This document shows, piece after piece, positions 1 through 64,000 of a DNA stretch of 64,000 bases. This stretch comes from an uncultured Thalassospiraceae bacterium. Its GTDB lineage: Bacteria > Pseudomonadota > Alphaproteobacteria > Rhodospirillales > Magnetovibrionaceae. Position numbers and translations under genes: made by a program. Within the stretch, counting starts at the first letter, position 1, and every line of letters starts with the position of its first letter. The notes under the pieces are model-generated. The model saw nothing but the letters and a program-made list of their open reading frames with translations. It ran no database searches and was not told the DNA's origin. The DNA lies in the NCBI GenBank assembly GCA_965602455.1, contig CBFCYL010000006.1, positions 1,385 through 65,384 of the forward strand, in the 5' to 3' direction.

Positions 1-2
1 TT

Positions 3-131
3 GCCGATATAGCCAACTACGAGTGGATTGACACGCCCGCTGTCGGTCAGCAGACCGGCGGTGTTGTTGGTGGTGCGATTTCCGAAACGTGGGATCGCGA
101 ATCCGTTGCCGCCAGCCCGGCCATCGCCTGA
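3..131 (+). CDS. 3' end of a CDS truncated by the window edge. The product cannot be determined from 42 codons. In many Alphaproteobacteria lpxC occupies this position upstream of bamD-recN-ligA.
   Basis: Only frame 3 is open from the window edge to TGA at 129-131 (..ADIANYEWIDTPAVGQQTGG..SPAIA*). A hairpin plus T-run follows. Confidence 0.3.
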   Translation, partial: ADIANYEWIDTPAVGQQTGGVVGGAISETWDRESVAASPAIA

Positions 132-138
132 GCCACCA

Positions 139-169
139 GCCCCGTAAGTTCTGGTGACGGGGCCTTTTC
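139..169 (+). terminator. Rho-independent terminator
   Basis: GCCCCGT-11 nt loop-ACGGGGC followed by CTTTTC, directly after the truncated CDS. Confidence 0.6.
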
Positions 170-492
170 AAAACCTTCCGATTCGCTAACTTCGTGCTTT
201 TTGTGCGCCCGCGCTCTGGTGCGCGTCGATGGCGCCTTGCGCTGGCGCGTAACGCTACCGCCCCGGCAAGCAAGGCTGCCAAACGGGCCCTGAAAAGGCC
301 TTGTTTTGCGGGCAATTTAAAGCTGGCCTTAGCGTCCTCGCCACTGGCCACGAAAAGGCGTTTATTAGGCCCGATGAGGCCCTGTCCGGGCGTGACACAT
401 GACCAAACAGGCGTGATATACTCACGCCAAATGGCCGTCGCATAAGGCCCCTGCAAACAGCCCCAAATGGGGCACCAACACCTGAACCCTGG

Positions 493-1407
493 ATGACAGA
501 TTTAATGCTCCCTATGCCCTCTATATCCTCAACGAACAAGATCACCGCCACCGTGAGCGCCCTGCTGCTGTTAGCCGCCTGCGCCGGCACACCGGCGGGT
601 GATGGTTATGCGGAAGCGCCCGTCGAGGAGCTTTACAACAGCGCCGTTAATGCCATGGAGGGAAATAGCTACGCCTTGGCCGCCGCCCGCTTTGACGAGG
701 TTGAGCGCCAGCACCCTTATTCTTCATGGGCCACGAAGTCGCAGCTGATGGCGGCATACAGCCTTTATATGGCCAATAAATACGATGATTCCGTCATGGC
801 GCTGGAACGCTTTATCCAGCTGCATCCATCCCATGAGGATGTTCCCTACGCCTTTTACCTGAAGGGGCTGAATTACTACGAGCAGATATCCGATGTTGGG
901 CGTGACCAGTACATGACCCAAAACGCACTTAAATCCTTCAGTGAGCTGATTGCGCGCTTCCCGCAAAGCCAGTATGGACGCGACGCCAAGGTCAAGGTTG
1001 AGCTGACCTATGATCACCTTGCGGGCAAGGAAATGGAAATTGGTCGGTATTACCTGACCCGAAAGCACTACCTTTCCGCTGTAAACCGTTTCAAAAACGT
1101 AATTTACAACTTCCAGACCACCACCCATGTACCGGAGGCCCTGCACCGGCTGGTTGAATCCCATATTGCCCTGGGTCTTGATGACGAGGCCCGCAAGATC
1201 GCCGCCGTGCTGGGGCACAACTATCCGTCCAGTGCATGGTATCGGGAGACCTACGCCCTTGTTGGCGATACGGCAGCAGCCCTGCCCAGTGAAATCGTTT
1301 CAAAGCCCGCCGAAAACGATACAGCCAAGGACAATGCCAAGGATAATGCCAATGCCAACACCAAGGACAGCGGCAAGGAAACGCCATCCTGGTTCAAGTT
1401 CTGGTGA
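493..1407 (+). CDS. bamD: Outer membrane protein assembly factor BamD (TPR lipoprotein)
   Basis: Lipobox-like LLLAAC after a signal peptide and TPR-like repeats (YYLTRKHYLSAVNRFKNVIYNF). Sits in the position before recN-ligA. The true start may be an internal Met. Confidence 0.85.
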   Translation: MTDLMLPMPSISSTNKITATVSALLLLAACAGTPAGDGYAEAPVEELYNSAVNAMEGNSYALAAARFDEVERQHPYSSWATKSQLMAAYSLYMANKYDDSVMALERFIQLHPSHEDVPYAFYLKGLNYYEQISDVGRDQYMTQNALKSFSELIARFPQSQYGRDAKVKVELTYDHLAGKEMEIGRYYLTRKHYLSAVNRFKNVIYNFQTTTHVPEALHRLVESHIALGLDDEARKIAAVLGHNYPSSAWYRETYALVGDTAAALPSEIVSKPAENDTAKDNAKDNANANTKDSGKETPSWFKFW

Positions 1408-1416
1408 TTGCAGATT

Positions 1417-5210
<3,794 letters not shown>

Positions 5211-5230
5211 CTAACGTAAAAGGGGGGGGA

Positions 5231-5590
5231 ATGAACCAGATATTCAAGGCAGCCATAAAGGGTGTTTTTCTGGGCGCCATAGTGGCGGGCTTAGGTGCGT
5301 GCTCAAGCAAACCTGCCGAAGCACCGGCGCCGCCGGCGGTGCCGGTTGCCGGGGTGATGCGTGTCGAAACCATGGCTCAGCCCGTCCTGCCACTGAAGAC
5401 CAACCCCTTTGTTTGTGGCCAGCAGGTGGCGCATTACAGGGCCATGACAGGCCAGCCGCCGGGAGATGTTCGTTATTCGCCAGTGCGCATACTACCGCCG
5501 AACGCCATGGTGACGATGGACTTCAACCCAGAGCGTTTAAACATTGATGTGGATGAGAACGGTAAGGTTACCGGCGCGCGCTGCGGTTAG
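5231..5590 (+). CDS. Small lipoprotein, peptidase inhibitor I78-like
   Basis: Signal peptide plus lipobox (GLGACS). The C-terminal pattern RILPPNAMVTMDFNPERLNIDVDENGKVTGARCG is typical of the I78 family. Confidence 0.65.
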   Translation: MNQIFKAAIKGVFLGAIVAGLGACSSKPAEAPAPPAVPVAGVMRVETMAQPVLPLKTNPFVCGQQVAHYRAMTGQPPGDVRYSPVRILPPNAMVTMDFNPERLNIDVDENGKVTGARCG

Positions 5591-6126
5591 TGCAGCTTGC
5601 CTTTCAGGTTTTCGATAGCGTCATTCACCAAACGGTCGGCCTTGGCCCCGGAAAGTTCGCTTTCAAGAATCTGGCGTGTGGCTTCCATGGCCACATCGAC
5701 GGCGGTGGTGCGCACTTCCTGAATAGCCTGTGCCTCGGCCTGGGCAATGCGGTCCTTAGCCGTTTGCTCGGCCCGCTTGAGGCTTTCGTTCAACTGCACC
5801 TGGGCTTCACTGGCAAGGCGCGTTGCCTCTTCACGGGCAGCGGTGACAATGTTTTCCGCTTCTTTCAGGGCTTCGTGCTGCTTGCGTTCGTAATCGGCCA
5901 GCATATCCTGGGCGTCTTCGCGCAGGCGGGCGGCTTCATCCATCTCATTTTTAATTTTCTCGGAACGGTCATCCAGCATGGCGCCGATGGCGCGGAAGAT
6001 AATCTTGCCGAAAAAGACAAAAAACAAAACGAAGGCAAGCGCCACCAGAAACGAGGTGGTGGTGTAAAAGGGGTGTGCAACCGCGGTTGCGGTCGTTTCT
6101 GCTGCCAGGGCCTGGGATATGAACAT
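5587..6126 (-). CDS. atpF: F0F1 ATP synthase subunit b
   Basis: Single N-terminal TM helix followed by a long charged helix. Last gene of the F0 cluster. Confidence 0.85.
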   Translation of the reverse strand: MFISQALAAETTATAVAHPFYTTTSFLVALAFVLFFVFFGKIIFRAIGAMLDDRSEKIKNEMDEAARLREDAQDMLADYERKQHEALKEAENIVTAAREEATRLASEAQVQLNESLKRAEQTAKDRIAQAEAQAIQEVRTTAVDVAMEATRQILESELSGAKADRLVNDAIENLKGKLH

Positions 6127-6139
6127 GGCTGGGCGCTCC

Positions 6140-6706
6140 TTAACCGCGGGCCTTAAGGGCGTTGCCTACGGCGCTAGCAATCTTGCTTTCGCCGACGCTT
6201 TCACCGGCCAGTTTTTCGACCACGGTTGCAGCAACATCCTGGGCAACTTCGCGAATACCCGAAAGCGCTTCGGCCTTGGCCTCGGCGATACCGGTTTCGG
6301 CATCCTTGATTTTGACGGCCAGATCGGCACCAAGATCGCCCTGGCGCCTGGCGGCGTCGGCGGCGGCCGCTTCCTTGACGGTGCGGATGGCGTCAAAGGC
6401 TTCGCCACGGGCCTTGGCCAGTGCTTCTTCGTAGGCCTGGGCGGCAGCCTGGGCCTGGGTCTTCAGGTCTTCTGCTTTCGCCAGATTATCCTCGATGCGG
6501 TTCTGGCGTTCTTCCAGCACCTCGCCAATGCGCGGCAGGGCCACTCGGCCCATCAGCACATAAAGCGCGACAAACGTTATGACCAGCCACACCGCCTGCG
6601 ATGAAAACGTGGTCGTATCGAGCTGCGGCAGCCCGGCGGCATGCGCCGGAGCAGCAACCAGAACGCCCAAAAGGCCAATAACGGTTAGAATGGATGCGCT
6701 TCGCAT
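6140..6706 (-). CDS. atpF2: F0F1 ATP synthase subunit b'
   Basis: Paralogous b-type architecture (signal/TM plus an Ala/Glu/Lys-rich helix) between atpE and atpF, as in alphaproteobacterial F0 operons. Confidence 0.85.
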   Translation of the reverse strand: MRSASILTVIGLLGVLVAAPAHAAGLPQLDTTTFSSQAVWLVITFVALYVLMGRVALPRIGEVLEERQNRIEDNLAKAEDLKTQAQAAAQAYEEALAKARGEAFDAIRTVKEAAAADAARRQGDLGADLAVKIKDAETGIAEAKAEALSGIREVAQDVAATVVEKLAGESVGESKIASAVGNALKARG

Positions 6707-6774
6707 AAGCAGCTCCGGGTATCGCTCAGCGGGCCGGGATGTCCCGGCCCGAAAACGGAAACCTTATAAACAGA

Positions 6775-7002
6775 TCAGAATGCAAACAGGATAAGGAAGG
6801 CGATAACCAGCGCGTACAGCGCAACCGCTTCCACCAACGCAAAGCCCAAAATGGCGCGGCCAAACGCACGGCCTTCAGAGGCCGGGTTGCGGGCGATCGC
6901 ACTAATCAGGGACGAAAAGATGTTACCGATACCGGCACCAACACCGCCCAGGCCAATAACGGCCAGACCGGCACCAATCATCTTTGCAGCTTCAAGTTCC
7001 AT
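6775..7002 (-). CDS. atpE: F0F1 ATP synthase subunit c
   Basis: [33 protein letters not shown].. hairpin proteolipid with a conserved Glu in helix 2 (ALVEAVALY). The ATG at 7002 is preceded by AGGA. Confidence 0.92.
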
Positions 7003-7064
7003 GGTTTTTTTCCTTAGTTCAGCTTTGATAAATGACAAATTAAATCGATATTCTGCTCGCTTGA

Positions 7065-7790
7065 TTAATGAAGATGTATCGCATCATGCAGATAGAGGCA
7101 CGTTAGGACCGTAAACACATAGGCCTGCAGGAAAGCGACCAGAAACTCAAACCCCACCAGCAATACATCTACGCCCAGTGGCGCCCAGCCGCCGAAAATC
7201 CCCAGTGGGATAATAAAGCCGGCGAACACCTTCATCATGATGTGCCCCGCCGTCATGTTGGCGAACAGGCGCACCGAAAGGCTAACCGGGCGTGACAGGT
7301 AGGATATAATCTCAATTGGCACCATCAATGGTAAAACCGCGACGGGCACACCGGAGGGCACAAAATATGAAAAGAACTTCGCCCCGTGGCGCACAATGCC
7401 GACAATGGTCACACCGAGAAACACCACAATAGCGAGAACGAAGGTCACGATTATGTGGCTGGTGATGGTAAAGGCGTAGGGCATCAGGCCCAGCATGTTG
7501 GCGAACAGGATAAACATGAACAACGTGAAGATGAAGGGGAAGAACCGCCTTCCTTCGTTGCCGACGTTATCACGCAACATTCCGGCAATGAATTCGTAAC
7601 TCATTTCGACCATCGACTGCCAGCGCCCGGGAACCAAAGCCCTGCCACGCATGCCCAGGGTCAGAAACAGGGTTACGGAAACCACCGTCAGCACCATGAA
7701 AAAACTGGCATTGGTAAACGAAGCATCGACGCCGCCGAGATTAATCTCAACCATGGTGCGGACATTGAATTGTTCGATGGGGTTGGCCAC
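7065..7790 (-). CDS. atpB: F0F1 ATP synthase subunit a
   Basis: Polytopic membrane protein with the subunit-a signature [16 protein letters not shown] start. Confidence 0.93.
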
Positions 7791-7981
7791 GGTTTCGCTC
7801 TCGTTATTGGCTGGCTGGAAACGATGATATTACGGGGTGGCCCCGCAAGGCAACGGGCGGGCGCCAAGTGGACTGACCCCCTGAAAAGTGCCTCTTTCGT
7901 AACCGTCTTAAGCACGATCGGCAACCCTAAAGGGGGCATAAAAAGGCGGTTTTTTCACATTTTAGGCGCGATTTGCTGGTC

Positions 7982-8359
7982 TCATTTGGCCTTATCGTTC
8001 AAGTCATTGGTTTCGTTGTTCTTATTGTCTCCACCGCCGGGGCCGGGCATTTGCCCGGTGGCGCGATAGACATTGAGGATACCGGCGCCCGCGCCAAGGA
8101 AGAAAAAGACGATCATCAGCCATGGCCGGGTGCCGAGCCAGCCATCGAGAAACCACCCCAGCCCAACACCCACCACCAGGGCGGCGACCAGCTCGGTGCC
8201 GACGCGCATGGCTTGGCTTACGCCCGAAATCTCGCCGTCTGGGCTTGCTTCGCGCCCGGCGGGCGGCGTGGCGGCAACGCGCGCCGCTTTCAGGCGACGA
8301 TCAAGGTCGCCGATATCGGGCTCGCTGTTGCCGTTTGGTCTATCGGTGGGGTCAGTCAT
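7982..8359 (-). CDS. atpI: ATP synthase protein I (AtpI-like)
   Basis: Small two-TM protein (VGTELVAALVVGVGLGWFLDGWLGT.PWLMIVFFFLGAGAGILNVY) directly upstream of atpB. I take the internal ATG at 8359 rather than the longer ORF. Confidence 0.7.
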   Translation of the reverse strand: MTDPTDRPNGNSEPDIGDLDRRLKAARVAATPPAGREASPDGEISGVSQAMRVGTELVAALVVGVGLGWFLDGWLGTRPWLMIVFFFLGAGAGILNVYRATGQMPGPGGGDNKNNETNDLNDKAK

Positions 8360-8408
8360 GGTCGACCTCGCACTTGAAACGGATAAAGGCAGGAAGCAGG
8401 AATAGGGA

Positions 8409-11400
8409 TCAGGCCGATTCGCGCAATTCCACGGCCCGATCGAGATCGACGCTGACCAGCTGGCTGACGCCGCGCTCGGCCATGGTGACACCGAAAAGGC
8501 GCTCGACCCGGGCCATGGTCATGCGGTGGTGGGTAATAACCAGGAAGCGCGTGTTGCCGGCACTGGCAATTTCTTCCAGCAGCGAGCAAAAGCGATCCAC
8601 GTTGGCGTCATCCAGCGGCGCGTCGACCTCATCGAGCACGCAGATGGGCGCGGGGTTGGTCATGAACACCGCAAACAGCAGGGCGGTTGCGGTTAATGCC
8701 TGCTCGCCACCGGAAAGCAGCGAAAGCACCTGCATGCGCTTGCCCGGCGGGCTTGCCATAATCTCAAGGCCCGATTCCAGCGGGTCGTCGGCTTCAATCA
8801 GTTTAAGGTGTGCCTGACCACCACCGAAAAGACGCTGGAACAGTTCCTGGAAGTGACGGTTCACTTCGTGGAATGACGTCAGGAGGCGTTCACGCCCTTC
8901 GCGGTTCAGTTCATTGATGCCGCGGCGCAGTTTTTCGATGGCCGAAATAAGGTCGGCACGTTCGCTTTCCAGTACTTCGATTTGCTCGCCCATCTCACGC
9001 GATTCTTCCTCGGCACGCAGGTTCACCGGGCCCATGGTGTCACGTTCCTTGTGCAGGCGTTCAACCCGGCGCTCAATCTGTTCCAGCTCGGGAAGGTCCG
9101 CGCCTTCTTTCAGTTCCGCCATCTCGGCCAGGTCTTCGGGTGCGCAGTCAAGGCGCTCGTGGGTGTGCTCGGAAATGGTCACGCTGGCCTGGCGGGCCTG
9201 TTCAACAATGCCTTCGGTGCGCACGCGGTCTTCGCGCGCGGCGCCCAGCGCGCTTTCGGCTTCGCGCAGTCGTTTGTTTGCATCAGCCAACCGGCTTTCC
9301 GCTTCGGCCAGACGGTCGGCAACTTCCTTGCGCTTGGCTTCGGCACCTTCAATATGGCTCATCAGTTCTTCGCGCCGGGCGCTGATCTCGTCGGGCTTTT
9401 TGGCCAACTCTTCCAGCTCGGCTTTGACCTCGGCAGTGCGTTGCTGCAAATGCTCGATACGTTCTTCGGCGCCTTCGCGGCGCTCGCGCCATGATTCGAG
9501 CTCGGTCGTGATATCACCCAAGCGGCGAGCGCGTTCCTGGGCGGCGTGTTCAAGTCCTGAATACGTGCCCTGACATTCAATTTGTGTCGTGCGTTTTTCC
9601 GCAAGCTCTTCACGTTGGGCAATGACGTTGCGCCTCAGTGCCTCGGTGTCGGGCATGTTATCAAGTGAGGTGCGCGCTTCGCGTTTGGTGCTATCGGCTT
9701 CGGCAATATCTTTTTCAAGCGCCTGCACGGCATCAACAATGGCGCTCAGCTTTGAATTTTCCTCGGCCAATCGCGCCCTGATAACACCAACCCTGTCGCG
9801 CACTTCTGCCAGCGCGTTATCGGCCCGGCGCAGCGTCTCGCGCCCGGCGCGCTCTGCTGTCGTTGCCGCCTCAGCGCCGCGGTCGGCATCGCTGGCCGCA
9901 GTTTCGGCGCTGGTTGTGCGGTCGCGCTGAACGCCGAGCTCGGTGCGCACTTCGCGCAGGCGGGTTAATTGTTCCAGTCGTTGCTGGGCAGCGGTGGTGG
10001 CACCGGAGGTAACGGTAAAACCATCCCAGCGCCACAGCGCACCGCTTGGGCTGACCAGCCGTTGACCCTGGCGCAATTCACGGGCCAGCCGGTCGCCGGT
10101 TTCGCTGTCTTCGACCACACCCACCTGGGCAAGGCGACGCGAAAGCGCATCGGGTGCGCGCACCACAGTGGAAAGGGGTTTCGCACCATCGGGCAGGGCG
10201 GGTGCATTGTGGTCAGGCGCCATGGCGGTCCAGTGCACCGGTGCCGCTTCATCGGCAGGCGCGTTCAGGTCGTCACCCAAGGCGGCGCCCAAAGCCGCCT
10301 CATAACCGGCGTCCACCGAAACGGCATCCACCAGCGGCGGCCACATATCGCTTTCGTTCAGTTCCAGCATACCGGCCAGCGCTTTTTCCTCGGCCTCTAG
10401 GCTGGAAAGCGCCACCTTGGCGTCGTTGAAACGTTGGCGGTTGGCCTCGCCCTCGCCCTGGGCCACGCGGGCGGCGGTTTCGGCACCCTTGAGGTCGCCC
10501 TCGGCGCTTTCGCGCCGCGCTTCGGCTTCACCCAGTTCGCGCTCGACTTCGTCGAGGTCACTTTCGGCGGCGACCGCGCGTTCGGCTTCGGCTCGCTGTG
10601 TTTGCAGGGTCGCAAGGCGCCCGGAAAGGCGTTCGAGGCGGCTATCGAGATCCTCGAGGGAGCGCTCAAGTGCGCCGCGTTCGGCATCCTGGCTGGCAAC
10701 GGCGTCGGTCAGTTCAGCCAACTGGACTTCAATGGCGGAAACCACTTCGCTGGCTTCGGCAAGGGCAGCGCGGGCTTCGCCGATGGCATCGCCTTCGCCC
10801 TGGCGCGACGTTTCAATGGAGGCGCGTTCGCTTTCCAGCGTGTTGGTGGCCTGACGGGCATCGTCGGCCAGGCTTTGCTCGCGGGTAATGTCGTGACTGA
10901 CCTGTTCCAGGCGGTGTACGCGGTCAAGGCGGTCAGATTCAACGCGCTTGGCTTCTTCGTCCAGCCCGTTGCGTGCCAGGTTATAGCGCTGCAACGCGGC
11001 CGCGGCGCGGGCTTCTTGTTCGCGCAATTCCGGCACACCCTCGGCGGCTTCGGCCTGGTGGGCGGTGGCGTTGGCAACGGTTGCCGTTCGCTCGGCGACC
11101 GTGGCCTCCGCTTTCTTGAGGTGCACAACATTTTCCGCCAGCGTTGCTTCTGAGCGCACCCAGCGGATGTGGTAGAGCAGGGCTTCGGCTTTCTGGATCA
11201 GGTCCGAGATGTTGCGATAGCGCGTTGCCTGTCGCGATTGCTTTTTAAGGCTCTGCATCTGCGATTCAAGCGTCACCAGAATATCATCAAGGCGCGAAAG
11301 GTTGTTTTCCGCGCCGCGCAGGCGAAGCTCGGCTTCGTGACGACGTGAATGAAGACCGATAATACCGGCGGCTTCTTCCAGAAGCATGCGCCGGTCCTGC

Positions 11401-11873
11401 GGCTTGGCGGAAATGATGGAACCGATCTTGCCCTGGCTGACCAGCGCTGTAGAGCGCGCCCCCGATGCGGCGTCGGCAAACAGCAATTGAACATCCTTGG
11501 CGCGCACATCCTGGCCGTTGATGCGATAGCTAGAGCCCTGGTCGCGCTCAATGCGACGTGAAACTTCCAGTTCATCGGAATCGTTATATGCCGCCGGTGC
11601 GACGCGGGCTGAGTTATCCAGGTGAATGACAACCTCGGCCATGTTGCGCGATGGCCGGTCGGCCGAGCCGCCGAAGATAACGTCATCCATGGCACCGCCG
11701 CGCATTTGCTTGGCGGATGATTCGCCCATGACCCATTTCAGGGCTTCAACCAAATTGGATTTGCCGCAACCGTTGGGCCCGACAACGCCGGTCAGTCCCG
11801 GCTGGATAACCAGTTCGGTGGGGTCCACAAAGGACTTGAAGCCCTGCAACCTGAGTTTATTGAACCTAAGCAC
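8409..11873 (-). CDS. smc: Chromosome segregation protein SMC
   Basis: 1154 aa. Has N-terminal GPNGCGKSN Walker A, very long coiled coils, a hinge, and C-terminal LSGGEQALTA signature with VLDEVDAPLD. GTG start. Confidence 0.95.
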   Translation of the reverse strand: MLRFNKLRLQGFKSFVDPTELVIQPGLTGVVGPNGCGKSNLVEALKWVMGESSAKQMRGGAMDDVIFGGSADRPSRNMAEVVIHLDNSARVAPAAYNDSDELEVSRRIERDQGSSYRINGQDVRAKDVQLLFADAASGARSTALVSQGKIGSIISAKPQDRRMLLEEAAGIIGLHSRRHEAELRLRGAENNLSRLDDILVTLESQMQSLKKQSRQATRYRNISDLIQKAEALLYHIRWVRSEATLAENVVHLKKAEATVAERTATVANATAHQAEAAEGVPELREQEARAAAALQRYNLARNGLDEEAKRVESDRLDRVHRLEQVSHDITREQSLADDARQATNTLESERASIETSRQGEGDAIGEARAALAEASEVVSAIEVQLAELTDAVASQDAERGALERSLEDLDSRLERLSGRLATLQTQRAEAERAVAAESDLDEVERELGEAEARRESAEGDLKGAETAARVAQGEGEANRQRFNDAKVALSSLEAEEKALAGMLELNESDMWPPLVDAVSVDAGYEAALGAALGDDLNAPADEAAPVHWTAMAPDHNAPALPDGAKPLSTVVRAPDALSRRLAQVGVVEDSETGDRLARELRQGQRLVSPSGALWRWDGFTVTSGATTAAQQRLEQLTRLREVRTELGVQRDRTTSAETAASDADRGAEAATTAERAGRETLRRADNALAEVRDRVGVIRARLAEENSKLSAIVDAVQALEKDIAEADSTKREARTSLDNMPDTEALRRNVIAQREELAEKRTTQIECQGTYSGLEHAAQERARRLGDITTELESWRERREGAEERIEHLQQRTAEVKAELEELAKKPDEISARREELMSHIEGAEAKRKEVADRLAEAESRLADANKRLREAESALGAAREDRVRTEGIVEQARQASVTISEHTHERLDCAPEDLAEMAELKEGADLPELEQIERRVERLHKERDTMGPVNLRAEEESREMGEQIEVLESERADLISAIEKLRRGINELNREGRERLLTSFHEVNRHFQELFQRLFGGGQAHLKLIEADDPLESGLEIMASPPGKRMQVLSLLSGGEQALTATALLFAVFMTNPAPICVLDEVDAPLDDANVDRFCSLLEEIASAGNTRFLVITHHRMTMARVERLFGVTMAERGVSQLVSVDLDRAVELRESA

Positions 11874-11940
11874 GATTAGCCTTCAACCTTGTTCGTTCGC
11901 CCGGTTTTAAGTTTCCGGTTTGTTATTGTGGGATCGTTTA

Positions 11941-12618
11941 TCAATTCCCGGCTTTATTAGCCAGCGCCTTTTCAATTACATCGACGAAATCTTCATAGGG
12001 AAGGTTGCCATTGATGCGCATTCCTTCAACAAAAAACGTTGGCGTCGAGGTGATCTTGTATGTTGCCGCCGCTTTTTCCTTGGCTTCGGTGATGCCCCAT
12101 AACAGGTCATCCATTTCAAAGCATTGCTCGACGTCGGCTTTGCTTAAGCCGGCCATGCGCGATATGCCGACCAGCGCCTGCATGGGGTTTTCCGCCCGTG
12201 ACCAGGCTTGCTGGCTGGCATAAAGGATATTGAGAAAGCTGAAATACCGATCCTCGCCCGAACAACGCGCTATCATGGTGGCGCCCAGCGCCAGATCACC
12301 CAGCGGAAAGTCATGATAAATGATCCTGACCTTGCCGGTGTCCACGTACGCGGCCTTTATTTTGGGCAGCGTTTCGTTATGAAATGCCGCGCAGTGGGGG
12401 CACGTGAGGGAGGCGAATTCGTGCATGACCACGGGGGCATCGGTGCTCCCGATGCTCATTTCCGCCAGCGCTTCTTCAAGGGGGACGATTTCGGCACGGG
12501 CGTCCGCGCTGGGCCCGGCCACCACAAAGGCCAGCGCCAGCAGGCTGAACAGCGCCGCCGCTGCCGATATTAAACGCAACTGTTTGGCATATTTGGTCAA
12601 ATTGCTCTCCATATACAC
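11941..12618 (-). CDS. DsbA-family thiol:disulfide oxidoreductase (periplasmic)
   Basis: Signal/TM segment and thioredoxin-fold CPHC motif (LTCPHCAAFH). The start could be the ATG at 12612. Confidence 0.8.
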   Translation of the reverse strand: MYMESNLTKYAKQLRLISAAAALFSLLALAFVVAGPSADARAEIVPLEEALAEMSIGSTDAPVVMHEFASLTCPHCAAFHNETLPKIKAAYVDTGKVRIIYHDFPLGDLALGATMIARCSGEDRYFSFLNILYASQQAWSRAENPMQALVGISRMAGLSKADVEQCFEMDDLLWGITEAKEKAAATYKITSTPTFFVEGMRINGNLPYEDFVDVIEKALANKAGN

Positions 12619-12743
12619 AAGATGTGCGAATATACGGGCTCAAAGGGCTTACCACAAGCATCGCCACCCGGTTGGGGCGAACATTCTGTGGATAAAAGGT
12701 GCGCCGCCAAGCGGTTGACCTGTCAGGTTTTTTTGTCGCCCGG

Positions 12744-13319
12744 TTAGGGGCTTTTGCGGCCCTTAACGGCACGGCCCAGCGATTGCAGGGCGGCACGGAT
12801 TTCCGGGTCATCCACATTGCACAGCGAATCGGCCAGCGCGCTTTCCTCGTTGGGGGTTAGCTGGTGCGGTTTTACGTCCGGTTCCGGCGTCGCCCCCTTA
12901 ACCGGCCCCTGCACCATGCGCAGGGCGCGGACGGCCTTGTAGCCAAAGTGCTGGTTGATGCGTTCCACAATCAGGGGTTCCAGATGCTGGATTTCCGTGG
13001 CCAGCCCGCCCGAGACAATTCTCAGGTGCAGGACACCGCCGGTGGTGCCGTTTTTCGAAAAAATGATTTTTTCAGGCGCCGTCATCCGGGCCAGTTCGGG
13101 GCCGATGATTTCCGACCAGTTGTTGATGATGGCGCCATGGGCGAAACCACGCTTGCCCAGCATCGGCTTGGTTATGCGCTCAAGCATTCCCGACAGCAGC
13201 TTCGGGCCACCACCGGTGCGGGCGCGCTTTGGCCGCACGCCGTGGCCGTAGCGACCGTTCGGGGTCGCGTTTTTGGATTGCGTGTTCTTTTGGGTGTGCT
13301 TGGTGACCATGGCAACCAT
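12744..13319 (-). CDS. DUF721 (DciA-like) protein
   Basis: Only the C-terminal 191 codons of the 541-aa ORF look genuine (..WSEIIGPELARMTAPEKIIFSKNG..GVLHLRIVSGGLATEIQHLEPLIVERINQHFGYKAV). Divergent from mutY, as is common in Alphaproteobacteria. Confidence 0.7.
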   Translation of the reverse strand: MVAMVTKHTQKNTQSKNATPNGRYGHGVRPKRARTGGGPKLLSGMLERITKPMLGKRGFAHGAIINNWSEIIGPELARMTAPEKIIFSKNGTTGGVLHLRIVSGGLATEIQHLEPLIVERINQHFGYKAVRALRMVQGPVKGATPEPDVKPHQLTPNEESALADSLCNVDDPEIRAALQSLGRAVKGRKSP

Positions 13320-13325
13320 GGTAGG

Positions 13326-14537
13326 ATGGCGCCGATGTCTAAACAACAGGCCAAACAACAAAAGAGAAGCCGCCGCCGGGCGACCAGCCCCAAAGTCAAT
13401 CTGGGAGCCAGCCCGACGGCCCGCCTCATGTCGTGGTTTGATGCCACGCGGCGCGACCTGCCGTGGCGTAGCGCACCGGGCGAAAAAAGAGACCCTTACC
13501 GGGTGTGGCTTTCTGAAATCATGCTCCAGCAGACCCAGGTGACGACCGCGACACCGTATTTCGAGGCCTTTGTCGAGCGCTGGGCCGATGTGGCGGCATT
13601 GGCGGGCGCTGCCGATGACGACGTGTTCAGCGCATGGGCCGGGCTGGGTTATTACGCCCGGGCGCGAAATTTGATCAAATGTGCGCGCCATGTGGCGTTT
13701 GAGCTCGGCGGGCGTTTTCCTGAGACCGAAGCTGGGCTTTTGGAACTTCCCGGTGTCGGGGCTTATACGGCCCCTGCCATTGCCGCCATCGCCTTCAACC
13801 AGCCAACCGCCCCGGTGGATGGCAACATCGCGCGCGTGCTGGCCCGGCGTCTGACGCTGGAAACCCCGTTGCCGGGGCTGAAGGGGGAAATCCGACCCGA
13901 GGTTGAAAAGCTGTTGCCGGCCGGGCGCCCCGGTGACTTCGCCGAAGCCCTGATGGACCTGGGGGCCGGTGTGTGCAAACCGAAAAAGCCCGATTGCCCG
14001 CGCTGCCCGTGGACCGGCGATTGCCGGGCAGAGGCATCCGGCACGCCGGAACGGTGGCCCCGGCGCAAAGTGGCAAAGCCCAAACCGACACGCCGGGGCT
14101 GGGTTTTCTGGCTGGAGCGCGAGCCGGGCGATGGCGATAAAAACAGCGTTGAAGTCTTTATTGTGCGCCGCCCGCAAAAAGGGTTGCTGGGCGCCATGAT
14201 GGCCTTCCCCACCACCGACTGGGCGGAAGGTGCGCCAGACACCGACATCGCACTGGATGAAGCGGATGGCCTTTTTCAGGCCCGCAAAGTGGCCGAGAGC
14301 GCCTTTGCCAGTTTCGGTAACAACAACTGGCAGGCGCTCGACGGGCGGGTGCGCCACACCTTTACGCACTTCAGCCTTGAACTTGGTGTAGTCTGTGGCC
14401 GCATCGACGGTGGCGCAATACCTGCGGCCGGGGTGGACGGGGTCTGGTGCCCCGAGGCCGAACTGGGATCCCGCGCCCTGCCGTCGGTAATGGCCAAGGT
14501 TGCCCGGCTGGTTGGCGAGGGAAAAACCGGGGGTTAG
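13326..14537 (+). CDS. mutY: A/G-specific adenine DNA glycosylase MutY
   Basis: RRDLPWR..DPYRVWLSEIMLQQTQV, HhH-GPD LPGVGAYTA, and a 4Fe-4S loop C-x6-C-x2-C-x5-C (CKPKKPDCPRCPWTGDC). An alternative start at 13428 (MSWFD..) is plausible. Confidence 0.9.
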   Translation: MAPMSKQQAKQQKRSRRRATSPKVNLGASPTARLMSWFDATRRDLPWRSAPGEKRDPYRVWLSEIMLQQTQVTTATPYFEAFVERWADVAALAGAADDDVFSAWAGLGYYARARNLIKCARHVAFELGGRFPETEAGLLELPGVGAYTAPAIAAIAFNQPTAPVDGNIARVLARRLTLETPLPGLKGEIRPEVEKLLPAGRPGDFAEALMDLGAGVCKPKKPDCPRCPWTGDCRAEASGTPERWPRRKVAKPKPTRRGWVFWLEREPGDGDKNSVEVFIVRRPQKGLLGAMMAFPTTDWAEGAPDTDIALDEADGLFQARKVAESAFASFGNNNWQALDGRVRHTFTHFSLELGVVCGRIDGGAIPAAGVDGVWCPEAELGSRALPSVMAKVARLVGEGKTGG

Positions 14538-14619
14538 ACTTAAAAATTAGCGTTCGAAACATCGGCCCTGAAATCCTATATAGTGTTGAGGGCACGATAT
14601 TTGGTTGGAAAGATAAAAA

Positions 14620-16047
14620 ATGGCTGTGGGCGGCAACATTCTTCTGGTTGAGGATACGGTTTCCCTTGCGAAAACGTACCTTGCCTATCTCAAGGACGAT
14701 CCATACGAAGTCCAGCACGTGGAACTGGGCGCCGATGCGCTGGCGGTAATTCGCGAGCGGACGCCGGATGTTATCCTGCTTGACCTGAAGCTGCCGGACA
14801 TGGACGGCATCGATATCCTGAAGCACATTTCCGAAAATGGCATTCCCAGTGCGGTGGTGGTTGTTACCGCCAATGCATCGTTGAACGTTGCCATCGAGGC
14901 AATGCGCCTTGGCGCGCTGGATTTTCTGGTCAAACCGTTCAATGCCGAGCGCCTGCGCGTTACCATTAAGAATGTTCTGGAACGCCAGCACCTCACCAAG
15001 ATTGTTGAAACCTACCGCAACGACATTGACCGCCGTGAATTCGGCGGCTTTATCGGCGCTTCCATCGCCATGCAGGCGGCATATCGAATCATCGAAAGTG
15101 CCGCCAGTTCCAAGGCAACGGTTTTTATTACGGGTGAAAGCGGCACCGGCAAGGAGCTGTGCGCCGAGGCCGTCCACAACAACAGTCCGCGTGCAGGCGG
15201 CCCGTTTGTGGCCATTAACTGTGGCGCCATTCCCAAGGACCTGATGGAAAGCGAAATTTTCGGTCACGTTAAAGGCGCCTTTACCGGCGCCGTGGCCTCG
15301 CGCGAGGGCGCTGCCGCGCGCGCCAATGGCGGCACCTTGTTTCTTGATGAAATATGCGAAATGGACCTGAACCTGCAAACCAAATTGTTGCGGTTTATCC
15401 AGACCGGAACCTTCCAGCCCGTTGGCGGCACCAAGACCGAGGAAGTGGATATACGTTTTGTTTGCGCCACCAACAAAGACCCCATGGTTGAAGTTTCCGA
15501 GGGGCGCTTTCGCGAAGACCTTTTTTACCGCCTGCACGTTATCCCCATTGCGATGCCGCCGCTAAGGGGCCGTGAAAGCGATGCTGTCGACATTGCCGAG
15601 CATCTTCTTGAGTTGTATGCCACCGAGGAAGGGAAGGCGTTTAAGGGCTTTTCAGACGAGGTGCGCGCTATTTTTCAGGCCTATCCATGGCCGGGAAACG
15701 TTCGCCAGTTGCAAAATGTTATTCGCAACATTGTGGTGCTGAATGATGCCGAGGACGTGTCAGTCGAAATGTTACCGGCACCATTGGATGAATATGTTGG
15801 CAAGGTTACGCCGATTCACGCCGGGCGCGCTGAAACTTCCGTTATCGCGCCAACATCTGCCATGGTAAAACGCGAGGCCGATATTCGCCCCCTTGAGGAA
15901 ACGGAACGCGAAACCATCGAAACCGCCATCGAGGTTTGCGGTGGAAATGTTCCCAAGGCGGCGGCGTATCTGGGCATTTCGGCGTCAACCATTTACCGCA
16001 AGCGCCAGAGTTGGGAAGAAAAAACCGACCATGCTTCCGAGGCCTAG
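14620..16047 (+). CDS. luxO: Sigma54-dependent response regulator, LuxO-like
   Basis: Receiver domain (LLDLKLPDMDG). AAA+ domain with GESGTGKE, GAFTGA (GHVKGAFTGA), and LQTKLLRFIQTGTFQ. C-terminal HTH (AAAYLGISASTIYRKRQSW). Long stretches match Vibrio LuxO as I remember it. Confidence 0.8.
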   Translation: MAVGGNILLVEDTVSLAKTYLAYLKDDPYEVQHVELGADALAVIRERTPDVILLDLKLPDMDGIDILKHISENGIPSAVVVVTANASLNVAIEAMRLGALDFLVKPFNAERLRVTIKNVLERQHLTKIVETYRNDIDRREFGGFIGASIAMQAAYRIIESAASSKATVFITGESGTGKELCAEAVHNNSPRAGGPFVAINCGAIPKDLMESEIFGHVKGAFTGAVASREGAAARANGGTLFLDEICEMDLNLQTKLLRFIQTGTFQPVGGTKTEEVDIRFVCATNKDPMVEVSEGRFREDLFYRLHVIPIAMPPLRGRESDAVDIAEHLLELYATEEGKAFKGFSDEVRAIFQAYPWPGNVRQLQNVIRNIVVLNDAEDVSVEMLPAPLDEYVGKVTPIHAGRAETSVIAPTSAMVKREADIRPLEETERETIETAIEVCGGNVPKAAAYLGISASTIYRKRQSWEEKTDHASEA

Positions 16048-16048
16048 C

Positions 16049-16435
16049 TCAGGAAGCTGATACGACCAACTCAGCGGCCAGCGTTTCGGCTGCATCGACC
16101 GTGGCGGGCAGGTTGCGCACCAGCAATTCATAGCATTTGGCGATGGCTTCGTGGTCGGCCGTGTCGCAGGCTTGCTCAAGGGCCAGGGCAACTTCGGCGC
16201 CTTCGGGCGCGCCGTAGGTGCGGCAAAGCCCCTTAAGCGAGTGGGCGTGCAGGCGCATTGCAGCCGGGTCACCGTGGCTATTGACCAGGGCATCAAGAAG
16301 ACTCATCCGGTCGTTCACATCCAATTTGAATTGGCCGAAAAGCTCCATCACGTTTTCAGCGCCGACATCCGCGATCATTTGCTCAATAAGGGCTTTATCG
16401 GTCATATCCATCTCGCGCCTTGCGTTAATCGTCAT
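16049..16435 (-). CDS. Hpt (histidine phosphotransfer) protein, LuxU-like
   Basis: About 118-128 aa with HAHSLKG phosphohistidine motif and four-helix-bundle length. Possible starts at 16435, 16411 or 16405. The 16435 ATG overlaps the apt stop (TAATG). Confidence 0.7.
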   Translation of the reverse strand: MTINARREMDMTDKALIEQMIADVGAENVMELFGQFKLDVNDRMSLLDALVNSHGDPAAMRLHAHSLKGLCRTYGAPEGAEVALALEQACDTADHEAIAKCYELLVRNLPATVDAAETLAAELVVSAS

Positions 16436-16950
16436 TAATCATCGTAGGAAATCAACGCTTCGAAGGGGATGTCCAGGCGATCCTGCCCGTTCAGGAAAGT
16501 CAGCTCGATAATTGTCGCCGCGCCGGTTACGTTGCCGCCGACTTTTTTGCACAGGTTAATGGTCGCTTCCATGGTGCCGCCGGTAGCCAGCAGGTCATCC
16601 AGAATCACAACGCGCTGACCGGGTGCGATGGCATCATCTTGTATTTCGAGGATATCGGTGCCGTATTCAAGCGCATATTCGTATTGCACCGTTTTGCCGG
16701 GCAATTTGCCTTTTTTTCTGGCCATCACGAAACCGCAGCCCAGCTTAAGCGCCAACGGGGCGGCAACCAGAAAGCCGCGCGATTCAATGCCAACCAATAT
16801 GTCCGGCTGCCATGCACCGATCATGCGGGCCATGCGGCCCATGGCCACCTGCCAGGCGTCCGGGTGCGCAAGCAGGGTTGAGACGTCGTAAAACAAGATG
16901 CCCGGTTTTGGAAAATCCGGTATGGCGCGAATGTGGTCCTTAATATCCAT
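16435..16950 (-). CDS. apt: Adenine phosphoribosyltransferase
   Basis: [27 protein letters not shown] and PRPP loop [14 protein letters not shown] take the internal ATG at 16950. Confidence 0.92.
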
Positions 16951-17085
16951 ATTCTGGATAACCCCTATTTTGTTGATTTGCGGTGTTGGGATAATAGCGA
17001 ACGAGCGGCCAAAGAAACAAGGGCGCGCCGAAAAAAACGGCACGCCCCTGGTTTGGATACATCTACCGGGCCAATGGGCCGGGCC

Positions 17086-17460
17086 TTAGTGGCTTTTCAG
17101 ATATTCGATGACGGCGGCTCTTTCTTCGGCCTTTTTCAGCTTGAAGCTCATGGACGTTTTCTTGCCGAGGAACTTCTTGGGGTTGGCCAGCCAGCCATCC
17201 AGGCTGGTGTCGTCCCAAACGATGTCAGAACCGGCCAGGCCCTTGTATTTACTGAAGCCATCCACGGTTCCGGCCTGCTTGCCGACAATGCCAGCCAATG
17301 ACGGGCCGACCTTGTGCTTGCCCGCATCGGTGCTATGGCAGCTTTTGCAGCGTTTTTTAAACACCGCCTCGCCAGCCTCGTTTCCACTGGCCGAGGCATT
17401 AAGGGGAAGGGTGAAAAGGAACACCGCGGCAATGGCGGCGGAAAGGGCATGTTTGATCAT
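17086..17460 (-). CDS. Class I c-type cytochrome (c2/c550-like), paralogue 1
   Basis: Signal peptide, a single CKSCH haem motif, GPSLAG, and a distal Met in KKTSMSFKL. Confidence 0.88.
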   Translation of the reverse strand: MIKHALSAAIAAVFLFTLPLNASASGNEAGEAVFKKRCKSCHSTDAGKHKVGPSLAGIVGKQAGTVDGFSKYKGLAGSDIVWDDTSLDGWLANPKKFLGKKTSMSFKLKKAEERAAVIEYLKSH

Positions 17461-17595
17461 GGGCTCGGGGTCTCCATTGCTAAAAGGCATCAGCGGCTCG
17501 AGCGCGAGTATAGCATCACCGGGCGATGGGCACATGACCGGGGTCAAGCCTGCCCCTTAACCCAAAAAACCGGGGCCCTGCCTTGCAAATCCAAG

Positions 17596-17630
17596 CAAAA
17601 ACCCCCGCCTGGCGGCTGCCGACGGGGGTT
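17596..17630 (-). terminator. Rho-independent terminator of cytochrome c paralogue 2
   Basis: On the minus strand: CCCCCG-loop-CGGGGG followed by TTTTTG. Confidence 0.65.
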
Positions 17631-17656
17631 TGCGGGTCGTAAGCGAGGGGAGATTC

Positions 17657-18034
17657 TCAAAGGGTTTTGAGATACTCAATCACCTCTTCGCGTTCATCTT
17701 CCTTCTTCAGCTTGAAGGTCATGGGTGTGCTTTTGCCGATAAACTTCTTGGGATTGGCCAACCAGCCGTCGAGCTGGGCCTCATCCCAGATGATGTCGGA
17801 ATTTTTTAACCCCTTGTAATTGGTGTAGCCGTCGACGGTACCGGCGGTGCGCCCAAATACGCCAGCCAACGACGGGCCGGTCTTGTGCTTGCCGGCTTCG
17901 GTGGCGTGGCAGCTTTTGCAGCGTTTCTTGAAAACCTTCTCGCCCGCTTCGCTGGCCGATGCGGCGGCGGGAAGGGCAAACAGGAAAGCCGCGGCAAGGG
18001 CGACGGAAAGATGTTGGTTAAACTTATTGCTCAT
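17657..18034 (-). CDS. Class I c-type cytochrome, paralogue 2
   Basis: Signal peptide, CKSCH, GPSLAG and TPMTFKL. Highly similar to paralogue 1. Confidence 0.88.
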   Translation of the reverse strand: MSNKFNQHLSVALAAAFLFALPAAASASEAGEKVFKKRCKSCHATEAGKHKTGPSLAGVFGRTAGTVDGYTNYKGLKNSDIIWDEAQLDGWLANPKKFIGKSTPMTFKLKKEDEREEVIEYLKTL

Positions 18035-18186
18035 GAGGGGGGTCTCCGTTGCGGTTTTTGATTTTATACCAGATGGGTACCGGTCGGCGGCCCATCAAGT
18101 GCCGCGGAGTATAACGGTTGAACCTGAGCGCTACATGAACAAAATCGAATATATCGTTTCAATATATATTGCAAATAGTTAGGCAT

Positions 18187-18225
18187 GAAAAAACCCCGCC
18201 GGACTTGATGCCAACGGGGTTTTTT
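18187..18225. terminator. Bidirectional hairpin terminator
   Basis: AAAAAACCCCG-loop-CGGGGTTTTTT immediately downstream of the 18245 gene. Confidence 0.65.
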
Positions 18226-18244
18226 ATGGTTTGCGAAAAGCGGG

Positions 18245-18622
18245 TCAGCCGTTCTTTTTGAGGTACTCGATGATTTCCTCGCGGTCTTCCGCCTTCTTGA
18301 TTTTGACGCTCATGGCCGTTTTTTTGTCGATCCCCTTGGATTTCAGAAAATCCTTCTGGTTGGTGATCCAGGCATCAAGCGTGGCTTCGTCCCAGGTGAA
18401 GCTGGCGCCCTTGAGGGCCTTGAATTTCTTGAAACCGGTGGAGCCTGCCTTGCGACCAACCACGCCCTTGAGCGCGGGGCCAATGGCGTCTTTATCCATC
18501 TTGTGGCAGACGCCACATTTTTTCTTGAAAAGTTTGCCGCCATCAGCGTCGGCGCTTGCCATGCCGGAAGTGGTGGCAATGGCCATGGCGAGCCCAAAGG
18601 CTACGAAATGTTTGGTTTTCAT
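18245..18622 (-). CDS. Class I c-type cytochrome, paralogue 3 (more divergent)
   Basis: Signal peptide, CGVCH, GPALKG and TAMSVKI. I take the internal ATG at 18622. Confidence 0.85.
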   Translation of the reverse strand: MKTKHFVAFGLAMAIATTSGMASADADGGKLFKKKCGVCHKMDKDAIGPALKGVVGRKAGSTGFKKFKALKGASFTWDEATLDAWITNQKDFLKSKGIDKKTAMSVKIKKAEDREEIIEYLKKNG

Positions 18623-18887
18623 GATTTTGGTATCTCCAACTGGTTTCGCAAAGTGGTTGCTTGTGCTCCCCCCTAAAAAGAGCGTCCGCTTTTCTAGCCC
18701 ACAGCAGGCCACATAGCAATGTACACAACATAAGTTCGGCGGGGGCAGGCTGTTGCAATCTTGAAATAGTACCGCGTAATCAGGGCCAAAAAGCGGCAAA
18801 ACCCCTAAAAAAGCCTGAAAAACGCATAGAATTGGCAAAAAGCAGCCGGTTGCGCTTTTTGCTGAATTTTATTTGGGCCTAAAGGGC

Positions 18888-20057
18888 CTAAAGCCCGTTG
18901 AGTTCCTGCCAGATGGCGTAATCGCGCCGGAAGGCCTCCAGAGAGGCCCAGACCCGTGCGAAATTGGCGTCTTTGCCTGCCTCCGCCTGCACCACGTCAA
19001 ACCAGGCCCGGCGCATGGCCGACAGCACCAGATCGGACCAACGATGCACCTCTACACCCTGCAGCCCGAGTGCCTTCAGGGCCGCAAACTGCCCGCCGCC
19101 GCCCGCCGCCATGCCATAGCGCACATTATCGCCGCACACGGTTTCCACCTGGGCGCGCGCATTTTTGGGCAGACCTTCCCAGACCTTGGCGTTGACCATC
19201 AGGGCAAATAACGATGCCGGCTGGTGCCAGCCGGGGAAGTAGTAGTGCTTGGCGACCCGGTGAAAGCCCAGTTCGGCATCGACGCTGGGCATGGAAAATT
19301 CGGCCCCGTCGAGGCGGCCGTCTTCCAGCGCACCGAGGATTTCACCCGCACCCAGTTCCACCACATCAGCGCCCAGCGCACTCAGCACCTTGCCGCCCAG
19401 GCCGAAGGCCCTGATTTTCAGTTTCCTGAAATCGCCGGTGGTGCGCACTGGCCTCTTGAACCAGCCCGAAGCTTCCGCCGGAATGGCACCGCAAATGATG
19501 GCGTGAACACCACGGTCGGAGAACAAATCCTGAAACATGGCTGCGCCACCGCCGAAATAATACCAGGCGATATATTCCTCGGCCGACGGCCCGAAGGGAA
19601 CGGATGAAAACAATTGCAACGCCGGGATTTCCCTCCCCCACTGGCCGGGCGCGGCGAAGGCGGCTTCCAGGGTGCCCGAAGCCACGGCCTCGAAGGTGTC
19701 TTTTTCCGGCACCATGACGCCGGGGCCAAACACCTTCATCTCGAAGGCGCCGCCCGAAAGGCGCACCAGTTCGCTTTCCAGGCGGGTGGCCAGTGCGCCC
19801 AGTGCGGGCAGTTCACGAGCGAAGGCGCTGGCGACACGCAACCTGATGGCGGGCTGGCCGCTCGCTATTGTTGATGCGGTGGAAAAGGCTTTGGGCGCCG
19901 GGGCCGGCGTGGTCTCGGTGTTCAGGCGTTCCAGCGTTTCCTCGCCGTGGGGCGCTGTTCTTGACTGGGCTTGTTGCAGGCGCGGCGCAATGACGCTGGC
20001 GCCTATCATGACGCCAACCACAACGCCGACTACAATGCCAATAATGGTGTTGCGCAT
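18888..20057 (-). CDS. TRAP-transporter solute-binding protein (DctP superfamily, mannitol/chloroaromatic-type), apparently membrane-anchored
   Basis: AWYYFGGG and HYYFPGWHQP motifs typical of this SBP group. The N-terminal hydrophobic helix MRNTIIGIVVGVVVGVMIGASVIAP does not look like a Tat or Sec cleavable signal. No dctQ/dctM lie nearby. Confidence 0.7.
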   Translation of the reverse strand: MRNTIIGIVVGVVVGVMIGASVIAPRLQQAQSRTAPHGEETLERLNTETTPAPAPKAFSTASTIASGQPAIRLRVASAFARELPALGALATRLESELVRLSGGAFEMKVFGPGVMVPEKDTFEAVASGTLEAAFAAPGQWGREIPALQLFSSVPFGPSAEEYIAWYYFGGGAAMFQDLFSDRGVHAIICGAIPAEASGWFKRPVRTTGDFRKLKIRAFGLGGKVLSALGADVVELGAGEILGALEDGRLDGAEFSMPSVDAELGFHRVAKHYYFPGWHQPASLFALMVNAKVWEGLPKNARAQVETVCGDNVRYGMAAGGGGQFAALKALGLQGVEVHRWSDLVLSAMRRAWFDVVQAEAGKDANFARVWASLEAFRRDYAIWQELNGL

Positions 20058-20167
20058 GGTCCCCGTTTTCCCCTTGGGCCCTTTGGTCAATGGCGGCCCT
20101 TTCGCGGCGGGAGGATAGCACACCGCCTGCATTGGGGAAGGGGGTCTTGGCACCCCAACGGGGGATA

Positions 20168-20211
20168 AAAAAGCTAAACCCCACAGCTTCATAAAGAAGA
20201 CTGCGGGGTTT
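20168..20211 (-). terminator. Hairpin terminator (minus strand)
   Basis: On the minus strand: CCCCGCAG-loop-CUGUGGGG (one G.U pair) followed by TTTAGCTTTTTT. Confidence 0.5.
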
Positions 20212-20215
20212 GAAG

Positions 20216-20252
<37 letters not shown>

Positions 20253-20295
20253 GGGGTGTGGGGTGTCCCCGCAAATAAACAGCAGGGGGAAATAG

Positions 20296-20325
20296 TAAAA
20301 CCCCCACCGGTTTCCCGATGGGGGT
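20296..20325 (-). terminator. Terminator of tRNA-Pro
   Basis: On the minus strand: CCCCCA-loop-TGGGGG followed by TTTT, a few nt after the CCA end. Confidence 0.6.
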
Positions 20326-20328
20326 TAA

Positions 20329-20406
<78 letters not shown>

Positions 20407-20435
20407 ATCATGACCCTGATATCTCAGGGTGGCGC

Positions 20436-20464
20436 TTTATAGCCTTGCCCTCTGCCTGTGGCAA
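20436..20464 (-). promoter_or_regulatory. Sigma70-type promoter for tRNA-Pro
   Basis: On the minus strand: TTGCCA, a 17-nt spacer, then TATAAA, about 30 nt upstream of the mature 5' end. Confidence 0.55.
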
Positions 20465-20491
20465 GAACCTCCGGGGCCTGTGGCAAGAACC
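20454..20491. repeat. Two 16-nt direct repeats (GCCTGTGGCAAGAACC) spaced 22 bp apart
   Basis: Exact copies at 20454-20469 and 20476-20491. The first contains the -35 of the tRNA-Pro promoter. Confidence 0.9.
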
Positions 20492-20516
20492 CTGCGTTAG
20501 CGGTTGGGGGGTGAGC

Positions 20517-21533
20517 CTAAAACGCGCGCTCGATACAGAAATCGACAGTTTCGGCCATGGCCTCCTTGATGGGGCTTTCAGGAAAGATGCCCAGTGCGTC
20601 ACGCGCAATGGCGCCATAATGGCGGGCCCTCTCGACGGTGTCGGCCAGGGCGCCGTGTTTTTCCAGCAGTTCGCGGGCGCGATCTATGTCGCCTTCCGCC
20701 TGATCCATGTCTTCCAGGGTGCGCCGCCAGAAGGCGCGTTCGTCGTCATTGCCGCGGTGGAAAGCCAGAATAATGGGTAACGTCACCTTACCCTCGCGGA
20801 AGTCGTCGCCGATGGACTTGCCCAGCGTTACCTCGCGGGCGGAAAAATCGAGCACATCGTCAATCAGCTGGAAAGCAACGCCGAGGTTCTGGCCATAAGC
20901 GGCCAGCGCTTCCTGCTCGACCTTGGGGCGTTCGGCAACCACCGCGCCCAGCTCGCACGCGGCGGCGAAAAGAATAGCGGTTTTGGATTCAATGACCTCA
21001 AGATAAGCCGTTTCGCTGGTGCCGGTGTCGTTGGCGGTCATCAGTTGCATGACCTCGCCTTCGGCCAGAATTGCCGATGCCGACGAAAGAATGCGCAGCA
21101 CTTCCAAGGAGCCGTCTTCGACCATCAATTCGAACGAACGCGAAAACAGAAAATCCCCCACCAGCACACTGGCCTGGTTGCCCCACAGCGCGTTGGCACT
21201 ATCAAGGCCGCGGCGCAGTTCGCTGGCGTCTACCACGTCATCGTGCAGCAGGGTGGCGGTGTGGATGAATTCTATGCACGTGGCCAGCAACACCTGGCGG
21301 CTGCCTTCGTAGCCGCACAGTTTGGAAGATGCCAGCGTCAACATGGGGCGCAGGCGCTTGCCACCGGCGGCGATGATATGCCCGGCCAGCTCCGGGATCA
21401 GGCTGACGGGCGAATGCATCCGCGTCACGATCTCTTCGTTGACGGCCTTGAGGTCGTCGGTGATCAGTACGCCAAGGCGGTCCAACGGTGATGGCTGGTC
21501 GCGTTTTTCATCCAGATTGACGACAATACCCAA
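20517..21533 (-). CDS. ispB: Polyprenyl (octaprenyl) diphosphate synthase
   Basis: GGKRLRP, FARM LLHDDVVD..RRG, and second Asp-rich motif QLIDDVLDF. TTG start as listed; the true start is uncertain. Confidence 0.9.
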   Translation of the reverse strand: MGIVVNLDEKRDQPSPLDRLGVLITDDLKAVNEEIVTRMHSPVSLIPELAGHIIAAGGKRLRPMLTLASSKLCGYEGSRQVLLATCIEFIHTATLLHDDVVDASELRRGLDSANALWGNQASVLVGDFLFSRSFELMVEDGSLEVLRILSSASAILAEGEVMQLMTANDTGTSETAYLEVIESKTAILFAAACELGAVVAERPKVEQEALAAYGQNLGVAFQLIDDVLDFSAREVTLGKSIGDDFREGKVTLPIILAFHRGNDDERAFWRRTLEDMDQAEGDIDRARELLEKHGALADTVERARHYGAIARDALGIFPESPIKEAMAETVDFCIERAF

Positions 21534-21534
21534 G

Positions 21535-22413
21535 ATGATCCCTCATATTTGGCTGTTATTGTGCTTAACTCTATTCATAGCAGATTTGGAGGCGTTAGAG
21601 AAAGGGCAAGCCTTGGCAATCAAGAAGCCAGTTAGCAACGAAACCACGGACGACACCCTGCTCGGCGGGCGAGTCAGCCTCAGCCAGCCTTCCTCGGGCT
21701 ATCGGGCCGCCATTGACCCGGTGCTGCTGGCGGCATCCGTTCCGGCGAAGGCGGGAGAGTTGGTGCTGGACCTCGGCTGCGGCGTGGGCGCGGTCATGCT
21801 GTGCCTGAGCGCGCGCGTTGCCGGTTTGCGCGTAGATGGGCTGGAACTACAACTCCAATTAAGCGAACTGGCGGCGCACAATATTAAGGCCAACGGCCTT
21901 GAAGACCGCGTGCGGGTTTATTGCGGCAACCTGCTCGTGCCGCCGGTGGAACTTATCGAGGCAGGCGGCAGGGCCTATGACCACGTTATCGCCAACCCAC
22001 CTTACCAGACTCAATCCAGCGGCCACCCGCCGCCCGATCCATCCAAACGCACGGCGCACGTGGAAGGTGAAGCTGGCCTTGCGGCGTGGGTGCGGGAAGC
22101 CGGGCAATGCGTGCGCCGCAAAGGGCGGGTGACGTTCATCCACCATGCGGAGCGTTTATCCGAGCTGCTGGCGGCGCTGGAAACCCTGAAGGGCGAGCAG
22201 GCGGTTGGCGATATCACCATCGTGCCGCTGTTGGCGCATGCCGGCGAAGCGGCAAGCCGGGTTATTGTCAGCTGGCGCCGCGGCGTCAAAACGCCACTTA
22301 GGCTGTTGGCGGGAATTGTGCTGCATGAAGCGGACGGCGCCTACACGCCCGATGTGAAGGCGGCACTTGAAGGCGCGGCGCTGCGGGTTGACCACGGCCC
22401 CGTCGAGCCGTAA
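21535..22413 (+). CDS. SAM-dependent methyltransferase with NPPY motif (TrmN6/YfiC-like tRNA m6A methyltransferase family)
   Basis: LLGGRVSLSQPSSGYRAAIDPVLLAA, GxGxG (LDLGCGVGAV), NPPY. The start is uncertain because the ATG at 21535 abuts the ispB start. An in-frame TTG further in is possible. Confidence 0.65.
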   Translation: MIPHIWLLLCLTLFIADLEALEKGQALAIKKPVSNETTDDTLLGGRVSLSQPSSGYRAAIDPVLLAASVPAKAGELVLDLGCGVGAVMLCLSARVAGLRVDGLELQLQLSELAAHNIKANGLEDRVRVYCGNLLVPPVELIEAGGRAYDHVIANPPYQTQSSGHPPPDPSKRTAHVEGEAGLAAWVREAGQCVRRKGRVTFIHHAERLSELLAALETLKGEQAVGDITIVPLLAHAGEAASRVIVSWRRGVKTPLRLLAGIVLHEADGAYTPDVKAALEGAALRVDHGPVEP

Positions 22414-22422
22414 AAGAGGCTC

Positions 22423-22674
22423 ATGTTCGGTTTTTCCATCACCAAGCTGCTTTTCACCATCGTCGCCATTGTCGTCATCTGGCAGGGCTTCAAGTGGTTT
22501 GGTCGCATGCAGGAAAACCGCGAACTGGGCAGCCAGAATAAAAAGAAAAAGACCGAATCGGCCAACGCCGGGCACGATGGCGTTGAGGATATGGTGAAGT
22601 GTGCCACCTGCGATACTTTCGTTTCTCGCTCGACGCGCTCATGTGGTCGGGCTGATTGCCCCTATCCGGGCTGA
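22423..22674 (+). CDS. Small membrane protein with C-terminal Cys4 zinc-ribbon-like motif
   Basis: N-terminal TM helix ([15 protein letters not shown]), a Lys-rich linker, and [18 protein letters not shown]. Confidence 0.55.
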
Positions 22675-22775
22675 GAAGCCGAACCGGCACTATTAACCCT
22701 TTCATTCCGCGCTGGGCGGGGCTACGTTTTCCGCAACGTAACGCCGTAACCCTTATGCCTCGGGGCCACCCCGCG

Positions 22776-23654
22776 ATGACCACCCAGCCCAATCCGGAAA
22801 CGTGTTTCCAGCGCCTGATTCTGAACCTTCAGGATTTTTGGGCCCGTAAAGGCTGCGTCATTTTACAGCCCCACGATCAGGAAGTGGGCGCCGGCACCTT
22901 CCACCCCGCGACCACGCTGCGCGCCCTTGGCCCTGAACCATGGAAGGCGGCCTATGTGCAGCCTTCACGCCGCCCCACCGATGGCCGCTACGGTGAAAAC
23001 CCCAACCGCCTGCAGCACTATTACCAGTTTCAGGCGATGATCAAACCGAGCCCCGACGACAGCCAGGAGCTTTACCTCGAAAGCCTGCGCGCGCTCGGCA
23101 TCGACACCACCAAGCACGACATCCGTTTTGTCGAGGACGACTGGGAAAGCCCAACGCTCGGCGCGTGGGGCCTCGGCTGGGAAGTGTGGTGCGATGGCAT
23201 GGAGGTTTCGCAGTTCACTTATTTTCAGCAAGTCGGCGGCATTGAGTGTGACCCGGTTTCGGTTGAGCTGACCTATGGGCTGGAGCGCCTCGCCATGTAT
23301 ATACAGGGCGTCGAAAACGTGTTTGATCTCGACTGGAACGGCGAAGGGGTGACCTATGGCGACATCTTCCTGCGCAACGAGCGCGAACAGTCGGCTTATA
23401 ACTTCGAGCACGCCAATACCGATATTCTGGTTCAGCATTTTGCCGACGCCGAGGCCGAATGCAGCGCGCTGCTGGCTTTGGAAAAGCCGCTGGCCTTGCC
23501 CGCTTACGAACAATGCATTCGCGCCAGCCATGCTTTTAATATGCTCGATGCCCGCGGCGTTATTTCCGTCACCGAACGACAGGCCTATATCGGGCGTGTG
23601 CGCGCCCTTTCCAAGGGTTGCTGCGAAGCGTGGCTCGCGGGCGGGGAAGGCTAA
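22776..23654 (+). CDS. glyQ: Glycine--tRNA ligase alpha subunit
   Basis: [35 protein letters not shown] and [24 protein letters not shown]. Internal ATG at 22776. Confidence 0.95.
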
Positions 23655-23657
23655 ATC

Positions 23658-25745
23658 ATGCCCGAACTATTGGTTGAGTTGTTTTCCGAGGAAATCCCCG
23701 CGCGCATGCAGGCGAAGGCGGCCGAAGATCTCAAACGCCTTGTTTGTGACGGCCTGAAAGAAGCCGGGCTGGAATGGGAAAGGGTGGAAGCCTTTTCCGG
23801 GCCACGCCGGTTGACCCTGGTGGTTGACGGGCTTCCCGAAATGACGCCCGACAAGGAAGAAGAAAAGAAAGGCCCCGCCGTTGGCGCGCCAACGCAGGCC
23901 ATTGAAGGCTTTCTTAAATCTAACGGGCTTGATTCTGTGGATGCGTGCGTTGTGCGCGACGTAAAAGGCAAGCCCACTTTCTTTCTGGTGAACCGGGCCA
24001 AGGGCTTCAAGACGGCGCGCGCCCTTTCGACCATTCTCGAAAATGCCATCAACGCCTTGCCGTGGCCGAAGTCCATGCGCTGGAAAGACACCACTGTGCG
24101 CTGGGTGCGGCCGCTGCAAAACATTCTCGGCCTTTTCAATGGCGAGGAAATAGAGCTGGAATACGGCCTTATCAACGATGCGCAAACGGCTGCCGCGCCA
24201 ACGAAGGACAACACCATTTTTGCCAACAGCTACACCCACGGCCACCGCTTTTTGTCGCCGGAAGCCATTCACGTTTCCGATTTTGACGACTATCGCCAGA
24301 AACTAACGAACATCAACGTCATGCTGTGTGCGTCTGAACGGCGGGCCGAAATTCTGGATACCGCCAGGGCGCTGTGTGAAGTCGAGGAACTGGTGTTGCA
24401 GGAAGACGAAGGCCTGCTGGCCGAAGTCGCGGGCCTTGTGGAATGGCCGGTGGTGTTGATGGGCGACATCGACGCCCAGTTTATGGAACTGCCCGCCGAG
24501 GTGCTAAGCGCCACCATGAAGCTGCACCAGAAGTTTTTCTCCGTGCAGAACCAGGACGGCACGCCAGCGCCCAAGTTTATTGTTGTTTCCAACCAGCTGG
24601 CGCCCGATAGCGGTGTTGCCATCATCAAAGGAAACGAGCGCGTGTTGCGCGCAAGGCTTTCGGACGCGCAGTTCTTCTGGAACAAGGACCGCGCCGCTTC
24701 CCTTGGCTCACGCGCCCCGCAGTTAAAAGACATTATCTTTCATGCCAAGCTGGGCACCCTTGATGACAAGATCGACCGGGTGCAGGCGCTGGCCGCCGAG
24801 CTTTGCGATGTGATTCCCGGTGCCGACAAGGACGCGGCGCGTTCCGCCGCTCGCCTCGCCAAGTGCGACTTGGTCACCGGCATGGTCGGCGAACTGCCGG
24901 AATTGCAGGGCGTCATGGGGCGCTATTACGCGCTGGGCGATGGCGAAAAGCCGGAAGTGGCCGACGCCATTCGCGATCATTACTCACCCCTCGGGCCGGG
25001 CGATGCCTGCCCGACGGCACCGGTTTCGGTAGCCGTGGCGCTGGCCGACAAGATCGATACGCTTGCTGGGTTCTGGGTCATTGACAAAAAACCCACCGGG
25101 TCAAAAGACCCGTTTGCGCTTCGGCGCGCGGCGCTGGGTGTTATCCGGCTGATTGTTGAAAACGGGCTGCGGCTGAGCCTGTTGGCAGCCTTCAGGGCGG
25201 CGGGCGGTGAAAAGATTGCCGATGATCTGCTGACCTTCTTTGCCGACCGTTTAAAAGTCCACTTGAAAGGCGAGGGCGTACGCCACGACCTTATTGATGC
25301 CGTCATGGCCAAGGGCGACGAAGACGACCTGACGCGTCTGTTGGCCCGCGTTTCGGCACTGTCGGCATTTGTTGCCACCGATGACGGGAAAAACCTGCTG
25401 GCAGCGCACAAACGCGCGGCCAACATCCTGAAAATCGAGGAAAAGAAAGACAAGAAGTCTTATCGTGGAGACGTTGATGCGGCGTTGCTGGAACTGGATG
25501 AGGAAAAAACGCTGCTTGGCGCCCTTGCCGACACCAACAATAGCTGCTCGTCGCTTCTGGATGCGGAAAAGTTTGAAGATGCCATGGCCAACTTCGCCAA
25601 ACTGCGCGGCCCGGTGGACGCCTTCTTCGATAAGGTTACGGTCAACGCCGACGATGCCAAGGTGCGTGAAAACCGCCTTAAACTGTTATCGCAAATTCAG
25701 ACTGCCATGGACGCGGTCGCCGATTTTTCCAAAATTGAAGGTTGA
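23658..25745 (+). CDS. glyS: Glycine--tRNA ligase beta subunit
   Basis: MPELLVELFSEEIPARMQ N-terminus, 695 aa, immediately after glyQ. Confidence 0.95.
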   Translation: MPELLVELFSEEIPARMQAKAAEDLKRLVCDGLKEAGLEWERVEAFSGPRRLTLVVDGLPEMTPDKEEEKKGPAVGAPTQAIEGFLKSNGLDSVDACVVRDVKGKPTFFLVNRAKGFKTARALSTILENAINALPWPKSMRWKDTTVRWVRPLQNILGLFNGEEIELEYGLINDAQTAAAPTKDNTIFANSYTHGHRFLSPEAIHVSDFDDYRQKLTNINVMLCASERRAEILDTARALCEVEELVLQEDEGLLAEVAGLVEWPVVLMGDIDAQFMELPAEVLSATMKLHQKFFSVQNQDGTPAPKFIVVSNQLAPDSGVAIIKGNERVLRARLSDAQFFWNKDRAASLGSRAPQLKDIIFHAKLGTLDDKIDRVQALAAELCDVIPGADKDAARSAARLAKCDLVTGMVGELPELQGVMGRYYALGDGEKPEVADAIRDHYSPLGPGDACPTAPVSVAVALADKIDTLAGFWVIDKKPTGSKDPFALRRAALGVIRLIVENGLRLSLLAAFRAAGGEKIADDLLTFFADRLKVHLKGEGVRHDLIDAVMAKGDEDDLTRLLARVSALSAFVATDDGKNLLAAHKRAANILKIEEKKDKKSYRGDVDAALLELDEEKTLLGALADTNNSCSSLLDAEKFEDAMANFAKLRGPVDAFFDKVTVNADDAKVRENRLKLLSQIQTAMDAVADFSKIEG

Positions 25746-25757
25746 TGGATTAAAGCC

Positions 25758-28460
25758 ATGGCGAAAGCCAACGATAACAAAACCGGAATGATCTACGCCT
25801 TTGGCGGCGGCAAGGCCGATGGCGGTGCTGACATGAAGGAATTGCTGGGCGGCAAGGGCGCTAACCTTGCCGAGATGAGCGCGCTGGGCATTGCGGTACC
25901 GCCGGGCTTTACCATCACCACCGAGGTCTGCAACCAGTTCACCGCTAACAACGAGCAATACCCCGAAGGCCTTGAGGCACAAGTGGCGGCAGAAGTTGCC
26001 GTGTTGGAAAAACAGATGGGCGCCACCTTCAATGGCGGCAGCGATGACAGCGTGTTGCTGCTTTCGGTGCGTTCGGGCGGGCGGGCATCCATGCCCGGTA
26101 TGATGGACACCGTTCTCAATCTCGGCCTTAACAGTAAAACAGTGGCGGCTTTGGCGCGCGAAAGCGGCGATGAACGTTTTGCCTTTGACAGCTATCGCCG
26201 CTTTATCCAGATGTATGGCGATGTGGTGTTGGGCGTTGACCATTATTATTTTGAAGACCTTCTGGAAGCTCATAAAAGCGAACACGGTTTTCGCCTCGAT
26301 ACCGACCTGGCGGCCTCTGACTGGAAAACGCTCGTTCCTAAATATCTTGCGCTGGTGGAACGCGAAACCGGGGCTGCCTTCCCGCAAGACCCCATGGCGC
26401 AACTGTGGGGCGCCATTAGCGCGGTGTTTAAAAGCTGGATGAACCAGCGCGCAAAAACCTACCGCCGCCTGCATAACATTCCGGAAAGCTGGGGCACGGC
26501 GGTAAACGTTCAGGCCATGGTGTTTGGCAACATGGGCGAGACATCCGCTACCGGGGTTTGTTTTACGCGCAACCCTTCTACCGGCGAGGCGCTTTACTAT
26601 GGCGAGTTCCTTGTCAACGCCCAGGGCGAGGATGTGGTCGCTGGCATTCGCACGCCGCAGCCGTTGACCAATGCCGAGAAGCTATCCACCGGAACCGCGC
26701 TTCAGTCGCTCGAGGAAGTCATGCCGGTGCTGTATGGCGAACTGGATGAGGTTCGCAAAATACTGGAAAACCACTACCGCGACATGCAGGACATGGAGTT
26801 CACCATCCAGCAGGGTAAACTGTGGATTTTGCAAACGCGAACCGGCAAGCGCACCGCCAAGGCGGCGTTGAAAATCGCCATCGATATGAAGGAAGAGGGG
26901 CTGATCGACCAGACCGAGGCCATCCGCAGGGCTGATCCGCACCAGCTTGACCAGTTGTTGCACCCGACGCTGGACCCGGCGGCGCCGCGCGACATTATTG
27001 GCCACGGCCTGCCGGCTTCGCCCGGTGCGGCATCGGGAAGGCTGGTGTTTACCGCCGAAGACGCCGAAGCCTGGGCGGCGCGCGGCGAGGCGGTCATCCT
27101 GACGCGGGTTGAAACCTCGCCCGAGGACATTGGTGGTATGCACGTTGCCGAAGGTGTACTGACGACACGCGGTGGCATGACCAGCCACGCCGCCGTGGTA
27201 GCGCGCGGCATGGGCAAGCCGTGTGTGTCGGGCGCGGGCGATATTCGTGTTGATGTTAAAAAGAAAAAGCTGATCGCACCGGGCGTAAAATTAAGGGAAG
27301 GCGACACGATAACGCTGGATGGCACCACCGGGCAGATCCTCAAGGGCAGGGTGGCCACCGTCGAGCCGGAACTTTCCGGAGATTTTGCCAAACTGATGAG
27401 CTGGGCTGATGAAACCCGCACCATGGGCGTTCGCGCCAACGCAGAAACGCCTGCCGATGCTCAGGTGGCGCGCAATTTTGGCGCCGAGGGTATCGGCCTG
27501 TGCCGCACCGAACATATGTTTTTCGACCCCGCGCGCATCAACATCGTGCGCGAGATGATACTGGCAGACGATGAAGGCGCACGCCGGGTGGCGCTGGATA
27601 AACTGTTGCCGTTCCAACGCACCGATTTCGAGGAACTGTTCCGCGTCATGCAAGGTCTGCCGGTGACCATACGCCTGCTCGACCCGCCGTTGCATGAGTT
27701 TCTTCCCCACAACAAGGTGGAAGCCAAGGTTGTTGCCAAGGCGTTGGGTGTTAGCGTCGATCAGGTGCTTGCGCGGGCCACCGAACTGCATGAATTTAAC
27801 CCCATGCTCGGGCACCGTGGGTGCCGGTTGGGAATTACCTACCCGGAAATCTATGAAATGCAGGTGCGCGCCATTTTCGAAGCCGCGGCGGCGCTTAAAG
27901 CAGACGGGCTTTCGGTAAAGCCAGAGGTTATGGTCCCCCTGATTGCGGGGGCCGAGGAACTGGCCGCTTTAAAACCGGTCATCGATGCTACGGCGGCGCG
28001 GGTCATGAAGGAAAAGGGTGTTGATATTGAATACACCCTTGGCACCATGATCGAGTTGCCGCGCGCTGCGTTGATGGCTGGCGAGATTGCCAAGGAGGCG
28101 GCCTTCTTCAGCTTCGGCACCAACGATCTGACCCAAACCACCTATGGTTTGTCGCGTGACGATTCGGGCAAGTTTTTGCAGACCTACCAGCAAAAAGGGA
28201 TTGTAAAGGCCGACCCGTTCGTAACCATCGACGTTGCCGGCGTGGGTGAGTTGGTCAAGGTTGGAATTGAGCGTGGCCGCGCCACACGGAAGGATTTGCA
28301 CGTTGGGATATGCGGTGAACACGGCGGCGATCCGGCGAGCATTTGCTTCTGTAATGAGATCGGTGTCGACTACGTTTCGTGTTCGCCTTACCGTGTTCCC
28401 ATTGCCCGGCTGGCGGCGGCACAGGCCGCGTTGGGCGTGAAGGCGAAAACAAATCGTTAA
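25758..28460 (+). CDS. ppdK: Pyruvate, phosphate dikinase
   Basis: 900 aa. LLGGKGANLAEM, phosphohistidine region GGMTSHAAVVARGMGKPCV, and C-terminal PEP-utilising domain (GICGEHGGDP). Confidence 0.95.
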   Translation: MAKANDNKTGMIYAFGGGKADGGADMKELLGGKGANLAEMSALGIAVPPGFTITTEVCNQFTANNEQYPEGLEAQVAAEVAVLEKQMGATFNGGSDDSVLLLSVRSGGRASMPGMMDTVLNLGLNSKTVAALARESGDERFAFDSYRRFIQMYGDVVLGVDHYYFEDLLEAHKSEHGFRLDTDLAASDWKTLVPKYLALVERETGAAFPQDPMAQLWGAISAVFKSWMNQRAKTYRRLHNIPESWGTAVNVQAMVFGNMGETSATGVCFTRNPSTGEALYYGEFLVNAQGEDVVAGIRTPQPLTNAEKLSTGTALQSLEEVMPVLYGELDEVRKILENHYRDMQDMEFTIQQGKLWILQTRTGKRTAKAALKIAIDMKEEGLIDQTEAIRRADPHQLDQLLHPTLDPAAPRDIIGHGLPASPGAASGRLVFTAEDAEAWAARGEAVILTRVETSPEDIGGMHVAEGVLTTRGGMTSHAAVVARGMGKPCVSGAGDIRVDVKKKKLIAPGVKLREGDTITLDGTTGQILKGRVATVEPELSGDFAKLMSWADETRTMGVRANAETPADAQVARNFGAEGIGLCRTEHMFFDPARINIVREMILADDEGARRVALDKLLPFQRTDFEELFRVMQGLPVTIRLLDPPLHEFLPHNKVEAKVVAKALGVSVDQVLARATELHEFNPMLGHRGCRLGITYPEIYEMQVRAIFEAAAALKADGLSVKPEVMVPLIAGAEELAALKPVIDATAARVMKEKGVDIEYTLGTMIELPRAALMAGEIAKEAAFFSFGTNDLTQTTYGLSRDDSGKFLQTYQQKGIVKADPFVTIDVAGVGELVKVGIERGRATRKDLHVGICGEHGGDPASICFCNEIGVDYVSCSPYRVPIARLAAAQAALGVKAKTNR

Positions 28461-28485
28461 TCAATAAACGGTAATATCTGGCTCT

Positions 28486-29001
28486 ATGAATACCAAACCG
28501 CTTCAAGTTTTATTCCTGTGTACGGGAAATTCGGCGCGCTCCATTATGGCGGAGGCGCTGTTGAACCATTACGCCGAAGGCCGCTTCAGGGCCTATAGCG
28601 CCGGTTCCCACCCGACAGGAAAGGTAAATCCGTTTGTGCTGGAGACCCTTTCCGGTGTCGGCATCAACACCGAAGGGCTCAGCTCCAAAAGCTGGAACGA
28701 ATTTGCCACGGCGTATGCACCCGGTCTCGATATCGTCATCACCGTGTGCGACAACGCCGCGGGCGAAACCTGCCCCATCTGGTATTCAGCACCGGTGAAG
28801 GTGCATTGGGGTTTCCCGGACCCGGCGGCGGCCGTCGGCCCGGATGTGGCCAAGTTGGCGGCGACGCGTCTGGTCTTTGGCGATATCCAGCGCCATATCC
28901 ATTCCATGGTAGGGCTTGCGCTGAGCGGCCTTCCTCCCGCCCGTATCAGGGCGGCATTGGAAGGCATTGCGCCCGCCACCAAACTCAGGTCCAGCGCCTG
29001 A
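28486..29001 (+). CDS. arsC: Arsenate reductase / LMW protein-tyrosine-phosphatase family (thioredoxin-coupled ArsC type)
   Basis: P-loop LCTGNSARS plus downstream Cys residues (VCDNAAGETCP). No arsR, arsB or acr3 is adjacent. Confidence 0.8.
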   Translation: MNTKPLQVLFLCTGNSARSIMAEALLNHYAEGRFRAYSAGSHPTGKVNPFVLETLSGVGINTEGLSSKSWNEFATAYAPGLDIVITVCDNAAGETCPIWYSAPVKVHWGFPDPAAAVGPDVAKLAATRLVFGDIQRHIHSMVGLALSGLPPARIRAALEGIAPATKLRSSA

Positions 29002-29016
29002 GCCTTCATTAATTGT

Positions 29017-29670
29017 TTAGGGTTTGGGGCGGCGCATGAAAAGCGTCCACTCATCAAGCGGATAGTCTTCCACAACCTCGACATCAGGCGTCAGGGTTTT
29101 GGCGAACGCTACAAAATCATCAAGGTCAGCATAAAACAGATCCGGAAGTTTTTCGGCCTGCTCGGCATCCAGCATGTTGAACGCCAGCCCCTTGCGGGTG
29201 TTTTGCCAAAGCAGGCGCACACTGGCGCGGATATAGTTACTCCATAATGCTTCATCTGCGTTCAGGCTCATGTTGAAGGTGCCGGAAGCAAAGGTGTAGT
29301 CGGCGGTTTCGGTCGCCATGGGGGCGTGCAGGAAAATAGCGCGGGAATCGTTTGCGTGTTGGCGTGCCGCCTTCACCATATCGGGCGATACGTCGTAGCC
29401 CCAATAGGCGCTGCCGTTCATCAAGGGCTCGTTCCTGATCATATCGAACAAGGCGCCATAGCCACAGCCGAGATCGTTGATGCTGGTTCCGCCGGCAAGG
29501 TCTTCGGGTTCGATAATCCTCAGCAGAACTTCATGGCGCAGCGCCTGGCCTTCTTCGTTTTTCCAGTACACGCCGTTGGCGCTGGGCCCGCAGTCGTTCA
29601 GGCGGCCGTCATAAACGTGCGATATCAACTTTATCAACTGGCCGATTTCATTCGGTGGCTTTAACGCCAT
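29017..29670 (-). CDS. Class I SAM-dependent methyltransferase (unknown substrate)
   Basis: Motif I INDLGCGYG. Internal ATG at 29670 chosen. Confidence 0.65.
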   Translation of the reverse strand: MALKPPNEIGQLIKLISHVYDGRLNDCGPSANGVYWKNEEGQALRHEVLLRIIEPEDLAGGTSINDLGCGYGALFDMIRNEPLMNGSAYWGYDVSPDMVKAARQHANDSRAIFLHAPMATETADYTFASGTFNMSLNADEALWSNYIRASVRLLWQNTRKGLAFNMLDAEQAEKLPDLFYADLDDFVAFAKTLTPDVEVVEDYPLDEWTLFMRRPKP

Positions 29671-29711
29671 CTTATTGCCCTTCAGAACGCTAAGCAGGTC
29701 ATCGATTGGTT

Positions 29712-30638
29712 TCAGGCACCGGTGGCGGCATCCTCGGTGGGCAGTTCCACCCATTCCGGCACCCGGGGGCGAAGGCTTGCGTCGCCAGCGTTAAAGGGCG
29801 CGAGGCCAAGGTGTTCAAGGCGCAACAGGGCCAGGCCGACATTGCCTGCGCTGGTGCGCATCTCGCCGATGGCGCGTTCACCAGCCATGATGGGAGTGCC
29901 CGCTTCGGGCGCCGGGCCGTCTATGGTTACGGGCAACAGGCGCTTCTTGACCAGGCCGCGATAGCGGGTGCGCGCGGTGACTTCCTGGCCGATGTAACAA
30001 CCCTTTTCAAAGGAAACACCATCGAGCTCATTAAAACCGTTTTCCAGCAGCAATGCCCTGTCCACCTGCATGTCGCGGCTGGCATCGGGCAGGCCCAGTG
30101 AAATGCGGAGATGTTCGTAAGCATCCAGCGTCGCGCTTTCAAAGGCGTCGCCAAACAGTTGTTCGGTATTCGCAGGCGAGCCAACAACGCGAACCCCGGC
30201 ACCAGCCAGACGCGGGTCAACAAACGCAACCCCGCCTTTTGTGGCAACGGCACTTCCGCGTTCCGCACCTAACCCCAGTTTCGCAGTTGCACCTTCCCCC
30301 CAGGCGGCAAAAACGCTCAACGCGTCGCTGGCATCCGTAATGGTGACATCGGCGCGCAGCTTATACATATTCAGGCGCTTCAGCAGCTCACCCAGGCGAG
30401 CGCCTTCGCAATCGAGCACAAGGTCATCGCCCATCTGGCCAATGAAAAAATCAAAAAGGTATTTTCCCTGCGGCGTCAGGAATGCAGCCCATATGGCATG
30501 GTCTGGTCGGACGCGTTCTACATCGCCGGAGACCATGCCCTGCAGCATGGTTTTACTATCCGGTCCGCTAAGGCGCAGAACGCCGCGTGCCTCAAGCGGA
30601 CAAAAGAACGGCTTTGACGATGAGGTCGTGTCCGGCAT
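29712..30638 (-). CDS. ygfZ: Folate-binding Fe-S cluster repair / tRNA-modification protein YgfZ (GcvT-like)
   Basis: GcvT-like fold length and the signature KGCYIGQEVTAR. Confidence 0.8.
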   Translation of the reverse strand: MPDTTSSSKPFFCPLEARGVLRLSGPDSKTMLQGMVSGDVERVRPDHAIWAAFLTPQGKYLFDFFIGQMGDDLVLDCEGARLGELLKRLNMYKLRADVTITDASDALSVFAAWGEGATAKLGLGAERGSAVATKGGVAFVDPRLAGAGVRVVGSPANTEQLFGDAFESATLDAYEHLRISLGLPDASRDMQVDRALLLENGFNELDGVSFEKGCYIGQEVTARTRYRGLVKKRLLPVTIDGPAPEAGTPIMAGERAIGEMRTSAGNVGLALLRLEHLGLAPFNAGDASLRPRVPEWVELPTEDAATGA

Positions 30639-30891
30639 TGGGTGCGGGCTCCTGCACAGGGTTATGGGCTATGGGCTATGAAACGCTATGGAATAGAAGG
30701 TGGGGTATATCATTGCCCTTGGCAAGGGGCCAGCGGCTACCCATCGCCCCGTCGGCCATGGCATAAATAGGGCGTAAATGGGCGATTTTGCTGGGTAATT
30801 TGCCTAGCGGCCCGTATAAAGTCGGGCAGGGATCGGGTGTGGGCACAGACCACAGAGCACACCTGTTTAAGCGTATGGGCCGGGATTTAGA

Positions 30892-31884
30892 ATGCGTATT
30901 TTGTTTATCACATCGAACCGGGTTGGCGATGCGGTGCTGTCGACGGGCCTGTTGGCGCACTTGCTGGAAGAAAACCCGGGTGCGCGCGTGACCGTGGTGT
31001 GCGGCCCGGCTGCCGCCGGGTTGTTCAACGGTGTGCCGGGGCTGGAGCAGGTCATCACCCTTGAAAAGAAAGCGTTGTCGGCCCACTGGCTGGAAATGTG
31101 GATTAAGGCCGTGTGGCGGTTCTGGGGCATGGTGATTGACCTGCGCAACGCGCCGTTAAGCGCCGCCCTTTTTTCACGCCGGACGTTTCACCTCGGCCGT
31201 GCCGCCAAGCGAGACCGCCACCGGGTGCTGGCGCTGGCCTCGGTGCTGGGTCTGGAGGATAATCCACCATCGCCCAAATTGTGGCCACGCCCCGAAGACG
31301 ATGCACAGGCGAAAGCGCTGCTGCCCGAAGGTGCCCCGGTGCTGGCGGTGGGGCCAAGCGCCAACTGGGCGGGAAAGATATGGCCATCCGGGCGTTTTGC
31401 CGAACTGATCAGTCGCCTGACGGCCCCCGGCGCCATGATGGCAGGTGCGCGCGTGGCGGTGGCGGCGCACGAAAGCGAACGCCATTTGGCCGAGCCTTTA
31501 TTAAAGGCGCTGGGTGATCTGCCACACGACACGACAACCATTGACCTGATCGGCACCCATTCTCTGGCGTGTCTTTATGCCTGTTTCAAGCGGGCGGCCT
31601 TTTATGTCGGCAATGATTCCGGCCTGATGCACGTGGCCGCCGCCAGTGGCGTGCCGACCCTTGGCCTGTTCGGTCCATCGAATGAAGATCATTACAGCCC
31701 GTGGGGGCCAAATGGCCGTGCCGTGCGCTCGGTCGAGCCGTGTGCCGGCATATTCCCCGAGGGCTATGATTTCACCGTCAGCCCGACCTTAATGGGGGGC
31801 TTAAGCGTGGATATGGCCGAACAGGGGGCTCTCGCGCTATGGTCGGATATCGCATCCTCTCGCAAAGGGCCGCAGACCTCATGA
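30892..31884 (+). CDS. Glycosyltransferase family 9 (LPS heptosyltransferase-like)
   Basis: MRILFITSNRVGDAVL N-terminus, WP..RF, and C-terminal GNDSGLMHVAAA. Confidence 0.8.
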   Translation: MRILFITSNRVGDAVLSTGLLAHLLEENPGARVTVVCGPAAAGLFNGVPGLEQVITLEKKALSAHWLEMWIKAVWRFWGMVIDLRNAPLSAALFSRRTFHLGRAAKRDRHRVLALASVLGLEDNPPSPKLWPRPEDDAQAKALLPEGAPVLAVGPSANWAGKIWPSGRFAELISRLTAPGAMMAGARVAVAAHESERHLAEPLLKALGDLPHDTTTIDLIGTHSLACLYACFKRAAFYVGNDSGLMHVAAASGVPTLGLFGPSNEDHYSPWGPNGRAVRSVEPCAGIFPEGYDFTVSPTLMGGLSVDMAEQGALALWSDIASSRKGPQTS

Positions 31885-32660
31885 ACGCCGTCACAAAAAC
31901 CATTCACCCAAAGCTGTCGGCCCTGGTTGTCGCCCACAATGAGGAAGCACAGCTTCGCGACTGTCTGGAAACCCTGAAATTCGCCGATGAAATTGTCGTC
32001 GTGCTGGACAAATGCACCGATGGTTCGCGCGATATTGCGGCGGACTTTACCGATAACCTGATCGAAGGCAGTTGGGACATCGAAGGCCCGAGGCGTCACG
32101 CCGGTATCGAAGTTTGTTTTGGCGACTGGATTTTGGAAGTCGATGCCGACGAACGCGTGTCGGAAGACCTGGCGAAGGAAATTCGTAATGTTATTCACGA
32201 TGCACCCTTCGGGCATTTCCTGATTCCGTTTGATAACTACATCGGTGATCGGCTGGTGCGTTATGGTTGGGGGGCGTCGTGGGGTGTCAGCGCCACGGTT
32301 CGTCTGTTTGCACGCGGTGCCAAGTTCTGGGGCAACCAGCGCCTGCACCCCAAGGTGCGGCTCAAGGGCGAGGCCATGAAACTGGAAGGCCGCATGATCC
32401 ATTATGTGGACAAGGATATTTCCGACATGATCCACCGTCTTGACCGCTATACCACGGTGCGGGCACAAGACCTTCGCGACAGCGGCGACATTGGTTCGCT
32501 GGCCAACAACCTGCGGCGTTTGTTTTCGCGGTTTTTCAAATGCTATATCGGGCGCAAAGGTTACCGCGAAGGGGGGTGGGGGTTCCTGATTGCGTTAATG
32601 GCGGGGCTTTTCCCGTTGCTTTCGTACCTTAAGGCACGGCTAGAAGGAACCCGCGACTGA
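31881..32660 (+). CDS. Glycosyltransferase family 2
   Basis: LSALVVAHNEE..L..CL..L.FADEIVVVLDKCTDGS and EVDADE. ATGA overlap with the upstream gene. Confidence 0.8.
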   Translation: MNAVTKTIHPKLSALVVAHNEEAQLRDCLETLKFADEIVVVLDKCTDGSRDIAADFTDNLIEGSWDIEGPRRHAGIEVCFGDWILEVDADERVSEDLAKEIRNVIHDAPFGHFLIPFDNYIGDRLVRYGWGASWGVSATVRLFARGAKFWGNQRLHPKVRLKGEAMKLEGRMIHYVDKDISDMIHRLDRYTTVRAQDLRDSGDIGSLANNLRRLFSRFFKCYIGRKGYREGGWGFLIALMAGLFPLLSYLKARLEGTRD

Positions 32661-33697
32661 TGCGCGTCATGCAAGCCATGGCTGGGGCGGAGTTCGGCGG
32701 TGCTGAGGCATTTTTCGTGCGCCTGGTCTCGGGGCTCGCCAAGGTGGGGCTGGATCAGCGGGTGTTGATCCGCACCAACCCCCGGCGCGTTGAAGCCCTG
32801 CGCAAGGCTGGCATTGACCCCCAACAACTGGCCTTTGGCGGCATGCTGGATTTCAAGACCCCCATCGCCATTCGCTGGGCACTACGTGAATACCGGCCCG
32901 AAGTGGTGATGACGTGGATGAACCGGGCAACGCGGATGATGCCGCGCCGCAAGCTAAAGGACGTTGACTACGTTCATGTTGCGCGCCTCGGCGGCTATTA
33001 CGACCTGAAATACTATCGCCATTGCGACCATTTGATTGGCAACACGCGCGACATAGTCGATTACCTTATAAAGCAAGGCTGGCCAGAGGAACGCGCCCAT
33101 TACCTGCCCAACTTTGTTGCCGCTGATGTGCGCCCGGCCGTGGCGCGGTCTGAATTGCACGTTCCGCAAAACGGTAAGATGGTTTTCGCCATGGGCCGCC
33201 TGCACGAAAACAAGGCGTTTGATGTTTTGATCCGGGCTATGGAGTCACTTTCACAAACTTACCTGTGCATTGCCGGCGAAGGCCCGGAACATGAAAGACT
33301 TGATGAATTGGCAACGCGCAGTGGTGTGCGCCCGCGCGTGCGTTTTCTTGGCTGGCGCGAGGATACAGCGGCGCTGTTGGCGGCGGCTGATGTGTTCGTC
33401 TGCCCGTCGCGCCACGAACCGCTGGGCAATGTGGTTATCGAAGCCTGGGCCCAGTCGCGCCCCGTGGTCGCTACCGCTTCTCAGGGTCCGGGTGAATTGA
33501 TTCAGGATGGCAAAAACGGTGTCCTGGTCCCCATCGATGATCATCAGGCAATGGCGGGGGCTATCAAGGCGGTGCTGGGTGATGAAGTATTCGCCCAATC
33601 GCTCGCCACCAGCGGAAGAAGGGCTTATGAGGCCGCCTATACGGAAGCCGAAGTGGTGCAAAACTATCTCGATTTCTTCAAAATGGTTGCGGGCTGA
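32660..33697 (+). CDS. Glycosyltransferase family 4 (GT-B, group 1)
   Basis: C-terminal E-x7-E region (SRHEPLGNVVIEAWA) typical of GT4. 1-nt stop/start overlaps on both sides. Confidence 0.8.
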   Translation: MRVMQAMAGAEFGGAEAFFVRLVSGLAKVGLDQRVLIRTNPRRVEALRKAGIDPQQLAFGGMLDFKTPIAIRWALREYRPEVVMTWMNRATRMMPRRKLKDVDYVHVARLGGYYDLKYYRHCDHLIGNTRDIVDYLIKQGWPEERAHYLPNFVAADVRPAVARSELHVPQNGKMVFAMGRLHENKAFDVLIRAMESLSQTYLCIAGEGPEHERLDELATRSGVRPRVRFLGWREDTAALLAAADVFVCPSRHEPLGNVVIEAWAQSRPVVATASQGPGELIQDGKNGVLVPIDDHQAMAGAIKAVLGDEVFAQSLATSGRRAYEAAYTEAEVVQNYLDFFKMVAG

Positions 33698-35447
33698 TGT
33701 GCGGCATTTCGGGCATTGTTTCCACGGGTAGCAAGCCGGGTGAAAAATCAATCGCCGCGCTTGAAAAATCGCTGGCGCACCGTGGGCCGGATGGCACCGG
33801 GCGCCACGTTTCCGGAAATTGCGTGCTGGTGCATACCCGCCTTGCCATCATCGACGTCGAAGGTGGCGACCAACCGTTTGTGCAGCAGGTCGACAACAAG
33901 GAAGTCGCATTAATCGCCAACGGCGAGATATATAACAACCCGGAATTGCGCTCCGAACTTAAGGATGCCCCGTTTCAAAGCCGCTCAGATTGCGAACCGC
34001 CGTTGCACCTGTATTTGCAAGACGGCGTTGGTTTTACACGCGCCCTTCGTGGCATGTATGCCATCGCCATCTGGGACGCCCGCCATGACCGACTGGTGCT
34101 TTCGCGCGACCCCTTTGGCATCAAGCCGCTTTATTATATTGAAAACGATGAGGGCTTTGCCTTTGCATCGGAGCCGCGCGCCTTGCTCGACGCTGGTTTG
34201 GCGGAAGCTGAAATCAATGATGACGCCATAGAAGAACTGACCGGCCTGCAGTTTTCCAATGCCCGCGAAACCGCCTTTAAAGGCATTTACCGCGTCGCAC
34301 CCGGCGAAACACTGGTGGTGGAAGGTGGAAAAATTATCGAAAGTTACCACCTGCCTGCGCTGCGCCGAGGTCCATCAGCCGTGGAACCGCGCTCTATGAC
34401 CTCGATAAGGTGCTGAGCGAAAGCGTCAACGTGCACCAGCGTTCCGATGTTCCTTACGGTATGTTTCTTTCCGGTGGTGTCGATTCATCCGCCTTGCTGG
34501 CGTTGATGAACCGCCTGAACGAACAACCGGTTCTAGCGTTCAGCGCCGGTTTTCCTGGAACTGAAGCCGTGGACGAGCGCGAACACGCCCGCAAGCTGGC
34601 GAAACTTTCCGGTGCCGAACACATTGAAGTTGAGTTGACGGCGAGCGATCTGTGGTCGTCGTTGCCGAAAATTGCCCGGCACATGGATGACCCGGTGGCT
34701 GATTATGCCGTGTTGCCGACATGGAAACTGGCCGAGGCAGCGGCGGCAAGAAACATCAAGGTGGTGTTGACGGGCGAGGGCGGCGACGAACTGTTCGCGG
34801 GCTATGGCCGTTACCGAACGGCGACTAGGATGTTGTTTGCCCGCGAAATGTATCGCCGCGGCATTTTTCAGGACCTTGGTGTTTTAAGGAGCGATGATGC
34901 GCCAAGACACTGGCGCGCCGGCATTGCCGAGGCTGCCAATAGCGCCCGCACGGCTGGAAGAACACGCCTGCAGGCGGCGCAGGCGACCGACATCGCCACA
35001 TGGCTGCCCAATGACCTGTTGATCAAGGTGGACCGCATGTTGATGGCTCACGGGGTAGAGGGCCGGGTGCCGTTCATCGACCCTGCGGTGGCGGATTTTG
35101 CCTTCATGTTGCCGGACGGCCACAAGGTGCGCCATGGAAAGGGCAAGTGGCTTTTGCGCAAGTGGCTGCAAACGGCACTGCCCGAGGCGAGGGCGTTTTC
35201 GCGCAAGCGCGGGTTTACGGTGCCGGTAGGTGCCTGGATGGCGGAACGTGGGCGGGCGCTGGGCGAGAAGGTAGCGGCACAAGCCGGCGTTCGGGCGTTG
35301 TGCCTGCCCGGGGCGGTTGAGGACTTGTTCCAAAGCGTTGACCAGAGAGCCCAAAAAGCCCAGTGGACCCTGCTTTTTTATGCCGTTTGGCACCAGATCC
35401 ACATCCTCGACGGCGATGAAGCGAGCGGCGTTTTTGACCTTCTGTGA
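33697..35447 (+). pseudogene. asnB: Asparagine synthase (glutamine-hydrolysing), split into two frames by an apparent frameshift near 34345-34400
   Basis: ORF 33697-34416 carries the Ntn MCGI.. glutaminase domain. ORF 34410-35447 carries the PP-loop SDVPYGMFLSGGVDSS synthetase domain. The second frame stays open upstream (..ALYDLDKVLSES..). This is either a real frameshift or a sequencing error. Confidence 0.6.
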
Positions 35448-35513
35448 GGCGTGATTAGCTGGCTGTAATCTGCCCCCTTTTACTTGACGGCCAAACCTGA
35501 AATGATATGAGCC

Positions 35514-36047
35514 ATGACTGACACTCCAGACAAAAATCCTGACGACAGCCCTGACGGCAGCAAAGACAAGGTTGCTGCTGATAAAAGGAGCACCGAAAGA
35601 CGCCAGGGCACCGAAAGGCGTGATAACGCTCAGAGCGGCTTCGTCATGGCCGAATTCGATAAAAACAAGACTATTTTCGATGAAGGCGATGAAGGCGACG
35701 CTGCTTACTTGATTGTTCGCGGCAAGGTGGAAATCCGCAAAGGGGTTCGCACCAGCCAGCCACAGATTCTGGCAACGCTCAGCAAAGGCGATGTTTTTGG
35801 CGAGATGGCCCTTTTTGATAATGCCGCGCGCATGGCACAAGCCGTTGCGTTAACGAAGGTAGAGACTATCCGCATTTCTCGCGACGAGTTTCACAAGCGC
35901 CTCGATAGCGTTGACCCTGTTATGCGCACCATTGTTCTTTACCTGGTGCACCGTGTTCGCGGCATGGCCGACCAGTTCATGCGAAAAAAGAGCGGCGTTA
36001 ACTGGCATGAATGGCGAACCGACAAGAAACCGGACTTTTACAGTTAA
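35514..36047 (+). CDS. Cyclic-nucleotide-binding domain protein
   Basis: cNMP-binding beta-barrel motifs (IFDEGDEGDAAYLIVRGKVEI, GDVFGEMAL) after a charged, low-complexity N-terminus. No DNA-binding domain is obvious. Confidence 0.7.
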   Translation: MTDTPDKNPDDSPDGSKDKVAADKRSTERRQGTERRDNAQSGFVMAEFDKNKTIFDEGDEGDAAYLIVRGKVEIRKGVRTSQPQILATLSKGDVFGEMALFDNAARMAQAVALTKVETIRISRDEFHKRLDSVDPVMRTIVLYLVHRVRGMADQFMRKKSGVNWHEWRTDKKPDFYS

Positions 36048-36060
36048 GTAAGCGACAACC

Positions 36061-37104
36061 ATGACATCACCGGACACCATAACCATTCGCCGACCCGACG
36101 ACTGGCACCTGCATTTGCGCGATGGTGCCATGCTCGACGCCGTAGTGGAATATACGGCAGGGCGTTTCGGCCGCGCCATCGTCATGCCGAACCTCAGCGA
36201 ACCGGTGGTCACGGCAGCGCAGGCAAAAGCCTATCGCCAGCGCATTGTGAAAGCGGTTGACCCGCAAACCGGGTTTGAACCGTTGATGACGGCGTACCTG
36301 ACCGACAGCACCGACCCGCAAGACCTGGCGCAAGGCTTCACGGACGGCACCTTTGCCGCCGCCAAGCTGTATCCGGCGGGGGCGACGACCAATTCAGACC
36401 GTGGCGTGACCGACGTTGCAAAAATCAGTGCCGTTTTAGAAAAAATGGAAGAAATATCCATGCCGTTGCTGGTTCACGGCGAGGTCACGGACGCCGACAT
36501 TGATGTCTTCGACCGCGAAACGGTGTTCATCGACCGGGTGCTGGAGCCCATGTTAATGGCGCACCCGGCCCTGAAAGTGGTGTTTGAGCACATTACAACA
36601 CAGGGCGCGGTTCAGTTCGTTCGTTCGCAGGGCCCGCGTGTTGGCGCCACCATTACCGTTCATCACCTGATGATTAACCGCAGCGATATGTTTCGTGGCG
36701 GCATTCGCCCGCACCTGTATTGCTTGCCGGTGGCCAAGCGCGAACAGCACCGTCTGGCGCTTGTTGAAGCGGCCACCTCGGGTGAGGGGTGTTTTTTCCT
36801 TGGCACCGACAGCGCACCGCACACGCTTGAGGACAAGGAAAGCGCTTGCGGTTGTGCCGGGGTGTTTTCGGCCCCCGCCGCCATTGAACTTTATGCCCAC
36901 GTGTTTGCGAACGTGAACGCGCTGGATAAACTGGAAGCCTTTGCCAGCCTGAACGGCCCGGCGTTTTACGGCTTGCCCGCCAACGAGGCGACCATTACGC
37001 TTGAAAAGGAAAGCTGGCAGCTCGCCGAAACCGTTTCGGTTGAAGGCGGCAAGGCGGTAAAGCCCTTCATGGGCGGCGAGACGGTGAACTGGAAACTGGC
37101 TTAA
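36061..37104 (+). CDS. pyrC: Dihydroorotase (homodimeric type)
   Basis: RRPDDWHLHLRDG metal-binding motif, 347 aa, E. coli-type PyrC length. Confidence 0.92.
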   Translation: MTSPDTITIRRPDDWHLHLRDGAMLDAVVEYTAGRFGRAIVMPNLSEPVVTAAQAKAYRQRIVKAVDPQTGFEPLMTAYLTDSTDPQDLAQGFTDGTFAAAKLYPAGATTNSDRGVTDVAKISAVLEKMEEISMPLLVHGEVTDADIDVFDRETVFIDRVLEPMLMAHPALKVVFEHITTQGAVQFVRSQGPRVGATITVHHLMINRSDMFRGGIRPHLYCLPVAKREQHRLALVEAATSGEGCFFLGTDSAPHTLEDKESACGCAGVFSAPAAIELYAHVFANVNALDKLEAFASLNGPAFYGLPANEATITLEKESWQLAETVSVEGGKAVKPFMGGETVNWKLA

Positions 37105-37796
37105 GCCGTTTTCCAGGCGATGTGCCGACTGATCCGTTTTTCAATCCTGTTGAAGATGCGGGTGATGACAAAGCTCATGGCCAAATAGATAGCGCCCGCC
37201 ACCATCAAAAACTCAGTCTGCATGTAGGTGCGCGCAATGACCGTTTGTGTCATGCCGGTCAGGTCCAGAAGCGTGATGGTGCTGGCCAGTGCTGAGCCCT
37301 TGAGCATCAATATGATTTCGTTGCCATAGGCGGGAAAGGCGATGCGGATGGCTTGGGGAAGCACCACCAGACGAAAGACCTTTACCGGGTGCAGGCCCAT
37401 ACTTTGCGCCGCTTCTATCTGGCCCTTGGGCACCGCCTGTATGGCACCACGCAGGATTTCCGCCGTGTAGGCCCCGGTGTTCAGGCCGAAGGCGATGATG
37501 GCACACCAATAGGCCTCGCGCAGAACCGGCCATAGAAAGCTTTCGCGCACGGCCTCGAACTGGCTGAAGCCATAATAAATCAGGAAAATCTGAACCAGCA
37601 GGGGCGTGCCGCGAAAAAAGAAGATGTAGCCATAGGCCGGCCACTTGAGTGCCGTGTGTTTGGATAACCGCATCAGTGCTACCGGAATTGCAAGCGCGGC
37701 ACCGACCAATAGCGCCAAGACCACCAGCTCGATCGTGGTTGCGGCACCATCAAGCAAGCGCGGCAGGTATTTCCAGATGGTTGCGAAGTCGATCAT
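37101..37796 (-). CDS. ABC transporter permease, polar amino acid (His/Arg/Lys/octopine) family
   Basis: EAA-loop region (A.S.G...F..V.LPQA) and 5 TM helices. 4-nt overlap with the upstream permease gene. Confidence 0.85.
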   Translation of the reverse strand: MIDFATIWKYLPRLLDGAATTIELVVLALLVGAALAIPVALMRLSKHTALKWPAYGYIFFFRGTPLLVQIFLIYYGFSQFEAVRESFLWPVLREAYWCAIIAFGLNTGAYTAEILRGAIQAVPKGQIEAAQSMGLHPVKVFRLVVLPQAIRIAFPAYGNEIILMLKGSALASTITLLDLTGMTQTVIARTYMQTEFLMVAGAIYLAMSFVITRIFNRIEKRISRHIAWKTA

Positions 37797-38488
37797 GAGG
37801 TCGTTTCCTCAGTACCGCGTCGCGACCGCTTCTCGGCCTTGCCCAGAACGATCATGGAAATAATGGTCAGCAACAGGTAGATCAGCGCCGCCGTGAAATA
37901 GAATGTAAAAGGCTCTTTGGTGAAGCCGACGGCAAACTTGGTGGCCCGCATCAGTTCATTGAGGCCAATGATGGAAATCAGGGACGTATCTTTCAGCAGC
38001 ACCAAAAACAGGTTGCCCAGCCCCGGCAGGGCAATGCGCCAGACCTGCGGTAACGTAACAAAACGAAAAACGTACCAGCGGTGCATGCCCAACGCCCGTG
38101 CCGCTTCGCCCTGGCCATCGGGTATGGCCTGAATGGCGCCGCGAAACACTTCCGTGGCATAGGCCCCGAACGTCAGGCCCAGCGCAATAACGCCAGCAAA
38201 ATATGGACTAAGTTCTACAAACTGCTCATCGCCGAACCACCCGGCAATGGCGCTAAGCGCACTGGAAGAACCAAAATAGACGATCAACACCACCAGCAGT
38301 TCCGGCAGGCCCCGCACAACCGTGGTGTAAAAGCCCGCCACCGAACGCGCCACGGCAGATGATGACAGTTTGGCAATGGCGCCCAACAAGCCCAGCAACA
38401 GGCCCAGCGCCAGCGCACCAAAGGCGACGCGCAGCGTCATCAGGGCGCCCCACATCAGCTGGTCGCCATATCCGTGAAGGTCAATCAT
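37793..38488 (-). CDS. ABC transporter permease, polar amino acid family
   Basis: Paralogous permease with GEAARALGM..F..V.LPQ. Confidence 0.85.
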   Translation of the reverse strand: MIDLHGYGDQLMWGALMTLRVAFGALALGLLLGLLGAIAKLSSSAVARSVAGFYTTVVRGLPELLVVLIVYFGSSSALSAIAGWFGDEQFVELSPYFAGVIALGLTFGAYATEVFRGAIQAIPDGQGEAARALGMHRWYVFRFVTLPQVWRIALPGLGNLFLVLLKDTSLISIIGLNELMRATKFAVGFTKEPFTFYFTAALIYLLLTIISMIVLGKAEKRSRRGTEETTS

Positions 38489-38558
38489 GGGTCATTTGTA
38501 AAAGAAAAAACCCGCGCCGTCATCCAGCGCGGGTTTTCTTTATGTTTCTGGCCGTTTT

Positions 38559-39302
38559 TCAGTAAATATCGACCGTGAAATACTTGTCGTTGATCTTCTT
38601 ATAGGTGCCATCACGGCGGATTTTGGAAATCGCCAGGTTCAGCTTGCGTTGCAAGTCGCTGTCGCCCTTGCGCACGGCAATTGCGATCTGGTCGCCAATA
38701 TCAACCGCACCCCCGGCAATGGCAAAGCCCTTGCCGGCGTCGGACTTCAGCCAGTCGGCGCTGGGCAATGTGTCGGCTAAAATAGCGTCAACACGGCCGG
38801 CGGCGAGGTCAAGCCAGGCGTTTTCCTGTGTGTCATAAAGTTTAACCTTGGCACCGGAAACCTTGTCTTCAAGGTGTTGGGCGCTGATGGTCGCCCGCTG
38901 GGCGCCAACGGTCTTGCCGGAAAGTTTGCTGATATCCAGCCCGCTGCTCTTTTTGGAAACCACGGACAGGGTGTTTGAATAATACCGGTCGGTGAAATCA
39001 ACCGCTTTCTGGCGTTCAGCGGTAATCGACATGGAAGCAACAATGGCATCGTATTTGCGCTGTTGCAGGCCGGTGATGATGGTATCCCAATCGTTGGTAA
39101 CGAACGTGCACTCAACCTTCATTTCGGCGCAAAGCGCCTTGGCGATGTCGATATCAAACCCGACAAGCGTGCCGTTGGAATCAACCTGGTTGAACGGGGG
39201 GTAGGCGCCTTCGGTGCCGATGCGTACTTTTTCGGCAGCCGTGGCGGTTCCGGATAAGGTGATGGCCGCAATGGCAGCATATATCAGTGACTTGAATTTC
39301 AT
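38559..39302 (-). CDS. Periplasmic polar amino-acid-binding protein (family 3 SBP)
   Basis: Signal peptide, GTEGAYPPFN..G.L.GFDIDIAKALC. First gene of the operon. Confidence 0.85.
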   Translation of the reverse strand: MKFKSLIYAAIAAITLSGTATAAEKVRIGTEGAYPPFNQVDSNGTLVGFDIDIAKALCAEMKVECTFVTNDWDTIITGLQQRKYDAIVASMSITAERQKAVDFTDRYYSNTLSVVSKKSSGLDISKLSGKTVGAQRATISAQHLEDKVSGAKVKLYDTQENAWLDLAAGRVDAILADTLPSADWLKSDAGKGFAIAGGAVDIGDQIAIAVRKGDSDLQRKLNLAISKIRRDGTYKKINDKYFTVDIY

Positions 39303-39392
39303 GTTTTAGTTCCTCCCTTAAAGCCGTCTTTGCGGCGATGCCAAAGACCCTACGCCTGATTTTTATCCATCACAAGGGCTTGGTAAAAAACG

Positions 39393-40343
39393 CTATTTTA
39401 ACCGGTTTCGTTGCGTTTCCTGGCCCGCCATTGCACCCTTGCGGGCTTTTACAAACACATAGGGGCTGATTTCAACCAGCACCACGCTGGCGAGAATAAG
39501 CGCGCAACCCACCAGCCCCATGACGCTTAAGCGCTCACCCAGCACGATGGCGCCGGAAAGTGCGGCAAAGATCATTTCGGTGCTCAGGATAATGGCCGCC
39601 GTCGCCGGGTGGCTGTAACGCTGGGCAACGATTTGCAGGGTGTAGGCAACGCCAACCGAAAACACACCGGCATAGATAATCTCAAACCATGCATCGAGCA
39701 GCGCCGCCGGGATGATGGTTTCGCTGGCGATGGCCGCTATGGCAGCGATGATGCCAGCAACCATTGCCTGCGTGAAGGCCAGCATCAGGGCGCGACCATC
39801 GCGCATCACCAAGCGCCCGATCATGATGACGTGCAGGGCCCAAAAAAGTACGCTGGCCAAGACCCATAAATCGCCGGTGGAAAATGCCGTCAGCGTGCCG
39901 CCATTGAGGAAATAGGTGCCGAGAACACAGCCCGCCGCCGCCGGCCACACCGCGGGCCGCGGCCACATGCGAAACAGGGCCAGCGCCAGTATGGGTACCA
40001 TCGGCACATAGAGGATGGTCAGGAAACCGGCATTGGTAACCGTGGTTGAAATGATGCCGATTTGCTGGGTTATAGATGCGACCACCAGGATGAAGCCGAG
40101 CAGAATGCCGCCGCGCACGGCGCGTCTTGGCAGGGGTGTTTCGGCACGCCTCGCCTCGCGAACAACGAAAGGCGCAATGAACAGGGCGCCGAGCAGGAAA
40201 CGGATGGCCGTAAAGGTGATTGGCCCCATGGTGGTGGTGGCGACATCGTTACTGTCGACAAAGGCGACCTTTTGGGCAACGAAGGTCGTTCCCCAGATAA
40301 AGGCGACCAAAATCAAAACCATGTGCGATTGCAGGCGGGTCAT
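39393..40343 (-). CDS. DMT-superfamily transporter (EamA family)
   Basis: Ten predicted TM helices and a duplicated EamA architecture (FIWGTTFVAQK). Internal ATG at 40343. Confidence 0.8.
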   Translation of the reverse strand: MTRLQSHMVLILVAFIWGTTFVAQKVAFVDSNDVATTTMGPITFTAIRFLLGALFIAPFVVREARRAETPLPRRAVRGGILLGFILVVASITQQIGIISTTVTNAGFLTILYVPMVPILALALFRMWPRPAVWPAAAGCVLGTYFLNGGTLTAFSTGDLWVLASVLFWALHVIMIGRLVMRDGRALMLAFTQAMVAGIIAAIAAIASETIIPAALLDAWFEIIYAGVFSVGVAYTLQIVAQRYSHPATAAIILSTEMIFAALSGAIVLGERLSVMGLVGCALILASVVLVEISPYVFVKARKGAMAGQETQRNRLK

Positions 40344-40475
40344 GGTGCAACCCTTAGCACAGAGCAAAGCGGGCGTGCCACCCCGGTTCGTTCCCGGTTT
40401 TGGTTTTCCCGGTTGACCCGGCGTTGCGGGGCGCGGAAGATGCCCATTCCGCGAACCTTGAATACGGAGTTATTC

Positions 40476-41483
40476 ATGCCTAACCCCGATACCTTTAATG
40501 CCCTTGTTCTGGACGAAGCTGATGGCAAGGTTACGTCCGCTTTCAAAACCCTTTCCAATGACGACCTACCCGAAGGTGACGTTACGGTGGGTGTTCAGTA
40601 TTCATCGCTCAATTACAAAGATGGCATGGCCATCAAGGGCCTCGGCCGGTTGGTGCGCAAATACCCGCATGTGCCGGGGGTGGATTTCGTAGGTCAGGTG
40701 GAAACCTCAAGCAACGCCAATTACAAACCCGGTGATAGCGTTATCTGCACCGGCTGGCGTGTCGGCGAAGCGCACTGGGGTGGTATGGCTGAGCGCGCGC
40801 GCATCAAGGGTGACTGGCTGGTGAAATTACCGGACGGGCTAGACGCCAAACAGGCCATGGCCATCGGCACCGCCGGGCTGACCGCGGCGCTGGCGCTGAT
40901 GGCACTGCAGGACCACGGACTCACGCCTGACAATGAAGGCGAGGTGCTGGTCACCGGCGCCGCCGGTGGTGTTGGCTCGGTGGCGGTGGCGTTGTTATCC
41001 AACCTTGGTTACCGGGTGGCCGCCGGAACGGGGCGCGCGGGAACCCACGATTACTTAAAAGACCTTGGTGCTACTTCTATTGTTTCGCGCGAGGAACTGG
41101 AAACACCAAGCCGCGGCCCGCTGGGTTCCGAACGTTGGGCCGGGCTTATTGATAATGTCGGCGGGCCGATCCTCGCCAACGCGTTGGCCGCTATGGCGTA
41201 TGGCACCAGTTGTGCTTCTGTCGGGTTGGCCGCGACGCCGCAGCTGGAAACCACGGTGCTGCCGTTCCTGTTGCGCGGCGTCAACCTGCTGGGTATTGAT
41301 TCGGTGGCCTGTCCCAAGCCGCGTCGCGAAGCCGCATGGGCCTTGCTGGGCAAAAACCTGCCGCTGGCAAAACTGGATGCCCTGACCACGGTGCGGCCCC
41401 TGAAAGACCTGCCGGAACTGGCCGAGCAGATCCTCAAGGGCCAGGTACGCGGGCGCACGGTTATTGACGTTCAGGCGGGCTAA
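40476..41483 (+). CDS. MDR-family NADPH:quinone/acrylyl-CoA reductase (YhdH/AcuI-like)
   Basis: VQYSSLNYKDG.A, GAAGGVGS Rossmann motif. Only the last 335 codons of the 473-aa ORF look real. Confidence 0.8.
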   Translation: MPNPDTFNALVLDEADGKVTSAFKTLSNDDLPEGDVTVGVQYSSLNYKDGMAIKGLGRLVRKYPHVPGVDFVGQVETSSNANYKPGDSVICTGWRVGEAHWGGMAERARIKGDWLVKLPDGLDAKQAMAIGTAGLTAALALMALQDHGLTPDNEGEVLVTGAAGGVGSVAVALLSNLGYRVAAGTGRAGTHDYLKDLGATSIVSREELETPSRGPLGSERWAGLIDNVGGPILANALAAMAYGTSCASVGLAATPQLETTVLPFLLRGVNLLGIDSVACPKPRREAAWALLGKNLPLAKLDALTTVRPLKDLPELAEQILKGQVRGRTVIDVQAG

Positions 41484-41510
41484 TCACCCCGTCAGGGCCT
41501 GACGCCACCC

Positions 41511-41539
41511 TTGACGATAAGGCCGGAAAGCCCTAATAC
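41511..41539 (+). promoter_or_regulatory. Sigma70-type promoter for tRNA-Met
   Basis: TTGACG, a 17-nt spacer, then TAATAC, about 40 nt upstream of the tRNA. Confidence 0.55.
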
Positions 41540-41580
41540 GGGCGCCTCAAGCCTCCTTTTCAACCCTGCGGAGGCCTTGT

Positions 41581-41657
41581 GGCTGGGTAGCTCAGCTGGT
41601 TAGAGCGCGGCACTCATAATGCCGAGGTCGGCAGTTCAAGTCTGCCTCCAGCTACCA
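41581..41657 (+). tRNA. tRNA with CAT anticodon (elongator Met, or Ile2 if lysidine-modified)
   Basis: 77-nt cloverleaf folded by hand: GGCTGGG/TCCAGCT acceptor stem, GCTC/GAGC D-stem, anticodon loop CTCATAA, GGCAG/CTGCC T-stem, encoded CCA. Confidence 0.9.
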
Positions 41658-41664
41658 CATGTAA

Positions 41665-41700
41665 AGCCCCGCAACTTATTGAAGTTGCGGGGCTTTTTCT
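41665..41700 (+). terminator. Terminator of tRNA-Met
   Basis: 13-bp stem AGCCCCGCAACTT-ATTG-AAGTTGCGGGGCT followed by TTTTT. Confidence 0.8.
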
Positions 41701-41772
41701 ATCTTACGCATAGCATAATTAGTCAATATGCCTAAATAAATTTGTGCATTATCAAATAGATAATAAATGACT

Positions 41773-41801
41773 GGTAGCTGGTTTGATTATCCAGCTACCA
41801 A
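41773..41801. repeat. Inverted repeat built from the tRNA-Met 3' end (TGGTAGCTGG-9 nt-CCAGCTACCA)
   Basis: Perfect 10-bp arms. The right arm is identical to tRNA positions 41648-41657. Confidence 0.85.
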
Positions 41802-41855
41802 TATCAGCCCCCTTCTTTTATGGAATGGCAGCACCCAGAAGAGCAAGGATGCAAG

Positions 41856-42857
41856 ATGCATATATTTATTGATGAATCCGGAATATTCACCTGCAATCCT
41901 GAACGGGATCACAGCATATCGGCTGTTGGCGCCCTAACCATTCCAACCCAATCAATGAAGGGTTTTGAAAAGCTTTATGGCCGACTTCGAAGGCAACTTC
42001 CAAAAGAAAAAGGTGAAGTAAAGGGCAGGTTATTGTCTGAAAACCAGGTTTGCGATGTGGTTGATGTGCTGAACAGAGTCAATTCGACTTTTGAGGCTGT
42101 CGCTATTGATATGGGATTGCACGCAGAGGAAAGCCTTCAGCTTTATAGGGAGGTGCAGGCAGAAAAAATAACTGCCAATTTAACTGATGAACACCACCCA
42201 AGCATGGTGGAAACAGTTTGGGCGCTTCGGAGGCAATTAGAGGCGATGCCGTTGCAGCTTTTTGTGCAATCTGTGAGCATGGGCGAACTGGTATACAACA
42301 CCTTAATGAATGCAGAGCTGTATTATGCTTTTCGAAAACCGCAAGAATTGGGGGAATATCACTGGATAATTGACGCTAAAGATTTATCGAAAGTCACTCC
42401 TTGGGAGGAATGGTGGTCCACGGTTATCCTGCCTACTCTAGAATCTCACTCATTACGTGAACCATTTATAAATGTGGAGGGGGGTGATTATCGCTGGCAA
42501 GAACGATACAGGACTGAGCCGGACGAATACAAAAAACAGTTTGCTAAAGACCCCGAGAAAGGTGATTGGTTTGATTTGAAAAAACTAATGAAAGAAGATT
42601 TTCGCTTTTCATCCGATCCAGAATTTGGCCTAGAAGCCGTTGATATACTGACGACAACGATCAGGCGTTCCATGTCTGGAAATTTTAGTCGAAAAGGATG
42701 GATATCAATACCAAGATTGATGATCCATAAAAATAGTCATTATATCAGGCTAATTTCTCTGACAGACGAAGAGCTTATCCCAAAAAAATTACCTTACCGA
42801 GATATGATGAACGACTTTCGAACGGGTGGCCGGATTGTGCTTCCAAAAGGGGACTAA
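41856..42857 (+). CDS. DUF3800-family protein
   Basis: Starts MHIFIDESGIF (the FIDESG acidic motif is the DUF3800 signature as I recall it). 333 aa. AT-rich gene. AAGGAT lies upstream of the ATG at 41856. Confidence 0.65.
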   Translation: MHIFIDESGIFTCNPERDHSISAVGALTIPTQSMKGFEKLYGRLRRQLPKEKGEVKGRLLSENQVCDVVDVLNRVNSTFEAVAIDMGLHAEESLQLYREVQAEKITANLTDEHHPSMVETVWALRRQLEAMPLQLFVQSVSMGELVYNTLMNAELYYAFRKPQELGEYHWIIDAKDLSKVTPWEEWWSTVILPTLESHSLREPFINVEGGDYRWQERYRTEPDEYKKQFAKDPEKGDWFDLKKLMKEDFRFSSDPEFGLEAVDILTTTIRRSMSGNFSRKGWISIPRLMIHKNSHYIRLISLTDEELIPKKLPYRDMMNDFRTGGRIVLPKGD

Positions 42858-42923
42858 CTATAACATATTGAAATTAAAAGCAAATTGAGAACTTTTCGTA
42901 ACTCTCATAGTGAACAGAATTCT

Positions 42924-42949
42924 CTCCAGCTACCATTATCAAACCCCCG
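42924..42949 (+). repeat. att-like 26-mer CTCCAGCTACCATTATCAAACCCCCG (copy 1)
   Basis: The first 12 nt equal the tRNA-Met 3' end. The whole 26-mer is identical to 44282-44307. Confidence 0.9.
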
Positions 42950-42953
42950 GTGC

Positions 42954-44198
42954 TTAGGCGTCGGGGGTTTTTTCTTCGCTAACGGCGGCGGCCATGTTAG
43001 CGGCAATCTGGCTGGTTTTGGGAACGGAAATAAAATCTTCCTTGTCTTCGGCCAATACCTTTTTACCAGCCAGCAAACGATGGATTGAAAAAATGCTAAG
43101 TAAAAACGCTACAACAGCGGTGTAGTAAAACAATCCGCCGGAGCCATATTGCGCCATGGCAACGGATGAAACCATCGGCCCCATAACGGCACCAATGCCG
43201 TATGTAACCAGCAAGGCACTGCTGGCCGGGACAAAATCACCGGTTTTAACCCTGTCGTTAACGTGGGCTATGGAAATGGCATAAAGGGGGAAGGCGGCCA
43301 TACCAAACAGCGCACCCGCCAGCAAACGAAGCTCAATCGCCATGTTGCCAGCCAGCGAAAGGGCGATGCTTGTCCCAGCAATGAAAAAGCTGATGGCGAT
43401 AATAACCAGCCTGCGGTCAATGCGATCAGATAATTTTCCCAGTGGCCATTGGGTTATAATGCCGCCCAATATGACGATGGCCATGAATACGGAAATTTCT
43501 TGCGTTAACATTCCAGACTTTTGTGCGTACACCGCACCCATGCCCCAGAACGCACCGTTAATAAGACCAGTGGCAAAACAACCCACCACACCAGCTGGGG
43601 AAATTGCAAAAAGACGGTTTATTGACATTGGTTTTTTTGGTTCTAGGGGTGGCGCTTCACTGCGGGTAAGGGTCAGCGGAACCAACGATAGCGATACCAG
43701 AACAGAAACCAGAATAAACAGGCTACTGCCTTCAGGCGGTGCTGCGTTAAGCAAAAACTGGCTTATGGCAGTAGCGCCCAAGGTAATAACCATATAAGTG
43801 GAAAGTACACTACCGCGGTTGGTGTTGTTGGATGCCTGATTTAGCCAGCTTTCCGAAACAATTATTAACCCAGCCAAACAAAACCCGGTTATGGCCCTGA
43901 GCACCATCCAGGTAAACGGGTCAACAAAAATAGCGTGCACAAGCGTGGCAGCCGAGGCTACGGACGCCAAAGCCGCAAAGGTGCGAATGTGGCCAATGCG
44001 GTTTATCAGGCCGGGGCCAAAAAGTGATCCGCCAATATAGCCGACATAATAAAGCGCCATTATTGCGCCGATCATGGGCAGCGCAAATAATTCTATCCCC
44101 GCGCGCACCCCTAGCAAGGTCGCCTGTAACCCAAAGCCAAGGTTCATGCCAAAAACGGCAAGCAGGAGTGCGGAAATGGTGATTATGGTAGCAACCAT
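42954..44198 (-). CDS. MFS transporter (YcaD/YfkF-like)
   Basis: 12 TM helices and MFS loop motifs (LINRIGHIRTF, GKLSDRIDRR). Confidence 0.8.
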   Translation of the reverse strand: MVATIITISALLLAVFGMNLGFGLQATLLGVRAGIELFALPMIGAIMALYYVGYIGGSLFGPGLINRIGHIRTFAALASVASAATLVHAIFVDPFTWMVLRAITGFCLAGLIIVSESWLNQASNNTNRGSVLSTYMVITLGATAISQFLLNAAPPEGSSLFILVSVLVSLSLVPLTLTRSEAPPLEPKKPMSINRLFAISPAGVVGCFATGLINGAFWGMGAVYAQKSGMLTQEISVFMAIVILGGIITQWPLGKLSDRIDRRLVIIAISFFIAGTSIALSLAGNMAIELRLLAGALFGMAAFPLYAISIAHVNDRVKTGDFVPASSALLVTYGIGAVMGPMVSSVAMAQYGSGGLFYYTAVVAFLLSIFSIHRLLAGKKVLAEDKEDFISVPKTSQIAANMAAAVSEEKTPDA

Positions 44199-44281
44199 CT
44201 GTGCACAGTATCTGTATTAGTGCCGCCGGGTTAGCTGATTCTTATAATCGCAACAAAAGCTCACAAACTGGCGGTAGATCC

Positions 44282-44307
44282 CTCCAGCTACCATTATCAA
44301 ACCCCCG
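44282..44307 (+). repeat. att-like 26-mer (copy 2)
   Basis: Identical to 42924-42949. Followed by an ACCCCCG..CGGGGGT hairpin. Confidence 0.9.
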
Positions 44308-44509
44308 ATTCCTTAAATGGAGCCGGGGGTTTTGTTTGGTTTGTTGGGCGTGCCGCCGCTTTAGGGCGCCTTGCCAGCTTTCTCTGGCGGCGGTGGTTTT
44401 CCCGCCCGCGCCAGCCCCCCAAGGCCGCTATTGGCGTTTGTTCATCGTGCATACATCTAGGCATTAATAATATGTATTTTGGCTGGTTATTCATGATTCG
44501 AGCGAACCC

Positions 44510-45778
44510 ATGACCCCACTGGAACTGTTCGGCTACATCACTTTGGGCATTTTGGCCCAGGTCGCGCTGCTTTCGGCGGTGGCGATTGTGCGTCACATGG
44601 AAGCCTACCAATTCCTGCAACGGTTCCTGTCGGGCCTTGGAATAAGGCCGCCGGAACCCTCGGTCCTAGACACCCTGAAAGACGCCAGTGGGCTTGGCGA
44701 CCCCGGCGCGTGGGATGGTTTGCGGGATTTTCGCGTTACCGACAAGGTTTACGAAGACAAGGACAAAAACATTTGTTCCTTTTACCTTTCACCGGTTGAT
44801 GGCGGCGCGCTTGCCAATTTCCAGCCCGGCCAGTTCCTGACCTTCCAGCTGGATATTCCCGGCAAGGGCAAGGATGGGTCTTTGGTGCGGTGCTATTCGC
44901 TTTCCGATGGCCCGGGCGGCGATGGCTACCGCGTTTCCATAAAGCGGGTTCCGCCGCCAGCGGACAGACCCGATCTTTCGCCGGGGCTTTCAAGCAACCA
45001 TTTTCACGACCACGTCCAAAAAGGAGACGTGCTGAAAGTTCGCGCACCGTCCGGTCATTTTTTCCTCGAACGCGGCTCCGCGCCCGTTGTTTTAATTGGC
45101 GGCGGTATCGGCATAACACCGATGCTGTCCATGTTGGTCGATACCCTAAGCAGTAACAGCAATCGCGAAGTCTGGCTTTTTTACGGGGTCCGCAACAGCA
45201 GCGAACACGCCATGAAAAGCCACATCGAGGCACTTGCGCAAGCGCACGATAATTTTCAACTGCGAGTATGTTACAGCAATCCCAAGCAGTGGGATAAAAA
45301 GGGTGTCGATTACCACCACAAGGGCAGGGTTGATATGGACCTGTTGCGCCTTAGCCTGCCATTGCGGGTTTACGACTTTTATATTTGCGGGCCGCGCCCG
45401 ATGCTGGAAAGCATCGTTCCCGGACTGGAAGACTGGGACGTTCCCGACCAGCACATCCACTACGAAGCCTTTGGCCCGGCGTCCATAAACCGTCGCACAC
45501 AAAAAAAGGAAACATCCGGAGAGGAATTCACTGTGACATTTGCAAAGTCCGGCATTACGGCCGTGTGGGACGGCAGCGAGGATACCTTGCTGGATTTTGC
45601 CGAAAGCAACGGGGTTGAAATTGCATCCGGTTGCCGGGCTGGCGGTTGCGGCAGCTGCGAAACGGAAATAATTGAAGGGGAGGTCACCTATACCCAGTCT
45701 CCTGATTTTGACCCAGATCCGGGGTCATGCCTGCTTTGTGTTTGCTGTCCAAAACAAAACCTGGTGGTAGAGGCATAA
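44510..45778 (+). CDS. Membrane-anchored NAD(P)H:flavin oxidoreductase with C-terminal plant-type [2Fe-2S] ferredoxin domain (FNR-like, PDR/VanB architecture)
   Basis: N-terminal TM helix, RCYSLSD (RxYS flavin motif), VVLIGGGIGITPMLSM NAD(P)-binding motif, and C-terminal CRAGGCGSC..C cluster ligands. Confidence 0.8.
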   Translation: MTPLELFGYITLGILAQVALLSAVAIVRHMEAYQFLQRFLSGLGIRPPEPSVLDTLKDASGLGDPGAWDGLRDFRVTDKVYEDKDKNICSFYLSPVDGGALANFQPGQFLTFQLDIPGKGKDGSLVRCYSLSDGPGGDGYRVSIKRVPPPADRPDLSPGLSSNHFHDHVQKGDVLKVRAPSGHFFLERGSAPVVLIGGGIGITPMLSMLVDTLSSNSNREVWLFYGVRNSSEHAMKSHIEALAQAHDNFQLRVCYSNPKQWDKKGVDYHHKGRVDMDLLRLSLPLRVYDFYICGPRPMLESIVPGLEDWDVPDQHIHYEAFGPASINRRTQKKETSGEEFTVTFAKSGITAVWDGSEDTLLDFAESNGVEIASGCRAGGCGSCETEIIEGEVTYTQSPDFDPDPGSCLLCVCCPKQNLVVEA

Positions 45779-46366
45779 ATGGCAACACCAACCAAATCAT
45801 TGTTACGCCAGGAGGTGCTTCCATTCGTGATGCAGTTTGTTCTGATGATTCTGGCGATACTGGCCGGCGATGAAATTCTGCACCTGTTTGACCTGGTGTG
45901 GCTGGGCCGATTGCTAGGCATTCCGGGCACATTGTTGATTATTTTTTCCCTGCTTTACTCATTGCGCAAGCGCAAGATGATAACCATCGGAAACCCCAAG
46001 GCACTGCTGGGTTTGCATGAAACCTTGACCTGGGCCGGATCGTTTCTGGTTTTGCTGCATGCTGGCCTGCATTTCAATACCGTGTTGCCGTGGCTGGCAA
46101 CCATGTTTCTTGTAATCAATGTGCTCAGCGGCATGATCGGGCAACGCTTGCTCCATCGTTCGCGTATGCATCTCAAGGAAAAGGAGGAACACCATCGCTC
46201 CAGCGGACTAAGCAAGCAGGAAATTGAAAAAAAGATGTTTTGGGATTCAGTCACCTTTGACCTTATGGCCAAATGGCGAGTGGTTCACTTTCCCATATCG
46301 TTTATTTTCGCGATGCTAACGTTCGGTCACATGATAAGCATCTTTTTGTTCTGGGAATGGAAATGA
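45779..46366 (+). CDS. His-rich 5-TM membrane protein (possible b-haem / ferric-reductase-like or DUF4405-like electron carrier)
   Basis: Five hydrophobic helices with intramembrane His (LHLF, LHETLTWAGSFLVLLHAGLH, VHFP..FGHM). The start abuts the upstream stop, and its own stop overlaps the next start (ATGA). Confidence 0.55.
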   Translation: MATPTKSLLRQEVLPFVMQFVLMILAILAGDEILHLFDLVWLGRLLGIPGTLLIIFSLLYSLRKRKMITIGNPKALLGLHETLTWAGSFLVLLHAGLHFNTVLPWLATMFLVINVLSGMIGQRLLHRSRMHLKEKEEHHRSSGLSKQEIEKKMFWDSVTFDLMAKWRVVHFPISFIFAMLTFGHMISIFLFWEWK

Positions 46367-47232
46367 GCAGGTTCATCAAAATATTACTGTTGCTTAACCT
46401 CGCCGTTATTCTGGTGCTGGCTGTTGTATACCCCAGCCTGATGATCAGCCCGGGCCCGGTTATCAAGGGCCATGAGGAATTTTCAACCGACTGCTTCGCC
46501 TGTCACACGCCGCTGCTTGGCGCCCGTTCGGAAAAATGCATTTCATGTCATAAGGTTACTGACATTGGCTTGTTAACAACCAAGGGCAAGCCGGTAGTTA
46601 AAAACAAACCGGCGACTGCTTTTCACCAAAAACTATTGGGTCAGGACTGTGTTGCCTGCCACAGCGACCATGAAGGCGTGATTGTTTTTCGTGAGGTGCA
46701 GAAATTCTCCCACGCGCTTGTTGATGAAAAAACCCTGAAACAGTGTGTTGCTTGTCATAAAATACCAACCGATATGCTGCATAAGTCGGCGCCAGAAGAT
46801 TGCAAAATGTGTCACACCACGGAGAAGTGGAAACCGGCAACCTTCAAGCATGACTTCCTGCCCAAGGAACGGCTTGCTAACTGCAAGTCGTGTCATCTGG
46901 AAAAAACACCCAAGGACAGGGTGCACGATAACGCCTCCAAAGACTGCAAGGTTTGTCACACCACGGACAAGTGGAAACCGGCAACCTTCAAGCACGAATT
47001 GCTGCCCAAGGCCGAGCTCCGGGTTTGTGAGAATTGCCATATCAAGAAAGCGCCCGATGACCGCCTGCACCGCGAATCAACCAAGCGATGCAAGAATTGC
47101 CACACCACTGATAAATGGAAACCGGCCAAGAATATATTCGGCAAATCGCGCTCGCAAAATCCGGTTTCGTCTTCTTCGCCCTTTGACGCCGTCAGCCCCG
47201 GGTGGTGGCTCGACAGGAGCGGTAATGACTGA
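46363..47232 (+). CDS. Nine-haem c-type cytochrome (c3/c7-like multihaem), N-terminally anchored/secreted
   Basis: Hydrophobic N-terminus and nine CxxCH motifs (CFACH, CISCH, CVACH x2, CKMCH, CKSCH, CKVCH, CENCH, CKNCH). Three CHTT[DE]KWKP occurrences, the first two extending to CHTT[DE]KWKPATFKH. Confidence 0.85.
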   Translation: MSRFIKILLLLNLAVILVLAVVYPSLMISPGPVIKGHEEFSTDCFACHTPLLGARSEKCISCHKVTDIGLLTTKGKPVVKNKPATAFHQKLLGQDCVACHSDHEGVIVFREVQKFSHALVDEKTLKQCVACHKIPTDMLHKSAPEDCKMCHTTEKWKPATFKHDFLPKERLANCKSCHLEKTPKDRVHDNASKDCKVCHTTDKWKPATFKHELLPKAELRVCENCHIKKAPDDRLHRESTKRCKNCHTTDKWKPAKNIFGKSRSQNPVSSSSPFDAVSPGWWLDRSGND

Positions 47233-47434
47233 TGTTGGCTGGGCGGGCGTGCGTTTAATTAATGCACCATAATATTTTGTGATAACCATAAGCGGTTCTG
47301 GGCATCAAGGGCCACAATACCACTCCTTTGGCCATCTCTTTTCCGGCCCATGGCGGCTTGGGAGCCGGGGTGAATTTTGCTAAGATACTGAAGGTGCGCC
47401 GCAAACGAACAACGATATGTAAAAAAGGTTGGGT

Positions 47435-49111
47435 ATGGTTGAAATCTTGTCTTTATTGGCAGCCGCTGTAGCAGCCGTGCTTCTGTTTAACCGTTTGGGC
47501 CTTGGTTCGGTGTTGGGCTATCTGGCAGCCGGTGCGGTGGTTGGGCCCGCCGGATTTGCGTTGGTCCAAGACCCTGACAACATGCGCCACATCGGCGAAC
47601 TTGGTGTTGTTTTTTTGCTGTTCCTGATTGGTATTGAAATCAAGCCCAAACGCCTATGGGTTATGCGCCGAATGGTGTTTGGGTTTGGTGGCGCGCAGGT
47701 CCTGATAACGGGTCTGGTGTTGGCTGGCATTACCTACTTCGCCGTTGGCACTAATTATGCCCAATCATTTATTATCGGGTTTGGCCTGGCTCTATCATCC
47801 ACCGCCTTCGGCCTTCAAATTCTCAGCGATGAAAACCAGCTGTCCTCTCGTTGGGGCCGGTCCAGCTTCGCCATCTTGCTGTTCCAGGACCTTGCGGTGG
47901 TTCCATTGATGGTGATTGTGCCAATACTGGCCGCCGACAGTATGAATCTGAGTGAATCCATGGGCCTTGCCGTTCTCGAGGCGGGGTCTATCTTCCTGGC
48001 CGTGCTGGTCGTTGGTCGTTATGCGGTCAACCCGGTGTTGCACGCCATCGCCCGCAGCAGAAATTCGGATGCCTTTGTGGCTGCCGCATTGCTTTTGGTG
48101 CTCGGCTTTGCCTGGGCAATGGAACAAATCGGCCTGTCCATGGCCATGGGAGCCTTCATTGCGGGCGTGATGCTGGCGGAATCACAATATCGCCATCAGG
48201 TCGAGGCCGACGTATTGCCGTTTCGCGGTTTGTTGCTCGGCCTGTTCTTCATGAGCGTCGGCATGACCCTGGATCCGATGGTGCTGGCCGCCAATTGGCA
48301 GGTAATCATTGGTGGCACGGTGGGAATGTTGTTGATAAAGACCGCGCTGATCATTGGCATTGCGCGCATGGCCAAGCTATCGCTTGCGGATTCCTTGCGC
48401 TCCGGGTTTTTGCTGTCGCAGGCTGGCGAGTTTGGCTTTGTGCTGTTTTCTCTGGCTGGTAATCATGGCGTTCTACAAGAGGATTTGATCGCCCCGCTGC
48501 TATCAATAATTGTGCTTTCCATGGCGGTAACGCCGGTGATGGTGCGCATCGGCAGCGCCATTGCAGAACGTAGCGGCGATGGAGAGCCCGACATAGTGGT
48601 GGGCGAGGAGGTGGAGGAGATCCGCCCGGTCCTGATTGCCGGCTTTGGCCGGGTCGGAAAAACGATAGCAAGCCTGCTGAGGGCAGCCAACATTCCATAC
48701 ATTGCCATTGATGCGATTGCAGACAATGTGACGCACGGCAGAAGCGCCGGTCATCAGGTTTTTTTTGGGGATGCCAGTCGACCTGATGTTCTGCGTGCGG
48801 TTGGCGCCAGGCATGCCAGACTGGTGGTGGTGACGCTGGACAATCCAGTCGTGGCAGAGCGACTGATCCACACGATGAACCGCCTGTGCCCCGATGTGCC
48901 CGTACACGCACGGGCACATGACTGGGATGTTGCCGACCGCTTTGAGGCTCTGGGTATTGCTCACTCCATCCCCGATACCGTTGAATCAAGTTTGCGTTTG
49001 GGTGCGGCCACGCTTGAGGCAGCCGGTGTCAGCGTAGAGGATCGCCGTGCTCTGTTCGATGAACTGAGTGCCGAAAACTATGCCAAGCTGCGGGTCCATG
49101 AGACCCAATAG
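47435..49111 (+). CDS. kefB: CPA2 K+/H+ antiporter with C-terminal RCK/TrkA-N domain (KefB/KefC-like)
   Basis: About 12 TM helices (LGYLAAGAVVGP, LLFLIGIEI) and a C-terminal Rossmann VLIAGFGRVGKTIA. I prefer the ATG at 47435 over the TTG at 47429. Confidence 0.85.
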   Translation: MVEILSLLAAAVAAVLLFNRLGLGSVLGYLAAGAVVGPAGFALVQDPDNMRHIGELGVVFLLFLIGIEIKPKRLWVMRRMVFGFGGAQVLITGLVLAGITYFAVGTNYAQSFIIGFGLALSSTAFGLQILSDENQLSSRWGRSSFAILLFQDLAVVPLMVIVPILAADSMNLSESMGLAVLEAGSIFLAVLVVGRYAVNPVLHAIARSRNSDAFVAAALLLVLGFAWAMEQIGLSMAMGAFIAGVMLAESQYRHQVEADVLPFRGLLLGLFFMSVGMTLDPMVLAANWQVIIGGTVGMLLIKTALIIGIARMAKLSLADSLRSGFLLSQAGEFGFVLFSLAGNHGVLQEDLIAPLLSIIVLSMAVTPVMVRIGSAIAERSGDGEPDIVVGEEVEEIRPVLIAGFGRVGKTIASLLRAANIPYIAIDAIADNVTHGRSAGHQVFFGDASRPDVLRAVGARHARLVVVTLDNPVVAERLIHTMNRLCPDVPVHARAHDWDVADRFEALGIAHSIPDTVESSLRLGAATLEAAGVSVEDRRALFDELSAENYAKLRVHETQ

Positions 49112-49198
49112 CCCCCCCCGTTTCTTAAGTGAAGCCGGGGCTTTTGCTTACTTTGATCCCGGTGAAAAATGATAATCTTAATAGACTAGGAATTGTGC

Positions 49199-49223
49199 GG
49201 AACTTTTATCACGCTCAGGCGTC
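49199..49223 (+). promoter_or_regulatory. ECF-type promoter P1 (GGAAC-N16-CGTC)
   Basis: GGAACTTTTATCACGCTCAGGCGTC, 55 nt upstream of the 49278 ATG. Same geometry as P2 and P3. Confidence 0.65.
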
Positions 49224-49277
49224 ATCCCAACTGAACGGCAAGTTACATATGCCACAAAGTTAGCTGGGAGACTGAAA

Positions 49278-49694
49278 ATGAAAATGTTCCATCAATTTAG
49301 CTGGGGGTATTGGTTTGCAACCGCCGTTCTATTGACGGCTGGCCTTACGTATTGGCCCACCGCAATTTCATTGGTTATTGTATTAAATATAGTACAGCTC
49401 GTGCACGTCTTAGCGGCAGCAAAACAATTTACCGCATTTCCGGTTCAGGTTCGGGCTTTTTACCTTGGGCTGTTGCTTTTGGGCACAATCCCGGGACTGC
49501 AGTTTATTCATTGGGTCCAATTCATCGGCACATGGGCAATGGTAATATTTAATTATTGCCCGCTGGCACGGTTCCTTTCCCTTATGCCGTGGAACCGCAA
49601 GGTGCCATTTAGCACGTCACTTGTTATGGCAACAATTTTTACCCCACCGGTTAAGGGAAGCATACTTAAGAAGAGGCCTTCCCACGCTTCGTGA
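49278..49694 (+). CDS. Small 4-TM membrane protein, unknown function (C-terminal part faintly YgaP-TM/DUF2892-like: ..NYCPLARFL..)
   Basis: GGGAG RBS, four hydrophobic segments, own terminator. Confidence 0.5.
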   Translation: MKMFHQFSWGYWFATAVLLTAGLTYWPTAISLVIVLNIVQLVHVLAAAKQFTAFPVQVRAFYLGLLLLGTIPGLQFIHWVQFIGTWAMVIFNYCPLARFLSLMPWNRKVPFSTSLVMATIFTPPVKGSILKKRPSHAS

Positions 49695-49737
49695 TTTTTA
49701 TCCAAATATATATTTCAATCAATTTTGCATCATATCC

Positions 49738-49777
49738 GCTGCCGAAGATCATTAACATGGTCTTCGGCAGTTTTTTT
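49738..49777 (+). terminator. Rho-independent terminator
   Basis: GCTGCCGAAGA-loop-TCTTCGGCAG followed by TTTTTTT. Confidence 0.8.
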
Positions 49778-49796
49778 ATTTTTTTCAATTTTTGTG

Positions 49797-49821
49797 GGAA
49801 CTTTTTTCCCGCACGTGCGTC
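49797..49821 (+). promoter_or_regulatory. ECF-type promoter P2 (GGAAC-N16-CGTC)
   Basis: GGAACTTTTTTCCCGCACGTGCGTC, 62 nt upstream of the DsrE-like gene. Confidence 0.65.
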
Positions 49822-49882
49822 ATCACTACCATAGGGGCCGTATTGGCCGAACCGTAATATTAAATAAATTTAGGAGATTGTT

Positions 49883-50239
49883 ATGTCTGATAAAATTCTT
49901 GTTAATTGTGCCGCCACGTCTGATGAAGTTGAACAGGCAACCGTAACCTTTATCGTTGCCAACGCATCACTTGCTGATGATAACGAAACTGCAATTTTTC
50001 TGACCAACGATTCCGTAAGCCTTGTCACCAAGGGTGGAGCCGATGGTGCCCAGGCAAATGGCCACGAGCCTATCAGCAGCTATATTACGCAGTTTGTTGA
50101 AAACGGCGGCAAGTTGTGGGTTTGTCCGGCATGCGCCAACCCGCGCGGCATTAAGCCCGAAGACCTGATCGAAGGTGCTGAATTGCTGGGTGCTCTTCCA
50201 ATGATCCAGTACGCCAAAACCGCAACCAGCATCTTTTAA
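49883..50239 (+). CDS. DsrE/DsrF-like sulfur-relay family protein
   Basis: 118 aa with the family-typical layout and a WVCPACANPRGI Cys motif. TAGGAG RBS. Confidence 0.65.
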   Translation: MSDKILVNCAATSDEVEQATVTFIVANASLADDNETAIFLTNDSVSLVTKGGADGAQANGHEPISSYITQFVENGGKLWVCPACANPRGIKPEDLIEGAELLGALPMIQYAKTATSIF

Positions 50240-50273
50240 TCAACCTGCCTAAGTTTGAATCCGGAGAAGTAAA

Positions 50274-51068
50274 ATGAACATTCTAACAGAAAGTAAGTCA
50301 CGTGAACTTGACCGCGTTTCACTCGAAATTCAGGTTAAGGATATGTACCAAAAGGTTGCTACAAATCCGCACGGTGAATTTCATTTTGAAATGGGCCGTG
50401 CACTGACGGAAAGGCTCGGTTACCCTGTTCAGGATCTTGATGTAATTCCTGCGGAAGCTATCGAATCTTTTGCCGGTGTTGGGTATTACTTTGATCTGGC
50501 AGAATTACAACATGGTGAAACCGTTGTTGATCTTGGCAGCGGCTCCGGAACGGATGCCTTTGTTGCTGCATTAAAGGTTGGTAGCAAAGGAAAAGTTATC
50601 GGTTTTGATATGACCGATGAACAACTGGCAAAAGCCAACAGACTTCGCGATATTGATGGCTTTTCCAATGTTGAATTTCGCAAGGGCTACATTGAAAAAA
50701 TTTCATGTGAAGACGGCAGTGTTGATGCGGTTATCAGTAACGGCGTTATCAACCTGTCAGCTGATAAAGCCGCTGTATTTAACGAAATCGTGCGCGCGCT
50801 AAAGCCTGGTGGACGCATGGTCATTGCCGATATTGTTACCGAGCACCATCTACCAGAAGGCATCACCTGCGATGCCGACTTGTGGGCAGCGTGCATTGGC
50901 GGTGCCATGCAGGTGGTGGATTACCAAGCGGCAATCGAAGCCGCAGGCCTTGAGGTGGTTTATATTCGCGATAATTATAAATATCATTTCATATCCGACG
51001 GTGCTAATTCTGCGACCGAAAAGTGGGGGGTGAAGAGCATTTCGCTTTTGGCCGCTAAACCCGCCTGA
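50274..51068 (+). CDS. ArsM-like class I SAM methyltransferase, paralogue 1 (substrate unknown)
   Basis: VKDMYQKVA.., ESFAGVGY, VVDLGSGSGTDAF motif I, VISNGVINLSADK, LKPGGRMVIADIV. Collinear with arsenite methyltransferases but lacks two of their Cys residues. Confidence 0.7.
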   Translation: MNILTESKSRELDRVSLEIQVKDMYQKVATNPHGEFHFEMGRALTERLGYPVQDLDVIPAEAIESFAGVGYYFDLAELQHGETVVDLGSGSGTDAFVAALKVGSKGKVIGFDMTDEQLAKANRLRDIDGFSNVEFRKGYIEKISCEDGSVDAVISNGVINLSADKAAVFNEIVRALKPGGRMVIADIVTEHHLPEGITCDADLWAACIGGAMQVVDYQAAIEAAGLEVVYIRDNYKYHFISDGANSATEKWGVKSISLLAAKPA

Positions 51069-51091
51069 TAACCAGCAATATTAACAAAAAA

Positions 51092-51124
51092 ACCGCCGGG
51101 GCCGATAAAACCTCGGCGGTTTTC
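51092..51124 (+). terminator. Rho-independent terminator
   Basis: ACCGCCGGGG-loop-CCTCGGCGGT followed by TTTC. Confidence 0.7.
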
Positions 51125-51170
51125 TAATTATATCAAGTAGTTATGGCACGAAAAAATTTATCTAAAACAG

Positions 51171-51195
51171 GGAACTTTTTCCGCCAGTTTGCGTC
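51171..51195 (+). promoter_or_regulatory. ECF-type promoter P3 (GGAAC-N16-CGTC), likely autoregulatory
   Basis: GGAACTTTTTCCGCCAGTTTGCGTC immediately upstream of the sigma factor gene. Confidence 0.7.
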
Positions 51196-51255
51196 TAACT
51201 TGGTATGGGGAACGTATATTCAGCGCTGAGCATTGATATCGCGGGGGCAGGGTGC

Positions 51256-51864
51256 ATGACGGCCGGGCAATCAGATCATGATTTTTTCAAGAGCCAGATA
51301 GCTCTCCATATGGACAGCCTTTATGGTTGCGCCATGCGCCTGACCCGTAACCCGGATGACGCGCAGGACCTTTTGGCTGAAACGGTAACCAAGGCGTGGG
51401 CGGCAATTGCAAATTTGCAAGACCGAGAGAAGTTTCGGGGCTGGATATTTTGTATTCTCAACAACACGTTTATCAGCCTTTACCGCAAACAAAAAAATGC
51501 TCCTGAAACAGAACAATACCTTGAAGAGAGTGAAGACGACGAACCATTTTCACTGTTTGAAAAACTGCACCAACCATTTTTATTGTGGTGGGGAAACCCC
51601 GAACAGGAATATATGAACAAGCTGCTGGCCGATGACATAAAGTCGGCTATTGACGGACTAAGCGATGAGTTTCGCGATGTAGTGGTTATGGTTGATGTTC
51701 AGGGTTTAAGTTACGAAGAAGCCGCAGCTTGCAGCAATGTACCCGTGGGAACAATACGATCCCGCTTAAAGCGCGCCAGAACGCAATTACAAAAATCCCT
51801 ATGGAAGCAGGCTTCCGATTCCGGCATAGAAACGGCCGAATCCTTCATAGGAGAAAGCAAATGA
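51256..51864 (+). CDS. ECF (group 4) RNA polymerase sigma factor
   Basis: Region 2 (DAQDLLAETVTKAW..FRGWIFCILNNTFISLYRK) and region 4 (LS.EFRDVVVMVDVQGLSYEEAA..VPVGTIRSRLKRAR). An alternative ATG at 51205 would be almost leaderless relative to P3. Confidence 0.85.
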   Translation: MTAGQSDHDFFKSQIALHMDSLYGCAMRLTRNPDDAQDLLAETVTKAWAAIANLQDREKFRGWIFCILNNTFISLYRKQKNAPETEQYLEESEDDEPFSLFEKLHQPFLLWWGNPEQEYMNKLLADDIKSAIDGLSDEFRDVVVMVDVQGLSYEEAAACSNVPVGTIRSRLKRARTQLQKSLWKQASDSGIETAESFIGESK

Positions 51865-52115
51865 CACACGATGATAAAAAAAATGAGAATGCTCTTGACT
51901 GCAAGGATGTGGTAAAGAAAATTTTTGAATATCTTGATGGTGAGCTGGATGAACACACCCATGCTGATATAGAGCACCATATGGATCATTGTCGTAGCTG
52001 TTTTTCCAGGGCGGAATTTGAATCCGAACTTAAAAAGAAGGTTAAGGAAAATGCGGATGAAGAGGCACCAGAAGATCTGAAAAATCGTATTAATAATCTT
52101 ATTGGAAATTTTTAA
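51861..52115 (+). CDS. Cytoplasmic ZAS-type anti-sigma factor, RsrA-like
   Basis: 84 aa with no TM segment. HxxxCxxC (HHMDHCRSC) plus an upstream Cys (LDCKD). Collinear with Streptomyces RsrA as I remember it. ATGA overlap with the sigma gene. Confidence 0.75.
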   Translation: MTHDDKKNENALDCKDVVKKIFEYLDGELDEHTHADIEHHMDHCRSCFSRAEFESELKKKVKENADEEAPEDLKNRINNLIGNF

Positions 52116-52144
52116 TATCTGGGGTTGGTATTGGAGGGGAAAAT

Positions 52145-52927
52145 ATGGTTGCCATTCTTGGTGATGACCGTGCCTTTATTGTCAAGGCAGTAAAAGAGAT
52201 GTACTCGGACGTTGCAAAAAACCCGGGAAAGGAATTTCACTTTCCAACCGGTAGGTCGGCTTGTGAGTTTGTTGGTTATCCTGATTCGGAACTTAATCAA
52301 TTACCTGAAACCGCCATTGAATCTTTTGCCGGCGTTGGTTATCCGCATAAATCAAACTTTATAGGCGAAGGCCATGTGGTGCTGGATATTGGTTCCGGTT
52401 CGGGCACCGATGCCCTTATTGCGGGCTTGCGTACCGGGCCTGCGGGAAAAGTCTATGGTCTTGATATGACAAAGGCGATGAGCGATAAGCTGCGGGAGAA
52501 TATAAATAAAATGGACGTATCCCATGTTGAACCGCTTGAGGGTCACGCCGATGAAATTCCATTGGCCGATGAAACCGTTGATGTGGTTACCAGCAACGGG
52601 GTGTTGAACCTGGTGCTTGATAAACAAAAAGCATTTAACGAAATATTCCGGGTTCTAAAACCCGGCGGCAAAGTGCAAATCGCCGATATTGTTGTCGGCA
52701 GTCCTATTTCGGATAAATGCAAAGAAGACCCGGCCTTGTGGGCTGAGTGCGTGGTTGGGGCAGCACTGGAAGACCAGTATATAGAAATGTTCCGCAACGC
52801 TGGGTTTGCCGACGTTAAGGCCTTACACCGGTTTGATTATTTTGAGGGAAGCTCCAGTGCAAACACCCGCAAGGTTGCCGGTGAATTTCAGGCCCATACG
52901 GTTGAGTTGGTTATGACCAAGGCCTGA
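52145..52927 (+). CDS. ArsM-like class I SAM methyltransferase, paralogue 2
   Basis: VKEMYSDVA.., ESFAGVGY, VLDIGSGSGTDAL, VTSNGVLNLVLDK, LKPGGKVQIADIV. GGAGGGG RBS 30 nt after the anti-sigma stop. Confidence 0.7.
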   Translation: MVAILGDDRAFIVKAVKEMYSDVAKNPGKEFHFPTGRSACEFVGYPDSELNQLPETAIESFAGVGYPHKSNFIGEGHVVLDIGSGSGTDALIAGLRTGPAGKVYGLDMTKAMSDKLRENINKMDVSHVEPLEGHADEIPLADETVDVVTSNGVLNLVLDKQKAFNEIFRVLKPGGKVQIADIVVGSPISDKCKEDPALWAECVVGAALEDQYIEMFRNAGFADVKALHRFDYFEGSSSANTRKVAGEFQAHTVELVMTKA

Positions 52928-52986
52928 CATATGAGCAATTCTTTGTACTCTCGCCACCTCAATAAAAACTCATAAACTGGCGGGCG

Positions 52987-53002
52987 CTGCCTCCAGCTAC
53001 CA
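52987..53002 (+). repeat. Distal att-like copy of the tRNA-Met 3' end (CTGCCTCCAGCTACCA)
   Basis: 16/16 identity with 41642-41657. Confidence 0.9.
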
Positions 53003-53020
53003 AACGAAAGGTCCCGTCAG

Positions 53021-54253
53021 TTAACCTGTGGGGCTTTTTTGTGCGCCCCGCTCGGGGCTGGCGCGCACAATGGCAAACGAAACAAACAATGCCAGCAGCC
53101 ACCACGTTGACCAGATGGAAAAATTAAACAACGAGCTTCCCCAGAAGCCAGCCATGATAAGCATTAGGACAAGGGCGTCGGTGCTGCCGGTTCTGAGGAA
53201 GCGCCCCAGTTCACCGAAAAACAAATAGGCCAGCACAACGACCATCAGCCCGAGGCCCATCGCTCCGGTTTCGGCCAACACTTCCAACACCCAGTTGTGC
53301 GGGTGTGAGGGCACCAGCTCTGCCGTGATGCCTTTTGCAAAATCCCCGGCGCCGGGCAGGAAATTAACCGCGTTGATGCCGTGGCCGAACCAAGGCGCTT
53401 CCTTTGCTTTTTCGATAACAAAAAGCCAGATCTGCTGGCGGTGGCTATCGACCAGCCACGATGGCAGATAATCGTTGGGGTTTTCGCTGCGCCAGCCCTG
53501 AGAGTCCAGCAGGTAAACAAGGGTGCCGCCGATAGCAGCGGCAATGAAAATGCCGCCCACCGGCATCCATTTCCGGTTGGTCAGTGAAAGAGCGACAACG
53601 AATAGCACCGCCATTATGCCGACACCAAACAGGGCTGAGCGGCTTCCTGATTCAAAAATAACCACAACACTCATTACCGCAACGGCCAAGCCGGCCCATC
53701 GCCACCGGTTGGCCAGCTTTATCCCTGACCACAACGCCAGCGGTATCAGGCAAACGGCTGCCGAGGCAAAAGCCTTGAATATAACATCCGGGCGAATTCT
53801 GTTGCCGTCTGCCAGCTTTCCCTTCATCAACAAGGCCAGTTCGGGAACGGCATAAAGGCTGATCAGCGCCAGCGCCATTGCTATGATACCGCCGATTAAA
53901 AGCGCCCTCTGGCAAACGCTCAGGCGGCGGTCGCTGGCGGCCAGAAAAGCCCACAGCAAGCCCGCGCCAAGCATAAGCAACGGCGTGCGCGCCCAGGTGG
54001 AAAAGGAATGCCACGGCTCCGGCGAAACAAACAAGCCCGGTATCCACACGATGGTCATCAGGGCGACCAGCATGAAAAACGGCGAGGTAAAATTAGGCTT
54101 TAGCTTCCGCCACAACGCGCCGCGGTCAATCAGCAGGGCACCCAGAAACGCCAGTGCCAACGTGCCTTGCAGTGCAGAGCGGCCAAAGGCCATCAGCGGA
54201 ATGGAAAGGCCGACCAGCACGCTGATCCATATTTCAGGGGAAGGGCGGGTCAT
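53021..54253 (-). CDS. O-antigen ligase family (Wzy_C/WaaL-like) membrane protein
   Basis: About 11 TM helices with a large loop containing ..HPHN..LEVLAETG.. typical of O-antigen ligase/polymerase domains. Confidence 0.7.
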   Translation of the reverse strand: MTRPSPEIWISVLVGLSIPLMAFGRSALQGTLALAFLGALLIDRGALWRKLKPNFTSPFFMLVALMTIVWIPGLFVSPEPWHSFSTWARTPLLMLGAGLLWAFLAASDRRLSVCQRALLIGGIIAMALALISLYAVPELALLMKGKLADGNRIRPDVIFKAFASAAVCLIPLALWSGIKLANRWRWAGLAVAVMSVVVIFESGSRSALFGVGIMAVLFVVALSLTNRKWMPVGGIFIAAAIGGTLVYLLDSQGWRSENPNDYLPSWLVDSHRQQIWLFVIEKAKEAPWFGHGINAVNFLPGAGDFAKGITAELVPSHPHNWVLEVLAETGAMGLGLMVVVLAYLFFGELGRFLRTGSTDALVLMLIMAGFWGSSLFNFSIWSTWWLLALFVSFAIVRASPERGAQKSPTG

Positions 54254-54795
54254 GCGCCGTCTTTTTGTCGGGCGTAGTCGCCATAGGTTCCATCGCGCTC
54301 TGAAATGACGGCGGGTTCCATTGGCCAGTCAATGCCAAAGGCCGGGTCGTTCCAGCGCACACCGCGCGCCAGTTCGGGTTCATAAAACTCACCCATCAGG
54401 TAGAGAATTTCGGTATCCGGTTGCAGGGTGATGAAACCGTGCGCGCACCCTGCCGGCACAAGCATGGAAAGCCTGTTTTCCGCCGTCAGTTCGGTGCCCA
54501 CCCATCGGCAGTAAGTGGGGCTTTCAGGGCGCAGGTCGACCGCGACATCAAAAAGCGCACCTTCGGTGCACCGCACCAGTTTTTGTTCCGGTTTGGGCGC
54601 GTCCTGGTAATGCATGCCGCGCAGGGTGCCCGCATCGCGGTTCAGTGAAAAGTTGGTTTGGCGGATGCGCATATCCACGCCACTGGCCGCCAGTTCCTTT
54701 TCGCAAAAGCTGCGGGCGAAAAAGCCGCGCTCATCACCAATAAGTTCCGGCTCGATCACCACCACATCGGCAATTTCAGTTTTGCGGATAATCAT
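54250..54795 (-). CDS. rfbC: dTDP-4-dehydrorhamnose 3,5-epimerase
   Basis: Cupin fold, DERGFF, RGMHYQ..P..Q.KLVRC..G...DV.VD.R. Overlapping stop/start codons on both sides. Confidence 0.88.
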   Translation of the reverse strand: MIIRKTEIADVVVIEPELIGDERGFFARSFCEKELAASGVDMRIRQTNFSLNRDAGTLRGMHYQDAPKPEQKLVRCTEGALFDVAVDLRPESPTYCRWVGTELTAENRLSMLVPAGCAHGFITLQPDTEILYLMGEFYEPELARGVRWNDPAFGIDWPMEPAVISERDGTYGDYARQKDGA

Positions 54796-56015
54796 GCGGT
54801 TACCTCAAGTTCGGGAATTGCGACCACAAACTTCCCCCCCCAATCGCGGATAAAGCCCATTTTCCCCATGATCTCTTGCTTTAGGTTCCAGGGCAAGATC
54901 AAGACGAAATCGGGCTGCGTTTCGCCGATGTGCTCAGGCGCCAGAATAGCAAGGCGGCTACCGGGCAGGAAGCGACCCTGTTTGTGGGGGTTGGCATCTA
55001 CCACACAGGCAATCAGGTCATCACCAACGCCGCAATAATTCAACAGCGTATTGCCCTTGGCCGCTGCGCCATAGGCGACAACCGTTTTGCTATCGGCCTT
55101 GGCACTTTCAAGAAACTCAAGCAGGCTTTTGCGCACAGCCTCGACCCTCGGGGTGAACCCGTCGTAGGCCGCCAGCGTATCCAGTTTTGCCGCGCGTTCC
55201 TTATTGCGAACCACACCAAGACCCTCACCTTCGTTGTGGGCGGCGCAAGCGTCGTGGCAGGCATAAACGCGCAATGAGCCGCCATGGGTGGGAATTTCAT
55301 CAACGTCAAAAACCCTTAACCCATGGGCCTGAAAAATACGTTCCACCGTCAGCAACGAAAGATAGGAATAGTGTTCGTGGTAAATGGTATCAAACTGGCC
55401 CAGCTCAATCAGGTTCAAAACGTGCGGGAATTCCACCGTCAACACGCCGTCTGGCTTTAACAACACCGAGAACCCCTGAACGAAATCATTAAGGTCAGGC
55501 ACATGGGCCAGCACGTTGTTGGCAGCGAGAAGGTCGGCGCCATGGCCTTCGGTCTTCAGGCGCGTCGCGGTCGCTTCGCCAAAGAAGGCAACTTCCGTTG
55601 CCACGCCTTTTTCGCGCGCCACCGTGGCAATATTCGCCGCCGGTTCCACACCCAGCACAGGCACGTCGCGGGCGGCAAAATGTTGTAACAGGTAGCCGTC
55701 ATTGCTGGCCACTTCGACCACCCTGGACTGGGCATCAAGGCCAAACCGCTGGCACATGGCTTCGGCATAGTCGCGCGCGTGCTCAACCCAGCTTTCGGCA
55801 TATGAGGAAAAGTAGGCGTAGTCGGAAAAAATAGCTTCCGCAGGCACGGCGTCTTCAACCTGCACCAGGAAACACGAACCACAGACCCGGGCATGCAGGG
55901 GGTAGGTGTTTTCCGTCGCCCTGGCACCATCAAGGAAGCTGTTGGCCAGCGGCTGGTTGCCGAGGTCAACCAGCGTTTGTTCGAGCGGGGATTGGCAAAA
56001 CCGGCATTGGGTCAT
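54792..56015 (-). CDS. Sugar C-methyltransferase-like SAM enzyme (N-terminal Zn-ribbon, class I MTase, C-terminal C-methyltransferase domain)
   Basis: CRFCQSPL..LVDLGNQPLANSFL.. N-terminus and VVEVASNDGYLL motif I. About 407 aa, as in TylCIII/NovU-type enzymes. Confidence 0.7.
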   Translation of the reverse strand: MTQCRFCQSPLEQTLVDLGNQPLANSFLDGARATENTYPLHARVCGSCFLVQVEDAVPAEAIFSDYAYFSSYAESWVEHARDYAEAMCQRFGLDAQSRVVEVASNDGYLLQHFAARDVPVLGVEPAANIATVAREKGVATEVAFFGEATATRLKTEGHGADLLAANNVLAHVPDLNDFVQGFSVLLKPDGVLTVEFPHVLNLIELGQFDTIYHEHYSYLSLLTVERIFQAHGLRVFDVDEIPTHGGSLRVYACHDACAAHNEGEGLGVVRNKERAAKLDTLAAYDGFTPRVEAVRKSLLEFLESAKADSKTVVAYGAAAKGNTLLNYCGVGDDLIACVVDANPHKQGRFLPGSRLAILAPEHIGETQPDFVLILPWNLKQEIMGKMGFIRDWGGKFVVAIPELEVTA

Positions 56016-56322
56016 GGTTTGTGCGGCTGGCTCTGGTTGATGCGAAAGTGGCGAAACGGGTGTAATGGCAGAGCTTTACTGGATTGAGCCTTCTAGCACA
56101 AGGGCCGCCGGAATAAGCCGCACCGGTTAGCGTAACGGGTGTATTGAGCATTAAAGAAAGCCTTGATTTAATTATTAAATCCGTAAAATGGCAATTCACG
56201 CTCCAGGGGTGAAGAAGACCGCAAAAATACAATTACCTGTTGCTCTTGGTCGGGTTTTAGACCTATATATCGGACAGGATTTTCGATTATTTATTGCAAC
56301 CTAAACCCAGAGGAGGTCTCTC

Positions 56323-56532
56323 ATGCCCAAGGGTACTGTTAAGTGGTTTAATGCTCAAAAGGGTTTTGGTTTTATCGAACCCGAAGACGGATCCAAGGAT
56401 GCGTTCGTTCACATCAGCGCGCTTGAGCGTGCGGGGCTGTCTGGCCTCGACGAAGGTCAAGCCGTCGAATATGAACTGGTTGAAGGCCGCGAAGGCAAGG
56501 TTGCCGCCGAGGAATTGAAGCTGGTCAGCTAA
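56323..56532 (+). CDS. cspA: Cold-shock protein (CspA family)
   Basis: [15 protein letters not shown] (RNP1) and DAFVHISAL (RNP2). Long 5' leader. Confidence 0.95.
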
Positions 56533-56581
56533 TATTTTCCGGCCGGACTGTCTTTTAAGACAGCTTTGACAAATATAAATT

Positions 56582-56618
56582 AAAACCCCCGGCGGCATCT
56601 GCCATCGGGGGTTTTTTT
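56582..56618. terminator. Bidirectional terminator between cspA and the response regulator gene
   Basis: AAAACCCCCG-loop-CGGGGGTTTTTTT. Confidence 0.8.
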
Positions 56619-56642
56619 GTACTTTGTAGCAAGCGGTGCTGC

Positions 56643-57197
56643 TCAGGGCCGTACCACCGTGGCAAAGCGTGTGTGAACGTTGTCCATGCGATCCAGCAAG
56701 TGCGGGTCTGTACCTTCAGGAAAGGTGGCAGCGGCCCTGAGCTCGGCCAGGCTGGTGTAAAGGGTCACCATTTCGTCGACGATGCGCACATCGCGGGCGG
56801 CAGCATTGGTGTTGAGGTAGGCCAGCTTGACCTTGAGCGCCAGCACATCAAGGTCCACCGGTTTTTGCATAAAATCAAAAAAGGCCCGGTCTTTTATACC
56901 CTCCCTGAATGACTGGATAGCCACCCGCTGCGCTTCGGCGCCGGTCACCATGATGATCGGCTTGCTAAACCCCTGGCGGCGCAACTGGGTCAGGGCCGAA
57001 AGCCCGCCCTCGTCACCCGGTGGCATGTGATAATCCAGCAGCACCACGTCTGGTTCGTGCTGGGTGGCCTTGAGGCGCGCCTGCGGGCCATCAATGGCTT
57101 CAAACACCTCGAAACCTTCGTTTTCAAGGCGAAAACGATAGATGTCGCGGATATTTTTGTCATCGTCGGCAATCAGCACCCGGACTTGATCTGACAT
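56643..57197 (-). CDS. Stand-alone response-regulator receiver protein with an uncharacterised about 60-aa C-terminal extension
   Basis: DDD acidic pocket (LIADDDKN), phospho-acceptor in VVLLDYHMP, MVTG, MQKP. No recognisable output domain. Internal ATG at 57197. Confidence 0.75.
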   Translation of the reverse strand: MSDQVRVLIADDDKNIRDIYRFRLENEGFEVFEAIDGPQARLKATQHEPDVVLLDYHMPPGDEGGLSALTQLRRQGFSKPIIMVTGAEAQRVAIQSFREGIKDRAFFDFMQKPVDLDVLALKVKLAYLNTNAAARDVRIVDEMVTLYTSLAELRAAATFPEGTDPHLLDRMDNVHTRFATVVRP

Positions 57198-57489
57198 GGT
57201 CGCCCTCAATCGCTTAAAAGTGCCCGCGAGGGCAAATGGGAATACACTAATGCCGAGTATATAGCTATGGCAGGGCACAACTTCAAGATATACCTAAGGA
57301 TAGTGGGGTGACGGCTGAAAGGTGTCTCGAAAACCGGATGTGGCGCCGCGATGCCGGGGCGGGCGGGGCCATGGCTTACGCATAAGGTTGCGTCGTTGGC
57401 GGGCCTTCGATATACCGAAGAACCCCGCGCGATTCACCGTGCGGCAGTTTTTACAACCCTCTGGGATGGCGCAAGGTTCAACAGGTTCA

Positions 57490-58812
57490 ATGTCCGAAAA
57501 ATCAGGCAAGATTTTCAAGCCCCGGCCGGTCAGCGGATACCCTGAATGGCTGCCCGAGGAACGCCTGGTCGAGCAGGGCTGGATCGACGCCATCCGCGGC
57601 GTTTTCGAGGCTTACGGTTTTTGCGCCATCGAGACGCCCTCGGTTGAGGAGATCGAGGTTCTTAGCGCCAAGGGTGGCGATGCGGACAAGGAAATCTATG
57701 CCCTCAGCCGCCTGCACGAAGACGCCGATGCGCGTTCGGAAAGCCGGGTGGCGTTGCACTATGATCTGACGGTGCCACTGGCGCGCTATGTAGCGCAGCA
57801 TTACGGCGACCTGGTGTTTCCCTTCAAACGCTACCAGATACAAAAAGCATGGCGTGGTGAACGCCCGCAGGAAGGGCGCTTTCGCGAGTTCCTGCAATGC
57901 GATATCGACGTCATCGACAACGACGAACTGTCTATTGAGTTCGACGCTGAAATCCCGGCCATCGTATACGAGATTTTCCAGCGCATCGGGGTTGGTAACG
58001 TCAGCATCCACGTCAACAACCGAAAAATCCTGCAGGGTTTCTATACCGGCCTCGGCATCGACAATGTTGTCGAGACCATCCGCATTGTCGACAAGATGGA
58101 CAAAATCGGCGCTGACGGTGTGCGCAAGTCGCTGCTGGAAGACCTTGGCCTTTCCGCCGGTCTGGTTGACCAATGCCTCAGGCTGGCTGAAATCAAGACC
58201 AGCGACAGTGCGTTTGCCGATAAGGTGCGCGCTCTTGGTGTTGAAAATGAACAACTGGAAACGGGCTTGGGCGAGCTTTCGTTCGTCATGGATAGCCTCA
58301 GCCATATTCCGCCGGGCGTTATTTTTGCCGATCTTTCCATTGCGCGCGGGTTCGATTACTACACCGGCACGGTTTACGAAGCCAAGCTGGTGGATTATCC
58401 GGACTATCCTTCCATTTGCTCAGGCGGGCGTTACGATAATTTAGTTTCAAGTTACATGAACAAGCGCCTGCCCGGCGTTGGTATGTCCATCGGCCTGACG
58501 CGTATTTTCGTCAAGCTGCTGAAGGAAGGCTGCCTTGATATTGGCCCGAAATGCCCGACCCAGGTGCTGGTTGCGCAACTGCCCGAACAGGGCCGTGATG
58601 TGGCGGCAGCCACGGCACAACAGCTGCGTGCCCGAGGCCTCAATGTCGAGATGTATCACGAGGCTGCCAAGCTCAAAAACCAGCTGCGCTATGCCGAACG
58701 CAAGGGCATTGCCTATGTCTGGTTTGCCGGTGATGGCGACCAGCCCCATGAGGTCAAGGTTATGGCCAGCGGTGAACAAAGCCCCGCCGACCCCGAAAGC
58801 TGGCTGCCTTAA
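57490..58812 (+). CDS. hisS: Histidine--tRNA ligase
   Basis: Class II motifs (GYPEWLP, FPFKRYQIQKAWRGERPQEGRFREFLQCD, GGRYD) and a C-terminal anticodon-binding domain. Start at 57490 or 57466. Confidence 0.9.
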   Translation: MSEKSGKIFKPRPVSGYPEWLPEERLVEQGWIDAIRGVFEAYGFCAIETPSVEEIEVLSAKGGDADKEIYALSRLHEDADARSESRVALHYDLTVPLARYVAQHYGDLVFPFKRYQIQKAWRGERPQEGRFREFLQCDIDVIDNDELSIEFDAEIPAIVYEIFQRIGVGNVSIHVNNRKILQGFYTGLGIDNVVETIRIVDKMDKIGADGVRKSLLEDLGLSAGLVDQCLRLAEIKTSDSAFADKVRALGVENEQLETGLGELSFVMDSLSHIPPGVIFADLSIARGFDYYTGTVYEAKLVDYPDYPSICSGGRYDNLVSSYMNKRLPGVGMSIGLTRIFVKLLKEGCLDIGPKCPTQVLVAQLPEQGRDVAAATAQQLRARGLNVEMYHEAAKLKNQLRYAERKGIAYVWFAGDGDQPHEVKVMASGEQSPADPESWLP

Positions 58813-59018
58813 CCCGACAAGCCTGAACCGCAAGGTTCGGGCCCACAGCTGCGGGCAGGCAGGAAAAACCCCTTATTTCCTGGGAAAACGCATGGTTAAA
58901 AATTATTTAACCGCAGCGGGATTAACCCTGCCCGTCAGGCGTTATCCATACAAGGCCCACGTATCACCCGAATTTCCGCACATCAAAAGGGCCAGATTGT
59001 CTAAAAACAGGGAATTTT

Positions 59019-60107
59019 ATGGCTCTACACCCTTCAAAATCGGCTTTTGCCCCCTATGCCTTGCTGGTGCTGGCGCTTTTTCTGGCGCCGGGCAACATCC
59101 TTAATGGCGGCGCTTATGGCGCCCCTGTGGGGCTGGCGGTGGGCGCTGTGGCCACGGTCGAGGGCGAGACCTTTGGCCGCGATGTTCGCAATGGTGTGCT
59201 CAGTGTGGCCTACGATAAGACGACCGGCGACAAGGTCGGCGCCGGCGAGGTGCTGGCAACCGGTTATAACTCCGCCATGACGGTTCGCCTGCTTGACGAC
59301 ACCATCCTGACCCTCGGTGAAAACGCTGAGCTGGCCGTGGACGAACTGGTTTTTGACCCCGCATCCGGCGGCAAGAACGACCGGGTGGTGCTCAATCTGG
59401 CGGCCGGGGCCTACTATTTTATTTCCGGTAAGGTGGCGAAAGAACGCGTTACCCTGCTGACCCCAACCGCGACCATTGGTATTCGTGGCACCGAACTGGC
59501 CATCCGTGTGGAAAGCGGCGGCGCGACCTCGGTCAGCGTGGTCAAGGGTGCCGCCTTCATGCGCCCACGCCGTGAAAGGGGCCGCGACAGTGGAAATGAC
59601 CAACCTTCAGGCCCAAGAGGCGAAATCCAGATTGATGTCGGCTCGACCGGCAGCATTGATTCCGGGGGCCGCCTTTCCAAGCCGTTCGGCGGCATTGACC
59701 TGACGGGCGATGACGCGGTCGACCGCAATATCCCCGGTGTTGCCGACTGGCACGATGAACCCGATGAAGTGGATGATGATGACCCGACGGTCGTGGCCGA
59801 GGCCGCCAATGATGATGACCGGGATGGAAAAGACGAAGACGAGCAATCCGACGAACTTGCGCAGCGAAATGATGATGGTGAAAACGCCAGCGAAGAATCC
59901 GACCGCGGCGATGACGCTGCCGACAGCGATGATGGCAATGACAGCGATGATAGCGACGACAGCGACGACAGTGGTGACGATTCAGACGGTGATGACGGTG
60001 ATGACGGTGATGATGGCGATGACGGCGATGACGGCGGTGACGATTCAGATGACGATAACGATAACGACCGCGGGGAGCGTTCATCCAGCCGCGATAAAGA
60101 CGACTGA
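59019..60107 (+). CDS. Secreted FecR-domain protein with an extremely acidic Asp/Gly/Ser-rich C-terminal tail
   Basis: Signal peptide, FecR-like beta-sandwich region (..LNLAAGAYYFISGK..ATIGIRGTELAI..). The last roughly 115 residues are dominated by D, with G, S, E and N (DSDDSDDSDDSGDDSDGDDGDDGDDGDDGDDGGDD). Confidence 0.65.
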   Translation: MALHPSKSAFAPYALLVLALFLAPGNILNGGAYGAPVGLAVGAVATVEGETFGRDVRNGVLSVAYDKTTGDKVGAGEVLATGYNSAMTVRLLDDTILTLGENAELAVDELVFDPASGGKNDRVVLNLAAGAYYFISGKVAKERVTLLTPTATIGIRGTELAIRVESGGATSVSVVKGAAFMRPRRERGRDSGNDQPSGPRGEIQIDVGSTGSIDSGGRLSKPFGGIDLTGDDAVDRNIPGVADWHDEPDEVDDDDPTVVAEAANDDDRDGKDEDEQSDELAQRNDDGENASEESDRGDDAADSDDGNDSDDSDDSDDSGDDSDGDDGDDGDDGDDGDDGGDDSDDDNDNDRGERSSSRDKDD

Positions 60108-60148
60108 GTTCCGCCGGGGGGCCGGTTTATGAACCGGTAGCAGGGCGC

Positions 60149-60361
60149 CTATATCCGTTTGCTGAGTTCATCAAATGCGGTGATGACGAACAGGGAAAAT
60201 GACAGCACCCAAAAACTTCTCATGACAAGCCATGCAATAAGGTGATCGTTCGCCAGCCCTGAGGTTTGATGCGGCGCTTGCGCCTGATGCAAGGCGTCAT
60301 CATCGGCGCGGGTGCTGATGATGGGATTGGGATTGATGTCGTGCTCGAAGGTCACAATCAT
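60149..60361 (-). CDS. Hypothetical 70-aa protein with C-terminal TM helix
   Basis: ORF with an AGGGAG-like RBS 24 nt after the upstream ORF. No family recognised. Confidence 0.35.
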   Translation of the reverse strand: MIVTFEHDINPNPIISTRADDDALHQAQAPHQTSGLANDHLIAWLVMRSFWVLSFSLFVITAFDELSKRI

Positions 60362-60385
60362 GGTCTCGGCTCCCTGCTGGCATCG

Positions 60386-60640
60386 TTAATTGGTGGTTGA
60401 TTCGCCAAACGCTGAAATAATCCGGTATGAACGCAAGGCCTGCTCATCGGAAATGCCGGTTTCGCGGGCAGCAAAGGCGATAAGTTGTTCATCAGGGGTG
60501 GCCGGTGCCGCAATAAGGTCGGCGGCATCCAGCATTTCGAGCAAGGCCTCGGAGGAAGAAAGCAGATCACCCAGGGAGGATACCCGGGGGGATTGGGCAG
60601 TTAAGGCGATGGCAACTGTGGGGGGCTTTTTGCTTGCCAT
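60386..60640 (-). CDS. Hypothetical 84-aa acidic protein
   Basis: Strong GGAGGAG RBS 3 nt before the ATG and C-ending codon bias consistent with coding. Sits about 30 nt downstream of the predicted sigma54 start site. No family recognised. Confidence 0.45.
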   Translation of the reverse strand: MASKKPPTVAIALTAQSPRVSSLGDLLSSSEALLEMLDAADLIAAPATPDEQLIAFAARETGISDEQALRSYRIISAFGESTTN

Positions 60641-60681
60641 CGTCTCCTCCGCTGGTGTGATCCGCTATCATCCCCTTATTC

Positions 60682-60696
60682 GCAAAGGCCGTGCCA
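60682..60696 (-). promoter_or_regulatory. Sigma54 (-24/-12) promoter
   Basis: The minus strand reads TGGCACGGCCTTTGC, an essentially perfect match to TGGCACG-N4-TTGC. The -12 GC lies about 42 nt upstream of the 60640 ATG. Confidence 0.7.
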
Positions 60697-60771
60697 GTCC
60701 TTGCCAATCGACCAACCTGATGCAGAAAAAAACACAACACATTGAAATTAATAATAAAAAATCACGACGGA

Positions 60772-60788
60772 GCAAAAGCCGCTTTTGC
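60772..60788. promoter_or_regulatory. 17-bp perfect palindrome GCAAAAGCCGCTTTTGC (candidate enhancer/UAS)
   Basis: Centre lies about 84 bp upstream of the -24 element. An A/T-rich tract (60722-60766) separates the two. Confidence 0.4.
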
Positions 60789-60817
60789 CAATAGGACGTT
60801 TGTGCCGCCCGGCGGCG

Positions 60818-60830
60818 TTGCATTTTGCAT
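60818..60830. promoter_or_regulatory. TTGCATTTTGCAT, close to the LuxO-box consensus TTGCA-W3-TGCAA (candidate UAS)
   Basis: 12/13 match to the consensus as I recall it. Centre lies about 128 bp upstream of the -24 element. Confidence 0.4.
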
Positions 60831-60958
60831 TTTTTCGCAACCCGCCCGCTGAAATGCGAATCCCGCCTTTTGCGTCATGGCGGCCACCCCGCACGCCCCG
60901 GTGTGCACGCCTGCTATCGCATTTGTTATCTGGCCGATGAACCTGATAGGGTGCGCCT

Positions 60959-62026
60959 ATGCCAACGGGGGTTTACAAACTTATCTGGCCTTGGGTTCGC
61001 CTGCTGGACGCGGAAAGCGCCCATGGGCTTGCCATCAGGGCCCTTAAGCTGGGGCTGGTGCCGGTGCCGGACGCGGTCGTTCATCCGGAACTGGCGCAAT
61101 CGCTTTGGGGGCTGGATTTCCCGAGCCCCGTGGGCCTTGCCGCCGGGTTCGATAAAAACGCCGAAGTGTTTACCCCCATGCTGGCTCAGGGTTTTGGTTT
61201 CGTCGAGGTGGGCTCCGTTACCCCGCGCCCCCAGGCCGGTAATCCGAAACCACGCCTGTTCCGCCTTGAAGACGAACGCGCCGTCATCAACCGCATGGGC
61301 TTTAACAACCAGGGTTTTGATGCGGTTGCCAAACGAATGGAAAGCCGCGACCGAGCCCGGGGCATTGTCGGCGTCAACCTGGGCAAGAACAAGGATACCA
61401 CCGACGCCGCCCATGACTATGAACTGGGTGCTGCGCGCTTTGCCGCCTTGGCTGATTTTCTGGTGATTAATGTGTCGTCGCCAAACACACCCGGTTTGCG
61501 CGCCCTGCAAGGCCCGGAACCATTGCGCGAGCTGCTGACACGCACCATCGCTGCGCGCGACGAAGTGGTATCTGCAAACAACCGCCCGGCGCTGTTGTTA
61601 AAAATTGCCCCCGACCTGACGGACGCCGACAAGACCGACATTTCCCATGTCGCGCTGGAGGTTGGCATTGATGGCCTGATTGTTTCAAACACCACCATCG
61701 AACGCCCCGAAGGCTCCGCCAACCCGCGAATGAAGGAAGGGGGAGGCCTGAGCGGCAGGCCGTTGCTTGAAATGTCAACGCAGGCGCTTTCGGAAATGTA
61801 TCTGGCGACGGAAGGGAAAATCCCCATTATTGGCGTTGGCGGCGTCGAAGACGGCCAGAGCGCCTATAACAAGATTCTCGCCGGGGCTTCGCTGGTTGAG
61901 CTTTACACCGCCATGATTTTTGAAGGCCCGGATGTCGCCCAGACCATCAAAAGCGAAATGGTCGCGTGCATGAAGGCGGACGGCTTCTCAACCATTGGTG
62001 AAGCCGTGGGCGCCATTTTCCGCTAA
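60959..62026 (+). CDS. pyrD: Dihydroorotate dehydrogenase (quinone), class 2
   Basis: LLDAESAH N-terminal helix, GLAAGFDKN, EVGSVTP.PQ.GNPKPR.FRL, NVSSPNTPGLR. Confidence 0.93.
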   Translation: MPTGVYKLIWPWVRLLDAESAHGLAIRALKLGLVPVPDAVVHPELAQSLWGLDFPSPVGLAAGFDKNAEVFTPMLAQGFGFVEVGSVTPRPQAGNPKPRLFRLEDERAVINRMGFNNQGFDAVAKRMESRDRARGIVGVNLGKNKDTTDAAHDYELGAARFAALADFLVINVSSPNTPGLRALQGPEPLRELLTRTIAARDEVVSANNRPALLLKIAPDLTDADKTDISHVALEVGIDGLIVSNTTIERPEGSANPRMKEGGGLSGRPLLEMSTQALSEMYLATEGKIPIIGVGGVEDGQSAYNKILAGASLVELYTAMIFEGPDVAQTIKSEMVACMKADGFSTIGEAVGAIFR

Positions 62027-62033
62027 GACAAAA

Positions 62034-62801
62034 TTATATCAGGAACTGTTCGCGCACAATGCGGTCTTCGAGGTTGTGTTCGGGGTCGAACAGCAATGTG
62101 ACCGTTTGCTTGCGGTCTTCACATACCGTAACCCGCTTGACCCGGCGCACTTCGGTGGCGTCGGCAACGGCGCTGACCGGGCGATGACGGGCATCCAGAA
62201 CCTCGAACGTTACTTTGGCCTTGCCGGGCAGCAGGGCGCCGCGCCACTGGCGAGGGCGAAAGGCGCTGATCGGCGTTAACGCCAACAGGTCGGCACCAAG
62301 GGGAATAATCGGCCCGTGCGCAGACAGGTTATAGGCGGTGGAGCCGGCGGCGGTGGCAACCAGGGCGCCATCGCAAATCATCGTTTCCATGCGCACCTTG
62401 CCATCGACGCTGATTTTTAATTTTGCCGCGAGCCGCGTTTGGCGCAACAGCGATACCTCGTTAATGGCCAGGGCTTCGTGTTTTTTCCCGGCCTCGTCCA
62501 CTGCCTGCATGCGAAGCGGGTTCAGGCTGATGGCCTGTGCCTTGTTCAGCCTTTTTTGCAAGGCGGTGGCGCGGTATTCATTCATCAGGAAGCCAACCGT
62601 GCCGCGGTTCATGCCGAAAACGGGCAGGTTCAAATTCATGTGCCGGTGCAGGGCGCGCAGCATAAAACCATCGCCACCCAGGGCGACAATGACATCGGCC
62701 TTGCCGGGCTCGACATGGTCGTAGCGTTTTTTCAGCGCTTTCAGCGCCTTTTGCGCCTCGGCCTGCCGTGATGCCACGAAGGCGATGTTTTTATAAGCCA
62801 T
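62034..62801 (-). CDS. nadK: NAD+ kinase
   Basis: GGDGFML motif, [23 protein letters not shown]. Confidence 0.92.
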
Positions 62802-62918
62802 GACTTTTTAACCCGGTTTTGACCTGACTTTAAGTTTGCCATGGTCTGAATGGGGAGAGAATACAGCCATTTCAACCGTTTGTCGAAAGGCCGGTTCGGG
62901 GTTGTTGGGGGTGGCGGA

Positions 62919-63938
62919 TCAACCGCCGGTGACGCTCATATGGCGCATCAGCGCCGGGCCGCCGTTGCCGGGCTCGATGACAAAATCGTGGCCTTTTGGC
63001 TTGAGGTGAAGGGCGCGGTCAATGGCTGCATCCAGCGCTATCTGCGTTTTTTCGCCAGCCTCGTTTTCGCGCAGCACGGCGCGCAGGTCGACGGCGCTAT
63101 CTTGGCCAAGGCACATATACAAGGTGCCGGTGCACGTCAGGCGCATGCGATTACACGTATCACAAAAGTGTTCCGATAGCGGCGTGATAAAGCCGAGCTT
63201 TTGCCCGGTCTCGCCAACGTCAACATAGCGCGACGGCCCGCCGGTGCTGTGGCTGGATGGGGTTAACGACCACTCGGCTTCCAGTTGTTGGCGCACATCG
63301 GAAAGCGGCAGGTATTGGTCGCAACGGTCGCCACCAATTTCGCCCAGCGGCATGGTTTCAATTAACGTCAGGTCCAGGCCTTCCTCGCCACACCAGCGCA
63401 CCATATTGCTGATTTCGTTTTCGTTGAAATCCTTCATGGCGACGGTGTTGATCTTGATGTTGATGCCCGCTTTTTTCGCCGCCCGAATGCCCTCCATGAC
63501 CGGCTCCAGTTCGCCAAAGCGGGTAATGTTGCGAAACTTTTCCGCATCAAGTGTGTCCAGCGAAACATTGATGCGCTCAACGCCCATGGCTTTTAGATCA
63601 GCAGCGTGGCGCTCCAGTTGGCTTCCATTGGTGGTCAGGGTCAATTCATGCAAGGCGCCGCTGTCGAGGTGTCCGGACAAGGATTTAACCAGGTCCATGA
63701 TACCGCGCCGCACCAGGGGCTCACCACCGGTCAGGCGAACCTTTCGCACCCCGCGGTTGATGAACGCACCGGTTGCCATTGCCAGTTCTTCAAGCGTCAG
63801 CACATCGGATTTGGGCAGGAAGGTCATGTCCTCGGCCATGCAGTAATGGCAGCGGAAATCGCAGCGGTCTGTTACCGAAACGCGCAGGTAGGTAATTTCG
63901 CGTCCAAAGGGATCTATCATATCGGGTATATCTGTCAT
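62919..63938 (-). CDS. moaA: GTP 3',8-cyclase (molybdenum cofactor biosynthesis protein A)
   Basis: Radical-SAM [17 protein letters not shown], and a C-terminal second cluster ([13 protein letters not shown]). Confidence 0.93.
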
Positions 63939-64000
63939 GTCGTGTGCTGGGGCTTGCCGGGTTCGCCGGGTTTATTGTCTTAACGCCTAGGCGTTGGTGT

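Follow-up and report, generated by a model that had tools for sequence, protein, structure and literature searches.

A 3.9-kb island within the 64-kb stretch of DNA analysed here (the window) probably encodes a self-contained, positively autoregulated ECF sigma factor regulon of the SigH/RsrA type, which would serve the methylation of a soft nucleophile other than arsenite, a reading that we hold with fair confidence. The island is compositionally foreign, with a GC content of 0.459 compared with 0.575 in the remainder of the window; in 67 other loci, module and flanks agree in GC content, and this contrast supports the horizontal acquisition proposed in a first-pass annotation of this DNA. 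GC content drops from ~0.57 to 0.45 at the left edge (49106..49146) and returns to ~0.57 at the right edge (53004..53042). The genes had been correctly called as a 138-aa membrane protein, a DsrE-like protein (WVCPACANPRG), two ArsM-like methyltransferases, an ECF sigma factor and an 84-aa zf-HC2 protein, with a CPA2 Kef-type transporter gene upstream of the island. This KefB neighbour, which had been taken as a clue to the system, adjoins the module in only 2 of 82 loci and is thus no part of it, while the description of the regulon as compact and self-contained holds for these 64 kb, being a statement about the window and not about the whole genome.

In the resting state, the 84-aa anti-sigma factor would bind zinc via C14, H40, C44 and C47 and sequester the sigma factor, until a thiol-reactive signal (an oxidant, an electrophile or a reactive sulfur or selenium species) modifies its cysteines, upon which zinc would be lost and the sigma factor freed. 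RNA polymerase carrying this sigma factor would then initiate at three GGAAC(T)TTTT-N-GCGTC promoters, of which P1 would drive TM4, a four-helix orphan membrane protein in which one Cys is invariant, P2 the DsrE/YchN-like CxxC protein together with the methyltransferase MT1, and P3 the sigma factor, the anti-sigma factor and a second methyltransferase, MT2, an arrangement that would provide both positive feedback and a built-in shut-off. The output would thus be cysteine-bearing proteins grouped around a pair of paralogous SAM methyltransferases of the ArsM fold, which keep one ArsM substrate-binding cysteine and would transfer methyl groups to a soft nucleophile other than arsenite, the DsrE-like protein acting as carrier and the products being less reactive, volatile methylated species. 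Sequence and comparison establish the promoter motif and how it is conserved, the families to which the genes belong and the zinc/cysteine site, and show that the methyltransferases fall into two orthogroups and have lost ArsM cysteines; from these we infer the methyltransferase substrate, sigma release through thiol chemistry, a stimulus of thiol-reactive, sulfur, selenium or tellurium stress and, because the two co-occur, use of the promoters by the island's own sigma factor. The composition had been flagged as uncharacterised, no publication on it was found in the literature, and the module appears to be unstudied.

Table 1. Features of the island and its edges, in window coordinates
Feature	Position	Strand	Details
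Hairpin 3' of kef-type gene, just 5' of P1	49106..49146	+	-16.9 kcal/mol, z -2.8; left island edge
P1, ECF-type promoter	49199..49223	+	GGAACTTTTATCACGCTCAGGCGTC; exact motif search and repeat search
TM4, 138-aa membrane protein, orphan family	49278..49694	+	Invariant Cys94 in YCPLARFLSLMPWN
Strong intrinsic terminator	49738..49787 (hairpin 49738-49771)	+	15-bp stem then T-run; -24.3 kcal/mol, z -7.6
P2, ECF-type promoter	49797..49821	+	GGAACTTTTTTCCCGCACGTGCGTC; exact motif search and repeat search
DsrE/YchN-like 118-aa protein	49883..50239	+	CPAC motif (C81, C84); PF02635 53.8 bits, cutoff 22.7
MT1, DsrE-associated SAM methyltransferase, ArsM fold	50274..51068	+	NF008823 228 bits, cutoff 263; C207 conserved
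Terminator hairpin 3' of MT1	51089..51123	+	-21.5 kcal/mol, z -4.8
P3, ECF-type promoter of sigma operon	51171..51195	+	GGAACTTTTTCCGCCAGTTTGCGTC; exact motif search and repeat search
ECF sigma factor	51205..51864	+	ORF of 219 aa from 51205; likely start ATG 51256 (202 aa)
Soluble zinc-binding anti-sigma factor, RsrA type, 84 aa	51861..52115	+	C14, H40, C44, C47; start overlaps sigma stop by 4 nt
MT2, core methyltransferase of the module	52145..52927	+	Short form without MerC-like domain; C202 invariant
Weak hairpin with T-run 3' of MT2	53004..53042	+	-20.5 kcal/mol, z -1.5, not significant; right island edge

Promoter motif in the window and in related loci

Exact matches to GGAACTTTT-N12-CGTC occur three times in the window, all on the plus strand (P1, P2 and P3), where shuffled sequences led us to expect 0.12 and reached three in 0 of 100 shuffles, and an independent repeat search of the window grouped the same sites as one family (D2). 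Tolerating one mismatch yielded no extra site in the 64 kb, and GGAAC-N15-CGTC and its N17 and N18 equivalents are absent from the window. Each site carries a G directly ahead of CGTC, lies between a hairpin on its 5' side and a transcription unit on its 3' side, and stands 54-61 nt from the start codon (taking the sigma start as 51256). The first-pass annotation had described three promoters of one geometry, sharing this G and preceded, at P1 and P2, by terminators, and each of these points was borne out; the position of P3 ahead of the sigma operon implies autoregulation. The looser pattern GGAAC-N16-CGTC finds one additional window site, at 38279-38303 on the minus strand, which lacks both the T-tract and the G ahead of CGTC and falls within an ORF (37793-38488), and is therefore probably a chance match.

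Hundreds of bacterial species carry the module. We identified 337 relatives in GTDB species genomes and retrieved 80 of their loci for comparison; the family spans several phyla, including Gamma- and Betaproteobacteria, Nitrospirota and Gemmatimonadota. Across 820 kb of these relatives we counted 74 sites of the form GGAAC-N16-CGTC and 102 of the form GGAAC-N17-CGTC, other spacers giving 2-26 occurrences, and ahead of family genes in 81 related loci the counts are 32 for N16 and 70 for N17 (102 in all) against 0-4 for other spacers, with the -35 element reading GGAAC in 102 of 106 sites. In 46 of 82 relatives the sigma gene has the motif directly on its 5' side, and elsewhere the motif lies 5' of a DsrE/MT-sigma operon; it stands ahead of a DsrE orthologue in 16-17 related loci and ahead of TM4 orthologues in L011 (739-764, gene at 765) and L087 (4941-4965, gene at 5001), and P3 itself is kept in the 90%-identical locus L001. 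Genes behind the motif in relatives encode sigma factors, DsrE, methyltransferases, TM4, secreted cupins and globins. The reading given in the first-pass annotation had been staked on the motif recurring ahead of orthologous genes, which it clearly does (102 sites in 81 loci), and this conservation strongly supports the small local regulon, including its own sigma operon, that had been proposed.

Sigma factor and anti-sigma factor

Members of the sigma factor's protein cluster are 202 aa long, in agreement with a start at 51256, which is probably the true start of the gene and corrects the earlier reading. Its closest solved structure is Mycobacterium tuberculosis SigH (E 7.7e-30), and the relationship extends to the whole arrangement of the SigR-RsrA system of Streptomyces and the SigH-RshA system of Mycobacterium and Corynebacterium (original ECF group 12): an ECF sigma factor of two domains, a small soluble zinc anti-sigma factor with an N-terminal Cys and HxxxCxxC, an anti-sigma gene immediately 3' of and overlapping the sigma gene, and an autoregulatory promoter whose -35 is of the GGAA type and whose -10 contains GT, with equal spacing between them. 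An RsrA-like ZAS anti-sigma factor had been claimed and is confirmed, the protein scoring 70.4 against the NCBI RsrA model TIGR03988 (cutoff 62.5) and retaining its C/H/C/C zinc ligands in 82 of 82 relatives; it also matches PF13490 (zf-HC2), and its sole PDB match is the RsrA structure 5frf. A ZAS motif by itself is no guarantee of redox sensing.

The module also departs from these systems in several respects. The sigma factor scores 136 on the actinobacterial SigH equivalog model, far under its cutoff of 251, and contains a family-specific invariant linker (FSLFE.LHQPFLLWW.NPEQ, with HQPFLLWW not seen in SigH); its -10 element is CGTC and not GTT or CGTT; its hosts belong to Gram-negative phyla without mycothiol; and its conserved output is a methyltransferase and not the genes of a thioredoxin system. 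These differences bear on whether the sigma factor is instead a general regulator of thiol-oxidative stress, akin to SigR or SigH, whose large regulon of thioredoxins, reductases and proteases would extend over the whole genome and include the methyltransferases merely as local members. The nearest relatives are indeed SigH and RsrA, the promoter geometry fits the SigH type, and a genome view of 64 kb leaves room for thioredoxin-type members, but the other 60 kb of the window contain no further motif site, the island appears horizontally mobile as one unit, and the order sigma-ZAS-MT2 is near-universal in relatives across phyla, which speaks for the methyltransferase as the core output. We consider such a general stress regulon unlikely, though worth keeping in mind. 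Synteny in other taxa, which had been put forward as a check, places sigma factor, anti-sigma factor and MT2 at the core of the module, with the DsrE-like CxxC protein paired with MT1.

Methyltransferases and their partner proteins

MT1 and MT2 are 44% identical and belong to distinct orthogroups, and their genomic positions differ accordingly in relatives: methyltransferases 3' of DsrE are of the MT1 type in 13 of 13 cases, and those 3' of sigma/ZAS of the MT2 type in 63 of 64. Their best NCBIfam and PDB matches are arsenite methyltransferases (ArsM E 1e-28), and they share with ArsM (CmArsM, PDB 4FS8/4KW7) the fold, the SAM-binding motifs and an equivalent of Cys224. Unlike ArsM, however, both enzymes have Val in place of Cys72 and Gly in place of Cys174, the GVG and SNG motifs at these positions being at least 85% conserved among 127 family members, and the NF008823 (ArsM) score of MT2 (204 bits) falls, like that of MT1, below the family cutoff. 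With two of the three arsenic-binding cysteines lost family-wide, sequence comparison indicates that MT1 and MT2 are not canonical ArsM enzymes, so the earlier label 'ArsM-like' is apt for the fold and does not extend beyond it.

The DsrE-like protein resembles the DsrE/TusD/YchN sulfur carriers in its Pfam DsrE domain, a Cys 7 residues ahead of RG and a CxxC as in Escherichia coli YchN, whose CKTCTDGRGI aligns with its own CxxC...RGI region, and neither C81 nor C84 varies in any of 29 relatives. It differs from them in being a single small subunit that lacks DsrF, DsrH or TusBC partners and always accompanies MT1. TM4 has no match in Pfam or NCBIfam, and none of its 36 homologue clusters has a name; its AF2 model (pLDDT 85) consists of four long helices and finds no fold match in the PDB, the only weak profile match being the YgaP transmembrane domain (E 0.3).

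Further genes accompany the module in relatives. Truncated globins occur in 8 loci, and in L081 a gene that passes, with 347 bits, the cutoff of 270 set for the NCBIfam MddA equivalog model lies directly behind the motif, with a homologue (phmmer E 7e-78, itself without an NCBIfam score) inside the DsrE-MT-sigma operon of L010; only 3 of 82 loci have MddA close to the module, 2 of them with the gene clearly under the motif, and a gene and profile search of the island found no MddA gene. The context of DsrE, MddA and truncated globin favours sulfur or selenium chemistry, proving nothing by itself, and the most probable substrate of MT1 and MT2 is sulfide, persulfide or methanethiol, with selenide as the alternative.

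Methylation as sulfide or selenium detoxification has precedents (PMC11445057, PMC10844679, PMC13089183). SAM-dependent methylation of H2S and MeSH by MddA and MddH serves as detoxification and offers a functional analogy to the role proposed for MT1 and MT2, with which they have no family in common, MddA being an ICMT-like membrane enzyme and MddH a UbiE-family enzyme (PMC11445057). The mammalian TPMT and INMT, which sequentially methylate selenium and reactive sulfur species (PMC10844679, PMC13089183), may by analogy alone, being unrelated proteins, provide a precedent for a pair of methyltransferases that detoxify a chalcogen in series.

In most relatives (36-39), MT2 carries a fused MerC-like domain of four helices that includes an invariant Cys, and in L055 a short MT2 is followed by a separately encoded MerC-like protein; such a domain could point to a thiophilic metal and not to sulfur or selenium. 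Under the same regulation, then, a thiophilic metal or tellurium might be handled at the membrane, the methyltransferase modifying a ligand or protein and forming no volatile sulfur or selenium products, and a weak TehB-family similarity is consistent with this. SAM is the donor of an electrophilic methyl group, so Hg(II)-type cations cannot be methylated by it, the MT2 of the window has no MerC-like domain, and the partners DsrE, MddA and globin point to sulfur or selenium, which together make metal or tellurium handling improbable.

Alternative regulators and substrates

The promoters of the alphaproteobacterial general stress sigma factor EcfG have the almost identical consensus GGAAC-N16-CGTT, one base away from that of the island (PMC7083833), and the host is probably alphaproteobacterial, as its closest relative, a Rhodospirillaceae MAG, suggests; the host EcfG might therefore be the main reader of the three promoters, making the island a member of the general stress response that has no private regulon. 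Of 103 sites in relatives, however, 102 have C as the final -10 base and none has T, the partner of the module's sigma factor is a ZAS protein and not NepR with PhyR, neither of whose genes was found in the island, and the family reaches well beyond Alphaproteobacteria, the motif accompanying the sigma gene in Gamma- and Betaproteobacteria, Nitrospirota and Gemmatimonadota, which should lack EcfG; a passage in PMC3892343 describes EcfG as exclusive to Alphaproteobacteria. Control by EcfG is accordingly very improbable. Least probable of all is an arsenic-resistance island with two true ArsM enzymes acting on As(III) and induced by arsenite attack on the anti-sigma thiols, for arsenite, while thiol-reactive and a plausible trigger of a zinc-thiolate switch, would meet enzymes that score below the ArsM cutoff and keep only the Cys224 equivalent, and no ars-type family is found among the motif-driven genes or the few annotated recurrent neighbour clusters.

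The proposed chalcogen-methylating regulon shares a ZAS anti-sigma factor and a Cupin_7-type domain with RpoE-ChrR of Rhodobacter sphaeroides (original ECF group 11), although the window, unlike that system, has no such cupin. The commonest accessory gene in relatives encodes a Cupin_7-like secreted protein, located beside the sigma gene in 27 loci and usually behind the motif, with no obvious tie to methylation. Unlike in RpoE-ChrR, this cupin forms a protein of its own, whose hydrophobic N-terminal segment may be a signal peptide, and so looks like a target rather than an anti-sigma sensor domain.

A SigH-like sigma factor with an RsrA-class partner

The island at ~49150-53000 encodes a SigH-like sigma factor and a partner of the RsrA class within terminator-bounded units, and a promoter motif of fixed geometry travels with the sigma factor, lying upstream of its operon and of the genes linked to it. 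The combination of an ECF sigma factor with an RsrA-type partner is the textbook thiol-stress switch of the Actinobacteria. The family described here carries this switch to Gram-negative phyla, coupled there with an output that differs and is tightly conserved, namely two methyltransferases to which annotation pipelines give the name 'arsenite methyltransferase' despite the absence of an arsenic site. A literature search found no description of this module of sigma factor, zinc-binding anti-sigma factor (ZAS) and methyltransferase; the switch itself is of a known kind, and what is new is its conserved output and the CGTC specificity of its promoters. The sigma factor may already be a numbered, uncharacterised ECF group.

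Matches to PF04542 and PF08281/PF04545, and a TIGR02937 score of 90.3 bits (cutoff 42.9), place the sigma factor among the ECF (group 4) proteins of the sigma-70 family. Its top NCBIfam model is TIGR02947, the actinobacterial SigH/SigR equivalog, at a score of 136 bits that lies below the cutoff of 251.55, and among PDB structures M. tuberculosis SigH comes closest (E 7.7e-30). The gene layout is also of the SigH/SigR type, with the ZAS gene directly downstream and overlapping the sigma stop, and with P3 upstream as a putative autoregulatory promoter of the GGAA-N-GT form; a motif in front of the sigma gene or operon is kept in the relatives. Invariant in these relatives and absent from SigH is the linker FSLFE.LHQPFLLWW.NPEQ. 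Residues 122-135 of the 219-aa ORF (window 51568-51609) are identical in 30/30 aligned homologues, are likewise not in SigH and form a stretch so selective that it singles out the family in 596 Gb of genome sequence.

Because homologues start at about residue 18-23 of this ORF and the 90%-identity protein cluster to which it belongs has two members of 202 aa, the true start is probably, judging from these alignments, the ATG at 51256. The in-frame ATG at 51205 lies just 9 nt past the CGTC of P3, approximately at the expected transcription start, and its use would yield a leaderless isoform 17 residues longer, recalling the unstable long isoform that exists for SigR. In the related locus L001 the 27-30 nt that follow the -10 element of P3 are 100% identical, with less conserved surroundings.

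The RsrA-like character that the first-pass annotation gave to the anti-sigma factor is borne out by a score of 70.4 bits against the RsrA equivalog TIGR03988 (cutoff 62.5), while RsrA itself (5frf) is its sole PDB match, aligned over residues 10-77. No hydrophobic segment was found in the 84 aa. The HxxxCxxC motif and the N-terminal cysteine are both present, and C14, H40, C44 and C47, the zinc ligands and redox-active cysteines of RsrA, are invariant in 82/82 sequences, leaving the zinc/cysteine site intact. A ZAS motif by itself is no proof of redox sensitivity.

Positions of features in the window and in related loci from other genomes (prefix L)
Feature	Position	Strand	Description
Hairpin	49106-49146		5' of P1, 3' of kef-type gene; -16.9 kcal/mol, z -2.8
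P1	49199-49223	+	GGAACTTTT-N12-CGTC
TM4	49278-49694		Membrane protein, 138 aa; P1-driven
Hairpin	49738-49771		5' of P2, then T-run; -24.3 kcal/mol, z -7.6
P2	49797-49821	+	GGAACTTTT-N12-CGTC
DsrE-family protein	49883-50239		P2-driven; PF02635 53.8 bits (cutoff 22.7); WVCPACANPRG
MT1	50274-51068		Methyltransferase; P2-driven, after DsrE-family gene
Hairpin	51089-51123		5' of P3; -21.5 kcal/mol, z -4.8
P3	51171-51195	+	GGAACTTTT-N12-CGTC
ECF sigma factor	from 51205		ORF of 219 aa; driven by P3
Anti-sigma factor (ZAS)	51861-52115		zf-HC2, 84 aa; start overlaps sigma stop
MT2	52145-52927		Methyltransferase; P3-driven, after anti-sigma gene
MT2-MerC-like fusions	L045:6865-8109, L005:6898-8118, L033:6863-8131, L023:6849-8072		Also in ~35 other loci
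Cupin	L023:5305-5925	-	Example
Cupin	L005:5292-5822	-	Example
Cupin	L027:8211-8732	+	Example
Truncated globins	L020:2906-3583, L025:7248-7937, L074:6854-7297		Also in five other loci
MddA	L081:4035-4850	-	NCBIfam equivalog, 347 bits (cutoff 270); directly behind GGAAC-N17-CGTC
MddA	L010:4863-5846	+	Between MT1 and sigma gene, in motif-driven DsrE-MT-sigma operon
MddA	L014:965-1720	-	4 kb from module

Three promoters of one geometry

Three sites of the same geometry had been read in the island from the sequence alone, and the window scan, the shuffles and the repeat search all confirm them; each is preceded by a hairpin. The pattern GGAACTTTT-N12-CGTC occurs in exactly three copies in the whole 64 kb window, all on the + strand, with no further site there when one mismatch is tolerated; 0.12 sites are expected by chance, and three were reached in 0/100 dinucleotide-preserving shuffles. 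An unguided repeat search grouped the same copies as one family, D2. The looser GGAAC-N16-CGTC adds one site in the window, at 38279-38303 on the - strand, which has neither the T-tract nor the G preceding CGTC and is taken as chance because it lies inside the ORF 37793-38488, and spacers of 15, 17 or 18 between GGAAC and CGTC give no site in the window. P1, P2 and P3 stand 54, 61 and 60 nt upstream of their start codons (taking 51256 as the sigma start).

P1 and P2 are also alike past the -10 element (49199-49231 and 49797-49829, GCGTCATCCCAAC and GCGTCATCACTAC), a likeness recovered as the repeat family D3, at 79% over 33 nt, that does not include P3. Rfam gave no match near its gathering score for the 5' leaders.

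Conservation of the motif and of the module

Searched at the protein level, the sigma factor has over 1,100 homologues; in GTDB, with each species represented by one genome, 337 relatives were retrieved, recognised by the invariant linker. We fetched 80 loci from Alpha-, Beta- and Gammaproteobacteria, Nitrospirota, Gemmatimonadota and Binatia, in which genes were called homology-first. These loci, 820 kb in all, contain 74 copies of GGAAC-N16-CGTC and 102 of GGAAC-N17-CGTC, against 2-26 for spacers of 12-15 and 18-21. The raw N16 counts are inflated by an antisense (- strand) match, GGAACAG.T..AGATA.TC.TCGTC, that recurs within MT2 genes (e.g. L045:7489-7513, L071:7548-7572) and is a conserved coding motif, not a promoter. 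Under a stricter count, restricted to sites at most 250 nt upstream of a family gene on the same strand, N16 gives 32 and N17 gives 70, and the remaining spacers in the range 11-22 give 0-4 each. GGAAC is the -35 element of 102/106 sites, and the -10 element has a terminal C in 102/103 of those upstream of family genes.

In 46/82 loci the sigma gene has the motif immediately in front of it, and in most of the remainder the motif stands upstream of a DsrE-MT-sigma or MT-sigma operon; it also precedes DsrE in 16-17 loci, methyltransferase genes, and TM4 in L011 and L087. The first-pass annotation had named the lack of such conservation upstream of orthologous genes as grounds for abandoning the regulon, which therefore survives the test.

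A real caveat is that in an alphaproteobacterial host the promoters could be recognised by EcfG, whose consensus, GGAAC-N16-CGTT, differs in its last base (PMC7083833). Two observations stand against this: the motif is never T-terminated, and it is found together with the sigma factor in non-alphaproteobacterial phyla, from which EcfG is reportedly absent (PMC3892343).

The module's own sigma factor may serve a broad, SigR-like regulon extending beyond the local units, our view being one of 64 kb; the tight linkage of sigma factor, ZAS and MT2 argues instead that the methyltransferase is the core output. The proposed check of synteny in other taxa found the order sigma, anti-sigma, methyltransferase to be near-universal in the relatives, and DsrE to pair with MT1. 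MT2-type enzymes make up 63/64 of the methyltransferases that follow sigma/ZAS, and MT1-type enzymes all 13/13 of those that follow DsrE, the two orthogroups being 44% identical to each other.

Methyltransferases without the arsenic site

Both enzymes are class I SAM-dependent methyltransferases, with the Rossmann-like domain PF13847 matched at 3.8e-34 and 5.5e-26 and the GxGxG-type motif DLGSGSG conserved. In 36-39 relatives MT2 is a protein of ~400-420 aa with a fused C-terminal, MerC-like four-helix membrane domain, which scores 31-37 bits against PF03203 (cutoff 27.6) in 3/4 proteins tested and has one invariant cysteine, in ACYGT. The domain is a separate ORF in L055 and L042, and the MT2 of the window is the short, unfused form. 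The MerC-like fusion suggests, as an alternative to a sulfur or selenium substrate, a role in handling thiophilic metals.

Arsenite methyltransferases are the top matches of both enzymes, and the label 'ArsM-like' stands for the fold only; the ArsM family cutoff is not reached, with NF008823 scores of 228.3 bits (MT1) and 204.3 bits (MT2) against 263, and two of the arsenic-binding cysteines are gone. In ArsM, As(III) is bound by Cys72, Cys174 and Cys224. Aligned to CmArsM (4kw7), FYGCG (Cys72) stands opposite FAGVG and SNCVCNL (Cys174) opposite SNGVINL, so that valine and glycine replace the cysteines, while GECLGGA (Cys224) stands opposite AACIGGA with its cysteine kept. The replacements are a family trait, GVG and SNG being at least 85% conserved in 127 members, and the Cys224 equivalent (C207/C202) is found in 104/106 sequences covering the position. 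With Cys72 and Cys174 missing, arsenite is an unlikely substrate, and arsenic methylation as the role of the pair is contradicted. Should this hold, arsM counts from metagenomes would be inflated by a systematic annotation error, which the present reading would set right.

MddH and MddM were considered as identities for MT1 and MT2 and rejected, since by their published descriptions, the basis of the comparison, they are UbiE/UbiG-family enzymes with no relation to ArsM.

DsrE, TM4 and accessory genes

The protein encoded ahead of MT1 is DsrE/DsrF-like: C81 and C84 are invariant in 29/29 relatives, and their motif aligns with the CxxC of YchN. In related loci the commonest accessory target is a cupin of ~170 aa (Cupin_7/Cupin_2-type), found in 27 of them and often encoded divergently from the sigma gene with a motif of its own; it has an HxH...E metal motif and a hydrophobic N-terminal segment, from which we read it as secreted. 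This separate protein recalls the cupin domain of ChrR. Truncated (Bac_globin) haemoglobins belong to the module in 8 loci, some of them behind the motif, and we take their hydrophobic N-terminal segment for a signal or lipoprotein leader. L017, L020 and L030 encode 71-aa DUF1858 proteins. MddA, a sulfide/methanethiol S-methyltransferase, occurs in 3 related loci; no such gene (NF045656) lies within the island of the window.

TM4, the orphan membrane protein behind P1, has no match in Pfam (also at E 10) or NCBIfam, and its family comprises 36 clusters, all unnamed and none with Pfam domains. FPVQVR is conserved, as is an invariant cysteine in YCPLARFLSLMPWN. The AF2 model, of four long helices and two short ones, is confident (pLDDT 85, pTM 0.77); Foldseek found nothing for it in the PDB at E < 6, and the TM4 profile has a sole, weak PDB match, the YgaP transmembrane domain (E 0.3), which is a lead at most. 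We considered TM4 as a split-off MerC-like domain of MT2 and rejected it, hmmsearch giving no match and hhalign a probability of 0.4%. MT2 is short in 4/4 loci bearing TM4 against 25/61 without it, a weak hint of a link between TM4 and the MerC-like domain. At L088:5001-6978 a TM4 homologue stands outside any sigma module, adjoining a 495-aa fusion of PALP (cysteine synthase-like) and glutaredoxin and near a UbiE-type methyltransferase, another thiol/sulfide-related setting for TM4.

A proposed circuit and its substrate

By analogy with SigR-RsrA and SigH-RshA, the reduced, zinc-bound anti-sigma factor would sequester the sigma factor until thiol-reactive chemistry frees it; the freed sigma factor would then activate P1-P3, its own operon included, and fresh reduced anti-sigma factor would shut the loop.

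MT1 and MT2 would, at our best guess, act on sulfide, persulfide or methanethiol, or else on selenide. We base this on the DsrE/YchN-type partner, on the MddA and truncated globins of the relatives, on the one active-site cysteine that is retained, on the sulfur-oxidising and marine hosts, and on published precedents in which methylation detoxifies sulfide, reactive sulfur species and selenium (PMC11445057, PMC13089183, PMC10844679). Carriers of the module include Marinobacter, Halomonadaceae, Nitrospira, sulfur oxidisers and many uncultured lineages. Among the cultured ones are Marinobacter lipolyticus SM19 (L053), M. azerbaijanicus TBZ242 (L024), Thioalkalivibrio denitrificans ALJD (L015), Chelativorans salis (L069), Aidingimonas halophila DSM 19219 (L052) and Litchfieldella rifensis CECT 7698 (L049). 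If this overall reading is right, the family would offer a testable candidate for induced methylation of sulfide or selenide in marine and nitrifying bacteria, of relevance to volatile sulfur and selenium fluxes, and would provide synthetic biology with a small, clean and portable set of sigma factor, anti-sigma factor and promoter with a defined -35/-10 pair.

A more specific proposal, which we consider rather improbable as a whole and offer tentatively, places MT1 and MT2 in a bacterial methyltransferase family of their own, so far unrecognised and the third for sulfide, persulfide or methanethiol (or selenide) besides MddA and MddH. Loss of two arsenic-binding cysteines would have derived this family from the ArsM fold, a DsrE/YchN-type cysteine carrier would be its partner, and a dedicated zinc-thiolate anti-sigma sensor of reactive sulfur/selenium species would switch it on. 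If true, bacteria with the module would make methanethiol, dimethylsulfide or dimethylselenide on induction, a source that has so far gone uncounted.

Origin and genomic setting of the island

The foreign origin proposed for the island is supported by its composition and by its differing surroundings in a close relative. Its GC (49150-53000) is 0.459 against 0.575 in the rest of the window, and GC3 is 0.31-0.50 in its genes against 0.63-0.68 in those that flank it. Elsewhere, in 67 loci, the module has the GC of its flanks (median difference +0.003), so the module is not intrinsically AT-rich, and the 90%-identical gene cluster in L001 has downstream neighbours that differ from those of the window. 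No flanking direct repeats or tRNA were found at the island edges. Further conserved neighbours were not found beyond lineage-specific clusters (Marinobacter synteny, RHH_4 proteins), so no extended pathway emerges.

The island is inserted between a kef-type gene and a polysaccharide-type cluster. The suggestion that a KefB neighbour belongs with the module fails, the protein missing both equivalog cutoffs (KefC 491 against 752, KefB 450 against 804) and reaching the CPA2 subfamily model alone; as a Kef homologue lies near the module in 2/82 loci, its adjacency here is coincidental. Upstream of the kef-type gene, 45779-47232 encodes a 195-aa membrane protein with no Pfam match and, overlapping its ORF by ~90 nt, a 319-aa multihaem cytochrome c (Cytochrome_C7/CIII, several CxxCH). 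The cluster downstream of the island, at 53021-56015 on the - strand, encodes a Wzy_C O-antigen ligase-like protein, a dTDP-4-dehydrorhamnose 3,5-epimerase and a sugar C-methyltransferase (Methyltransf_13/14).

Follow-up and report, generated by a model that had tools for sequence, protein, structure and literature searches.

A putative LuxO-type sigma-54 promoter with a small-protein output in a Rhodospirillales-like alphaproteobacterium

A conserved sigma-54 promoter in the window (the whole stretch of DNA analysed here, 64,000 nucleotides) probably serves a two-gene operon for small proteins of 84 and 70 residues, p84 and p70, under the control of a LuxO-like activator (Table 1). We regard the locus as a true LuxO-type unit of sigma-54 regulation whose small-protein output is new; activator binding and protein function are putative. 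Sequence and comparison together establish the promoter, the boxes, the conservation of the open reading frame at the protein level, the activator as LuxO-like, and the Hpt protein as its partner, and from these we infer binding by this activator, the direction of regulation, sigma-54 dependence, expression, and the roles of the proteins. In the proposed mechanism, a phosphorelay with the Hpt protein as its last step would phosphorylate the LuxO-like activator, which would then bind the TTGCA-W3-TGCAA box approximately 128 bp upstream of the -24 element. The A/T-rich tract with its IHF-like site would bend the DNA between the box and the promoter, and the AAA+ domain of the activator would remodel the sigma-54 RNA polymerase sitting at TGGCACGGCCTTTGC. 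The mRNA, starting near 60670, would have a strong ribosome-binding site and a short leader that is conserved, and would encode a soluble three-helix protein (p84) and a membrane-anchored one (p70). In this lineage, the relay would have small proteins, and not a Qrr-type RNA, as its output.

Table 1. Positions of the small-protein operon, its upstream elements, and the candidate regulators in the window.
Feature	Position	Strand	Remarks
p70, 70-aa protein	60149-60361	minus	Second operon gene; C-terminal hydrophobic helix
p84, 84-aa protein	60386-60640	minus	Founder of an uncharacterised family of small proteins
Shine-Dalgarno GGAGGAG of the 84-aa gene	60644-60650	minus	3 nt before the ATG at 60640
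Purine-rich leader motif GGGGATGATAGCGGATCAC	60657-60675	minus	From alignment; family consensus approximately GGGTGAAAGCGGATC
Sigma-54 -24/-12 element TGGCACGGCCTTTGC	60682-60696	minus	Sequence read; exact TGGCAC-N5-TTGC
IHF-like site TTTCAATGTGTTG	60735-60747	minus	In the A/T-rich tract separating box and promoter; 12/13 match to WATCAANNNNTTR
17-bp perfect palindrome GCAAAAGCCGCTTTTGC	60772-60788		Sequence read
LuxO-type box	60818-60830	ATGCAAAATGCAA on promoter strand, TTGCATTTTGCAT on + strand	12/13 match to TTGCA-W3-TGCAA
TTGCG half-site and A-run TTGCGAAAAA	60831-60840	minus	Adjoins the box; combined with it, TTGCGAAAAAATGCAAAATGCAA
pyrD (dihydroorotate dehydrogenase)	60959-62026	+	PF01180; divergent, shares the intergenic region
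LuxO-like sigma-54 activator	14620-16047	+	REC, AAA+ with GAFTGA, HTH_8 (Pfam)
Hpt phosphotransfer protein, LuxU-like	16049-16435	minus	PF01627, E = 3e-10; convergent with the activator gene

When the sequence was read directly, all of the elements listed in the first-pass annotation were found at the coordinates it gave, including the strong GGAGGAG ribosome-binding site. The exact TGGCAC-N5-TTGC pattern at 60682-60696 is the sole occurrence in the window. The LuxO-type box, which is single and has one mismatch, is centred 128 bp upstream of the TGG in the -24 element and differs at one base from the LuxO ChIP site ttgcaaaatgcaa at V. cholerae qrr1 (PMC10328515). The adjoining TTGCG half-site is possibly a second, degenerate box overlapping the first. 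The putative IHF site was scored against the IHF consensus WATCAANNNNTTR, and IHF-like sites occur at the equivalent position in three homologous loci (L084, L088, and L089).

The exact -24/-12 pattern was observed once in the window versus 0.42 expected (at least one match in 35 of 100 shuffles), LuxO boxes with at most one mismatch were observed twice versus 5.5 expected, and perfect inverted repeats with 8-bp arms eight times versus approximately four expected; no single motif is therefore significant in isolation. The site at 60682-60696 is alone in the window in having a promoter-like sequence with a box 60-260 bp upstream, and this combination, together with its conservation across homologous loci, lies far beyond chance. 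The 17-bp palindrome, which had been put forward as an upstream enhancer, does not belong to this pattern: it is absent from the homologous loci, where only a TTTTGCA-like half-site lies nearby, and it is not unusual in the window. As it also has no T-run, it was rejected both as an enhancer and as a terminator, and it is probably outside the conserved unit.

The family founded by p84 was previously unnamed and appears to be a new small-protein family. Word-indexed homology searches with p84 and p70 gave self-matches only, and a full HMMER scan was therefore needed to find relatives of p84; a search of the metagenome contigs with a four-sequence alignment of the family as query found no related loci. 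Beyond the window, the family consists of seven long-form members (six from the full HMMER scan and one more in L110), three clear short forms, and one doubtful short form. The alignment has 14 invariant residues, in-frame indels, and AGGAG-type sites at the same place ahead of the homologues, and differences at the three codon positions amount to 0.45/0.36/0.58. A disordered N-terminus with a conserved MAxxKPPTxAI is followed by three predicted helices, which are seen in the AF2 model of p84, a model of modest confidence (mean pLDDT 66.6). Neither p84 nor p70 matched Pfam or NCBIfam, and no significant PDB or fold match was obtained, in agreement with the initial description of both ORFs as unannotatable. 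The best Foldseek E-value with the p84 model was 0.43, and since the homeodomain/POU-like matches were non-significant, an HTH fold is not claimed. PDB profile matches to designer PPR repeat proteins contained no valid stretch and were judged to be spurious repeat-protein artefacts. Our best guess is that p84 acts as a small regulator or adaptor, perhaps tied to the neighbouring pyrD.

The C-terminal transmembrane helix predicted for the 70-aa ORF corresponds to a hydrophobic segment with a Kyte-Doolittle 19-residue maximum of 1.92 at residues 42-60. In L083, L088, L092, and L110, the p84 homologue is followed by a small p70-like ORF with a (M/F)(R/K)(S/G)F-type motif ahead of its hydrophobic segment; the short-form loci lack such ORFs. 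The genes for p84 and p70 are in the same frame and 24 nt apart. A single gene split by TAA was rejected because the spacing and frame differ in homologues.

Relatives were checked for conservation, as the first-pass annotation had advised, and the promoter, the box, and the small ORF are all kept. The exact TGGCAC-N5-TTGC element is found at all eight long-form and four short-form homologous loci (one of the latter doubtful), which strengthens the proposal of a sigma-54 promoter. In every family member with upstream DNA it lies 41-80 nt before the start codon: the distance is 41-51 nt in the window, L083, L084, L085, L089, L091, and L110, and 80 nt in L088. The element also stands ahead of the short forms in L010, L124, L170, and L126. 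Two contigs with 98.8-99.2% identity to the window (L001 and L002) have unchanged motifs and are too close to it to be informative on conservation.

Box conservation was counted over the six long-form loci, the window and five more, that were found by protein similarity and whose upstream DNA extends to 150 nt or more. Each of the six has a single box or a pair of boxes within one mismatch of TTGCA-W3-TGCAA at 124-204 bp from the TGG, and L110, found by DNA pattern, likewise has a box. In a shuffle test, p was 0.007-0.03 per locus, with a product of 3e-12. Among the intergenic regions, the boxes are the only similarity detectable by blastn, and the remaining DNA is unalignable. Perfect boxes occur in L091 and L010, and the L091 boxes TTGCAATTTGCAA and TTGCAAAATGCAA are the same as the sites recovered by ChIP-seq of V. 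cholerae LuxO at qrr2/qrr4 and qrr1 (PMC10328515 Table 1). The assignment of the window sequence as a LuxO-type box is thus upheld by retention at homologous loci and by several identities to V. cholerae ChIP sites. The boxes are tandem and overlapping in L089 and L091, two separate boxes are present in L085, and the flanks read CTGCA...TGCAG in the short-form loci L124 and L170. Overall, the distance between box and promoter ranges from 71 to 204 bp, which fits enhancer function and is in line with the enhancer-like spacing first noted in the window.

The LuxO-like activator encoded in the window probably serves this promoter. Its AAA+ motif GHVKGAFTGA is intact, it scores 656.6 bits against the NCBIfam model LuxO_transreg_Vib versus 392 bits for NtrC, and its best PDB match is LuxO (5EP0, 490 bits versus 317 for the next match). 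Since 656.6 bits is below the curated NCBIfam LuxO equivalog cut-off of 800 bits, the protein is named LuxO-like and not a Vibrio LuxO equivalog. The HTH of the activator, GNVPKAAAYLGISASTIYRKRQ, was aligned to the 22-residue HTH of V. cholerae LuxO, reconstructed from Table 2 of PMC11407668, in which G409, N410, I411, L418, V420, S423, I425, Y426, R427, K428, and L429 are essential for DNA binding (PMC11407668). Eight of these 11 residues are identical in the activator, two are conservatively replaced (I to V and V to I), and one is changed (L to R). The recognition-helix stretch STIYRK, with the essential S, I, Y, R, and K, is kept, and together with the PDB and NCBIfam matches it bears out the earlier identification of a LuxO-like activator at this position.

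Adjacency of the activator and Hpt genes is kept in the relatives L213-L217, and the clade also has proteins in which LuxO and Hpt are fused. The activator orthologues in relatives are 70-72% identical and share the synteny SMC/DsbA-like/DciA/LuxO/Hpt/apt, and a perfect TTGCAAAATGCAA precedes their start codons by 62-76 bp. Near the luxO-like gene of the window, a search allowing up to two mismatches found no LuxO box, and the autoregulatory box seen in relatives has decayed in this genome. In the orthologues, this box adjoins a -35-like TTGACA with no sigma-54 promoter nearby, and the LuxO-like protein therefore probably acts at sigma-70 promoters as well. The rpoN gene was not found in the window.

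The promoter and the operon could both be real and yet respond to a different bEBP, encoded elsewhere and recognising a similar TGCA-W3-TGCA site, with the LuxO-like protein unrelated to the locus. The activator gene is 45 kb from the small-ORF promoter, and the analysis covers 64 kb of the genome. Moreover, in other phyla the core motif with a sigma-54 promoter adjoins bEBPs that share only approximately 36-38% identity with the LuxO-like protein. In L096, L144, and L168, for instance, this arrangement precedes NifX-like MKIAIPVW genes. TGCA-W3-TGCA is therefore not unique to LuxO; the altered flanks in L124 and L170 point in the same direction. However, complete TTGCA..TGCAA 13-mers that match Vibrio LuxO sites exactly occur at the long-form loci, the essential recognition residues are retained in the LuxO-like HTH, and the orthologous luxO-like genes have the perfect box at their own promoter. 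LuxO homologues are also enriched beside such promoters in the metagenome pattern scan, in which four of 80 loci (L121, L127, L143, and L145) have a LuxO homologue of 47-57% identity adjoining the box and promoter. We consider a different activator unlikely on this evidence.

With the LuxO-like activator as the preferred regulator, the transcript could encode proteins or act as an RNA, and the first-pass annotation had offered both a pair of tiny proteins and an unrecognised RNA. The former gained support from conservation of the ORF at the protein level, and the latter is disfavoured by the lack of an Rfam match or a conserved leader fold; the transcript product appears to be protein-coding. 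No Rfam family matched at the gathering score in the window or at E <= 1 in 60050-60960, and neither a covariance-model match to the Qrr sRNA (Rfam RF00378) nor Qrr similarity was found downstream of the promoter. The absence of resemblance to Qrr noted at the outset therefore holds, with a conserved ORF in the transcript instead. A mainly RNA product, in which the 5' leader pairs with other RNAs or titrates a protein, as a Qrr analogue or a dual-function mRNA, and the ORFs are secondary, seems very unlikely to us. It would accord with the sRNA nature of the LuxO targets in Vibrio and with the leader motif of approximately 15 nt, which coincides with the predicted 5' end of the transcript and is conserved at loci where the p84 homologues are only 38-49% identical. 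Yet the leader alignment with RNAalifold gave no conserved structure and no covariation, no terminator lies closely downstream of the leader, and the ORF is kept as a protein would be, with invariant residues, in-frame indels, codon-position bias, and a conserved Shine-Dalgarno site.

Wherever a family locus still has sequence on the divergent side, the neighbour there is pyrD; the opposite flank is variable. In a tblastn search of the pyrD neighbourhoods of 80 GTDB genomes, no p84 or p70 was found. The divergent box and promoter were present at only one of these 80 pyrD loci, L010, which also has a small ORF, and the box therefore tracks the small ORF and not pyrD. This restriction to L010, together with a box-to-promoter distance of 71-204 bp that fits enhancer function, makes it extremely unlikely that the boxes chiefly regulate pyrD, as sites from which the LuxO-like activator or another factor classically represses or activates a sigma-70 promoter, with a separately controlled sigma-54 promoter co-resident, even though pyrD is the constant neighbour, the window box lies approximately 130 bp upstream of the pyrD ATG, and the box of the relatives' luxO-like gene adjoins a -35-like TTGACA with no sigma-54 promoter nearby. 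Regulation of pyrD and of the small ORFs by the boxes are not mutually exclusive.

Because the LuxO-type promoter here appears to drive tiny proteins and not sRNAs of the Vibrio type, the output of a well-known quorum-sensing relay seems to be different in this bacterium and based on protein. We suggest only tentatively, and with somewhat less than even confidence, that in this Rhodospirillales-like clade the direct, dedicated output of the LuxO/Hpt relay is a previously unrecognised family of 60-96-residue proteins, always encoded divergently from pyrD, that replace the Qrr node and possibly couple the signal to pyrimidine synthesis or, via p70, to a membrane partner. LuxO is one of the best-studied bacterial signal integrators, and the locus is a concrete, conserved, and testable candidate target in alphaproteobacteria for which the promoter, operator, activator, and phosphotransfer partner can be identified. 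If the proposal is true, the output node of the relay would have been swapped in evolution while the activator, DNA site, and promoter type were kept, and an orphan family of small proteins from uncultured bacteria, possibly marine ones, would gain its first regulatory context.

Several known systems share part of this arrangement. Dual-function RNAs (SgrS/SgrT and RNAIII/delta-haemolysin) likewise combine a short transcript, a dedicated signal-responsive promoter, a tiny protein, and a conserved non-coding 5' segment; here, however, there is no base-pairing evidence, conserved structure, or terminator-delimited short RNA, and the protein dominates the conservation. Connector or adaptor proteins that act as two-component outputs, such as PmrD and IraP, have no sequence or structural similarity to p84 or p70, and the likeness is functional speculation only: they too are shorter than 100 residues, and a response regulator appears to have their synthesis from a dedicated promoter as its only direct output. 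Promoters of the NtrC type (e.g., glnAp2, with IHF-assisted looping) have the same order of upstream activator site, A/T-rich IHF-like bend, and -24/-12 promoter, but the site here is not of the TGCACC-N5-GGTGCA type, and the activator is far closer to LuxO (656 bits) than to NtrC (392 bits).

The Vibrio LuxO/qrr systems (V. cholerae qrr1-4 and V. harveyi qrr1-5) were also compared. In V. cholerae, the direct LuxO targets found by ChIP-seq are the four qrr sRNA genes and one weak extra site (PMC10328515). Among the searchable papers on LuxO in alphaproteobacteria or Rhodospirillales, no target was found for LuxO-like proteins outside Vibrionaceae. The host here is a Rhodospirillales-like alphaproteobacterium, and the predicted transcript encodes two small proteins, whereas the Vibrio transcript is a Qrr sRNA of approximately 100 nt. 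The target is linked to pyrD and not to luxO, and the Hpt gene is convergent in an apt-hpt arrangement, unlike the luxOU operon of Vibrio. On the other hand, both have an Hpt-fed REC-AAA+-HTH activator with LuxO as best match and a TGGCAC-N5-TTGC promoter whose enhancer lies some 100-200 bp upstream. The box ahead of the regulator gene itself, seen here in relatives, parallels the Vibrio qrr1/luxO site, and the 13-bp TTGCA-W3-TGCAA site is common to both, with identical sequences at some homologous loci.

The p84/p70 unit, two minus-strand small ORFs of 84 and 70 aa flanked by pyrD and a FecR-domain gene, is best explained as a small-protein operon controlled by a LuxO-type, enhancer-dependent sigma-54 promoter. 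Direct reading located all elements named by the first-pass annotation at their minus-strand positions, and the C-terminal segment of p70 is indeed hydrophobic (Kyte-Doolittle maximum 1.92). The predicted IHF site matches 12/13 positions of the consensus WATCAANNNNTTR. At its C-terminus the FecR-domain protein bears a tail of ~120 residues with extreme Asp content, and its gene in the near-identical contig L001 differs by an in-frame insertion of 9 nt and by clustered amino-acid changes.

Features of the p84/p70 unit and of the LuxO-like activator locus
Feature	Position	Strand	Remark
-24/-12 element TGGCACGGCCTTTGC	60696-60682	minus	read directly
GGAGGAG upstream of ATG (60640)	60650-60644	minus	read directly
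Leader motif, about GGGTGAAAGCGGATC	60675-60657	minus	purine-rich, ~15 nt
84-aa ORF (p84)	60386-60640	minus	
70-aa ORF (p70)	60149-60361	minus	
IHF-like site TTTCAATGTGTTG	60747-60735		in A/T-rich tract, between palindrome and promoter
17-bp palindrome GCAAAAGCCGCTTTTGC	60772-60788		
LuxO box TTGCATTTTGCAT	60818-60830		centre 128 bp from -24 TGG
pyrD (PF01180)	60959-62026		divergent from p84/p70 unit
FecR-domain gene	59019-60107		convergent with p84/p70 unit; very acidic tail
LuxO-like activator	14620-16047	plus	REC, sigma-54 AAA+ (GHVKGAFTGA), lid, HTH_8
Hpt-domain gene	16049-16435		abuts LuxO-like activator gene
TTGCAAAATGCAA upstream of luxO-like gene, relatives	L213 8282-8294; L214 9925-9937		perfect box

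Judged within the window alone, no single motif reaches significance: there is one exact -24/-12 match where 0.42 are expected (35/100 shuffles contain at least one), two LuxO boxes with ≤1 mismatch where 5.5 are expected, and eight perfect inverted repeats with 8-bp arms where ~4 are expected. Of the window's promoter-like sites, only the p84 promoter is preceded by a box at 60-260 bp. The argument rests on related loci. An exact TGGCAC-N5-TTGC precedes every p84 homologue with upstream sequence, its last base 41-51 nt from the ATG (80 nt in L088), and one or two LuxO boxes with ≤1 mismatch lie 124-204 bp upstream of the TGG in 6/6 long-form loci (those found by protein similarity and having enough upstream DNA). 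In dinucleotide-preserving shuffles the boxes gave p = 0.007-0.03 per locus (product 3e-12), and they were the only similarity found by blastn-short across the long-form upstream regions; by this comparison, they are a phylogenetic footprint within DNA that has diverged elsewhere. TTGCAATTTGCAA stands in L091, together with TTGCAAAATGCAA, and in perfect form in the short-form locus L010; the sites mapped by LuxO ChIP-seq in V. cholerae are ttgcaaaatgcaa at qrr1, ttgcaatttgcaa at qrr2 and qrr4, and ttgcattttgcaa at qrr3 (PMC10328515). L084, L088, and L089 likewise have IHF-like sites in the interval from box to promoter. The proposed sigma-54 promoter and LuxO-like box upstream of two small ORFs are thus borne out in relatives. 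The 17-bp palindrome is not: homologous loci have only a TTTTGCA-like half-site near that position.

The assignment of the activator as LuxO-like also held, its best matches being Vibrio LuxO in NCBIfam (656.6 bits; NtrC 392) and Photobacterium angustum LuxO in the PDB (5EP0, 490 bits; next match 317). We retain “LuxO-like” because the NCBIfam score lies under the curated equivalog cut-off of 800. Its HTH, GNVPKAAAYLGISASTIYRKRQ, is the counterpart of V. cholerae residues 409-430 (rebuilt from Table 2 of PMC11407668), where alanine substitution of each of 11 residues abolishes qrr4 binding (PMC11407668); 8 of these are identical, 2 conservative, and 1 different. Proteins homologous to it at 60-73% identity are common among Rhodospirillales MAGs and in Magnetovibrio and Varunaivibrio; JGI labels some of them “LuxO”, and some are fused to Hpt. 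Proteins P0093, P0115, and P0127 (~600 aa, ~62-64% identity) have a C-terminal Hpt domain and are, as judged from sequence, natural LuxO-LuxU-type fusions. Two orthologues (70-72% identity) share the window's synteny of SMC, DsbA-like, DciA, LuxO-like, Hpt, apt, cytochrome c genes, and DctP. In both, a perfect TTGCAAAATGCAA precedes the luxO-like start codon by 62-76 bp and lies beside TTGACA. It is probably a site of autoregulation and recalls the Vibrio qrr1/luxO site; its window counterpart (~14553-14565) has decayed to TTCGAAACATCGG. The Hpt gene and the end of apt overlap by one base, giving an apt-hpt operon, which three consecutive small cytochrome c genes adjoin farther along the same strand (16435-18838), an arrangement kept in relatives L213-L217. 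The DciA gene precedes luxO in relatives; the window has two long overlapping ORFs on opposite strands at 12744-14537, the plus-strand one matching MutY from residue 186 only, so the gene boundaries drawn there are tentative.

The main rival, less likely but still plausible with 64 kb of the genome in view, is that another sigma-54 enhancer-binding protein (bEBP) with a similar site acts at the p84 promoter. Metagenome contigs scanned for the exact pattern TGCAWWWTGCA-N{110,140}-CTGGCAC-N5-TTGC gave at least 80 loci, heterogeneous and, among the matches listed, with several from other regulons. NifX/NifB-like MKIAIPVW genes (~134-144 aa) lie behind a TGCA-W3-TGCA box and sigma-54 promoter in L096, L144, and L168, where the adjacent bEBP is only ~37% identical to the LuxO-like activator, and in L148, L150, and L160, on whose contigs no bEBP was seen adjacent to the gene. 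These look like a separate regulon sharing a similar core motif; since the motif also stands beside such bEBPs, it is not unique to LuxO, which favors the rival. The same scan recovered L110, with the whole window neighborhood (nadK, pyrD, p84, p70, FecR-like gene, hisS), and L124, L126, and L170, with a short-form ORF and pyrD divergent from the promoter. Among the matches listed, LuxO homologues of 47-57% identity stand beside the promoter in four loci. The promoter drives an Hpt-LuxO operon in L121, the gene for a 101-aa membrane protein in L127, where luxO lies divergently, and a 553-aa nucleotidyltransferase-like gene in L143 and L145. These LuxO-box/sigma-54 promoters appear to serve non-Qrr targets.

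Word-indexed searches with the small ORFs returned self-hits only. Six p84 relatives (80-96 aa, E 3e-15 to 7e-4) emerged when 1.84 billion representatives were scanned in full with HMMER, and L110 supplied a seventh. The long-form alignment bears out conservation of the 84-aa ORF, with 14 invariant residues, a kept N-terminus (MAxxKPPTxAI), a GDPLSS stretch, a C-terminal core (LAPxxP...AA...I..QAL..Y), and in-frame indels. At codon positions 1/2/3, 45/36/58% of aligned pairs differ, the pattern expected of coding sequence under selection; judged from this alignment, p84 is a real, conserved protein. Short forms of 62-71 aa occupy the same genomic position in L010, L124, and L170 (per-sequence E 8e-7 to 1e-5 against the long-form HMM), and that in L126 is doubtful (E 0.03). 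No family member matched Pfam or NCBIfam, as “unannotatable” had implied. An AlphaFold2 model from the 7-sequence alignment has a disordered N-terminal 25 residues followed by three helices (mean pLDDT 66.6); Foldseek returned nothing significant, and its best match (E 0.43), to homeodomain-like three-helix folds, is at most a hint. In L083, L088, L092, and L110 the p84 homologue is likewise followed by a small ORF whose product has a hydrophobic C-terminal segment; short-form loci lack this second ORF.

Divergent pyrD is present at every p84-family locus retaining that side (L010, L083-L091, L110, L124, L126, L170), with PyrD identity down to 54%, whereas the other flank varies (FecR-like/hisS, class-IV aminotransferase, others). 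This constancy suggests that the family is coupled to dihydroorotate dehydrogenase in function or in regulation. Among 80 GTDB pyrD loci, promoter and box were found in L010 only, which also has the small ORF.

A chiefly RNA function of the transcript is unlikely, although the leader motif is conserved (leader alignment A3, L083-L091), standing at the predicted mRNA 5' end although the encoded proteins share no more than 38-49% identity between loci. The leader has no conserved pairing or covariation, and Rfam gave nothing in the window at the gathering threshold or in 60050-60960 at E ≤ 1, which argues against an “unrecognised RNA” as the target and agrees with the reported lack of resemblance to Qrr. 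Together with the SD, the motif forms two GGA-containing sites and so could serve to bind a protein or to control translation. p70 lies in the frame of p84 behind TAA and 24 nt, but a split gene or readthrough was rejected and the shared frame looks coincidental because homologues differ in spacing and frame.

Sequence and comparison establish the promoter, boxes, coding status, activator identity, and Hpt partner. Under LuxO-type control, the activator, turned on by Hpt-mediated phosphorylation, would bind at the p84 promoter, possibly assisted by IHF, and p84 and p70 would be the regulatory output. The searchable literature reports no targets of alphaproteobacterial LuxO-like proteins. The likeness to the Vibrio LuxO system is one of mechanism, with the same type of activator, site, and promoter, whereas the output differs, being a small-protein operon in the window.
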